DNA from: a virus | Taxonomy: Duplodnaviria > Heunggongvirae > Uroviricota > Caudoviricetes | Direction: 5' to 3' (one strand) | Length of the DNA stretch: 5,495 nucleotides | Virus record (IMG/VR): IMGVR_UViG_2657245015_000016 | Coordinates: 1 to 5,495 of that record | Shown here: piece by piece, positions 1-5,495 of the stretch | Layout of the letters: the number at the start of each line of letters is the position of its first letter | How positions within the stretch are numbered: position 1 is the first letter of the stretch | Position numbers and translations under genes: made by a program | Notes under the pieces: generated by a model | What the model was told of the DNA's origin: nothing | The model's input: only the letters and a program-made list of their open reading frames with translations | Database searches by the model: none

Positions 1-1
1 C

Positions 2-106
2 GAACGTCTGGTACAGGCACTGGGCCTGGTGGATATCCGGGTGCCGGACCATCTGATAGTCGGTGGCAACCAGGTTTTCTCCTTTGCCGAACATGGTCTG
101 CTTTAA
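2..106 (+). CDS. 3' end of a RadC-like (JAB/MPN, UPF0758) protein gene; partial, 5' end lies outside the window
   Basis: Frame is open from the window edge to TAA at 104-106. The translated tail [34 protein letters not shown] resembles the conserved C-terminus of RadC-like proteins of CP4-type islands (YeeS/YfjY/YkfG family). This is recalled similarity, not a search result. Confidence 0.55.
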
Positions 107-168
107 CCCGTCACAACCACATCACACCTGTTTTCACTTTTATCTTCTGTCTTCAGAGGTATCACATC

Positions 169-390
169 ATGAGAATCATCACCCGTGGTGAAGCCATGCG
201 TATTCACCAACAGCATCCTGCATCCCGTCTTTTTCCGTTCTGTACCGGTAAGTATCGCTGGCACGGCAGTGCTGAAGCGTATACTGGTCGTGAAGTGCAG
301 GATATTCCCGGCGTTCTTGCCGTGTTTGCAGAACGCCGTAAGGACAGTTTTGGCCCGTATGTCCGGCTGATGAGTGTCACCCTGAACTGA
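169..390 (+). CDS. YeeT/YpjJ/YkfH-family small protein (DUF987), the gene that normally sits between radC-like and cbeA in CP4-type islands
   Basis: 73-aa ORF with GAGG about 10 nt upstream of the ATG at 169. The sequence MRIITRGEAMRIHQQHP...FPFCTGKYRWHGSAEAYTGREVQDIPGVLAVFAERRKDSFGPYVRLMSVTLN matches my recollection of E. coli YeeT-family proteins. Its position, radC-like then this ORF then cbeA-like, matches the CP4-44/CP4-57 gene order. Confidence 0.6.
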   Translation: MRIITRGEAMRIHQQHPASRLFPFCTGKYRWHGSAEAYTGREVQDIPGVLAVFAERRKDSFGPYVRLMSVTLN

Positions 391-552
391 TGTTCCGTCA
401 CCCGGGAAACGAGTACGACCAGATGACCTCAGACGCCGCTGTGGATGAGGCCATTCTCATCAATGCATACATCTTCACCGAAACCGGTCAGCGCGCCGGC
501 TGACCTGTCATCGTTAAACCATTCTTAACCACTTTTCAGAGAGGATTTTATC

Positions 553-1173
553 GTGTCAGACAAACTCTCCGGGATAACTCATCCCGATGACAATCACGAC
601 CGCCCCTGGTGGGGGCTTCCCTGCACAGTGAGGCCCTGTTTTGGCGCTCGTCTGGTGCAAGAGGGTAACCGCCTGCATTACCTTGCCGACCGCGCCGGTA
701 TCAGAGGCCGCTTCAGCGACGCAGATGCATACCATCTGGACCAGGCCTTTCCGCTGCTGATGAAACAACTGGAACTCATGCTCACCAGCGGTGAACTGAA
801 TCCCCGATATCAGCATACCGTCACGCTGTATGCAAAAGGGCTGACCTGCGAAGCCGACACCCTCGGCAAATGTGGCGGAAAGGGTGAGGTTTCCACCGCC
901 TGTAAGGATTGCCGTGGGCGTGGTGTCGCCATTCATCGTGAAGAGTCGGTAAAACGTGGTATGCCTGTTATCAGAGACTGCCAGCGTTGTGGTGGTCGTG
1001 GCTGTGAAAGACTACCATCAACGGAGGCATTTAATGCCATATGCAAAGTGACGAGTGCTATCACGCTTGATACGTGGAAAAAATCAGTGAAACGCTTTTA
1101 CGATACGTTGGTGGTTCGGTTTGACATTGAAGAGGCATGGGCGGAGCGGCAGTTAAAGAGGGTAACGCGATAG
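553..1173 (+). CDS. Chimeric ORF: N-terminal ~105 aa of a CbeA/YeeU/YfjZ-family antitoxin fused in frame to the C-terminal ~100 aa of a lambda-Q-family late antiterminator; probably a junction fusion or pseudogene
   Basis: GTG start at 553 with AGAGGA 8 nt upstream. Residues 1-~105 (MSDKLSGITHPDDNHDRPWWGLPCTVRPCFGARLVQEGNRLHYLADRAGIRG...LTSGELNPRYQHTVTLYAKGLTCEADTLG) carry the hallmark GARLVQEGNRLHYLADRA motif of CbeA/YeeU antitoxins. Residues ~110-206 (ACKDCRGRGVAI...IRDCQRCGGRG...LDTWKKSVKRFYDTLVVRFDIEEAWAERQLKRVTR) align with the lambda Q C-terminus (CRDCHGTGRAV...ECGRCKGVGY...QPTWSRTVKPLYDALVVQCHKEESIADNILNAVTR), including the CxxC...CxxC zinc site. A lambda-like pR' lies immediately downstream. 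Confidence 0.8.
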   Translation: MSDKLSGITHPDDNHDRPWWGLPCTVRPCFGARLVQEGNRLHYLADRAGIRGRFSDADAYHLDQAFPLLMKQLELMLTSGELNPRYQHTVTLYAKGLTCEADTLGKCGGKGEVSTACKDCRGRGVAIHREESVKRGMPVIRDCQRCGGRGCERLPSTEAFNAICKVTSAITLDTWKKSVKRFYDTLVVRFDIEEAWAERQLKRVTR

Positions 1174-1178
1174 TGTTG

Positions 1179-1218
1179 TTGATTTTTCCCGAATCTGTGG
1201 TAAATTTGCTCTAACGAT
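1179..1218 (+). promoter_or_regulatory. pR'-like late promoter with a sigma70-dependent promoter-proximal pause element (the expected Q-utilisation region)
   Basis: TTGATT (1179-1184), a 16-nt spacer, then TAAATT (1201-1206), followed by TGCTCTAACGATGGG. This closely resembles lambda pR' (GGTAAATTTGACTCAACGATGGG) and sits directly after the Q-like stop codon, as in lambdoid phages. Confidence 0.55.
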
Positions 1219-1255
1219 GGGCGTTTTATGCCTGACGTTAGAAGATTTTTTACAC

Positions 1256-1278
1256 CCCGCCGCCTGGCGGGTTTTTTT
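1256..1278 (+). terminator. tR'-like intrinsic terminator ending a short pR' transcript (6S-RNA-like)
   Basis: Stem CCCGCC (1256-1261) pairs with GGCGGG (1266-1271) around loop GCCT, followed by seven T (1272-1278). It lies about 65 nt downstream of the predicted pR' start. Confidence 0.7.
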
Positions 1279-1400
1279 ATGACTGAAATCGCGTCAGTAC
1301 AGTAAACGCGCTGGTGGCGGTGAATACCTGTCTTTCAGCTTGCTGGCTTTTTCGACAAGAGTTATTGGTGTGTCACGTTAACCGGAAAAGGGAAAAAGAC

Positions 1401-1598
1401 ATGCTAAAACAGCAGGATATGACAGAAACCGCCAGAGTAGTGTTTAATGAATTAAGCGTTACCGAACCGGCGACAGTCGGGGAGATTGCACAGAATACTT
1501 ACCTTTCACGCGAACGCTGCCAGTTAATACTGACCCAGCTGGTTATGGCGGGTCTGGCAGACTATCAGTTCGGTTGTTACAGACGCCTTCCGCAGTGA
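1401..1598 (+). CDS. Small (66 aa) winged-helix/DeoR-type HTH protein, hypothetical
   Basis: ATG at 1401 is preceded by an AAGGGAAAAAGAC purine-rich stretch. The segment TVGEIAQNTYLSRERCQLILTQLVMAGL has the pattern of a DeoR-like helix-turn-helix. The stop codon falls in the loop of a terminator hairpin. The longer track ORF starting at 1314 is not preferred because it begins in the tR'-proximal region without a ribosome-binding site. Confidence 0.4.
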   Translation: MLKQQDMTETARVVFNELSVTEPATVGEIAQNTYLSRERCQLILTQLVMAGLADYQFGCYRRLPQ

Positions 1599-1608
1599 AG
1601 GCTTTTTT
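1585..1608 (+). terminator. Intrinsic terminator after the small HTH ORF
   Basis: GCCTTC (1585-1590) pairs with GAAGGC (1597-1602) around loop CGCAGT, followed by TTTTTT (1603-1608). Confidence 0.5.
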
Positions 1609-1748
1609 ATTTGTGGTAAATGGGCGGCTGGTGGGTGTTAGGGGCACCCACCAGCCATCTGCTCATGCGTTGGGTTCACAAGCAAACCTCAGGCCCACTG
1701 CTTTGCGCAAAAGCAGAATGAGCCTATCAGAGACAGGCTTAATGATCC

Positions 1749-2798
1749 ATGCTTAATACTGTAAAAATATCCAGTTGTGAGTTAATCAACGCCGACTGCC
1801 TGGAATTTATCCGGTCGTTACCCGAAAATTCTGTTGACCTGATAGTCACGGACCCGCCGTACTTTAAAGTGAAGCCTGAGGGCTGGGATAACCAGTGGAA
1901 GGGCGACGATGATTACCTGAAGTGGCTGGACCAGTGTCTGGCGCAGTTCTGGCGGGTGCTGAAACCTGCCGGAAGTCTTTACCTGTTCTGTGGTCATCGC
2001 CTGGCATCTGATATCGAAATCATGATGCGTGAACGCTTCAGTGTGCTGAACCATATTATCTGGGCGAAGCCGTCCGGACGCTGGAACGGATGCAACAAGG
2101 AAAGCCTGCGGGCGTATTTCCCCGCCACAGAGCGCATTCTGTTCGCGGAACATTATCAGGGGCCGTATCGTCCGAAAGATGCCGGGTATGCGGCGAAGGG
2201 CAGTGCACTGAAACAGCATGTGATGGCCCCGCTGATTTCTTACTTTCGTGATGCGCGCGCGGCCCTGGGGATAACGGCAAAACAGATTGCAGATGCCACA
2301 GGAAAGAAAAACATGGTGTCGCACTGGTTTGGTACCAGTCAGTGGCAGTTACCGAACGAGGGTGATTACAACAAATTGCAGGCGTTGTTTGCGCGTGTTG
2401 CGGCAGAAAAACATCAGCGCGGGGAACTGGAAAAGCCACACCACCAGCTGGTCAGCACATACAGTGAGCTGAACCGGCAGTATATGGAACTGCTGAGTGA
2501 ATATAAAAATTTGCGGAGGTATTTCGGTGTGACGGTGCAGGTGCCGTACACCGATGTGTGGACGTATAAACCGGTGCAGTACTATCCAGGGAAACATCCG
2601 TGCGAAAAACCGGCAGAAATGTTGCAGCAGATAATCAGCGCAAGTAGTCGTCCTGGTGAGCTGGTTGCGGATTTTTTCATGGGGTCGGGTTCAACGGTAA
2701 AAGCGGCGATGGCACTGGGTCGTCGTGCGATTGGTGTTGAGCTGGAGACCGGACGTTTTGAGCAGACAGTCAGGGAAGTTCAGGATTTAATCGTTTGA
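1749..2798 (+). CDS. Orphan DNA methyltransferase, amino-methyltransferase beta class (N6-adenine or N4-cytosine); motif IV DPPY precedes motif I FxGxG
   Basis: 349-aa ORF. LIVTDPPY lies near the N-terminus (catalytic motif IV) and DFFMGSGST near the C-terminus (AdoMet-binding motif I), with a presumed target-recognition region between them. No restriction endonuclease ORF is adjacent. In-frame TGA at 1743-1745 fixes the start at ATG 1749. Confidence 0.9.
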   Translation: MLNTVKISSCELINADCLEFIRSLPENSVDLIVTDPPYFKVKPEGWDNQWKGDDDYLKWLDQCLAQFWRVLKPAGSLYLFCGHRLASDIEIMMRERFSVLNHIIWAKPSGRWNGCNKESLRAYFPATERILFAEHYQGPYRPKDAGYAAKGSALKQHVMAPLISYFRDARAALGITAKQIADATGKKNMVSHWFGTSQWQLPNEGDYNKLQALFARVAAEKHQRGELEKPHHQLVSTYSELNRQYMELLSEYKNLRRYFGVTVQVPYTDVWTYKPVQYYPGKHPCEKPAEMLQQIISASSRPGELVADFFMGSGSTVKAAMALGRRAIGVELETGRFEQTVREVQDLIV

Positions 2799-2809
2799 AA
2801 CGGATGATA

Positions 2810-2838
2810 TTGAAGAATTAATTACGCGTCGTTATTAT
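2810..2838 (+). promoter_or_regulatory. Candidate sigma70 promoter of the tRNA cluster
   Basis: TTGAAG (2810-2815), a 17-nt spacer, then TATTAT (2833-2838). The predicted start is about 8-10 nt before the first tRNA 5' end at 2848. Confidence 0.5.
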
Positions 2839-2847
2839 GCGGCTCCC

Positions 2848-2923
2848 GGCCCTTTAGCTCAGTGGTGAGAGCGAGCGACTCATAATCGCCAGGTCGCTGG
2901 TTCAAATCCAGCAAGGGCCACCA
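2848..2923 (+). tRNA. ileZ: tRNA-Ile2 (anticodon CAU, lysidine-type, reads AUA); ileX/ileZ-like
   Basis: Hand-folded cloverleaf: acceptor GGCCCTT/AAGGGCC, D-stem GCTC/GAGC, anticodon loop CTCATAA, T-arm GCTGG-TTCAAAT-CCAGC, encoded CCA at 2921-2923. It is near-identical in pattern to E. coli ileX from memory. The CAU anticodon alone cannot exclude tRNA-Met. Confidence 0.85.
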
Positions 2924-2930
2924 TCACATA

Positions 2931-3007
2931 CCGCCATTAGCTCATCGGGATAGAGCGCCAGCCTTCGAAGCTGGCTGCGCGGGGTTCAAGTCCCCGATGG
3001 CGGTCCA
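2931..3007 (+). tRNA. argN: tRNA-Arg (anticodon UCG as read from the fold)
   Basis: Acceptor CCGCCAT/ATGGCGG (7 bp), D-stem GCTC/GAGC, anticodon stem CCAGC/GCTGG with loop CTTCGAA (U33, anticodon TCG, A37), T-arm CGGGG-TTCAAGT-CCCCG, encoded CCA at 3005-3007. It starts 8 nt after the preceding tRNA. Confidence 0.85.
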
Positions 3008-3020
3008 TTATCTGCATCAT

Positions 3021-3097
3021 GCGTTGTTAGCTCAGCCGGACAGAGCAATTGCCTTCTAAGCAATCGGTCACTGGTTCGAATCCAGTACAACGCGCCA
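3021..3097 (+). tRNA. argO: tRNA-Arg (anticodon UCU, reads AGA/AGG rare codons)
   Basis: Acceptor GCGTTGT/ACAACGC, D-stem GCTC/GAGC, anticodon stem ATTGC/GCAAT with loop CTTCTAA (anticodon TCT), T-arm ACTGG-TTCGAAT-CCAGT, discriminator G, CCA at 3095-3097. Confidence 0.88.
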
Positions 3098-3111
3098 CAC
3101 TTATTTTCCCT

Positions 3112-3138
3112 GGCTCGCTTTTGCGGGCCTTTTTTTTT
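3112..3138 (+). terminator. Intrinsic terminator of the tRNA operon
   Basis: GGCTCGC (3112-3118) pairs with GCGGGCC (3123-3129), with one G-U pair, around loop TTTT, followed by nine T (3130-3138). Confidence 0.75.
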
Positions 3139-3144
3139 AAATGT

Positions 3145-3359
3145 CTCACAATTCAGACGGTTGACTGTTGTCTGGTTTGCGGGGAGTTTGTTAAAAGAAA
3201 CTGGCATGGTGAATCCCCCTGTGCGGAGGGGCAATCAGCGAGTAGGTATATGGGATAATCGCGGATTCAGGTGCTGGTACTGAATTCACCGGGAGGCACC
3301 CGGCACCATGCAATGGCACATAGCGCCACTCTCCAGCCCCTCTCCGGAGGGGCTTTTCT
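3145..3359 (+). ncRNA. Candidate structured small RNA, copy A of a tandem paralog pair occupying the stx slot
   Basis: Starts at the conserved CTCACAATTCAG block just after the tRNA terminator. Perfectly conserved blocks are shared with copy B: TTTGTTAAAA, CATGGTGAATCCCCCTG, GCGGAGGGGC, CACCGGGAGGCACCCGGCACCATG. It ends in a terminator (7-bp stem GCCCCTC/GAGGGGC at 3336-3353, then TTTTCT). There is no conserved reading frame between copies. No convincing sigma70 promoter was found, so the 5' end is uncertain. Confidence 0.35.
3336..3359 (+). terminator. Intrinsic terminator closing repeat copy A
   Basis: GCCCCTC (3336-3342), loop TCCG, GAGGGGC (3347-3353), then TTTTCT. Confidence 0.6.
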
Positions 3360-3548
3360 GTGCCGGATACATCACAGTTTCTGGAACCTTAGGTACTACA
3401 GTATCAGTCAGGGTGCTATATTTTCAGATGTGATGAAAGCCTGTCAGCAGGCAGGGCGTATCGGAAATGACCCAGTAGAGAAAACGTTGACTCAGATACC
3501 GGTGCTGAGTTACCGGGAAACCGGCATCACATGACCGCTATCCTTCCA

Positions 3549-3575
3549 GGCCCATCCGCTCCGGTGGGCCTTTTT
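3549..3575 (+). terminator. Intrinsic terminator preceding repeat copy B
   Basis: GGCCCATC (3549-3556) pairs with CGGTGGGCC (3562-3570), including one G-U pair, around a 6-nt loop, followed by TTTTT (3571-3575). Confidence 0.6.
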
Positions 3576-3612
3576 ACTGCAGAAAACAGGTTCCCCGTTA
3601 AATGCTATGTTG

Positions 3613-3846
3613 CTCACAATTCAGTAAGTTGACAGTTGCCTGTCAGACTGGGCATTTGTTAAAAAAATTTCGCATGGTGAATCCCCCTGAGCGGAGGGGC
3701 GACTGGTGACGGTATAATCTCTGATTATCAAAACGAGAATGACGCGGGTTTAGTGGCACCGGGCTGAACTCACCGGGAGGCACCCGGCACCATGTGCATG
3801 ATGATACAGATACGCGGCTTTAGCCCCTCTCCGGAGGGGTTTTCTT
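3613..3846 (+). ncRNA. Candidate structured small RNA, copy B of the tandem paralog pair
   Basis: Same conserved block order as copy A, beginning CTCACAATTCAG at 3613 and ending with terminator CCCCTC/GAGGGG (3824-3839) plus TTTTCTT. The internal 5-bp hairpin CCCCT-N6-AGGGG and the CCGGG-AGGCA-CCCGG hairpin are preserved in both copies. Confidence 0.35.
3824..3846 (+). terminator. Intrinsic terminator closing repeat copy B
   Basis: CCCCTC (3824-3829), loop TCCG, GAGGGG (3834-3839), then TTTTCTT (3840-3846). Confidence 0.6.
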
Positions 3847-3852
3847 GTGGGC

Positions 3853-3880
3853 AAAAAAAGCCCGCGCTGGGAGACGCGGG
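3853..3880 (-). terminator. Candidate minus-strand (or bidirectional) intrinsic terminator
   Basis: On the plus strand, AAAAAAA is followed by GCCCGCG-CTGGGAGA-CGCGGGC (perfect 7-bp stem). Read on the minus strand this is a hairpin followed by a T-run. Confidence 0.35.
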
Positions 3881-3949
3881 CGGCAAGGAATAAACAATAA
3901 AACGTGAAGTAATATTTCAGCTGGCGAATAATACCCCATAGTAATCACT

Positions 3950-3972
3950 CTGCGCAACTGCGCGGTCTTTTT
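3950..3972 (+). terminator. Weak candidate intrinsic terminator upstream of the esterase gene
   Basis: CTGCGC (3950-3955) pairs with GCGCGG (3960-3965) around loop AACT, followed by TCTTTTT. Confidence 0.3.
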
Positions 3973-4074
3973 CGAATTGCGGGCTGTCGTCTCTCTTCTG
4001 CCATTGTCCTGTAACTTCCGGACTTCAGCCCGCTCCTTATTTTACTCACAATATTATCCCGGCCGGGAGGATTC

Positions 4075-5322
4075 ATGGCATTTAAACACTATGACGTGGT
4101 CAGGGCGGTATCGCCGTCAGACCTTGCGAAACGACTGACACAAAAACTGAAGGAGGGCTGGCAGCCGTTTGGTAGTCCGGTGGCCATAACCCCTTATACC
4201 CTGATGCAGGCGATTGCAGCAGAAGGTGATGTGGTGGTCAGTGGTGCAACTGAGCCGGATTGGTACTACGTCATCGTACTGGCCGGGCAGTCCAATGCCA
4301 TGGCTTACGGTGAAGGGCTTCCGCTGCCGGATTCATACGATGCGCCCCATCCGCGCATTAAGCAACTGGCCCGTCGTAACACAGTGACTCCCGGTGGTGA
4401 AGTATGCGTATTTAACGACATCATTCCTGCTGACCATTGTCTGCATGATGTTCAGGATATGAGTACGATTAACCATCCCCGGGCTGACCTGAGCAAAGGG
4501 CAGTACGGCTGTGTCGGACAGGGCTTACATATTGCCAAAAAACTGCTTCCGTATATCCCTAATAACGCGGGGATCCTGCTGGTACCATGCTGTCGTGGTG
4601 GTTCGGCATTCACCCAGGGCACGGAGGGGACATTCAGCGAGTCCACGGGGGCCAGTCAGGATTCGGCTCGCTGGGGAGTGGGTAAGCCGTTATATCAGGA
4701 TCTGCTTTTCCGCACGAAGGCAGCATTGCAGAAAAACCCGAAAAACGTTTTGCTGGCGATATGCTGGATGCAGGGGGAATTCGATATGACGAATGCCAGT
4801 TACGCCCAGCAGCCAGCAGCATTTCTTGCAATGGTACAGCAGTTCCGTGCTGACCTTGCCGGGCTGGCGGCGCAGTGTCACGGTGGAAGTCCGGCATCAG
4901 TCCCCTGGATTTGTGGCGACACGACATACGCGTGGAAACAAGAACACGGTACGCAATATGAAGTGGTATATGGTGCATATAAAGGTAAAGAATCCCAGCA
5001 GATTTATTTTGTTCCCTTTATGACCGATGGTAGCGGAGTTAATACACCGACAAACAACCCGTCAGAAGATCCTGATATTGCCGGGTCTGGTTATTACGGT
5101 TCGGCATCCCGAACGAACAAAAACTGGGTATCATCAAATCGCCCGACGCATTTCAGCTCATGGGCGCGTCGTGGCATTATTCCCGATCGTATGGCAACTG
5201 CTATTCTGAACGTAGCCGGTCGCACCTTAGCCTTCATTAGTGGTAAGGCACCGGAAATCAAACCCTCGCCCGGCGGCGACACTCCATCGGGGCCGTCTGA
5301 TGGCCAATCAGAAAGGCGATGA
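4075..5322 (+). CDS. nanS-p: NanS-p-like prophage sialate O-acetylesterase (N-terminal DUF1737-like region plus SGNH/SASA esterase domain with a GQSN motif); possibly C-terminally truncated
   Basis: 415-aa ORF with a strong GGGAGGA ribosome-binding site 4 nt before ATG 4075. The N-terminus MAFKHYDVVRAVSPSDLAKRLTQKLKEGWQPFGSPVAITPY matches my recollection of the DUF1737 start of the gene found downstream of stxAB in 933W-like phages. VIVLAGQSNAMAYGEG carries the GQSN catalytic-serine motif of NanS-type 9-O-acetyl esterases. Its position downstream of the ileZ-argN-argO tRNAs matches lambdoid late-region synteny. Confidence 0.75.
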   Translation: MAFKHYDVVRAVSPSDLAKRLTQKLKEGWQPFGSPVAITPYTLMQAIAAEGDVVVSGATEPDWYYVIVLAGQSNAMAYGEGLPLPDSYDAPHPRIKQLARRNTVTPGGEVCVFNDIIPADHCLHDVQDMSTINHPRADLSKGQYGCVGQGLHIAKKLLPYIPNNAGILLVPCCRGGSAFTQGTEGTFSESTGASQDSARWGVGKPLYQDLLFRTKAALQKNPKNVLLAICWMQGEFDMTNASYAQQPAAFLAMVQQFRADLAGLAAQCHGGSPASVPWICGDTTYAWKQEHGTQYEVVYGAYKGKESQQIYFVPFMTDGSGVNTPTNNPSEDPDIAGSGYYGSASRTNKNWVSSNRPTHFSSWARRGIIPDRMATAILNVAGRTLAFISGKAPEIKPSPGGDTPSGPSDGQSERR

Positions 5323-5385
5323 CACCCACGCCCTGGGCCAGCCAATACGCGGTCATGATAAATCCTTATCAGGTATGGAAAAGCA

Positions 5386-5418
5386 AACGGCGCTTCACAT
5401 TATGAAACGCCGTTTTTT
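5386..5418. terminator. Hairpin terminator, probably bidirectional, between convergent genes
   Basis: AACGGCG (5386-5392) pairs with CGCCGTT (5408-5414), with an inner TTCA/TGAA helix. It is flanked by an A-rich stretch upstream and TTTTTT downstream (5413-5418). Confidence 0.45.
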
Positions 5419-5495
5419 ATTAACAACTCATTTCGACTTTATAGCGTTACGCCGCTTTTGAAGATCGCCAGTTCGCGGAAGTCGTTACGCTCGTT

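Follow-up and report, generated by a model that had tools for sequence, protein, structure and literature searches.

The closest described system is the pR'/qut/tR' region of phage lambda, in which Q, bound between the -35 and -10 elements, loads at a sigma70 pause (PMC5001585; background in PMC7547250). The roles that an AACGAT-like repeat, a GGG and an AT-rich segment play in the pause at lambda pR' have also been described (PMC5001585). The leader made there, lambda 6S RNA, is a short non-coding RNA ended by an intrinsic terminator. Leaders of this kind can be more than by-products, as exemplified by StxS of the Stx1 and Stx2a phages Sp15 and Sp5, which carry a Q of the 144-aa clade. StxS is transcribed from a constitutive late promoter and halted at tR' in lysogeny, and this 258-nt RNA, cut by RNase E to 74 nt, is bound by Hfq and targets rpoS and stx1B. 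Another prophage-borne, multicopy RNA with an intrinsic terminator, HnrS of EHEC (EcOnc10-12), is 66 nt long, and its Sakai Sp10 locus, downstream of the Rz gene, is on the strand opposite the late genes; the RNA contains the mazF-complementary CCCAATCAGTACATT.

Here we analysed a stretch of 5,495 nt (hereafter the window; positions 1 to 5,495 of the IMG/VR virus record IMGVR_UViG_2657245015_000016), of which positions 1179-1278 are very probably the late-operon control module of a lambdoid prophage with a Q of the lambda family, specifically of the 273-aa subgroup represented by Sakai Sp6 and K-12 Qin. As such, the locus is an ordinary pR'-pause-tR' module, that is, a standard late-gene switch and not a new element; its Q subgroup is one whose pR' is not explicitly described in the literature that we searched.

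A mosaic window with a disrupted Q gene

The window is a mosaic that runs from a CP4-type island through the head of the late region of a lambdoid prophage into the chromosomal ygjV/uxaA region. Its main features, apart from the control module itself, are as follows.

1-867: CP4-type island part, 100% identical to CP4-type islands
553-1173, plus strand: in-frame fusion ORF of 206 aa, CbeA/YeeU antitoxin joined to the C-terminal part of Q
871-5303: prophage part, ~98% identical to lambdoid prophages, head of the late region
1401-1598: conserved 65-aa ORF, SfV orf47-like, between tR' and the tRNAs
1749-2798: DNA methyltransferase gene, between tR' and the tRNAs
2848-3097: tRNA trio with anticodons CAT, TCG and TCT, equivalent to ileZ-argN-argO of Stx phages
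3175-3365 and 3643-3852: two full copies of STnc100 (RF02076), 136 and 161 bits (gathering score 47)
3404-3577: degenerate third copy of STnc100, weak (30 bits)
3853-3941, minus strand: strong terminator (GCCCGCGTCTCCCAGCGCGGGC followed by T7) in convergent orientation to the second full copy of STnc100
4075-5322: SASA/NanS-p-like esterase gene, shortened relative to homologues of ~645 aa
from ~5300 on: chromosomal ygjV/uxaA region

The island part (1-867) holds the end of a JAB/RadC-like gene, a DUF987 gene and the yeeU/cbeA antitoxin gene, and the whole prophage remnant in the window amounts to only ~4.4 kb. At the left junction (867-871) there are a few bases of possible microhomology (A..TGTGG), and at the right junction (~5300-5304) the prophage breaks off inside the esterase gene and abuts ygjV/uxaA. 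A comparison with 5426 complete E. coli genomes and an E. albertii contig recovered neither junction, and the remnant could be either a real deletion remnant of an unsampled strain or an assembly chimera.

The left junction fuses two proteins in frame. In the 206-aa product, aa 18-108 match the CbeA/YeeU antitoxin (Pfam PF06154, 1.4e-46) and aa 111-198 match lambda-type Q antiterminators (Pfam PF03589, 1e-27), with the Q-derived DNA starting at ~871; no record of this exact CbeA-Q' fusion protein was found. The earlier note had described Q as disrupted, which our alignment of Sakai Sp6 Q, lambda Q and K-12 YdfT confirmed and specified: what is left (Q') is the last ~97-100 codons, i.e., the zinc-finger part equivalent to lambda Q ~113-207, fused to CbeA, while the N-terminal ~170 aa (two thirds of the protein, equivalent to lambda residues 1 to ~112) are gone. 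The assignment of the parent protein to the lambda Q family rests on the PF03589 scores of Sakai Sp6 Q (7.8e-49) and lambda Q (6e-58) and on matches of the 273-aa Q to the solved Q-lambda chains PDB 7UBM (1.1e-39) and 4MO1; relative to lambda Q, the 273-aa protein contains an insertion of ~66 residues, a zinc ribbon, in the alignment. We also observed that a cysteine in the zinc-finger motif of the window, lambda Q and K-12 YdfT (CKDCRGRG) is replaced by phenylalanine in Sakai Sp6 Q (349-1170 of the extracted locus; CKDFRGRG), and Sakai Sp6 Q may be defective in its own right.

Between the tRNAs and the esterase gene, the STnc100 copies take the place that stxAB has in Stx phages, and a repeated motif (CTCACAATTCAG...TTGAC..GTTG) lies upstream of the two full copies only. 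The placing of the minus-strand terminator at 3853-3941 recalls the 'convergent sRNAs' of Tree et al. 2014; an Rfam search of this segment returned no AgvB or AsxR match and only a 25-bit match to OmrA-B, which is at chance level.

Promoter, pause signal and terminator of the unit

The unit begins 6 bp past the stop codon of Q' (1171-1173) and consists of the following features, all of them on the plus strand.

1179-1184, plus strand: predicted pR' -35 element TTGATT, placed by its spacing to the -10 element and aligned with TTGACT of lambda
1185-1200, plus strand: 16-bp spacer with the block TTTCCCGAATCTGTG, putative Q-binding element
1201-1206, plus strand: pR' -10 element TAAATT, identical to that of lambda pR'
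1207-1212, plus strand: discriminator TGCTCT
1213-1221, plus strand: predicted start A1213 and sigma70-dependent pause signal, same as lambda +1 to +9
1213-1278, plus strand: predicted terminated late-leader RNA of about 64-67 nt (66 nt), from the predicted start and the terminator
1213-1239, plus strand: 5'-terminal hairpin, outer stem AACG/CGUU and inner stem GGGCGU/AUGCCU, in both the MFE and the centroid structure
1240-1255, plus strand: single-stranded linker AGAAGAUUUUUUACAC, 16 nt, A/G-rich and then U-rich, unpaired in the MFE structure
1256-1278, plus strand: tR' intrinsic terminator with a 6-bp all-GC stem, a 4-nt loop and a U7 tail

What the unit has in common with lambda pR'/qut/tR' is its place after Q, a Q of the PF03589 family, the -10 element TAAATT, AACGATGGG at +1 to +9 and the AT-rich run behind it. 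The near-identity to lambda that the earlier note had seen in the -10 region and initial transcribed sequence is real: GGTAAATTTGCTCTAACGATGGG and lambda GGTAAATTTGACTCAACGATGGG agree at 19 of 23 positions, with -10 and +1 to +9 identical and all 4 differences in the discriminator. The window contains the arrangement TAAATT-N6-AACGATGGG a single time, and none of 200 shuffles contains it, even with 2 mismatches allowed. Within the pause signal, a -10-like AACGAT (1213-1218, +1 to +6) is followed by a discriminator-like GGG (1219-1221, +7 to +9) and then directly by the AT-rich run CGTTTTAT. We predict a pause near +16/+17 (about 1228-1229), a position estimated from these elements; the T at +17 and G at +18, together with G at +8, would fit the elemental-pause pattern as described in the literature (PMC5001585).

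The two promoters differ in that lambda has a 17-bp spacer and TTGACT, whereas the unit has a 16-bp spacer, TTGATT and an extended -10 element, the spacer ending in TGG ('TGn', with TG at 1198-1199). Between -35 and -10, where the presumed Q-binding element lies, the sequence of lambda is unlike that of the window, in which the TTTCCCGAATCTGTG block is a putative Q-binding element by virtue of its corresponding position. A generic promoter scan of the window did not call pR', the consensus score being 8/12 against a cut-off of 9. An extended -10 TG makes up for a weak -35 element, and in pR' it likely offsets the low consensus score. As a side observation, TTGTGGTAAATGGGCGG at 1609-1624, just past a terminator at 1585-1602, repeats TGTGGTAAAT of the pR' -10 region; this sequence, which recurs in Stx2_EH1910, could be a further promoter-like site before the methyltransferase gene, or a coincidence.

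At the other end of the unit, the terminator stem pairs CCCGCC (1256-1261) with GGCGGG (1266-1271) and is followed by T7 (1272-1278); a terminator scan likewise lists the hairpin 1256-1271. A strong terminator had been claimed about 65 nt downstream of the start, much closer than in lambda, and both parts of this claim stand: the hairpin with its U7 ends 66 nt from the predicted start, while the lambda leader measures ~193 nt from start to terminator on NC_001416. Past +9, the lambda leader bears no likeness to the window RNA except for generic terminator sequence. For the 66-nt RNA, folding predicts two hairpins with a free energy of -21.9 kcal/mol (z = -2.64). We considered and rejected an attenuator-type alternative fold, the MFE and centroid structures being the same and no rival pairing involving the terminator arm being present. 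A leader peptide was rejected too: the 21 codons from the ATG at 1217 shift frame in the Sp6 variant and are cut short by a stop in type B, where only 2 codons are left, and termination would leave the RNA without a stop codon.

Put together, these elements suggest the following course of events. Sigma70 RNA polymerase would start at A1213 from the extended -10 promoter, sigma70 would re-bind the non-template AACGAT-GGG (+1 to +9), and the polymerase would scrunch and pause at ~+16/+17 in the AT-rich segment. The Q of an intact phage, bound to the TTTCCCGAATCTGTG block, would load at the paused complex; without Q, the polymerase would end at the GC-rich hairpin and U7 (1256-1278), and the product would be an RNA of ~66 nt made up of the 5'-terminal hairpin, the 16-nt open linker and the terminator hairpin. 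In the window, Q lacks its N-terminal two thirds and is fused to CbeA, and the switch would therefore be locked in the terminating state, with termination constitutive. The ~66-nt RNA is thus expected to be the sole pR' product in the window, with promoter activity and accumulation of the RNA predicted from the sequence. For the downstream 65-aa ORF, methyltransferase, tRNAs, STnc100 copies and esterase, transcription would have to come from promoters of their own or from leakage through the terminator.

Homologous units and what is conserved in them

Identical or near-identical units stand directly behind intact 273-aa Q genes in the Stx2a phage Stx2_EH1910 and in Sakai Sp6, Xuzhou21, Evi and mEp460_ev081, and among such copies are some with 100% identity to the 121-bp unit of the window. 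With these 121 bp as the query, the unit was detected in 2505 of 5426 complete E. coli genomes (~46%). In the O91:H21 strain FWSEC0008, it lies immediately upstream of ileZ-argN-argO-stx2A, i.e., in the position of the Stx late promoter; overall, homologous units precede tRNAs, stx2, esterase and holin. A pattern scan that covered one genome per species also recovered the unit from E. albertii, Kluyvera, Yokenella, Leclercia, Enterobacter, Pseudescherichia, Silvania and one enterobacterial MAG. In all, the unit occurs, with its architecture kept, in eight enterobacterial genera besides that of E. coli.

Diverged copies lie behind Q in SfV and, downstream of ydfT/quuQ, in K-12 Qin. The late leaders of SfV, K-12 Qin, mEp237, PHB10 and the Klebsiella phage ST16-OXA48phi5.1 are true homologues of that of the window, sharing AACGATGGG at +1, the 5' hairpin and a terminator 54-68 nt from the start. 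They differ from it in the linker, the terminator sequence and the -35 element, and the TTTCCCGAATCTGTG block is found in the mEp237, PHB10 and ST16-OXA48phi5.1 units but not in SfV and Qin. Public records of these five annotate only a terminator, and the literature searched holds no characterisation of their pR' or RNA. The Q and leader of EPEC E2348/69 PP2 are of another type. A separate observation concerns a 30-nt mid-leader piece (TTTGTGCCTGACGTTAAAAGATTTTTTACA), which is 93% identical in phage 2851 (extracted positions 1501-1530), phage 1717 and other Stx2c/Stx2a phages. This piece lacks the promoter and the terminator, sits ~200 bp downstream of a late promoter/terminator of a different Q type and just upstream of tRNAs, and looks like a recombination scar between late-region modules.

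All 20 family members that we folded have a 5'-terminal hairpin from +1 followed by a terminator, with a total length of 54-68 nt. The short distance from pR' to tR' is accordingly not unusual but the rule in this Q subgroup, and the late leader of Sakai Sp10 is short as well. Across genera, the -10 element, AAYGATGGG at +1 to +9 and a downstream (U)CGUU complementary to the 5' AACG(A) are kept, as is a block between -35 and -10, TTTCC(C/G)GAAT(C/T)(T/C)GTG. This TTTCCCGAATCTGTG block is invariant or nearly so in E. coli, the Klebsiella phage, Kluyvera, Yokenella, Leclercia, Enterobacter, Pseudescherichia and Silvania, and the units in which it is kept vary in their -35 element and RNA body.

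The RNA body evolves differently from part to part. Terminator sequences differ wholesale, with compensatory changes at four stem pairs, whereas the 5' hairpin shows only one-sided, pair-preserving changes (G-C to G-U, C-G to U-G), since the pause signal holds its 5' arm constant. Compared with shuffles of the sequence from +10 onward, the 5' hairpin is only modestly better than chance (p = 0.013-0.24), and it is therefore suggestive but not proven. The lambda leader can similarly pair AACGA (+1 to +5) with UCGUU (+19 to +23), with weak statistical support (p = 0.02-0.14), and such a 5'-terminal hairpin may be a common trait of Q-lambda-type leaders. The linker is the least constant part: it exists in five variants in E. 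coli (AGAAGATTTTTTACA, AAAAGA..., AGAAGGATTTTT..., AGAGGAATTTTT... and AGAAGAGTTTCT...), is replaced in types B and C, and measures 4-5 nt in the Kluyvera/Enterobacter type.

Function of the leader RNA and alternative readings

Experimental support for the unit comes only from its K-12 homologue. The Qin copy spans MG1655 1642356-1642422 (minus strand), with a predicted start at ~1642422 (minus strand), which would give an RNA of ~67 nt. Adams et al. 2021 (supplementary file 1) list an 'orphan' Term-seq 3' end at MG1655 1642356 (minus strand), and the sequence flanking this end is the Qin copy of the terminator. The stop codon of ydfT lies 133 nt before this 3' end, and read-through from ydfT, as opposed to pR', is a conceivable source of it; RNET-seq pause tables have no entry at the K-12 site.

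Could the leader be a regulator in its own right? The earlier note drew a parallel to the prematurely terminated pR' RNAs of Stx phages. StxS is indeed a genuine precedent for this, being, as would be expected of the window RNA, a by-product of the control of antitermination by Q, and it demonstrates that a terminated pR' RNA can serve as an Hfq-bound regulator. The parallel does not extend to the molecule itself, in that StxS shares no sequence with the window RNA and belongs to another Q clade, and the linker is unconserved. A blastn-short comparison with StxS and with the body of lambda 6S found only terminator-like 12-mers, and homology to either was rejected; StxS differs in Q type and length as well.

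Other known RNAs were likewise rejected as identities. HnrS has another locus and strand, its mazF-/hha-complementary seed is absent from the window RNA, and it has no similarity to 1213-1278; the equal length of 66 nt is a coincidence. The published probe sequences of PasA-D (EPEC) are absent from the window on both strands with up to 5 substitutions allowed. The leader is absent from the EcOnc, Pas, StxS and HnrS sets, and searches of Rfam returned no leader family with a score near gathering for the whole window at E<=1 or for 1150-1330 at E<=10. At pR' of Sakai Sp6, whose predicted leader spans NC_002695.2 1554209-1554273 (plus strand), Tree et al. list no Hfq-CRAC peak, in a data set that excludes sites within 100 nt of a feature; StxS2 was originally missed because of this exclusion.

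A second life of the 66-nt leader as a trans-acting, Hfq-dependent sRNA analogous to StxS, pairing through the linker (1240-1255), is accordingly speculative and in our view unlikely, and it is given that much weight because StxS shows the principle. In its general build the RNA does resemble an Hfq client: its GC-rich terminator ends in U7, a run of U6 stands before the terminator hairpin, the linker contains AGAAGA (A-R-N repeats), and the 5' end is protected. The unit is also very widespread, and its K-12 homologue has a strong 3' end in vivo. However, the U7, U6 and AGAAGA features would suit a plain terminator equally, and the linker varies even within E. coli and therefore offers no conserved seed in favour of an sRNA role. 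Furthermore, a search for linker targets in the window gave a best duplex of -14.8 kcal/mol versus a mean of -18.1 for shuffled seeds, with none above background, and the cis function (pause signal and terminator) already accounts for every conserved feature. In the broader form of this idea, which we likewise consider unlikely, the leader would be plentiful and stable and would have its own function, either as a lineage-variable Hfq-associated regulator or by way of a functional 5' hairpin. In the latter case the hairpin, which would sequester the pause-signal RNA from +1, would be a working part of Q-lambda-type late leaders, for example stabilising the late mRNA or aiding the loading of Q.

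Less probable still is that the module is a silent fossil whose promoter is inactive or silenced, so that no leader RNA is made. Its pR' has a weak consensus score (8/12), a 16-bp spacer and an imperfect -35 element, and its surroundings are a heavily deleted mosaic that is truncated at both ends and in which Q is destroyed. Moreover, AT-rich horizontally acquired DNA is often silenced by H-NS. Against this, the extended -10 TG compensates for the weak -35, lambda pR' is constitutive, and the cryptic Qin copy in K-12 still gives a prominent 3' end; in addition, the unit has not decayed, all of its 121 bp being identical to those of copies that follow an intact Q. It is highly improbable that the hairpin at 1256-1278 mainly terminates upstream (early/Q) transcription and that the -10/AACGAT match is inherited without a present role: the SfV and Ayreon records do annotate the homologous site only as a 'terminator', and the K-12 3' end is compatible with a 3' end of ydfT, but Q-type antiterminators require just such a promoter-proximal site, and across genera the flanks, the -35 element and the terminator change around a conserved -10 element, AACGATGGG and inter-element block, which argues for selection on the promoter and pause part.

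The reading of the locus as a late-gene control module of the 273-aa Q subgroup defines the pR'/pause/tR' unit of a very common group of Q proteins, one of whose units would directly drive stx2 in some STEC. It also offers a candidate source for the otherwise unexplained 'orphan' Term-seq 3' end in K-12 Qin, and it supplies a conserved candidate Q-binding block.

Follow-up and report, generated by a model that had tools for sequence, protein, structure and literature searches.

Gene content of the window

The window analysed in this study, a stretch of 5,495 nt, is a complete draft contig (CDRU01000182.1) containing a 4.4-kb prophage remnant that runs from a truncated Q gene to a truncated nanS-p gene, and all features described below are located on its + strand. 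Nucleotides 1–867 match E. coli CP4-type islands at 100% identity, and prophage homology starts at nt 871. A chimeric ORF (553–1173) lies across this junction, which was read base by base: the antitoxin portion extends to nt 867 and is followed by an AAA foreign to both parents, and the Antiterm part begins at nt 871. Pfam assigned residues 18–108 of the product to CbeA_antitoxin, the N-terminal part of a CbeA/YeeU antitoxin, and residues 111–198 to Antiterm, the C-terminal domain of a lambdoid antiterminator Q, which is an uninterrupted protein of 273 aa in relatives. Since Q is truncated and fused to the CbeA antitoxin, the module is without its own Q in this copy, and its activation could, therefore, come only from another prophage with a compatible Q. 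The left junction gave 0 matches in a pattern scan of genome contigs, and the exact chimeric protein is not on record; a look-up via a 415-aa protein found the right junction, at 5303/5304, in one second assembly, from which the left junction is absent. The truncated Q, as well as the conserved block (1339–1376) and the structured leader (1614–1748) considered below, had been overlooked by the earlier note on this DNA.

A putative late promoter, pR' (1179–1206; TTGATT, a 16-nt spacer and TG-n-TAAATT, by direct reading), is found directly after Q and ahead of a terminator, with an AACGAT element at 1213–1218 on its 3' side. The pR' stretch with AACGATGGGC is found again behind Q in other loci, and the assignment is kept as putative because the scan score lies under the threshold. 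The intrinsic terminator tR' (1256–1278) consists of a CCCGCC-GCCT-GGCGGG hairpin at 1256–1271 followed by T7 (-12.6 kcal/mol); a terminator occupies the equivalent relative position in 33 of the 33 aligned loci that carry the small ORF, and the annotation of phage SfV also places one there. The small ORF itself (1401–1598) ends in a second terminator, t2 (1585–1612, -8.9 kcal/mol), in which a hairpin at 1585–1602 over the stop codon is followed by TTTTTTATTT, in agreement with the earlier claim that this gene has a terminator of its own. The t2 hairpin is retained with altered sequence in Klebsiella, Salmonella and Buttiauxella, and the T-tract is weaker in those genera. Two terminators thus separate pR' from the methyltransferase gene (1749–2798). 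Behind the latter lie three phage tRNA genes (2848–3097; anticodons CAT, TCG and TCT), the first of which is a tRNA-Ile by RefSeq annotation of relatives, and they come after the module as in Stx phages (ileZ, argN, argO). As had been described, the gene pair lies between tR' and the tRNA cluster. The moron position proposed for it is supported with regard to flanking terminators, namely tR' before the small ORF and the hairpin with its T-run after it; as to an own promoter active in the lysogen, the block at 1339–1376 has a two-box layout but falls below sigma-70 criteria.

The methyltransferase and its small upstream neighbour

The 349-aa product of 1749–2798 is predicted to be a beta-class N6-adenine DNA methyltransferase orthologous to M.EcoGII. 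The motifs on which the gene was first recognized can be read directly, DPPY at residues 35–38 (nt 1851–1862) and FxGxG as F310-M-G312-S-G314 (nt 2676–2690), and the beta-class N4/N6 assignment, for which an HMM check had been suggested, is confirmed by Pfam N6_N4_Mtase (PF01555; 150 bits versus a cutoff of 26.7, E = 1.3e-43, residues 29–340). PADLOC MTase_II also matches (E = 1.7e-164). The order of an N-terminal DPPY, a central target-recognition region and a C-terminal SAM-binding FxGxG is the beta-type permutation. In the comparison with M.EcoGII, also of 349 aa, 333 of 350 positions were identical with 2 gaps, and, as the reference was a machine-read copy from the SUPREM supplement with visible reading errors, the identity is about 95–97%, or ~97% after three obvious reading errors are discounted. 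The homologue of phage 1720a-02 is 92.8% identical. Sequence and position both place the methyltransferase in the M.EcoGII family.

Experiments have established M.EcoGII as an N6-adenine methyltransferase without sequence specificity (Murray et al. 2018, PMC5778455), and it acts on adenines of RNA and DNA:RNA hybrids as well (PMC5778455; PMC11551740). [quoted passage not shown] The earlier note held that the specificity could not be read from the sequence; the high identity to M.EcoGII, however, permits it to be inferred by homology, and the present allele would accordingly methylate adenine in any sequence context. Nearly all of the ~12 real substitutions fall in the target-recognition region (residues 148–243), so the specificity of this allele may be altered.

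Neither in the window nor adjoining the pair in the related loci inspected (>20 contexts) was a restriction or nuclease gene found, the neighbours in those loci being Q, tRNAs, stx, nanS-p and holin/lysozyme genes. The gene can therefore be called an orphan, as previously stated, being a lambdoid prophage gene without a cognate endonuclease in the contexts inspected. Genes occasionally present between Q and the small ORF were considered as a possible cognate endonuclease and rejected, since they are varied insertions: a GIY-YIG nuclease in phiP27, GmrSD with HEPN in locus L008, AAA_15 in L006 and TfpB in L003. The gene order Q, small ORF, methyltransferase, and then tRNAs, stx or lysis genes is shared by prophages of E. 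coli, Salmonella, Klebsiella, Citrobacter and Buttiauxella and by phages 1720a-02, SfV and phiP27. The Q type differs between loci (PF03589, PF06323 and PF06530), while the module is constant.

An anti-restriction role of M.EcoGII was inferred by its original authors, who found the enzyme silent in the lysogen and harmful under constitutive expression and suggested that induction turns it on (PMC5778455). Alternatively, the main role of the methyltransferase might be an epigenetic or RNA-level reprogramming during lytic growth, such as a packaging or replication mark or RNA methylation, rather than protection against restriction. The activity on RNA and DNA:RNA hybrids would suit such a role, and additional Dam- and Dcm-type methyltransferases (PF05869, PF00145) are frequent elsewhere in the same phages, so that restriction cover may already exist. 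However, no such phenotype is reported in the M.EcoGII and SUPREM papers, and late expression before packaging, non-specific targets and a broad host range would fit restriction evasion, which makes reprogramming as the main role improbable.

The small ORF encodes a stand-alone winged-helix protein (phrog_331, PHROGs E = 1.4e-37); its position was given correctly before, but its length is 65 aa plus the stop codon rather than 66 aa. Purifying selection on the ORF is strong across genera (dN 0.05–0.13 and dN/dS <= 0.08 where computable, with synonymous sites saturated in the cross-genus comparison), and it is a real, conserved gene. PGAP names the product 'TrmB family transcriptional regulator', but its 18 bits lie under the Pfam cutoff for TrmB of 25.6, and the Pfam matches to TrmB, MarR, DprA_WH and HTH_24 are all sub-threshold. 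There was no matching model in NCBIfam, and the sole match was phrog_331, 'unknown function'. The AF2 model (helix-helix-helix-strand-strand, pLDDT 89.7, one of five models being confident) has as Foldseek neighbours the winged-helix domains of IclR, MarR, O-methyltransferases and SelB, and DNA-binding winged helices are matched at least as well as RNA-binding ones. The label 'DeoR-like' given to the protein does not hold, because no DeoR profile was matched at E <= 0.1 in Pfam, the nearest folds are those of IclR, MarR and O-methyltransferases, and 65 aa leave no room for the C-terminal sugar-phosphate sensor domain of DeoR regulators. A profile search of 1.84 billion representatives returned 85 matches, essentially all of them short stand-alone proteins, and fused domains, therefore, yield no functional clue. 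The protein most likely binds nucleic acid and would thereby tune or restrain the methyltransferase.

The small gene is tightly linked to the methyltransferase gene, being present in 114 of 120 leader-bearing viral contigs and in 29 of 45 species-level loci, and even its distant homologues (E = 1e-14 and 4e-6) are still encoded directly upstream of an N6_N4 methyltransferase. In about one third of the species-level loci, the methyltransferase is intact and the small gene is missing, which indicates that the latter is dispensable for methyltransferase function. As well, four viral contigs retain the small gene with a 237-aa protein in the place of the methyltransferase.

A conserved non-coding block (1339–1376), CTTGCTG-N9/10-AC(C/A)AGAGTTAT..GT.TGTCAC, precedes the small ORF by about 25 nt and is invariant or near-invariant in 33 loci of many genera, with a two-box layout of fixed spacing and variable surroundings. 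The block persists in a distant AT-rich lineage, and loci without the small ORF are also without the block. The block may serve the small gene as a promoter or operator. A promoter scan found no canonical fit to the sigma-70 consensus, and inspection by eye for an RNA hairpin, a LexA box, a CRP site, or a sigma-E or sigma-54 promoter gave nothing convincing.

This arrangement recalls the controllers of restriction–modification (R-M) systems, and the small protein might bind DNA upstream of the methyltransferase gene or at its own promoter and thereby switch methyltransferase transcription on or off. In favour of such a controller, the gene lies directly upstream of the methyltransferase and does so down to distant homologues, its product has a DNA-binding winged-helix fold whose closest structural matches include IclR and MarR regulators, and the conserved block could serve as an operator. 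On the other hand, an identity with the C proteins of R-M systems was rejected, since Xre/HTH_3 gave no match, the predicted structure is that of a winged helix and an endonuclease to control is missing; the earlier note had likewise placed the protein in a different fold class. Moreover, the methyltransferase gene stays intact where the small gene is missing, and no evident methyltransferase promoter lies between the two genes, the interval being taken up by the hairpin of t2 and the leader.

The structured leader and expression of the methyltransferase

The ~135 nt between t2 and the methyltransferase gene (1614–1748) form a conserved structured leader according to RNAalifold, covariation and a covariance model. 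The predicted helices are P1 (1621–1625 with 1693–1697), P2 (1626–1637 with 1645–1656), P3 (1660–1663 and 1666–1667 with 1677–1678 and 1681–1684), P4 (1698–1704 with 1710–1716) and a weak P5 (1726–1729 with 1743–1746). Nucleotide identity of the leader across genera is 75–85%, and the helices of the RNAalifold structure covary by covariation counts, G-U pairs included, which points to an RNA rather than a DNA operator. Together with the points raised above, this makes it unlikely that the small protein is a transcriptional controller of this kind. The covariance model R1 scored 137 bits on the window (E = 6e-31), and the single-sequence fold has a z of -4.7. Two scans of Rfam 15, one of them focused and permissive, gave no credible match to the leader, the only signal being P26 on the opposite strand and sub-threshold (24 bits versus 36), and no RNA motif or regulator of this methyltransferase was described in the literature searched. 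Neither the M.EcoGII paper nor the SUPREM paper gives an account of how M.EcoGII is silenced and activated (PMC5778455, PMC11551740).

Coding potential as the cause of the conservation was also considered, with a 33-codon ATG ORF (1620–1721) and a 60-codon ORF (1574–1756) as candidates, and was rejected, since one-base indels shift the frame between genera and variable positions concentrate in loops, not at the third positions of codons. The start codon of the methyltransferase is without a Shine-Dalgarno sequence in any genus examined (anti-SD pairing of -0.4 to -3.3 kcal/mol). A Proteus-like lineage, which retains the small gene, has a short terminator and a normal Shine-Dalgarno sequence in place of the long leader. 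In addition, the 5' strand of P1 has two alternative conserved partners, GCCCA or GCUCAU, a layout that fits a switch gating the translation of a toxic enzyme. The leader may thus represent an undescribed cis-regulatory RNA of M.EcoGII-type genes, with a three-way junction P1-P2-P3 and a hairpin P4, working as a ligand-, protein- or enzyme-responsive switch that gates translation, with the winged-helix protein and the block at 1339–1376 in the same circuit; this proposal is tentative, a real possibility rather than the expected outcome.

In phage Mu, the small protein Com activates the translation of mom. By analogy, the small protein and the methyltransferase might form an antidote–poison or translational-control pair, in which the former is produced from signals of its own and acts post-transcriptionally on the leader RNA or on the enzyme, either restraining or activating it. 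Several observations speak for such a pair: the methyltransferase start without a Shine-Dalgarno sequence lies behind a structured leader, the terminator, conserved block and 3' hairpin of the small gene have the layout of an autonomous unit, RNA-bound SelB winged-helix domains are among the fold matches of the small protein, and in an Acinetobacter locus (L081), a distant homologue of the methyltransferase is directly preceded by a true zinc ribbon of the Mu Com type (PF10122, 48 bits), a weaker Com-like ORF being found in a Vibrio locus (L077). Expression of M.EcoGII is, moreover, deleterious (PMC5778455). Nevertheless, loci without the small gene keep both the leader and an intact methyltransferase, so that an obligatory activator is unlikely; the Proteus-like lineage keeps the small gene and not the long leader, and RNA-binding folds are matched no better than DNA-binding ones. 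A pair of this kind is, therefore, doubtful.

Taken together, the locus is probably a copy of a standard accessory module situated between Q and the lysis genes of lambdoid (Stx-type) enterobacterial prophages, which contains an orphan non-specific N6-adenine methyltransferase of the M.EcoGII type and, in most copies, a small winged-helix gene ahead of it, with an anti-restriction mechanism that would depend on induction. In the lysogen, transcripts from pR' would end at tR', and leakage past it would be halted at the second hairpin, so that the toxic methyltransferase is kept silent. After induction, Q-modified RNA polymerase would pass both terminators, and the leader would then set or gate the translation of the methyltransferase. 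The enzyme would modify adenines of the replicating phage DNA in any context ahead of packaging, and adenine methylation would protect the progeny DNA against the many restriction systems blocked by this mark. In loci without the small ORF, the leader lies directly 3' of tR', which leaves no shared upstream promoter and fits transcription from pR'. The winged-helix gene apparently has its own expression signals, comprising the upstream terminator, the conserved block and the downstream hairpin.

The flagged genes in themselves bring nothing new, being a further copy of a very common prophage methyltransferase with published biochemistry that is commercially available as a reagent. Their potential importance lies in their control, that is, two serial terminators, a start without a Shine-Dalgarno sequence, a covarying leader without an Rfam family, and a linked winged-helix gene with its block. 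Should the leader prove to be a true regulatory RNA, it would add a new class of motif to those of enterobacterial phages and would also provide a handle on the expression of an enzyme presented as a DNA and RNA methylation tool (PMC5778455, PMC11551740).

Comparison with known systems

The arrangement is not unusual, since an assembly collection has the exact 65-aa protein in 32,001 of its indexed blocks and the gene pair is a known system, annotated since SfV (orf47/orf48) and phiP27 (L23/L24); the regulatory RNA is possibly new. In SfV, phiP27 (Stx2e), Stx2a/2c/2d phages and 1720a-02, the same two genes are found in the same order, ~150 nt apart and likewise between Q and tRNA, stx or lysis genes, with small proteins 94–100% identical and methyltransferases 88–93% identical to those described here. 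These phages are complete and their Q is intact, whereas the present copy lies in a 4.4-kb fragment, and where Stx phages carry stx, two STnc100 sRNA copies are located here.

The closest characterized relative, M.EcoGII of E. coli O104:H4 C227-11 (alongside M.EcoGI), shares with the present enzyme the length of 349 aa and the motif order of DPPY, target-recognition domain and FxGxG. M.EcoGII is likewise located in a prophage as an orphan without a partner endonuclease, and the present copy differs from it in the substitutions noted above and in belonging to a prophage fragment with a truncated Q. The catalytic Rossmann-fold halves of the solved M.RsrI, CcrM and M.MboIIA align separately with the methyltransferase (E 1e-14 to 1e-26), but these enzymes have no counterpart of its central region (residues ~115–265), which has been described as a helix-turn-helix four-helix bundle with a charged linker (PMC11551740).

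The C proteins of R-M systems resemble the small protein in being small proteins of DNA-binding type encoded directly upstream of a modification gene; they have, however, an Xre-type HTH and a companion endonuclease, whereas here a winged helix is found, without an endonuclease and with a terminator-like hairpin between the genes. The com-mom pair of Mu likewise combines a toxic late adenine-modifying enzyme, a small gene immediately upstream and a structured translation start, but there the small protein is a zinc ribbon and the enzyme is Mom, whereas the module described here joins a winged-helix protein to a methyltransferase, and its small gene is dispensable in many loci.

The methyltransferase module and its mosaic setting

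The window encodes a 65-aa protein (1401-1598, plus strand) and a 349-aa methyltransferase (1749-2798, plus strand), the two ORFs that an earlier note on this sequence had described, apart from the length of 66 aa it gave the former. The methyltransferase, with DPPY at residues 35-38 and FxGxG at residues 310-314, matches Pfam N6_N4_Mtase (E = 1.3e-43) and has 333/350 identities to M.EcoGII as printed in the supplement of PMC11551740; three differences are evident machine-reading errors in that copy, so that the true identity is about 97%, and nearly all genuine substitutions fall in the target-recognition region (residues 148-243). M.EcoGII, also of 349 aa, is one of "a very large family" in E. 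coli prophages; it methylates adenine whatever the context, RNA included, is silent in the lysogen and is harmful to the cell once expressed (PMC5778455). The same study named phage 1720a-02 as carrier of a very similar enzyme, to which the window protein is 92.8% identical. By nanopore sequencing, M.EcoGII and the assayed reconstructed ancestral variants were largely non-sequence-specific on RNA (PMC11551740). SMRT studies of STEC strains entered homologues as "nonspecific" and reported growing cells without extra methylated motifs (PMC6602927). Judged by homology, the methyltransferase is thus a known enzyme, and the specificity of the window allele, which the earlier note held to be unreadable from the sequence, can be inferred from M.EcoGII. 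This is a prophage module of an ordinary and very common kind that has been characterised before.

Three tRNA genes follow the methyltransferase, where the note had placed a tRNA cluster, and they make up the ileZ-argN-argO set known from Stx phages; the gene at 2848-2923 is called tRNA-Met (CAT) by ARAGORN and tRNA-Ile (ileZ-type) in RefSeq relatives and phiP27. Between the tRNAs and nanS-p sit two full copies of the STnc100 sRNA (RF02076) at 3175-3365 and 3643-3852 (136 and 161 bits), with a weak, degenerate third copy at 3404-3577, whereas in Stx phages this site is occupied by stx. A 2026 preprint related STnc100 to PasD sRNAs adjoining sialic acid esterase genes.

The window, which is the whole contig CDRU01000182.1 (5,495 bp) of draft assembly GCA_000946335.1, joins three unrelated pieces into a mosaic. 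Positions 1-867 are a CP4-type island piece with 100% identity to such islands in many E. coli, in which Pfam recognises the radC/yeeS 3' end, yeeT (DUF987, 169-390) and a 5' portion of the antitoxin gene cbeA/yeeU; positions 871-5303 are a lambdoid prophage late region with up to 98.4% identity to 73 complete E. coli genomes, and the right-hand piece (5304-5495) is core chromosome that spans the beginning of ygjV through the end of uxaA. On the left, yeeU breaks off at 867, three bases (AAA) foreign to both parents follow, and the prophage begins inside Q; the parents have only TGTGG in common. Since this junction is in frame, the 206-aa ORF at 553-1173 is a CbeA-Q chimera, in which Pfam finds the CbeA/YeeU N-terminus and, of Q, nothing but the C-terminal Antiterm domain. 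Intact Q in relatives has 273 aa, and the window copy has lost its own Q. At the right join, the nanS-p-like esterase gene (4075-5322; DUF1737 and SASA), whose relatives encode 617-618 aa, is interrupted at 5303 and joined to the first 52 nt of ygjV. Neither join is present in any complete E. coli genome searched; the left (867/871) is seen only in this draft contig and the right (5303/5304) also in a second assembly, GCA_000946315.1, and the joins may be genuine deletions or assembly artefacts. The earlier note, correct in description and partly right in interpretation, had missed both the M.EcoGII identity and the loss of Q, and had mislabelled the fold family of the small protein.

A structured leader upstream of the methyltransferase

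By comparative analysis, the inter-gene "spacer" (1614-1748) is a conserved structured RNA leader. About 130 nt of it retain 75-85% nucleotide identity across genera (Escherichia, Salmonella, Klebsiella, Citrobacter, Enterobacter, Kosakonia, Mixta, Erwinia, Rosenbergiella, Tatumella), with or without the small gene. RNAalifold predicted a long-range helix, P1, around hairpins P2 and P3 in a three-way junction, followed by hairpin P4; the support for P5, beside the start codon, is weak. When 63 distinct sequences were aligned with MAFFT, compensatory double changes appeared in 11 pairs, against 5.3 +/- 1.0 after shuffling (0/500 shuffles reached 11); the pair that closes P3 is variously C-G, U-A, A-U and U-G. 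A model-fitted alignment, structure-biased by construction, gave double changes in 26/33 pairs against 5.7 +/- 1.7. In addition, G-U pairs favour the methyltransferase strand, and the fold of the window leader has z = -4.7.

The covariance model built from the 63-sequence alignment scored the window at 137 bits, and across 84 loci (665 kb) all 76 matches with E <= 0.01 lay at the expected site just upstream of a methyltransferase gene. Among the 76, weak ones precede methyltransferases only 41-58% identical to that of the window, in Vibrio, Pseudocitrobacter and an unclassified gammaproteobacterium, where the helices are rebuilt from other base pairs. The leader matched none of the Rfam 15 families and appears to be undescribed so far. 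An alternative partner for the P1 5' strand is the conserved GCUCAU within P3 (97% of cells pairable, zero double changes), so that two exclusive conformations are possible. Shine-Dalgarno complementarity at the methyltransferase start is only -0.4 to -3.3 kcal/mol in every genus examined, against -10.3 kcal/mol for nanS-p.

In loci without the small gene the leader directly follows tR', so that no shared upstream promoter is available there; transcription of the leader by read-through from the putative pR' (1179-1206) is consistent with these arrangements. In a Proteus-like lineage (loci L235, L236 and L237; L237 3196-3270) the gap between small gene and methyltransferase is only 73 nt and holds, instead of the long leader, a hairpin starting GCTGGTGG, like the P2 5' strand, with T6 and then a normal Shine-Dalgarno sequence.

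The small winged-helix gene and its upstream block

The small ORF is a real gene: among Escherichia, Klebsiella, Salmonella, Buttiauxella and Citrobacter copies its synonymous sites are saturated at a dN of 0.05-0.13, making it more conserved than the methyltransferase (dN 0.12-0.22). Its product had been called DeoR-like, a label that Pfam did not bear out, since every match was under threshold (TrmB at 18 bits against a cutoff of 25.6, then MarR_2, DprA_WH and HTH_24). There is no NCBIfam model for it, and PHROGs places it in phrog_331, "unknown function". AlphaFold, confident in one of five models, gave three helices and a beta hairpin (pLDDT 89.7), and Foldseek neighbours were winged-helix domains of O-methyltransferases, IclR, MarR/OhrR and SelB (TM 0.7-0.84). 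A profile search recovered just 85 relatives among 1.84 billion representatives, nearly all short and stand-alone. From these results together, the protein is a winged helix, neither DeoR-like nor a C protein; the note's view that its fold class differs from that of C proteins therefore stands.

The index of the assembly collection has the identical 65-aa sequence in 32,001 blocks, and wherever its surroundings were read the methyltransferase follows after 150 nt, independently of the type of Q (PF03589, PF06323, PF06530) and of inserts between Q and the small gene. The same pair occurs in other genera, in 57 phage records, in SfV (orf47/48) and in phiP27 (L23/L24), and distant homologues of the small protein (profile E = 1e-14 and 4e-6) likewise have an N6_N4 methyltransferase as their immediate downstream neighbour, again between Q and the lysis genes. 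There are exceptions, the small gene being present in 29 and absent in 16 of 45 species-level loci with the leader; some of the 16 still carry the final bases of its ORF, which indicates secondary loss. Conversely, 4 of 120 viral contigs (L130, L168, L194 and L213) keep the small gene with a 237-aa protein in place of the methyltransferase. In these four, the leader is retained over its first ~45 nt only; the rest of it and the methyltransferase have given way to an AT-rich gene for the 237-aa protein, which shows recombination within the leader. At one related locus, L008, methyltransferase and nanS-p have been fused by a deletion.

A terminator scan found both the upstream terminator (1256-1271 plus T7; -12.6 kcal/mol) and the hairpin with T-run over the small-ORF stop codon (1585-1602; -8.9 kcal/mol) that the note had proposed, and an intrinsic terminator precedes every small-gene copy. 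The predicted pR'-to-tR' transcript of ~65 nt (~1213-1278) contains AACGATGGGC and is, by position alone, a counterpart of lambda 6S RNA and the Stx-phage StxS sRNA. About 25 nt 5' of the small-gene start codon, a block at 1339-1376, CTTGCTG-N9/10-AC(C/A)AGAGTTAT..GT.TGTCAC, is near-invariant upstream of every small-ORF copy, with variable flanks and internal spacer; it is kept in the distant AT-rich Proteus-like lineage (L237 2932-2966) and is missing wherever the small gene is missing. It fits neither the sigma-70 consensus nor any site we could name, and looks like a candidate two-box promoter or operator.

Predicted expression and possible small upstream regulators

What the analysis shows is the family of the enzyme, the order of the genes, two terminators, a structured leader that lacks a Shine-Dalgarno sequence, and the lack of a restriction partner. 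The methyltransferase would be a late gene, off in the lysogen as pR' transcripts stop at tR' and at the second hairpin, and expressed once Q-modified polymerase passes both, with the leader presumably setting its translation; non-specific methylation of phage DNA ahead of packaging would then allow restriction to be evaded. Most plausibly, the winged-helix protein is a nucleic-acid-binding modulator of the toxic methyltransferase, with DNA, RNA or the enzyme as its possible target.

Among more distant homologues the upstream slot holds varied small genes. An Acinetobacter methyltransferase, 39% identical, is preceded by a Mu Com-type zinc ribbon (locus L081, 2820-3008; 48 bits against a Pfam cutoff of 22.9), a Shewanella relative by an Ogr/Delta zinc finger (L071, 2548-2799), and a Vibrio one by a weaker Com-like ORF (L077, ~2826-2939), while in Pseudocitrobacter a winged-helix relative, 29% identical, lies directly upstream of a distant methyltransferase homologue (L068, 2506-2733). 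Com activates mom translation. The genes in this slot suggest that small upstream regulators may be general to these methyltransferase genes.

Follow-up and report, generated by a model that had tools for sequence, protein, structure and literature searches.

The three clustered tRNA genes at positions 2,848 to 3,097 of the stretch of DNA analysed here (5,495 nucleotides, hereafter the window) are best read as a tRNA operon that is complete in itself and belongs to a lambdoid prophage, the counterpart without stx of the ileZ-argN-argO cassette found in Stx2 phages, a reading to which we give a probability of about 0.8. It rests on what is observed of the genes, their folds and anticodons, of their homology to Stx phages, and of a conserved promoter geometry and a terminator. 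The cassette itself is already known; Stx-type lambdoid prophages carry it as a textbook accessory, and it is real but ordinary. Its historical names rest on GenBank annotation and a reference cited in PMC3636060, and a literature search on ileZ, argN, argO, and 933W found no relevant paper. The gene order in the window is the C-terminal domain of Q, a methylase, the tRNAs, and nanS-p, and the features used below are as follows.

1179-1206, + strand: pR'-like late promoter, TTGATT (1179-1184), 16-nt spacer, TAAATT (1201-1206), by sequence reading
1256-1271, + strand: tR'-like terminator, hairpin followed by T7 (context 1179-1278), dG -12.6
1585-1608, + strand: second terminator-like hairpin with T6, after a 65-aa ORF (1401-1598), between pR' and the tRNAs
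1749-2798, + strand: N6/N4 DNA methyltransferase gene (Pfam PF01555, E = 1.3e-43)
2810-2815, + strand: -35 hexamer TTGAAG of the putative cassette promoter
2833-2838, + strand: -10 hexamer TATTAT, 17-nt spacer from the -35, ending 9 nt before tRNA1
2839-2847, + strand: GC-rich (8/9) stretch GCGGCUCCC between the -10 and the mature 5' end of tRNA1
2848-2923, + strand: tRNA1, tRNA-Ile2 (ileZ type), anticodon CAU at 2881-2883, CCA encoded (ARAGORN, Rfam)
2931-3007, + strand: tRNA2, tRNA-Arg (argN type), anticodon UCG at 2965-2967, C1-G72, U73, A20, CCA encoded
3021-3097, + strand: tRNA3, tRNA-Arg (argO type), anticodon UCU at 3055-3057, G73, A20, CCA encoded
3112-3138, + strand: intrinsic terminator, GGCUCGC-UUUU-GCGGGCC (3112-3129) followed by U9 (3130-3138)
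3175-3365 and 3643-3852, + strand: STnc100-family sRNA genes (RF02076, 136.3 and 161 bits)
3404-3577, + strand: degenerate third STnc100-type unit (30.1 bits, below threshold)

ARAGORN calls three tRNA genes and no more, all on the + strand, at 2848-2923 (CAT), 2931-3007 (TCG), and 3021-3097 (TCT). The Rfam model RF00005 gives them 72.5, 58.4, and 70.1 bits where the gathering score is 29; with E-values of 5e-15 to 4e-11, they lie far above chance. An earlier note on this DNA had proposed three tRNAs with anticodons CAU, UCG, and UCU within 250 bp and had staked the proposal on covariance models; the span and all three anticodons are borne out, and the model calls every gene. The universal positions U8, A14, G18, G19, A21, U33, G53, U54, U55, C56, A58, and C61 show zero violations in all three tRNAs, and the only stem mismatch is A27xC43 in tRNA1, tRNA2 and tRNA3 having none. 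When the encoded CCA is counted in the genes, the intergenic spacers measure 7 nt (2924-2930) and 13 nt (3008-3020), so that the second of the lengths given earlier (8 and 13 nt) holds and the first does not. In near-identical E. coli loci the three genes are labeled tRNA-Ile, tRNA-Arg, and tRNA-Arg by PGAP.

The second gene has an atypical scaffold. Its minimum-free-energy fold is a perfect cloverleaf starting from C1-G72, with UCG inside the 7-nt loop CUUCGAA, and this fold, together with alignment to K-12 tRNAs, supports the start and the anticodon that had been proposed for it. Five K-12 Arg tRNA genes served for comparison (argQ, argV, argX, argU, and argW); none of them has a UCG anticodon, and the discriminator is U73 in tRNA2 and G73 in tRNA3, where these five genes have A73 or G73. 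The identity set of E. coli ArgRS consists of A20, C35, U or G at 36, and A or G at 73. The D-loop of tRNA2, AUCGGGAUA, supplies A20, and the main identity elements A20, C35, and G36 are thus present by established knowledge, whereas U73 departs from the K-12 pattern, so that efficient charging by ArgRS is not assured. Among 78 related copies argN is structurally damaged in 49 and intact in 29, while tRNA3 is intact in 67, and ARAGORN makes no argN call in 26 loci. Damage on this scale points to weak selection for the UCG tRNA in most prophages. Together with the lowest Rfam score of the three genes and with U73, it raises the question of whether tRNA2 is a non-functional or poorly charged passenger in spite of its intact cloverleaf, only ileZ and argO being of consequence. 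We regard this as unlikely. The window copy has no mismatched stem pair and keeps every universal position, unlike most stx-negative relatives its argN is intact, and the gene is intact in all six stx2-carrying loci vs. 15 of the 53 loci without stx (Fisher p = 0.0012, with no correction for relatedness), which suggests selection in active phages.

That split would be explained if actively replicating phages specifically need the tRNA-Arg(UCG) with its atypical C1-G72/U73 scaffold, whether to decode CGA by Watson-Crick pairing or to stand in for cleaved host Arg tRNAs, an idea that we put forward as a long shot. If it were true, argN integrity would mark “live” lambdoid prophages, and the stx-negative fragment studied here would have kept a live-type cassette; should integrity indeed follow phage activity, inducible prophages might be recognized by it at little cost. 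A separate candidate, a switch of the anticodon to Lys-UUU on the argN scaffold, was downgraded: the UUU form has C33 and an A52xC62 mismatch and is probably the product of decay. The sister form of the scaffold that is intact carries UCU, which is one base from UCG and retains Arg.

In the third gene the D-loop, AGCCGGACA, likewise gives A20, and the gene shares this base, G73, and the anticodon loop CUUCUAA with K-12 argU, the rare AGA/AGG decoder with anticodon UCU. However, the two are only 72.7% identical, so tRNA3 is no recent copy of it.

Within the late operon, the cassette comes after the element at 1179-1206 that, from its resemblance to lambda pR', we take to be the late promoter. 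Two terminators stand between this promoter and the tRNAs, so polymerase not modified by Q should not reach them, whereas Q-modified polymerase would transcribe the tRNAs along with the late genes. The stop codon of the methyltransferase gene is 11 nt upstream of the cassette -35, and 43 of 98 related loci have the same gene ahead of the cassette. The ORF at 553-1173, at one stage considered a CbeA::Q fusion with a truncated Q, was rejected as such, since the public record has NNN at 868-870, which is a scaffold gap; the exact protein of this ORF is not on record.

The case for a promoter belonging to the cassette comes from comparison of 109 loci, which are related prophages rather than independent samples and were chosen by a tag inside tRNA1. 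All 109 have TTGNNN, a spacer of 16-18 nt, and TA(T/C)NAT located 8-10 nt upstream of tRNA1, and the arrangement of the window, a 17-nt spacer plus 9 nt to tRNA1, recurs in 93. The TTG is invariant, and the -35 hexamer otherwise varies (TTGCAG 55, TTGCAA 17, TTGCGG 15, TTGATT 9, TTGAAG 7, and others); the -10 is TATTAT in 105 loci and TATCAT in 4. Across 78 loci the -10 is conserved at 99.4%, compared with 69-79% in its flanks, and upstream of the -35 the 109 loci fall into at least six unrelated sequence classes. The stretch between the -10 and tRNA1 is constant in length (8-10 nt) and variable in sequence, and its shortness implies a 5' leader of 0-3 nt from a predicted start site; the literature yielded no mapped transcription start for the locus. 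In K-12 ileX the -10 is similarly placed, 9-10 nt before the mature 5' end (10 nt in ileX). The hexamers themselves match the consensus at 9 of 12 positions, and the window holds six such sites against 4.3 expected, so that alone they are not above chance. The “good” promoter of the earlier note is therefore present, but its support comes from conservation and not from the quality of the match, and its activity and start site are predicted from the sequence pattern. One could accordingly imagine a cassette without a working promoter, in which the tRNAs come only from the Q-antiterminated pR' transcript at induction and the TTG-17-TATTAT motif is conserved for some other reason; its place downstream of a pR'-like promoter and the chance-level hexamers would fit. 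This appears improbable to us, as the motif geometry is kept in every locus while spacer, upstream sequence, and upstream genes differ, the -10 stands out from its flanks by much stronger conservation, and ileX has the same geometry from -10 to tRNA. Expression of the tRNAs may thus be independent of late-gene antitermination, to judge from the conserved promoter.

At the other end of the cassette, the terminator claimed earlier is indeed predicted: a 7-bp stem of six G-C pairs and one G-U pair closed by a UUUU loop and followed by U9, with a dG of -13.8 kcal/mol and z = -4.2, none of 200 shuffles folding as well. If the hairpin is required to reach -8 kcal/mol and to be trailed by five or more T, 50 of 78 related loci have the terminator, among them all six with stx2A, and 28 lack it.

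We propose that a sigma-70 promoter, TTGAAG-17-TATTAT, would start transcription 0-3 nt upstream of tRNA1 and supply tRNA expression in the lysogen, the transcript of approximately 290 nt running through the three tRNAs to the hairpin-U9 terminator. RNase P and 3' exonucleases would free three tRNAs with gene-encoded CCA ends, and C34 of tRNA1 would be converted to lysidine by TilS, after which tRNA1 would be charged with Ile and read AUA. tRNA3 (UCU) would decode AGA/AGG, and tRNA2 (UCG) would decode CGA/CGG. On induction, Q-modified polymerase coming from pR' would also transcribe the cassette and read through its terminator. The maturation of the transcript, the formation of lysidine, the charging of the tRNAs, and any gain for translation are inferred. 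The supply of AUA and AGA/AGG decoding that had been ascribed to the whole cassette would accordingly fit tRNA1 and tRNA3 but not tRNA2.

The rare-codon rationale is strong for stx2A and only modest for the genes of the window. In stx2A of the relatives 15 of the 20 Ile codons are AUA and 8 of the 24 Arg codons are AGA/AGG, whereas such codons are only modestly enriched in the window genes. The latter observation would also suit a different role, in which the tRNAs are mainly spare or nuclease-resistant copies against anticodon nucleases (colicin D, PrrC-like, or HEPN nucleases of competing prophages) and codon supply is not the main function. The atypical scaffold of tRNA2 and its UCG anticodon, absent from the five K-12 Arg genes compared, are in keeping with such a role, as are the Thr-UGU and Gly-UCC tRNAs in the same slot of other lambdoid cassettes, and lambdoid prophages do encode anticodon nucleases (PMC13043305). 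Even so, there is little to recommend it: the anticodon-nuclease literature, which does not treat the cassette, lends it plausibility only. The anticodon loops of tRNA1 and tRNA3 are those of host ileX and argU, so there is no obvious escape from a nuclease that reads the loop; argN decays in most prophages, and the codon usage of stx2A fits the classic reading of codon supply.

The first gene has a CAU anticodon; the earlier note read it as Ile2 and named the distinction from Met as a point to check. Its sequence is 89.5% identical to K-12 ileX, against approximately 69% (69.2%) to metT/U and approximately 63% (62.8%) to metV. The acceptor stem, GGCCCUU/AAGGGCC, has C4-G69 and C5-G68, followed by A73, where metT has U4-A69 and A5-U68, and these two C-G pairs are the determinants of E. 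coli TilS (PMC11947777, PMC1635315). Identical copies of tRNA1 are named tRNA-Ile by PGAP. With K-12 ileX/ileY it has in common the anticodon loop CUCAUAA, both TilS pairs, and A73, and it differs from ileX in having U6-A67 for C6-G67 and A27xC43 for the G27.U43 wobble; ileX is a single-gene chromosomal unit, whereas ileZ is the first gene of a three-tRNA prophage operon. Exactly one stem mismatch is found in 75 of 78 related ileZ copies, and A27xC43 is present in nearly all phage copies. A permissive-pattern scan of contigs matched mostly chromosomal Ile2 genes of many genera and not the prophage cassette, and we take from it no more than a hint that anticodon and T arm may be Ile2-specific. 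An elongator tRNA-Met, as ARAGORN prints for tRNA1 and as Stx-phage papers list the CAU tRNA (PMC7946995, PMC7366253), is hardly credible in view of the ileX similarity, the acceptor pairs, and the PGAP name, a label taken from the anticodon alone being unable to separate Ile2 from Met. The CAU tRNA thus resolves in favor of Ile2, and from its sequence it should be annotated as Ile2 and not as Met.

The cassette is found in 2,290 of 5,426 complete E. coli genomes (~42%), and with approximately 4 in 10 genomes carrying the same genes the copy studied here brings no new biology. What it adds is modest: the Ile2 annotation of the CAU tRNA, the movement of promoter and cassette as one unit, a usual downstream partner that is an STnc100-family sRNA and not stx, and the decay of argN in most stx-negative prophages. 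Among related loci stx2A follows the cassette in only 7 of 88 and is absent in 81, and STnc100-family sRNAs with nanS-p downstream are the common layout among the relatives.

Lambdoid phages are known to carry tRNA genes downstream of Q (PMC3636060, PMC7366253). In Stx2-converting phages (e.g., Stx2a_1447, 933W, and the Sakai Sp5 type) ileZ-argN-argO lies upstream of stx2AB, and the window resembles Stx2a_1447 in gene order, anticodons, -10 hexamer, terminator hairpin, and the upstream DNA methylase gene. tRNA1 and tRNA3 are 100% identical to those of this phage over their full length (76 and 77 nt), and in tRNA2 the differences are confined to three loop positions; the -35 is TTGCAG there and TTGAAG here, and the first spacer is 9 nt there and 7 nt here. 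The ileZ-argN-argO arrangement preceding stx, as described in the earlier note, is therefore supported in its homology by the Stx2a_1447 alignment but not in its stx: stx is absent after the cassette in the window, where the terminator leads directly to the STnc100-family sRNAs, which fill the slot held by stx2AB in Stx2 phages, and then to nanS-p. Other sets also occur in this slot, such as the CAU, UUU, Thr-UGU, and Gly-UCC tRNAs seen in sampled relatives. Phages 21, SfI, Sf6, and ST64T share the location between Q and the lysis genes and the same proposed role in codon supply, whereas their tRNAs are different ones, Asn-GUU and Thr-UGU (PMC3636060).

On homology, gene order and position, each of which was tested, the element at 2810-3138 is confirmed as the known ileZ-argN-argO tRNA operon, and this span runs exactly from the -35 hexamer through the end of the U-tract. 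The cassette is thus already known, and it is its functional reading that is amended: it stands in a stx-negative context, the UCG tRNA would serve codons other than those proposed, and we infer expression from its own promoter. Its parts are as follows.

2810-2815, plus strand: -35 hexamer TTGAAG, 17 nt before the -10
2833-2838, plus strand: -10 hexamer TATTAT of the cassette promoter
2848-2923, plus strand: tRNA1 (ileZ-type), anticodon CAT by ARAGORN, 72.5 bits with the Rfam tRNA model
2931-3007, plus strand: tRNA2 (argN-type), anticodon TCG by ARAGORN, 58.4 bits with the Rfam tRNA model
3021-3097, plus strand: tRNA3 (argO-type), anticodon TCT by ARAGORN, 70.1 bits with the Rfam tRNA model
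3112-3129, plus strand: terminator hairpin GGCUCGC-UUUU-GCGGGCC, then nine U, -13.8 kcal/mol

The three tRNAs of the earlier note are borne out by ARAGORN, whose only tRNA calls in the window are these three plus-strand genes, and by the Rfam covariance model (gathering score 29; E-values 5e-15 to 4e-11). CCA ends are gene-encoded in all three; of the spacers put at 8 and 13 nt, the second is correct and the first, with CCA included, is 7 nt. ARAGORN labels tRNA1 as Met, an anticodon-only call that we reject. Its identity to K-12 genes is 89.5% for ileX, 69% for elongator metT/U and 63% for initiator metV, and its acceptor stem contains C4-G69 and C5-G68, the pairs by which E. coli TilS selects tRNA-Ile2 and rejects tRNA-Met (PMC11947777, PMC1635315), where metT has U4-A69 and A5-U68. 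Copies identical to tRNA1 are labeled tRNA-Ile by PGAP, and the evidence points to the Ile2 type, as had been claimed. Positions 27 and 43 of tRNA1 (window 2874 and 2890) form an A27xC43 mismatch in place of the G27.U43 wobble of K-12 ileX, and nearly all phage copies retain the mismatch. An A.C pair is able to take G.U wobble geometry, so the shape of pair 27-43 may be the conserved feature.

tRNA2 folds into a perfect cloverleaf with C1-G72 as first pair and U73 as discriminator; its D-loop contains A20, and its anticodon loop, CUUCGAA, presents UCG. The earlier fold was correct in both its C1-G72 start and its anticodon. The UCG anticodon is absent from all five K-12 Arg tRNA genes compared (argQ, argV, argX, argU, and argW), which also differ from tRNA2 in having A/G73. 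With this anticodon, tRNA2 would read CGA/CGG, not AGA/AGG, and the proposal that the Arg tRNAs decode AGA/AGG holds for tRNA3 only, which has UCU, A20, and G73 and is 72.7% identical to K-12 argU.

The TTGAAG-17-TATTAT promoter is present as described, although the hexamer match is unremarkable by itself (6 such sites in the window versus 4.3 expected by chance). The comparative evidence is strong. Conservation of the -10 reaches 99.4% across 78 window-type loci, against 69–79% for the flanking segments, and in 109/109 full-length loci TTGNNN, a 16–18 nt spacer and TA(T/C)NAT end 8–10 nt before tRNA1, whatever tRNAs follow; the combination of a 17-nt spacer and a 9-nt gap before tRNA1 is seen in 93, and the -10 reads TATTAT in 105. 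At least six unrelated sequence classes lie upstream of the -35, and the spacer is wholly different in one lineage. Since the geometry is kept despite unrelated upstream sequence, the promoter is, by this comparison, part of the cassette. Eight of the nine bases between the -10 and tRNA1 are G/C, a stretch that appears to resemble stable-RNA promoters. Given the fixed 9-nt distance, the primary transcript would have a leader of 0–3 nt ahead of the mature tRNA1 5′ end (window 2839-2848), which is unusually short for an RNase P substrate. K-12 ileX (L004, 589-599) shares this geometry: 10 nt separate its TATAAT from the mature 5′ end.

The strong terminator reported after tRNA3 is also found: its hairpin has z = -4.2, and 0/200 shuffles fold equally well. 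A terminator after argO, defined as a hairpin at or below -8 kcal/mol with at least five T directly after it, occurs in 50 of the 78 loci, all six stx2A carriers included; it is absent in the other 28, most of which have a degraded homologue without the T-tract. It is thus real in the window and less strictly conserved than the promoter. In prophages without it, transcription from the tRNA promoter may continue into the STnc100 gene.

The cassette is located within the late operon, downstream of two further features.

1179-1278: pR′-like promoter TTGATT-16-TAAATT, with a tR′-like terminator ~50 nt later
1401-1608: 65-aa ORF with its own terminator and a weak helix-turn-helix (TrmB) match, E = 0.0026

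The pR′-like promoter and its terminator would yield a short 6S/StxS-like RNA. Two intrinsic terminators, 1256-1278 (dG -12.6 kcal/mol) and 1585-1608, lie between this promoter and the tRNAs, so polymerase that starts at pR′ and lacks Q modification is expected to stop short of the cassette, whose transcription in a lysogen would then depend on its own promoter. Q-modified polymerase would transcribe the cassette and read through its terminator. We found no start-site or tRNA-seq data in the literature on this locus; from the arrangement it is reasonable to infer, as the earlier note did, that cassette expression would be independent of late-gene antitermination.

The window is the entire 5,495-bp contig CDRU01000182.1 of draft assembly GCA_000946335.1, and its segments are the following.

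1-867: RadC/JAB end, DUF987 ORF at 169-390, start of a YeeU/CbeA type IV antitoxin gene at 553
871-5303: Q C-terminal domain, pR′-like promoter, tR′-like terminator, 65-aa ORF, second terminator, N6/N4 DNA methylase, three tRNAs, STnc100-family sRNAs, first two thirds of nanS-p
5304-5495: uxaA-ygjV intergenic region of the core genome, with 100% identity to O157:H7 and other strains

The first segment matches, at 100% identity, a stretch of CP4-type island that many E. coli genomes carry, and it is joined to the prophage piece by scaffolding only: positions 868-870 are NNN in the public record and AAA in the window. The ORF at 553-1173 (206 aa), which would read as a CbeA/YeeU::C-terminal-Q fusion, spans this gap and is therefore an artefact; ~519 bp of Q falls within the gap. 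The second segment is a lambdoid late-regulatory fragment whose top match in E. coli has 98.4% identity across 871-5303; holin and lysozyme genes come next in relatives. The nanS-p-like esterase ORF (4075-5322) has 415 aa versus 618 aa in relatives and loses homology at 5303. The 5303/5304 junction contains no Ns and recurs with the same right end in a second assembly contig of neighbouring accession, CCBX01000315.1; it reflects either a genuine deletion or an assembly error common to both.

The members of the cassette are not equally preserved. In the window-type loci tRNA3 is fully intact in 67/78 and tRNA2 in only 29/78; the pairing of tRNA1 is kept in 75/78, a figure biased by the selection tag lying within tRNA1. 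Among the damaged copies of tRNA2, some have a scrambled anticodon arm, some a 13-nt deletion, and others mismatches together with A58G; ARAGORN does not call tRNA2 in 26 loci. The window copy is intact and common to six other loci. By sequence, argN is the weak member of the cassette. Intact tRNA2 is found in 6/6 stx2A loci versus 15/53 stx-negative ones (Fisher p = 0.0012, uncorrected for relatedness), which is only suggestive of a link with stx2A carriage. Other cassettes with the same ileZ and promoter read CAU/UUU/Thr-UGU/Gly-UCC (13 loci) or CAU/Arg-UCU/Thr/Gly (6 loci), and their slot-2 tRNA has argN's C1-G72 scaffold, 80–87% identical outside the anticodon arm. The UUU form (C33 and a stem mismatch) is probably decayed; an intact sister, 80% identical outside the anticodon arm, has G73 and UCU, an Arg anticodon that differs from UCG by a single base.

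Complete E. coli genomes were scored as positive when one place in them matched at least 80% of 2805-3140; by this measure 2,290 of 5,426 carry the cassette, and a single genome has up to 13 matching places when any length is counted. Of 120 IMG/VR viral or prophage contigs with a 32-nt tRNA1 tag, 88 have at least 1.5 kb downstream: stx2A follows the cassette in seven, at least one STnc100-type sRNA in 69 (two copies, as in the window, in 10 of those), and neither in 19. The window layout is by these counts the ordinary stx-negative one. Its downstream units are listed below.

3175-3365 and 3643-3852, plus strand: STnc100-family sRNA genes, Rfam RF02076, 136 and 161 bits
3404-3577, plus strand: degenerate third STnc100 unit, 30 bits, below threshold, ending at a strong terminator (3548-3571)

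The two full copies share ~71% identity, each with its own terminator at the end; STnc100 and the related PasD are described prophage sRNAs (bioRxiv 10.64898/2026.05.13.724894). The minus strand (3853-3941 and 3860-3881) has a strong terminator-like hairpin of 8 pairs (7 G-C) followed by T7, and a sub-threshold OmrA-B-like Rfam match (25 bits, E = 0.075) lies antisense just past the second copy; these may represent an unannotated antisense sRNA, or chance.

tRNA genes between Q and the stx or lysis genes are documented in lambdoid phages (PMC7366253, PMC3636060). The cassette aligns with annotated ileZ, argN, and argO of the Stx2-converting lambdoid phage Stx2a_1447, with tRNA1 and tRNA3 100% identical, tRNA2 differing at three loop positions only, and the -10 hexamer and hairpin common to both. 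The identification proposed earlier stands, but no stx follows the operon in the window. In stx2A of Stx2a_1447, AUA makes up 15/20 Ile codons and AGA/AGG 8/24 Arg codons, which fits the classic codon-supply explanation. Genes within the window use the codons of the three tRNAs to a modest extent, on small counts: AUA 4/16 Ile and CGA/CGG 5/21 Arg codons in the methylase, and AUA 2/19 Ile codons in nanS-p. While stx2AB starts ~90 nt after argO in Stx2a_1447, sRNA genes follow the terminator in the window, and the three STnc100 units occupy the slot of stx2AB in Stx2 phages.

Follow-up and report, generated by a model that had tools for sequence, protein, structure and literature searches.

The locus examined here raises a simple question: what occupies the interval in which Stx phages carry their toxin genes? 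The window, meaning the entire stretch of 5,495 nucleotides that was analysed, displays in order a Q-like ORF, a methyltransferase gene, three tRNAs, STnc100 units, an antisense locus and an esterase gene (nanS-p, start codon at 4075), and the same gene order is seen in 55989, Sp4 and Sp5. In Sakai Sp5, stx2A and stx2B are flanked by these same three tRNAs on one side and by the esterase gene on the other, in agreement with the earlier note on this DNA, which had located stxAB after the tRNAs and before nanS-p. That note also described positions 3098-4074 as holding structured non-coding elements instead of toxin genes. The position of the slot is correct but the idea of a replacement is overstated: an STnc100-type copy is kept immediately downstream of stx2B in Stx2 phages, and these units therefore accompany the toxin genes rather than simply taking their place. 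The window has a disrupted Q gene and lacks lysis genes after the array; the array is found even in a 4.4-kb prophage remnant. A PR'-like promoter followed by a terminator can be read by eye beyond the end of the Q ORF. Homology of this late-promoter region with the StxS region of Sp5 was considered and rejected, since blastn returned no match and the Q type differs.

In all likelihood, the interval 3098-4074 corresponds to the accessory ('moron') slot in the late operon of a lambdoid prophage, occupied by four sRNA genes that would act in trans and depend on Hfq. Its elements are listed below; terminator-like sites were obtained from an intrinsic-terminator scan.

3112-3138, plus strand: intrinsic terminator (stem 3112-3129, then a T run) directly after tRNA-Arg(TCT), which closes the tRNA cluster and precedes unit 1
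3138-3203, plus strand: upstream region and 5' leader of unit 1, conserved across distinct homologues, with putative start sites
3204-3362, plus strand: RNA body of STnc100 unit 1 (RF02076, R1, MFE fold, covariation)
3335-3354, plus strand: terminator-like site at the end of unit 1
3405-3580, plus strand: middle unit, a diverged third paralog, with RNA body 3428-3577 (R1, alignment, folding)
3548-3571, plus strand: terminator-like site at the end of the middle unit
3603-3671, plus strand: upstream region and 5' leader of unit 3
3672-3848, plus strand: RNA body of STnc100 unit 3 (RF02076, R1, covariation)
3822-3841, plus strand: terminator-like site at the end of unit 3
3881..3860, minus strand: terminator-like site
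3853-4074, minus strand: convergent sRNA locus, homologue of EcOnc08/21/42, with terminator 3881..3860 and a U run to 3853, antisense to the nanS-p 5' UTR
3950-3965, plus strand: terminator-like site

Self-alignment recovers two diverged copies of one unit at 3145-3365 and 3613-3852, as had been claimed. Three blocks are shared, namely 3145-3232 versus 3613-3700 (88 nt, 80% identity), 3280-3310 versus 3764-3794 (31 nt, 97%) and 3335-3362 versus 3822-3849 (28 nt, 89%), and they are separated by indel-rich stretches. The terminator reported at the end of both copies is found by the scan, and the sequence of the terminator that follows tRNA-Arg(TCT) precedes unit 1 in many loci. The search of Rfam proposed for the two copies identifies them directly: both match the covariance model RF02076 (STnc100; gathering score 47 bits) over model positions 1-206, unit 1 with 136.3 bits at 3175-3365 and unit 3 with 161 bits at 3643-3852. 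Our own covariance model, R1, whose seed held all three units and a PasD-type sequence, scores unit 1 at 148.5 bits (3204-3361), the middle unit at 75.7 bits and unit 3 at 155.4 bits. The units are thus an already described kind of element, STnc100, which includes EcOnc27/sRNA103 and is related to PasD.

The architecture is the same in units 1 and 3. In unit 1, a closing helix formed by GCAUGGUG (3204-3211) and CACCAUGC (3304-3311) encloses hairpins including CCGGG-AGGCA-CCCGG and is followed by a variable linker (3312-3334), then by the terminator and a U run. The corresponding helix of unit 3 pairs 3672-3679 with 3788-3795, upstream of a variable linker (3796-3821), the terminator and a U run. 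The two hairpins noticed at first reading are present in both units, as CCCCC-N6-GGGGG and CCGGG-AGGCA-CCCGG, according to single-sequence folding and to the consensus fold. The MFE fold of unit 1 alone reproduces the family architecture; the single-sequence MFE of unit 3 is an alternative fold, and its consensus structure is backed by covariation. ARAGORN calls only the three tRNAs in the window, and a tRNA-like or tmRNA-like reading of the folded 5' domain was rejected on this account.

Covariation, which the earlier note had named as a check, is pronounced. Across 76 distinct homologues, 97.9% of the cells are paired and changes on both sides occur in 22 of the 28 pairs, as counted on an alignment fitted to the model's own structure; shuffled controls reach 86.8%, slid partners at most 57%, and none of 500 shuffles attains the observed values. 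Such compensatory changes would be unexpected if the conserved blocks were DNA-level signals, for example recombination hot spots at accessory-gene boundaries or protein-binding sites, with an incidental RNA structure. This reading accounts for the mosaic character of the family: among homologues, the same linkers are joined to different 5' domains, the invariant CACCGGGAGGCACCCGGCACCAUG block marking the junction, as recombination at conserved blocks would produce. This pattern points to modular exchange, a process compatible with an RNA function and secondary to it. RNAs of homologues have moreover been observed experimentally, and a purely DNA-level role appears most improbable.

The reading of the units as structured RNAs is matched by their poor coding potential. 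As stated at the outset, no plausible protein gene is present and no frame is shared: there is no ORF common to the copies and Pfam returns no match for any ORF in 3098-4074. The ORF starting at the conserved AUG measures 8 to 50 codons where it is closed and runs off the 3' end in 4 more units, and the lengths of the STnc100 units are not multiples of three. PHROG matches were discarded as evidence of coding, the families concerned being without known function and built from ORF calls. The proposal of paralogous structured sRNAs, of the Hfq-associated kind known from EHEC prophages, is therefore supported by the Rfam assignment, covariation, the lack of a conserved ORF and Hfq-bound homologues.

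The segment separating units 1 and 3, overlooked in the first reading as a 'spacer', is a third and more diverged copy of the same unit. It carries an extended -10-like TGCTATATT at 3414-3422, a closing helix between AUGUGAUG (3428-3435) and CAUCACAU (3525-3532), the hairpins GCCUG-UCAG-CAGGC, GACUCAG...CUGAGUU and CCGG-GAAA-CCGG, and a linker (3533-3547) leading to the terminator. When aligned to units 1 and 3, its sequence changes preserve the pairs, the helices differing in sequence while still able to pair, and the middle unit alone folds into the family architecture (z = -2.6). Its match to RF02076 reaches 30.1 bits at 3404-3577, below the gathering score. It is accordingly best filed as a diverged relative and not as an Rfam-defined member, recognition by R1 being that of a broader model seeded with it. 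The middle unit was found in 673 of 5426 E. coli genomes, and the complete three-unit array in 318 of 5,426 complete E. coli genomes (about 6%); E. coli 55989 and ATCC 11775 are examples of carriers. A taxonomic scan was performed with the 16-mer GCATGGTGAATCCYCC; among the returned loci rescanned with R1, true family members came only from Escherichia albertii, and the scan therefore gives no taxonomic range.

It is over the middle unit that a small protein has to be considered, in the form of an ORF of 33-55 codons, together with a short peptide (MVNPP...) that might start at the conserved AUG of the units. The middle-unit ORF matches phrog_23557 (E = 7e-30), is an annotated CDS in two phage records and is open in both known alleles, where 4 of the 9 changed codons are synonymous; ribosome footprints have also been reported on some STnc100 copies in EDL933. 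The start codon used in the phages is nevertheless ATA in the window, the internal AUG has no Shine-Dalgarno sequence, and phrog_23557, which has no known function, belongs to a collection of families built from predicted ORFs. The middle unit is furthermore homologous to non-coding units over its whole length, with differences that preserve base pairing, and the ORF from the conserved AUG has neither a stable length nor a Pfam match. A search of IMG/VR for more diverged alleles of the middle unit returned the two known ones plus single-base variants and one 3'-truncated rearrangement, and with two alleles only, a test of codon against pairing constraints is underpowered. We regard the existence of such small proteins as very unlikely and retain the interpretation of the middle unit as an sRNA gene, the expression of which is presumed.

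The earlier note had found no convincing sigma70 promoter, a statement that is probably wrong. Of 62 distinct upstream regions, 59 contain a P2-like element (-35 TTGNNN, 16-19 nt, TAAAAR) whose spacing to the conserved GCAUGG is constant, and such promoter-like elements stay conserved where the intervening spacers have diverged. A simple promoter scan missed these sigma-70-like candidates because their -10 hexamers lack the final T that it requires. As to the other sigma factor that the earlier note had considered, no sigma-54-type TGGCAC-N5-TTGC was seen by eye. The elements of the window are as follows.

3138-3152, plus strand: candidate upstream promoter P1 of unit 1, with TAAATG at 3138-3143 and CTCACAAT at 3145-3152; TTGACT follows at 3161-3166
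3168-3197, plus strand: candidate promoter P2 of unit 1, with -35 TTGTCT at 3168-3173, TG at 3189-3190 and -10 TAAAAG at 3192-3197
3603-3634, plus strand: elements of the unit 3 upstream region, with TGcTATGTT at 3603-3611, CTCACAAT at 3613-3620 and TTGACA at 3629-3634
3636-3665, plus strand: candidate promoter P2 of unit 3, with -35 TTGCCT at 3636-3641, TG at 3657-3658 and -10 TAAAAA at 3660-3665
4045-4052, plus strand: third copy of CTCACAAT, located in the 5' UTR of nanS-p, 23 nt ahead of its start codon

The exact transcription start sites of the units are putative, being placed from the sequence, and the evidence from homologues is in conflict. The P2-like element coincides with the mapped 5' end of PasD2, the G of GCAUGG (PMC8550237). 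For EcOnc27, the peak obtained by Hfq crosslinking and the Northern sizes, about 235 and 247 nt (PMC4104026), require a start 45-60 nt further upstream; the peak spans -41 to +39 around GCAUGG, which implies a longer isoform in Sp5.

The leader motif CTCACAAT is present in 42 of the 62 distinct upstream regions, always at about -59; the window holds three exact copies versus 0.16 expected, and the copy in the nanS-p 5' UTR is conserved in Sp4 and Sp5. This distribution would suit a role of the units as sponges (anti-sRNAs) or parts of an sRNA-sRNA network rather than as mRNA regulators, for instance with the CUCACAA of the leader acting as a decoy, either for RNAs with a UUGUGAG seed, PasD among them, or for the antisense RNA made across the third CTCACAAT. 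The PasD seed is indeed UGUGAG, its RIL-seq target motif is CUCACA, and the sponges AsxR and AgvB are known at the same phage site. A match of 7-8 nt is weak evidence, however, and CTCACAAT may belong to a promoter in which CACAAT serves as the -10 element. The published sponges to which the earlier note had appealed are themselves short convergent partners transcribed from the other strand and do not correspond to these units. A sponge role is, on balance, improbable. The PasD seed UGUGAG is absent from the plus strand of all three units, TTGTGAG being found on that strand only at 1775, outside them.

The minus-strand sRNA locus at 3853-4074 was also overlooked in the first reading. Its sequence is nearly identical to that of the EcOnc08/21/42 locus in Sakai Sp4, for which minus-strand Hfq crosslinking peaks (1179938-1180010 and 1180016-1180101) and a Northern size of ~271 nt are on record; the peaks correspond to about 3855-3927 and 3933-4018 of the window. 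A similar EPEC sRNA is listed in PMC8550237. Assignment of the minus-strand RNA to the AsxR/AgvB/EcOnc03 class was rejected, as no match to RF02702 or RF02703 was obtained at E <= 1 and both body and terminator are different. Members of that class are short (51-60 nt) with a conserved 3' region of approximately GUAUCUCAUGC..UUGCCCGAACCCAYUCGGGC, unlike the terminator found here, GCCCGCGUCUCCCAGCGCGGGC.

The mechanism that we favor can be summarized as follows. Three head-to-tail plus-strand genes of the STnc100/EcOnc27/sRNA103/PasD superfamily (3204-3362, 3428-3577 and 3672-3848) are accompanied by one minus-strand EcOnc08/21/42 homologue converging on unit 3. Each plus-strand unit possesses its own promoter-like elements, a conserved 5' domain, a variable and largely unpaired linker, and an intrinsic terminator with a U tail. 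The predicted fold of the 5' domain comprises three or four hairpins enclosed by an 8-bp helix, in which the 5' end pairs with a segment further along the RNA. Hfq would most likely bind the U tail of the terminator and A-rich stretches, and the variable linker, where the PasD seed is located, would pair with target mRNAs or other sRNAs. Since the three linkers differ, the array is proposed to combine a single scaffold with three different specificities. Under lysogeny, or in a remnant of a prophage, the units would give separate transcripts, each ending at the terminator of the unit concerned; in the lytic cycle, polymerase modified by Q would pass through the whole set. That the units are transcribed, bind Hfq and have regulatory effects is assumed by analogy with the homologues described in the literature, and the linker as seed and its targets are presumed.

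A role in cis on the late operon would make the free RNAs mere by-products: terminators and folded RNA would silence the esterase and lysis genes unless the polymerase is modified by Q, or would provide sites for processing or stability. The location inside a Q-dependent late operon, the five plus-strand terminator-like sites between the tRNAs and the esterase start, and the PR'-like promoter and terminator seen by eye downstream of the Q ORF are all consistent with it. It is at variance with the conserved promoter-like elements belonging to each unit, with the accumulation of homologues as discrete Hfq-bound RNAs in lysogens and with the many trans partners of PasD. A purely cis role would also be useless in the window, where the array is kept in spite of a disrupted Q gene and without lysis genes following. 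We therefore consider it unlikely and maintain regulation in trans as the main function. The most conserved part of the units is nonetheless the folded 5' domain and not the presumed seed, which is atypical of Hfq sRNAs and suggests that this domain may have a function outside the proposed model. A speculative extension, to which we attach rather little confidence, would view STnc100/PasD as a modular platform in which linkers are swapped by recombination at CACCGGGAGGCACCCGGCACCAUG beside a conserved folded 5' domain, the array, with its previously undescribed middle subfamily, being a cassette of multiple specificities retained by hosts even in a remnant of 4.4 kb. The 5' domain could then be the main functional part, e.g. 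a protein-binding or decoy RNA, and through the CUCACAA leader the units might be connected with RNAs bearing a UUGUGAG seed, for instance PasD.

The array reveals no new kind of element. What is new is modest: the three-unit array, the middle copy not called by Rfam, and a modular organization that joins a conserved, folded 5' domain to an exchangeable 3' linker. The accessory slot that holds the Shiga toxin genes in Stx phages can be filled wholly by regulatory RNAs in stx-free prophages or remnants. Rfam-based annotation misses one unit out of three, and genome pipelines place spurious hypothetical-protein calls over these RNAs. Knowledge of a conserved scaffold with a variable linker, present as arrays in about 6% of complete E. 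coli genomes, would be of use for target searches and annotation. The family is relevant to virulence, as a machine-learning study ranked variants of the EcOnc27 leader with the strongest predictors of haemolytic uraemic syndrome (PMC12711010) and PasD interacts with virulence transcripts in EPEC.

One of the closest known systems is EcOnc27, identical to sRNA103, the Stx2-phage member located just downstream of stx2B and characterized by Hfq crosslinking and Northern blots (PMC4104026, PMC12711010, PMC7873438); a Northern blot signal was also obtained for STnc100_4 in EDL933. Effects on fimZ and espA have been reported for sRNA103/EcOnc27 on overexpression and could be indirect. With EcOnc27/sRNA103 (Sakai Sp5; EDL933 / 86-24) the window shares the conserved 5' domain, the type of terminator and the site between late-region tRNAs and the esterase gene, and the leader of unit 3 is nearly identical to that of EcOnc27 in Sakai Sp5. 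The window differs in the linkers between closing helix and terminator, in its three tandem units, in the absence of stx and in a middle unit that falls below the Rfam threshold.

PasD1 and PasD2 of EPEC E2348/69 (EcOnc13 in Sakai) depend on Hfq, have partners identified by RIL-seq and contain their seed within the linker (PMC8550237). They resemble the units by the 5' start GCAUGGUGAAUCC, the helices, the overall architecture and the location just before the esterase gene: in E2348/69 the distance from PasD2 to this gene is 86 nt, and in the window the esterase start follows unit 3 and the antisense locus. PasD scores 72.5 bits with R1, the seed of which includes a PasD-type sequence, and only 41 bits with the Rfam STnc100 model. 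Linker sequences differ and PasD lacks the CTCACAAT leader. A common origin of PasD and STnc100 has already been proposed, and the published PasD copies are reported to be dispersed (bioRxiv 10.64898/2026.05.13.724894), whereas the units described here are in tandem.

Convergent sRNA pairs are located between the late promoter and the lysis genes in at least eight Sakai prophages. As in the AsxR/EcOnc27 and AgvB/EcOnc06 pairs (Tree et al. 2014), a long plus-strand sRNA (3672-3848) converges here on a minus-strand sRNA (3853-4074), and the site, between the Q-like ORF and tRNAs on one side and the esterase gene on the other, is equivalent. The window departs from those pairs by a minus-strand RNA of the EcOnc08/21/42 type and by two extra plus-strand units preceding the pair. 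Adjacent paralogs, each with its own promoter and terminator, are also known from OmrA/OmrB, PrrF1/PrrF2 and the Qrr sRNAs, which have a conserved seed and act redundantly or additively. In the present array, by contrast, the presumed seed segment is variable and the conserved part is the folded 5' domain.

Region 3098-4074 of the window holds paralogous structured small RNAs; this reading of the earlier note is correct, and both the family and the site were already known. The gene order around the region is that of the late region of a lambdoid prophage:

553-1173, + strand: Q-like antiterminator ORF
1401-1598: small ORF
1749-2798: DNA methyltransferase
2848-3097: three tRNAs
3098-4074: region in question
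4075-5322, + strand: sialate O-acetylesterase gene, nanS-p / SASA type (DUF6645)

In Sp5, a prophage of E. coli O157 Sakai, stx2A and stx2B sit between the same tRNAs and esterase gene, and the region had therefore been rightly placed in the stx slot. The tRNA at 2848-2923 is named Met (CAT) by ARAGORN and tRNA-Ile (ileZ) by RefSeq, a discrepancy which we take to be the usual case of a lysidine-modified CAT anticodon.

The window is a mosaic of a CP4-type island, a lambdoid late-region fragment and a core region. Prophage late-region homology is confined to 871-5303; positions 1-867 display 100% identity to a CP4-type island with JAB (JAB/RadC-like), DUF987 and YeeU antitoxin genes, and 5304-5495 belong to the core ygjV-uxaA region. 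Both junctions together are found in none of the collection's complete E. coli genomes. The borders of the mosaic explain the foreign N-terminus of Q, the shortened esterase gene and the absence of lysis genes. The 206 aa ORF at 553-1173 is a fusion with its junction near 870: the first ~105 residues are YeeU-antitoxin-like, and the C-terminal part corresponds to the zinc-finger-rich end of a Q antiterminator, Q being probably non-functional in the window. The esterase gene has 415 codons versus about 616-645 in intact prophages and ends where homology changes to ygjV (~5303), a minus-strand gene cut after ~18 codons; no lysis genes follow the esterase gene in the window. Given this remnant state, the small RNAs, if expressed in the window, must use their own promoters.

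Directly after the Q ORF (~1183-1280, + strand) lies a lambda PR'-like late promoter, TTGATT-N17-TAAATT, followed by AACGAT, which resembles the lambda pause-inducing element, and by a strong terminator (1256-1271 plus T7). Promoter and terminator would yield a short transcript of ~70 nt, placed like lambda 6S RNA and StxS. No sequence homology was found between this region and its Sp5 counterpart.

The two diverged copies described in the earlier note, with conserved blocks separated by indel-rich segments, are real. Unit 1 (body 3204-3362, + strand) and unit 3 (body 3672-3848, + strand) match over 3145-3232 and 3613-3700 (88 nt, 80% identity), 3280-3310 and 3764-3794 (31 nt, 97% identity) and the terminator blocks 3335-3362 and 3822-3849 (28 nt, 89% identity), the stretches between these blocks being rich in indels. 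The window has more terminator-like sites than expected (17 versus 6.1), and they bound each unit, as had been claimed. The Rfam scan that had been proposed for both copies returned full-length matches to STnc100 (RF02076, gathering score 47) at 3175-3365 (136.3 bits) and 3643-3852 (161 bits). A third match, at 3404-3577, reached 30.1 bits, below the gathering score, and alignment to both units identified the 'spacer' between them as a third, diverged copy (the middle unit, 3405-3580, + strand). Its closing helix is AUGUGAUG / CAUCACAU, versus GCAUGGUG / CACCAUGC in units 1 and 3; its hairpins are GCCUG-UCAG-CAGGC, GACUCAG...CUGAGUU and CCGG-GAAA-CCGG, and it possesses its own terminator at 3548-3571. 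When folded singly, unit 1 and the middle unit adopt one architecture, in which an 8-bp closing helix enclosing several hairpins is followed by an unpaired linker and the terminator. The single-sequence minimum-energy fold of unit 3 is a different, low-frequency structure.

Conservation of this structure was assessed across homologues, as had been suggested. Homologous loci were gathered from IMG/VR by a 16-mer at the unit 5' end, and 94 distinct 300-nt unit-plus-flank sequences were extracted, corresponding to 62 distinct RNA bodies once trimmed at the terminator. The alignment of 22 diverse sequences (A2), with PasD and both middle-unit alleles included, gave a consensus fold of 28 pairs. 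Our own covariance model of the STnc100/PasD superfamily (R1), whose seed contains all three window units, was searched over the loci fetched until then and most genome-contig loci from a later taxonomic scan. Among 76 distinct sequences, standard pairs occupy 97.9% of cells versus 86.8% for column shuffles and at most 57% for slid partners; the alignment was fitted to R1, which favours structure, and the distance to the slid controls is still large. None of 500 shuffles attained the observed pairing values, and 22 of the 28 pairs are changed on both sides.

The comparison of ORFs confirmed that no reading frame is common to the copies, and the ORFs of 3098-4074 gave no Pfam match. The ORF starting at the conserved AUG spans 8 to 50 codons where closed and stays open to the 3' end in 4 further units, and all residues modulo three are represented among unit lengths; the conserved ORF that the earlier note had set against an RNA is thus absent from the family units. 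The middle unit does contain an ORF, uninterrupted in both alleles, with a match to phrog_23557. Where the phage ORF has its start codon, the window reads ATA, and no ribosome-binding site is apparent. The codon changes of the ORF, from two alleles only, are 4 synonymous and 5 non-synonymous, a pattern that speaks neither for nor against coding. Since the middle unit is homologous throughout to the non-coding units and keeps their helices, we favour on sequence grounds an RNA rather than a coding gene. In RefSeq, a partial 'hypothetical protein' pseudogene is annotated antisense to unit 1 (window 3194-3319, - strand; 6394-6519 in locus L001 and 4023-4148 in L131) in E. coli 55989 and ATCC 11775, with no ncRNA annotation over this unit in either, and small hypothetical CDSs are annotated over units in phage records. 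Such annotations are probably artefacts of calling proteins on RNA genes.

The candidate promoters were missed by a simple scan of the window, and the earlier note's failure to find a sigma70 promoter has to be revised, as conserved promoter-like elements are present upstream of GCAUGG in 59 of the 62 distinct sequences. The elements in the window are:

3145-3152, 3613-3620 and 4045-4052: CTCACAAT motif, ahead of unit 1, ahead of unit 3 and within the esterase 5' UTR, respectively
3168-3173 / 3189-3197, + strand: candidate P2, unit 1
3414-3422, + strand: promoter-like TGCTATATT, middle unit
3636-3641 / 3657-3665, + strand: candidate P2, unit 3

Candidate P2 consists of TTGNNN, 16-19 nt, a TAAAAR-like hexamer and 5-9 nt before the conserved GCAUGG; TG stands one base ahead of the hexamer (extended -10 layout) in 42 of the 59 sequences, and the spacers between the elements differ widely. 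For PasD2, the 5' end estimated from RNA-seq falls precisely on the G of GCAUGG. A candidate P1 block, (T)TAAAT-N2-3-CTCACAATTCAG, is found ~59 nt upstream in 42/62 sequences. EcOnc27, the Stx2-phage member, was recovered by Hfq crosslinking and gave Northern bands of ~235 and 247 nt (PMC4104026). These sizes and its crosslinking peak, at -41 to +39 relative to GCAUGG, require a longer isoform starting near the P1 block in Sp5; with CACAAT taken as -10, the predicted Sp5 start falls 4-5 nt before the peak begins. We infer two start regions, with long and short isoforms. The CTCACAAT motif, present in three copies versus 0.16 expected, and the PasD seed region (UUGUGAG) are complementary, and the motif agrees with CUCACA, the target motif of PasD in RIL-seq; alternatively, it may serve as a -10 element (CACAAT).

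In Sakai prophage Sp4, a near-identical sequence corresponds to window 3853-4074 (alignment A4). The Sp4 minus strand displays there the Hfq crosslinking peaks EcOnc08 and EcOnc21, corresponding to window ~3855-3927 and 3933-4018, and a Northern size of ~271 nt. A strong minus-strand terminator (3881..3860) forms the 3' end of this RNA, which is antisense to the esterase 5' UTR. Assignment to the AsxR/AgvB class was rejected: the Rfam scan gave no match to this class (RF02702, RF02703) and the sequence differs from the published RNAs. The esterase 5' UTR also contains a 13-nt inverted repeat (3979-3991 / 4021-4033, 85% complementary), kept in Sp4 and Sp5 and located inside the stretch corresponding to the EcOnc21 peak, on the opposite strand.

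The 5' domain of the family is nearly invariant in sequence; variation lies in an internal insert and in the linker preceding the terminator. One and the same linker can follow different 5' domains, and hybrid units from IMG/VR combine an STnc100 5' domain with a U-rich 3' region and terminator of PasD type (unit u10 in loci L010 and L021) or join the linker of unit 3 to a 5' domain of unit 1 type (e.g. u21). These combinations point to recombinational exchange at the invariant CACCGGGAGGCACCCGGCACCAUG block. The full three-unit arrangement is present in 318 of 5,426 complete E. coli genomes (at least 80% coverage), and the middle unit in 673 of them, as two alleles (~100% and 91% identity), and in five phage records. 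Other E. coli strains, phages and E. albertii carry a second triple array, in which the flanking units are different; two or three tandem units are also found at L032, L046, L047 and L054, and phage phi296 and Sp4 have a single unit at the same position. Three units were located in L032 (1339-1967) and L047 (10729-11827), and two PasD-like units lie in tandem in E. albertii (L143, 2111-2576). The PasD-like tandem and the other arrays are at odds with the published description of PasD copies as dispersed, not tandem.

Rfam annotation places 11 copies of STnc100, a family of prophage sRNAs, in EDL933, and a Northern blot confirmed one of them (PMC5331693). EcOnc27, also called sRNA103, is the copy located ~75 nt downstream of stx2B; fimZ and espA transcripts rise when it is overexpressed, and it is present in outer membrane vesicles (PMC12370729). 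In EPEC, the related RNAs PasD1 and PasD2 depend on Hfq and have partners in RIL-seq; their seed, UGUGAG, sits after the closing helix and ahead of the terminator (PMC8550237), and a common origin of PasD and STnc100 was proposed in a 2026 preprint (bioRxiv 10.64898/2026.05.13.724894). Convergent pairs of Hfq-binding sRNAs have been described between the late promoter and the lysis genes in at least 8 Sakai prophages, and such RNAs flank stxAB (Tree et al. and a later review). To this our analysis adds the array, including an uncalled third paralog, as well as candidate promoters and the view of a scaffold with a variable linker. Compared with the STnc100, EcOnc27 and PasD literature, the RNAs of the window therefore belong to a described family at a described position.

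Follow-up and report, generated by a model that had tools for sequence, protein, structure and literature searches.

The 8-mer CTCACAAT occurs exactly three times in the window, that is, the entire 5,495-nucleotide stretch of caudoviricete DNA analysed here, each time on the plus strand (3145-3152, 3613-3620 and 4045-4052), and the third copy lies 22-23 nt upstream of the start codon of a nanS-p gene (ATG at 4075). The question raised by this locus is whether the three copies represent a common signal at the edges of three successive units, nanS-p included, be it a start or processing site or a binding site for a regulator, as the initial annotation suggested, or whether they recur for other reasons. 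The features that bear on the answer are collected in Table 1.

Table 1. Coordinates of the tRNA, sRNA, promoter and dyad features between the tRNA cluster and the esterase gene
Feature	Position	Strand	Details
tRNA cluster Ile2(CAT)/Arg/Arg	2848-3097
Intrinsic terminator of the tRNA cluster	3112-3140	+	stem 3112-3129, then T-run overlapping the left end of dyad 1
CRP-like 22-mer no. 1, TTTTTTTAAATGTCTCACAATT	3132-3153		contains CTCACAAT 3145-3152, TCACA 3146-3150; centre 3142.5; 8/10 core matches
Putative promoter P1, unit 1	3161-3197	+	positional homology with consensus promoters of other STnc100/PasD subfamilies; -35 TTGTCT 3168-3173; 18-nt spacer; TG 3189-3190; -10 TAAAAG 3192-3197
sRNA unit 1, STnc100	3204-3359	+	start inferred; terminator 3335-3354 plus U-run
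Degenerate dyad, middle unit	3358-3379		ATCACAGT 3371-3378, TCACA 3372-3376; 5.7 bits, rank 7
Middle decayed STnc100-like unit	3414-3577	+	extended -10 TGcTATATT 3414-3422; start ~3428-3430; terminator 3548-3571
CRP-like 22-mer no. 2, AAATGCTATGTTGCTCACAATT	3600-3621		contains CTCACAAT 3613-3620; centre 3610.5
Putative promoter P1, unit 2	3629-3665	+	-35 TTGCCT 3636-3641; TG 3657-3658; -10 TAAAAA 3660-3665
sRNA unit 2, STnc100 type found after stx2B in 933W (EcOnc27/sRNA103)	3672-3846	+	terminator 3822-3841
Convergent sRNA (EcOnc08/21/42; E2348C_1409.E2348C_1408.IGR)	3853-4046	-	terminator 3881->3860; seed CCUUGCC 3888->3882
Third CTCACAAT	4045-4052	+	nanS-p 5' UTR, opposite promoter or 5' edge of minus-strand sRNA; outside any sRNA cassette
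nanS-p-type esterase gene (DUF1737 + SASA, Pfam)	4075-5322	+	3'-truncated; adjoins chromosomal ygjV/uxaA

Copies of the 8-mer and tandem sRNA cassettes

If the copies are assumed to be independent, their number appears striking (0.16 copies expected, and none of 200 shuffles with three or more), but an estimate of this kind overstates the recurrence. Copies 1 and 2 form the initial 8 bases of an 88-nt direct repeat with 80% identity and are both followed, 62 nt downstream, by TGGTGAATCCCCC, so that they count as a single event, and the exact repetition of CTCACAAT at 3145 and 3613 is due to gene duplication. The heptamer TTAAATG does precede both copies, as described in the initial annotation, but not at a constant spacing, being removed by 1 nt from the first copy (3137-3143) and by 8 nt from the second (3598-3604).

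The duplicated genes, units 1 and 2, are tandem paralogues within the Hfq-binding prophage sRNA family STnc100 (EcOnc05/EcOnc27/sRNA103), which is related to PasD. The Rfam covariance model RF02076, with a gathering score of 47 bits, matches unit 1 with 136.3 bits (3175-3365) and unit 2 with 161 bits (3643-3852); a unit between them scores 30.1 bits (3404-3577), below the gathering score and hence outside the family by this measure. All three units end in rho-independent terminators. Within the aligned region, unit 1 is near-identical to EcOnc05 of Sakai Sp4, the probe for which matches at 3233-3267, and the Sakai RNA is known to be expressed and Hfq-bound (Hfq-CRAC peak, Northern); unit 2 is 84.5% identical to the 933W copy. 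Downstream of the tRNA cluster, the array can be read as one family of prophage sRNA genes represented by three tandem cassettes. In each of these, the terminator of the preceding unit would be followed first by a short upstream element, in which CTCACAAT is the portion nearest the promoter, then by an extended -10 promoter and a structured sRNA of ~155-175 nt, and finally by a terminator. Column-for-column alignment of the three units identifies the true third member of the series as ATCACAGT (3371-3378), at the head of the degenerate unit. A search of related prophages shows that CTCACAAT is conserved at the corresponding position in Stx and non-Stx prophages alike, including directly after stx2B in 933W.

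The copy in the nanS-p leader is a different case. Its identity with sites 1 and 2 stops at the ends of the 8-mer, the flanks being unrelated, and neither a promoter nor an sRNA cassette follows it on the plus strand. Units 1 and 2 have 50 8-mers in common, of which 14 are found again elsewhere in the window (8.3 in shuffles) and six on the plus strand (4.3 in shuffles); since the shuffles give a probability of 0.97 that at least one of the 50 recurs on the plus strand, the third copy has no statistical weight of its own. Among 24 distinct nanS-p upstream variants, five carry CTCACAAT, always within one conserved hairpin block, and other alleles have CTCACAAC, TTCAGTAC or TTTAATAC in its place. 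A further resemblance of 8 nt, between GGGAUAAU in unit 1 (3251-3258) and AUUAUCCC in the leader (4053-4060), is likewise at chance level and was discarded. A signal common to three successive units is therefore not borne out, given the different flanks and geometry of the third site, its chance-level occurrence and its variation in homologues: the threefold motif is most likely a duplication plus a coincidence, with sites 1 and 2 very probably representing a single paralogous position to which site 3 is unrelated.

The third copy faces the convergent minus-strand sRNA, the 5' end of which maps near 4032-4046 when the EPEC coordinates are transferred by alignment, behind a promoter match ATGCCA-17-GATAAT (4081->4053). 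The EcOnc08/21/42 probe matches 3928-3962 with a few mismatches, the window differing from Sp4 there, and the folding z-score is -2.2. An assignment to AgvB or AsxR was rejected for both strands, the respective covariance models (Rfam RF02702 and RF02703) yielding no match at E up to 1.

The upstream dyad and the putative sRNA promoters

The conserved core at the head of the cassettes is TCACAATT, and a TG..A 6 bases upstream of it completes a 22-bp dyad, TG..A-N6-TCACA, which is centred at -61.5 from the inferred, PasD2-based start in unit 1, unit 2 and 933W. Compared to TGTGA-N6-TCACA, both dyads in the window have a perfect right half-site and three of five matches in the left one; identity to the CRP consensus is 16/22 for 3600-3621, the best in the window, and 11/22 for the other 22-mer. 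On an ad hoc position weight matrix, assembled from a set of 20 classical CRP sites and not from a database, dyads 1 and 2 score 15.6 and 15.4 bits, ranking 1 and 2 among 5474 window positions, with the next-best site at 7.4 bits and the training sites themselves at 7.9-19.0; the 933W copy reaches 18.7 bits. The third CTCACAAT scores 1.4 bits on this matrix, compared to 15.5, and most likely lies outside the CRP-like sRNA system, as a chance identity. Of the functions initially proposed for the motif, a regulator binding site is the best supported one for the two repeat units and the decayed middle unit but does not extend to the nanS-p leader.

The pattern of conservation points in the same direction. 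In the three-unit alignment, TCACA..TT is invariant and the rest of the middle-unit promoter region has diverged; across variants, the central six bases change (AATGCC, TGTTGC, TCTGTG, GTCATC, AATAAC, CGTTAC), and the left T-G-x-x-A and the right TCACA stay. In every variant, however, the left half-site lacks the position-7 G contacted by CRP (TGTTA, TGTAA, TGCTA and, in unit 1, TTTTA). Because most of the variants are closely related, part of the upstream conservation reflects shared ancestry.

The sRNA starts are probably G3204 in unit 1 and G3672 in unit 2, as judged from the RNA-seq 5' end of PasD2 and a family-wide promoter alignment, with the proviso that the promoter subtype of PasD2, from which the start is transferred, differs from that of the E. 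coli-type units. In EPEC, the PasD2 5' end (RNA-seq coverage, 741157) is the G of GCATGGTGAATCC, and the homologous position lies 59 nt further downstream than the motif, which places CTCACAAT 52-59 bp upstream of the two inferred starts. Subfamilies from other genera have near-consensus promoters at equal distance from TGGTGAATCC (TTGACG-17-TAAATT, TTGAAA-17-TGtTAAATT and TTGACT-18-TAAAAA). Units of the E. coli type keep the -35 hexamer and TGtTAAAA around a spacer that is 18 nt long in 54 of 58 variants and hypervariable in sequence, with at least eight unrelated versions. The extended -10 elements TGtTAAAAG (unit 1) and TGtTAAAAA (unit 2) possess the TG and the A at -11 and have no T at -7, and are not listed by the promoter scan; TGcTATATT of the middle unit is a full match to the sigma-70 extended -10 pattern. 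The core promoters of units 1 and 2 accordingly appear to be weak, with TTGTCT or TTGCCT at -35 and TAAAAG or TAAAAA at -10. An additional perfect TTGAC(T/A) precedes the assumed -35 by 7 bp in both units (TTGACT, 3161-3166; TTGACA, 3629-3634).

We tentatively interpret the upstream element as a class I CRP-type activator site of a weak extended -10 promoter, an interpretation that we hold with slightly less than even confidence. TCACA(A)TT would be the functional core, and the dyad would recruit RNA polymerase to the weak -35/-10 promoter in the manner of class I CRP-cAMP sites. Literature searches on subjects other than CRP and cAMP turned up no account of these sRNAs being controlled by cAMP or glucose, and CRP is not mentioned in one paper that was checked. 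To the explanation as a whole, namely, duplicated sRNA cassettes, a candidate CRP-type site and a coincidental third copy, we assign a probability of about 0.5.

Other regulators were considered for the element and rejected. The unit 2 sequence GCTCACAATT (3612-3621) is identical to one half of the symmetric lac operator (AATTGTGAGC / GCTCACAATT); the half is perfect, but the second one is missing (1/10 matches upstream), so there is no site for a LacI-family dimer. By inspection, spacing or half-sites also disagree with lambda CII (TTGC-N6-TTGC), sigma-54 (GG-N10-GC), ArcA, TyrR, OmpR, Cra, Fis and IHF.

Alternative explanations

The main competing explanation, to which we give perhaps one chance in four, is that the STnc100-type sRNAs have a longer isoform beginning at CTCACAAT. 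Its 5' end would be either a second transcription start or an endonuclease cut in read-through from the tRNA operon, stx or pR', and the conserved segment between TCACAATTCAG and GCATGG would be an RNA leader and possibly a 5' seed; if the longer form exists, the sRNA 5' end, and hence the seed, is mis-annotated. TCACAAT is the exact point where homology with Stx phages starts, the Rfam STnc100 model reaches 29 nt upstream of GCAUGG, a cut between CA and AUU would be near the RNase E preference, and a probe of Tree et al. (2014, PMC4104026) was directed against this upstream region in the copy after stx1B. The distance from motif to terminator, 215 nt in unit 1 and 229 nt in unit 2, is closer than that from the inferred start (156 and 171-175 nt) to the published Northern sizes of ~222 nt (EcOnc05) and ~235/247 nt (EcOnc27), which are compatible with RNAs that begin close to the motif. 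The sizes would also result from a start 29 nt upstream together with transcription through to the following hairpin, so they leave the 5' end unfixed, and the same size table overestimates PasD/EcOnc13 (187 vs 172 nt). Moreover, the conserved hexamers and the hypervariable spacer of fixed length between motif and inferred start constitute a promoter signature, and neither in the window nor in 933W is the motif preceded by a -35/-10 pair: with CACAAT or TTAAAT as the -10 hexamer, there is no -35, and either the A at -11 or the T at -7 is missing. The inferred start precedes the beginning of the EcOnc05 Hfq peak by 33 nt; in the data of Tree et al. (PMC4104026), Hfq-CRAC peaks are confined to the 3' parts of the sRNAs. 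Nor does the leader covary with the sRNA body. Pairing of leader AAUUCAG with body CUGAAUU was rejected on the ground that changes in the body hairpin are compensated within that hairpin (UUCAG/CUGAA, UUUAG/CUGAA, UUCGG/CCGAA) and the leader is constant. An antiterminator RNA like HK022 put, considered for the GGUGAAUCCCCC...CACCGGGAGGCACCCGGCACC core, was also dismissed: among the matches listed by blastn against the phage collection, there are only Stx and lambdoid phages of Escherichia and Shigella, and HK022 is not one of them.

It is rather improbable that the motif lacks any function and simply forms the conserved beginning of a cassette that spread and was duplicated recently, ancestry and chance together accounting for the three copies. 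Such a scenario would suit the chance-level third copy and the finding that, of 69 distinct upstream sequences of the E. coli type, most are near-identical, but it leaves unexplained why TCACA is kept in the strongly diverged middle unit amid changed promoter bases and why both half-sites persist with the six bases between them altered, and two 15-bit CRP-like sites (on the ad hoc matrix) would be unlikely to fall exactly at -61.5 by accident.

Use at the RNA level, alongside or instead of the DNA level, appears decidedly improbable. Here, CUCACAA would head the long STnc100 isoform and sit in the nanS-p leader, and, with the same small likelihood, both sites would be bound by RNAs bearing UUGUGAGU, namely, the PasD seed and possibly the 5' end of the minus-strand sRNA if this RNA starts at ~4050; PasD and the esterase gene would then be joined with the sRNA dyad in one antisense or sponge circuit. 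We consider it very improbable that CUCACAA is specifically the PasD RIL-seq target motif and the nanS-p 5' UTR (ACUCACAA, 4044-4051) a PasD-type target or sponge, and give just as little credence to transcripts through sites 1 and 2 playing this role for the PasD seed 5'-UUGUGAGU. The MEME motifs of PasD1/PasD2 targets do include CUCACA, CUCACAGG and CUCACAAG, the CCTTGTGAGTTCTGG of PasD2 can form 8 contiguous pairs with 4044-4051, and the leader site is 23-31 nt upstream of the start codon. However, complementarity of 8 nt is near chance, the motif varies among nanS-p alleles, UGUGAG is absent from every sRNA in the window, and PasD is reported mainly in EPEC and EHEC, whereas the closest full-length relatives of the window region are mostly ExPEC-type strains. 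We rejected PasD targeting of the nanS-p leader on the EPEC RIL-seq data, in which the identical 5' UTR of E2348C_1409 yields no chimeras.

Finally, the 8-mers at 3613 and 4045 might have arisen as direct repeats when the sRNA pair was inserted, as a target-site duplication or a recombination junction. xTCACAAT indeed flanks the plus/minus sRNA dyad in the window, Sakai Sp4 and 933W, yet this origin is extremely improbable. No empty site, in which a single CTCACAAT would link the upstream gene directly to ATTATCCCGG, was found, and target-site duplication was rejected on this ground; the same hairpin block precedes the right-hand copy in 112 of 112 loci, with the sRNA at most 520 nt away in 111 of them; the right copy mutates freely; and the left copy also heads units that have no minus-strand partner (3145, 3371).

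Significance and comparison with known systems

The STnc100-type sRNAs are multicopy, abundant Hfq partners in prophages of EHEC, EPEC and ExPEC, and one copy directly follows stx2B; variants immediately upstream of this stx2B-adjacent copy are reported predictors of HUS (PMC12711010). A genuine CRP site at -61.5 would imply catabolite control of these sRNAs and would suggest that the HUS-linked variants affect promoter strength and not the RNA. The TCACAATT element itself is not mentioned in the papers that we read.

The upstream region resembles the class I CRP promoter lac P1 in the 22-bp dyad with a perfect TCACA half, the centre at -61.5 from the inferred start, the apparently weak core promoter and the A/T-rich dyad flanks (AAATG....TCACAATT). 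Class I sites are centred near -61.5, -71.5, -82.5 or -92.5. Unlike class I CRP sites, the dyads in the window have no G at position 7 of the left half, and the promoters, in contrast to class I CRP-dependent ones, are of the extended -10 type. With the PasD target motif CUCACA (Pearl Mizrahi et al. 2021, PMC8550237), the locus shares the same six bases and, for the third copy, a position in a 5' UTR near the ribosome binding site; it differs from that system in that the window contains no PasD-type seed and the nanS-p UTR has no recorded interaction.

In slot and plus/minus layout, the sRNA pair corresponds to the convergent lambdoid dyads AsxR/EcOnc27 and AgvB/EcOnc06 (Tree et al. 2014, PMC4104026), but the minus-strand partner is of the EcOnc08/21/42 type, with the seed CCUUGCC, and is neither AsxR nor AgvB. 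The units occupy the same place as in the STnc100/EcOnc05/EcOnc06/EcOnc27/sRNA103 systems, that of a late-region 'moron' with Q/tRNAs (or stx) on one side and the sialate esterase gene on the other, and, like the family members described previously (Tree et al. 2014, PMC4104026; Zhu et al. 2026, bioRxiv 10.64898/2026.05.13.724894), they have a convergent sRNA partner. Where pasA and pasD are present in several copies, these are reported to be widely separated in the genome and not duplicated in tandem (Zhu et al. 2026, bioRxiv 10.64898/2026.05.13.724894); unlike those copies, the window contains a tandem array of two full copies and one decayed copy.

The repeated sRNA cassette and its prophage context

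The motif CTCACAAT occurs in the window exactly at 3145, 3613 and 4045 (sites 1, 2 and 3), always on the plus strand, as the initial annotation reported, but the pattern proposed there, a signal at the 5′ edge of three successive units including nanS-p, breaks down: sites 1 and 2 are one paralogous position in a known sRNA cassette, whereas site 3 differs in flanks and geometry. Sites 1 and 2 are the opening eight bases of an 88-nt direct repeat (80% identical), each 62 nt before TGGTGAATCCCCC. The shuffle expectation for CTCACAAT, 0.16, treats the copies as independent, which they are not. Units 1 and 2 share 50 8-mers, 14 of which recur elsewhere in the window (8.3 in shuffles), and the probability in shuffles that at least one of the 50 recurs on the plus strand is 0.97, so that site 3 carries no statistical weight.

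The units match the Rfam family STnc100 (RF02076) at 3175-3365 (unit 1, 136 bits) and 3643-3852 (unit 2, 161 bits), with a weak third match, 30 bits against a gathering score of 47, at 3404-3577, and an intrinsic terminator follows each of the three. STnc100 sRNAs bind Hfq and occur in prophages in multiple copies, 11 of them annotated in EDL933 (PMC5331693); the family is tied by structure to the EPEC sRNAs PasD1 and PasD2 (bioRxiv 10.64898/2026.05.13.724894). Across the region that aligns, unit 1 is nearly identical to EcOnc05 (Tree et al. 2014, PMC4104026), the copy carried by Sakai prophage Sp4, and the Northern probe of that study matches 3233-3267; unit 2 is of the type located after stx2B in 933W and Sp5, that is, EcOnc27 or sRNA103. 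Compared with Sakai Sp4, the window contains an extra insertion comprising unit 2 and a decayed middle unit, the latter absent from the initial list of repeats. In the three-unit alignment, ATCACAGT (3371-3378) of the middle unit occupies the CTCACAAT column, making the real series 3145, 3371, 3613 rather than 3145, 3613, 4045; T-C-A-C-A and the next TT are invariant across the three units, and the remaining middle-unit promoter region has diverged.

Features of the window
Feature	Position	Strand	Remarks
Q antiterminator domain fused to CbeA antitoxin domain	553-1173
Lambda-like pR'/tR' segment	between the 553-1173 ORF and the methylase		sequence inspection
DNA methylase	1749-2798
tRNA-Ile2(CAT)/Arg/Arg cluster	2848-3097
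Intergenic stretch, ~950 bp	between tRNA cluster and nanS-p		holds the motif copies
Unit 1 promoter	-35 TTGTCT 3168-3173; extended -10 TGtTAAAAG 3189-3197		inferred start G3204, positional homology
Decayed STnc100-like unit	3358-3577		Rfam 30 bits, below threshold
Middle-unit promoter	strong extended -10 TGcTATATT 3414-3422		no clear -35; inferred start about 3428-3430, positional homology
Middle-unit terminator	3548-3571
Unit 2 promoter	-35 TTGCCT 3636-3641; extended -10 TGtTAAAAA 3657-3665		inferred start G3672, positional homology
Convergent sRNA	3853-4046	-	homology to EcOnc08/21/42 and EPEC IGR sRNA
Convergent sRNA terminator	3881->3860	-
Convergent sRNA seed CCUUGCC	3888->3882	-	complementary to published target motif GGCAAGG/GGCAGGG
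nanS-p-type esterase gene, 3'-truncated	4075-5322		DUF1737 + SASA
Chromosomal genes ygjV/uxaA	right end, after nanS-p

The window is a late-region remnant of a lambdoid prophage. Its CbeA-Q ORF has a CbeA (YeeU) antitoxin domain at residues 18-108, followed by a complete Q antiterminator domain at 111-198, and lies downstream of a DUF987 (YeeT-like) gene (169-390); the arrangement resembles a junction formed by deletion or recombination between a CP4-type island and the prophage. Directly 5′ of the tRNA cluster, at 2810-2838, is a promoter-like TTGAAG-17-TATTAT, so the tRNAs may not depend on pR' for their transcription; the first tRNA is Met(CAT) according to ARAGORN, and its Sakai homologue is tRNA-Ile (ileZ) in RefSeq. 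The remnant stops within nanS-p (415 aa, versus about 616-634 aa in the Sakai and E2348/69 homologues), which abuts ygjV/uxaA (5295-5495). This junction is absent from 5426 complete E. coli genomes, in which no place covers at least 80% of 5200-5495.

The third copy and the nanS-p leader

The identity of site 3 with the other copies ends at the 8-mer. In 112 loci, site 3 always belongs to one conserved block consisting of a long hairpin (3978-4033), TTATTTTA and the motif; among nanS-p alleles, the motif is replaced by CTCACAAC, TTCAGTAC, TTTAATAC and others, and is kept in 5 of the 24 distinct variants. The hairpin, GCGGGCTG...CAGCCCGC, just 5′ of site 3, is part of both the nanS-p leader and a minus-strand sRNA, and in another nanS-p allele gives way to a perfect 12-bp stem, GGGCTGTAGTCC...GGACTACAGCCC.

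The segment 3853-4074 is the convergent partner in an sRNA "dyad" of the type described by Tree et al. 2014. The convergent sRNA, ~271 nt in that study versus 182 nt by EPEC RNA-seq, matches EHEC EcOnc08/21/42 and the EPEC RIL-seq sRNA E2348C_1409.E2348C_1408.IGR; AsxR and AgvB were rejected as its identity. A minus-strand promoter match, ATGCCA-17-GATAAT (4081->4053; predicted start near 4046), is conserved in 933W too, a TAAAAT at 4044->4039 would put the start near 4032, and the 5′ end estimated for the homologous sRNA from EPEC RNA-seq corresponds to about 4034. By these matches and the 5′ estimate, site 3 falls within the nanS-p leader and, on the opposite strand, within either the promoter or the initial bases of the convergent sRNA, a geometry that has nothing in common with the one at sites 1 and 2. 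This copy before nanS-p is best regarded as a chance occurrence.

Could this copy act in RNA pairing? The RIL-seq target motif of PasD1/PasD2, CUCACA(AG/GG), is complementary to the PasD seed UUGUGAGU (PMC8550237), with which ACUCACAA at 4044-4051 would pair over 8 nt. However, this seed is present in none of the window's sRNAs, EPEC RIL-seq yielded 0 chimeras for the identical E2348C_1409 leader, and the pairing site is not conserved, all of which makes PasD-type pairing at the leader highly improbable; a broader RNA-level reading of CUCACAA is only slightly less so. Separately, GGGAUAAU (3251-3258, in the unit 1 sRNA) is complementary to AUUAUCCC (4053-4060, in the nanS-p leader right after site 3), an eight-nt match near chance level.

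Promoters and predicted sRNA starts

Upstream sequences were taken 5′ of the invariant TGGTGAATCCCCC...GCGGAGGGGC at 120 viral-contig and 35 genome loci from Enterobacteriaceae. They comprise several unrelated types, each with a recognisable promoter at equal distance (TTGACG-17-TAAATT; TTGAAA-17-TGtTAAATT; TTGACT-18-TAAAAA; GATAAT, TAAAAT and others) and a predicted start 1-4 nt before UGGUGAAUCC. For PasD2, RNA-seq coverage and Northern size give an estimated 5′ end at NC_011601 741157, precisely on the G of GCATGGTGAATCC. In the E. coli type, to which the units of the window belong, 54 of 58 variants keep the spacer at 18 nt, yet the spacer has been replaced in sequence at least 8 times, a pattern typical of promoters and not of RNA leaders. 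With the starts so placed, CTCACAAT would lie at -59 to -52. The E. coli-type core promoter is weak: its -35 is poor and its -10 has no T at -7. An imperfect 7-bp tandem makes up the -35 region (GTTGACT GTTGTCT, 3160-3173; GTTGACA GTTGCCT in unit 2, 3628-3641), and the perfect, strongly conserved TTGAC(T/A) in it lies 7 bp farther upstream than a -35 serving the -10 would.

Two HUS-predictive variants after stx2B, +90 (T<->C) and +103 (T deletion) (PMC12711010), map, by our own count that may be off by one, within or beside two parts of the EcOnc27 promoter, the TG of the extended -10 and the spacer between the -10 and the start (933W segment 940-960 corresponds to window 3655-3672; GCATGG begins at +104). 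These variants may alter promoter strength, not the sRNA sequence.

Longer sRNA species might instead begin near the motif, in which case the initial notion of a start or processing signal would be partly right. The Northern sizes of Tree et al. 2014 fit such species: ~222 nt for EcOnc05 (156 nt from inferred start to terminator versus 215 nt from the motif) and ~235/247 nt for EcOnc27 (171 versus 229 nt); the same study gives ~177 nt for EcOnc06 and ~187 nt for EcOnc13, a PasD homologue, for which the inferred start and the terminator in EPEC give 172 nt. These sizes, however, also fit a start 29 nt upstream, at the Rfam model edge, with read-through to the next hairpin; promoter scans of the window and 933W detected no promoter-like element 5′ of the motif in either context, and the EcOnc05 Hfq peak starts 33 nt past the inferred start. 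We consider such isoforms unlikely, at roughly one chance in four. The "EcOnc13" Northern probe TTTTCTAACACATCTATTATCAGACCGGCAACAAC (Tree et al. 2014 supplement) does not match the PasD homologue that Sakai Sp3 carries at the coordinates of EcOnc13; its match is to the promoter-spacer region of the STnc100 copy that follows stx1B. Either its label is wrong or the region upstream of the stx1B copy is transcribed.

A candidate CRP-type activator site

The recurrence in related prophages that the initial annotation suggested looking for is found at the position of sites 1 and 2, where TCACAATTCAG is 90-100% conserved in a set of distinct E. coli-type upstream sequences that grew from 41 to 69. 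Stx-phage homology begins at TCACAAT, immediately 3′ of stx2B, stx1B or a tRNA terminator. Eleven bases farther upstream, T-G-x-x-A is kept in contexts whose intervening six bases differ; the left half-site takes the forms TGTTA, TGTAA, TGCTA, TGCCA and TGATA (TTTTA in unit 1) and often follows AAA/AAT. The resulting dyad, AAaTGt.A-N6-TCACAaTT, is the CRP consensus, AAATGTGA-N6-TCACATTT, except for the G at position 7.

The 22-mer at 3600-3621 agrees with the consensus at 16 of 22 positions, more than any other in the window (next best, 13); the top core score, 8/10, is reached by both dyads and by 4122-4143, the dyads being first and second by 22-mer match. With a CRP weight matrix rebuilt from 20 classical sites, a lead and not a database result, the two dyads rank first and second of 5474, at 15.6 and 15.4 bits (next best 7.4; training sites 7.9-19.0), compared with 18.7 for the 933W copy, 5.7 for the middle unit and 1.4 for the third CTCACAAT. 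The dyad is missing from the subfamilies with consensus promoters.

The dyad, its centre at -61.5 from the inferred start in unit 1, unit 2 and 933W, and the weak core promoter suggest a candidate class I CRP-type activator site for the sRNA promoter, of which the motif at sites 1 and 2 is probably the key half. Although this specific site is, to our knowledge, undescribed, the sRNA family and the CRP-type site are both of known kinds, and the -61.5 spacing is the geometry of lac P1.

Follow-up and report, generated by a model that had tools for sequence, protein, structure and literature searches.

The nanS-p-type esterase gene at the right end of the window (the whole 5,495-nt stretch of viral DNA that was analysed) looks cut short because the contig jumps, between positions 5303 and 5304, from the middle of this prophage gene into 192 nt of the ygjV-uxaA locus. 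We consider this junction to be most probably a chimeric contig end, generated in silico or during library construction, and neither a prophage boundary nor the end of a new short enzyme. As we infer from the comparisons below, the join is most likely not in the chromosome.

The open reading frame (ORF) extends from 4075 to 5322 on the plus strand and encodes 415 aa with the C-terminal end PSPGGDTPSGPSDGQSERR. Using Pfam models, a DUF1737 domain (PF08410) was identified at aa 3-50 (E = 4e-15) and a SASA domain (PF03629) at aa 66-262. The esterase domain (aa 59-379) aligned over its full length with chain residues 16-332 of the NanS structure 3PT5 (E = 1e-122). Predicted catalytic residues (nucleophile and base) were assigned from the literature (PMC9487903). 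The ORF keeps the motifs GQSN (aa 71-74) and QGE (aa 233-235) as well as His359, and Ser73 of the GQSN motif, QGE 233-235 and His359 are invariant across the protein cluster. Work by Rangarajan and co-workers from 2011 reportedly provides a further basis for the assignment of these predicted residues. With a real junction, esterase activity would probably be preserved in the 415-aa product, as in the stand-alone NanS. The DUF1737 domain has been reported as a capsid-decoration domain in phage phi24B (preprint 10.64898/2026.04.10.717836).

In a megablast search of 5,426 complete E. coli genomes, positions 4075-5303 of the window were 100% identical to nt 1-1229 of 1857-nt genes that code for 618 aa and are annotated as "DUF6645 domain-containing protein" or "SASA family carbohydrate esterase". 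This part of the window (plus strand) encodes DUF1737, the SGNH/SASA esterase domain in full and the greater part of the interdomain linker. The 618-aa allele is built from DUF1737 (aa 3-50), the esterase domain (aa 59-379) and a C-terminal DUF6645 domain (aa 422-614), the last of which matches the crystallised 6YP6, labelled as the "NanS-p" C-terminal domain. The C-terminal domain of NanS-p is a lectin-like jelly-roll and a proposed carbohydrate-binding module (PMC10462455, PMC8065619). This DUF6645/6YP6 domain, and only this domain, is missing from the 415-aa ORF, which lacks it because of the junction at 5303/5304 and not as a feature of the allele. An earlier note, made from the letters of the window, had expected relatives of about 600 aa or more with a C-terminal carbohydrate-binding region and had regarded the ORF as truncated with respect to its family. 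Both statements hold, given the identical 618-aa allele, the match of its DUF6645 domain to 6YP6 and the loss of the C-terminal domain from an ORF that keeps its esterase domain. The low-complexity tail described in the same note (PSPGGDTPSGPSDG) is present, but it is the native interdomain linker, and only the residues QSERR and the stop codon are foreign. In the complete genomes with the 618-aa gene the lysis genes (class II holin, lysozyme, Rz-type) come next; in the window no holin, endolysin or Rz gene was found, in agreement with the earlier remark that the S-R-Rz genes were missing.

The switch point was placed by base-by-base comparison with both intact parents, and the BLAST matches end at 5303 and begin at 5304. 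At this point the nanS-p sequence GTCTGATGG is followed by CCAATCAG of antisense ygjV. The intact nanS-p parent reads TGACAC after GTCTGATGG, the native gene continuing from TCTGATGG into TGACACATCC, and the intact ygjV parent in window orientation reads TGTGATA ahead of CCAATCAG; zero bases are common to the two parents at the junction, which enters the antisense of ygjV codon 18. The ORF therefore comprises 409 native codons, Gly410 with a foreign third base, the five codons for QSERR and a TGA stop, the foreign end spanning 5304-5322 on the plus strand.

Positions 5304-5495 were 100% identical (megablast) to the 5' end of ygjV, the intergenic region and the 3' end of uxaA, a core locus whose corresponding stretch was found in 5420 of the 5426 complete genomes. 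The 5' end of ygjV lies at 5304-5356 on the minus strand (ATG at 5356-5354, 17 codons plus 2 nt), and its reading frame enters antisense nanS-p and stops there, resulting in a 32-aa product (MTAYWLAQGVGVIAFLIG encoded by ygjV, followed by HQTAPMECRRRARV). The uxaA-ygjV intergenic hairpin (5385-5415) is 100% identical to the native intergenic region and starts 62 nt past the stop codon of the ORF. Its folding energy was -14.2 kcal/mol on the plus strand (z = -4.6) and -20.1 kcal/mol on the minus strand (z = -5.2), and on neither strand did any of 200 shuffles fold as well. The hairpin is terminator-like after uxaA on the minus strand, and a T-run also follows it on the plus strand. The 3' end of uxaA (altronate dehydratase) occupies 5439-5495 on the minus strand (18 codons plus stop) and reaches the scaffold terminus; the frame from 5495 to the TAA at 5441-5439 reads NERNDFRELAIFKSGVTL. 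The foreign piece amounts to these 192 nt only, after which the scaffold terminates, and the native single-copy uxaA extends past 5495.

The 415-aa ORF, the hairpin and the minus-strand frame are thus all located where the earlier note had placed them, and something unrelated to a phage late operon does lie downstream of the ORF, namely ygjV-uxaA. The terminator that the note had seen about 60 nt after the stop codon is the native uxaA-ygjV hairpin, and the tail of a convergent gene is the 3' end of uxaA. The conclusion it had drawn, a deleted right boundary of a defective prophage, was not supported by the comparison, as the break lies in mid-gene and leads into the interior of ygjV with no shared base. 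An attR site or deleted prophage end was likewise not supported: both parents are broken within a coding sequence, that of nanS-p and that of ygjV, and they share no core there. No prophage genes were present beside ygjV-uxaA among the matches listed, and the literature held nothing relevant on ygjV as a phage integration site. Given the mid-gene break and the unsupported joins, a biological deletion of the right part of the prophage is therefore possible and not the best reading.

The position of the junction within the gene coincides closely with a point at which assemblies of nanS-p tend to break. In a survey based on one partial entry (408 aa), at least 15 contigs of other, independent assemblies end at gene nt 1223-1226 (with the terminal sequence GGGGCCGTCTGA), some of them being 96-187 kb long. 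This is the point at which nanS-p paralogues diverge (TGATGG versus TGAAGA), and the junction, after nt 1229, is located 3 nt past it. A random break within the gene this near the recurrent break would be a coincidence of about 0.5%. The 90% protein cluster likewise contains many "partial" entries of 387-436 aa at contig ends.

The window corresponds to the entire public draft scaffold CDRU01000182.1 (assembly GCA_000946335.1; 5,495 nt), from which it differs solely at positions 868-870, where the window has AAA and the record NNN. This scaffold gap joins a partial yeeU/cbeA gene to a partial Q antiterminator gene. To its left, positions 1-867 are 100% identical to a CP4-like island with radC/JAB, DUF987 and yeeU/cbeA antitoxin genes; to its right, the sequence begins in the middle of the Q gene. 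A 206-aa ORF (553-1173), in which Pfam identified the N-terminal part of CbeA/YeeU fused in frame to the C-terminal part of Q, spans the gap and is therefore a product of the scaffold join and not a real gene. Look-ups with the 206-aa product yielded no entry.

A second draft contig, CCBX01000315.1 (assembly GCA_000946315.1), shares the sequence of the window without a difference from about 1844 to 5495. The junction at 5303/5304 and the terminal base are the same in both assembly accessions, and the flanks are 100% identical. At its other end (positions 1-236) this contig consists of 74 nt of sohB, 160 nt of sucB/odhB and a filler G, and then enters the middle of the methyltransferase gene. 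The sohB and sucB/odhB pieces are each 100% identical to a single-copy core gene, and 1 nt is common to both at their join. At the point corresponding to the sucB-methyltransferase join, the window carries the intact methyltransferase gene without interruption. An exact look-up of the methyltransferase allele for wider context returned short contigs only. The 7-mer CTGATGG is located to the left of two junctions, at 5297-5303 of the window and at 228-234 of CCBX01000315.1, and TGAT(R) stands immediately before the break in all four parents of these two junctions. The shared 7-mer may reflect chance, template switching or a pipeline effect. Restriction sites at the joins (TGG/CCA for MscI, BccI and HphI) were considered by eye and rejected, the parents being without such sites; Nextera, TruSeq, 454 and Ion adapter remnants, inspected in the same way, gave no match at the joins.

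Neither the junction at 5303/5304 nor the yeeU-Q join nor the joins of the sibling contig were found in the 5,426 complete E. coli genomes. A 30-mer spanning 5303/5304 had no exact match in GTDB representative genomes and none in JGI metagenome contigs. By exact-product look-up, the 415-aa product and a junction-specific 53-aa ORF were on record only for the two draft accessions.

Upstream of the junction, positions 871-5303 are colinear with lambdoid prophages of complete genomes at about 98% identity. By this colinearity, the 3' part of the Q antiterminator gene was assigned to 871-1173 and a DNA methyltransferase gene to 1749-2798 (both plus strand). Between them lies a 65-aa ORF (1401-1598, plus strand). 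When read from a GTG start (1314-1598) the same small ORF encodes 94 aa and has a weak, sub-threshold match to a TrmB-type helix-turn-helix (E = 0.0065); in one homologous prophage a TrmB family regulator is annotated at this position. Three tRNA genes follow at 2848-3097 (plus strand), which ARAGORN assigned to tRNA-Met(CAT), tRNA-Arg(TCG) and tRNA-Arg(TCT); RefSeq calls the first of these tRNA-Ile in homologous prophages (ileZ-argN-argO type). The STnc100 sRNA (Rfam RF02076) is present in two full-length copies on the plus strand, at 3175-3365 and 3643-3852 (136 and 161 bits versus a gathering score of 47). The pair occupies the interval from the tRNA cluster to nanS-p, which in Stx phages is the place of stx. 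No stx genes follow the tRNAs here, which makes this a non-Stx lambdoid late region. Terminator-like hairpins are present in the approximately 250 nt upstream of nanS-p at 3822-3841 (plus strand), 3950-3965 (plus strand) and 3881-3860 (minus strand), the first of which overlaps the 3' end of the second STnc100 copy. The upstream part of the late-operon setting of nanS-p (Q and tRNAs) is present, and in the scaffold partial ygjV and uxaA stand in place of the downstream lysis genes.

For a chimeric contig end the course of events would be as follows. The source strain would carry a non-Stx lambdoid prophage with Q, the methyltransferase gene, tRNA genes of the ileZ-argN-argO type and nanS-p. 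Its nanS-p gene would be complete (618 aa), with lysis genes behind it, by analogy with the genomes that share the 5' 1229 nt. Short-read assembly would have run out of unique sequence in the interdomain linker, at the point of paralogue divergence, and scaffolding, gap filling or a chimeric molecule in the library would have added 192 nt of the unlinked core locus ygjV-uxaA to the contig end. Translation across the join would then yield five spurious codons and a stop, and the hairpin and the tail of uxaA would mimic a terminator and a convergent gene.

Several observations favour this probable reading over the others. What was found at 5303/5304 is a join at a recurrent assembly break that finished genomes do not support, which is the mark of a chimeric contig, and a join made at a contig end lets the coincidence with the break point arise as a matter of course. 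That the record came out of scaffolding and gap filling is evident from the NNN at 868-870. Four joins without finished-genome support within 9.4 kb of two small contigs are ordinary for a poor assembly and extraordinary for a chromosome. Against a chimeric contig end speaks the recurrence of the join, since a random chimeric read should not be found in two accessions unless these shared reads, DNA or a deterministic pipeline error. The join is moreover seamless and without Ns, which implies reads or k-mers across it, and real duplicated inserts would also give short, sharp-edged pieces of single-copy genes in an assembly graph. A natural short NanS-p subfamily, in which about 415 aa would be the normal length and the low-complexity stretch a genuine C-terminal tail, can be excluded. 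The chromosomal NanS (326 aa) does demonstrate that the esterase domain is able to stand alone, but the last five codons and the stop of the present ORF are antisense ygjV, the identical allele is 618 aa long elsewhere, and the cluster relatives of 387-436 aa are all marked as partial at contig ends.

A real rearrangement, whether simple or a mosaic of several fragments, is on the whole unlikely. In its simple form, a deletion, inversion or translocation without homology would have fused the middle of nanS-p to ygjV codon 18, an event we hold to be improbable. This would have removed or displaced the remainder of the prophage, including the part encoding the C-terminal domain and the lysis genes, leaving a 415-aa DUF1737-esterase without its carbohydrate-binding module, a transcript ending at the uxaA-ygjV hairpin and an inactivated ygjV. 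Such an event would agree with the junction and contig end common to two accessions with 100% identical flanks, with the seamless join without Ns, and with the occurrence of other nanS-p remnants in complete genomes, e.g., a 227-nt 5' remnant in UTI89. It is at odds with a break within 3 nt of the recurrent assembly break (the approximately 0.5% coincidence), with a contig that ends 192 nt further on inside a single-copy gene, with the lack of a prophage adjoining ygjV among the matches listed, and with a junction that occurs in no other public assembly searched. E. coli is, to our knowledge, without classical non-homologous end joining, which also counts against a simple rearrangement. With regard to gene decay in general, two-piece nanS-p remnants (20% of the gene) were seen in finished genomes of many human isolates; decay of the gene is common, but not with the present junction. 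A complex mosaic, which we regard as rather improbable, would consist of partial sohB, partial sucB, 3.46 kb of prophage and partial ygjV-uxaA in this order, besides the native copies. It would have formed in vivo by serial template switching (of the MMBIR/FoSTeS kind), by homology-independent end joining or by repair with captured fragments, from pieces of at least 74 nt (sohB), 160 nt (sucB) and 192 nt (ygjV-uxaA), and both assemblies would have broken at the duplicates. As a side effect, the clone would produce a NanS-p esterase devoid of its carbohydrate-binding module. The same prophage segment is indeed flanked by sharp-edged pieces of single-copy genes in two assemblies. Close to the joins there are short, imperfect homologies: sucB and the methyltransferase gene have CCTGAT in common, nanS-p and ygjV have TGAT, and sohB and sucB have CTGCGTGAT, shifted by 14 nt in register. 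The 7-mer CTGATGG is common to two junctions. However, these homologies do not lie exactly at the joins and were noticed post hoc, and chance alone would be expected to place a 4-nt match close to a junction. A mosaic also gives no account of the coincidence with the paralogue divergence, and the NNN join to yeeU reveals that the scaffold came from a pipeline producing joins without support in any complete genome. We know of no multi-fragment mosaic of this kind described in natural E. coli.

The value of the case is mainly cautionary, in that a plausible arrangement of truncated enzyme, terminator and convergent gene can come from a chimeric scaffold end. Neither the 415-aa "NanS-p" nor the 206-aa "CbeA-Q fusion" should be entered as a protein in annotations unless sequencing reads confirm it. 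Should the junction prove to be real, it would offer a natural way of testing the contribution of the lectin-like domain to NanS-p function, and an example of homology-independent rearrangement in E. coli.

In comparison with known systems, the ORF resembles the NanS-p proteins of lambdoid and Stx phages (p42/z1466 of 933W; vb_24B_21/gp84 of phi24B), which are sialate O-acetylesterases carried by prophages and with which it shares DUF1737 and the SGNH/SASA domain. In these phages the gene is located in the late region downstream of Q and of tRNA genes of the ileZ-argN-argO type, as in the window, and the late-region slot of nanS-p is where Stx phages carry stx (PMC10462455). The window differs from them in that its ORF is without the DUF6645 jelly-roll, no lysis cassette comes after it and no stx is located upstream. 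The whole esterase domain aligns with the chromosomal NanS (YjhS, 3PT5), and the 415-aa product, if real, would likewise be without a carbohydrate-binding module. The chromosomal NanS, in contrast, has no DUF1737 and sits in the nanCMS operon and not in a prophage. NanS-p, its three-domain build and its lambdoid late-operon setting have already been described, and there is no new biology in the window in this respect. The presence of the same join in two accessions is unusual and unlike random chimeras. As in chimeric draft contigs, the join lies at a paralogue boundary, the foreign piece is short and terminal, and a residual run of Ns remains in the record.
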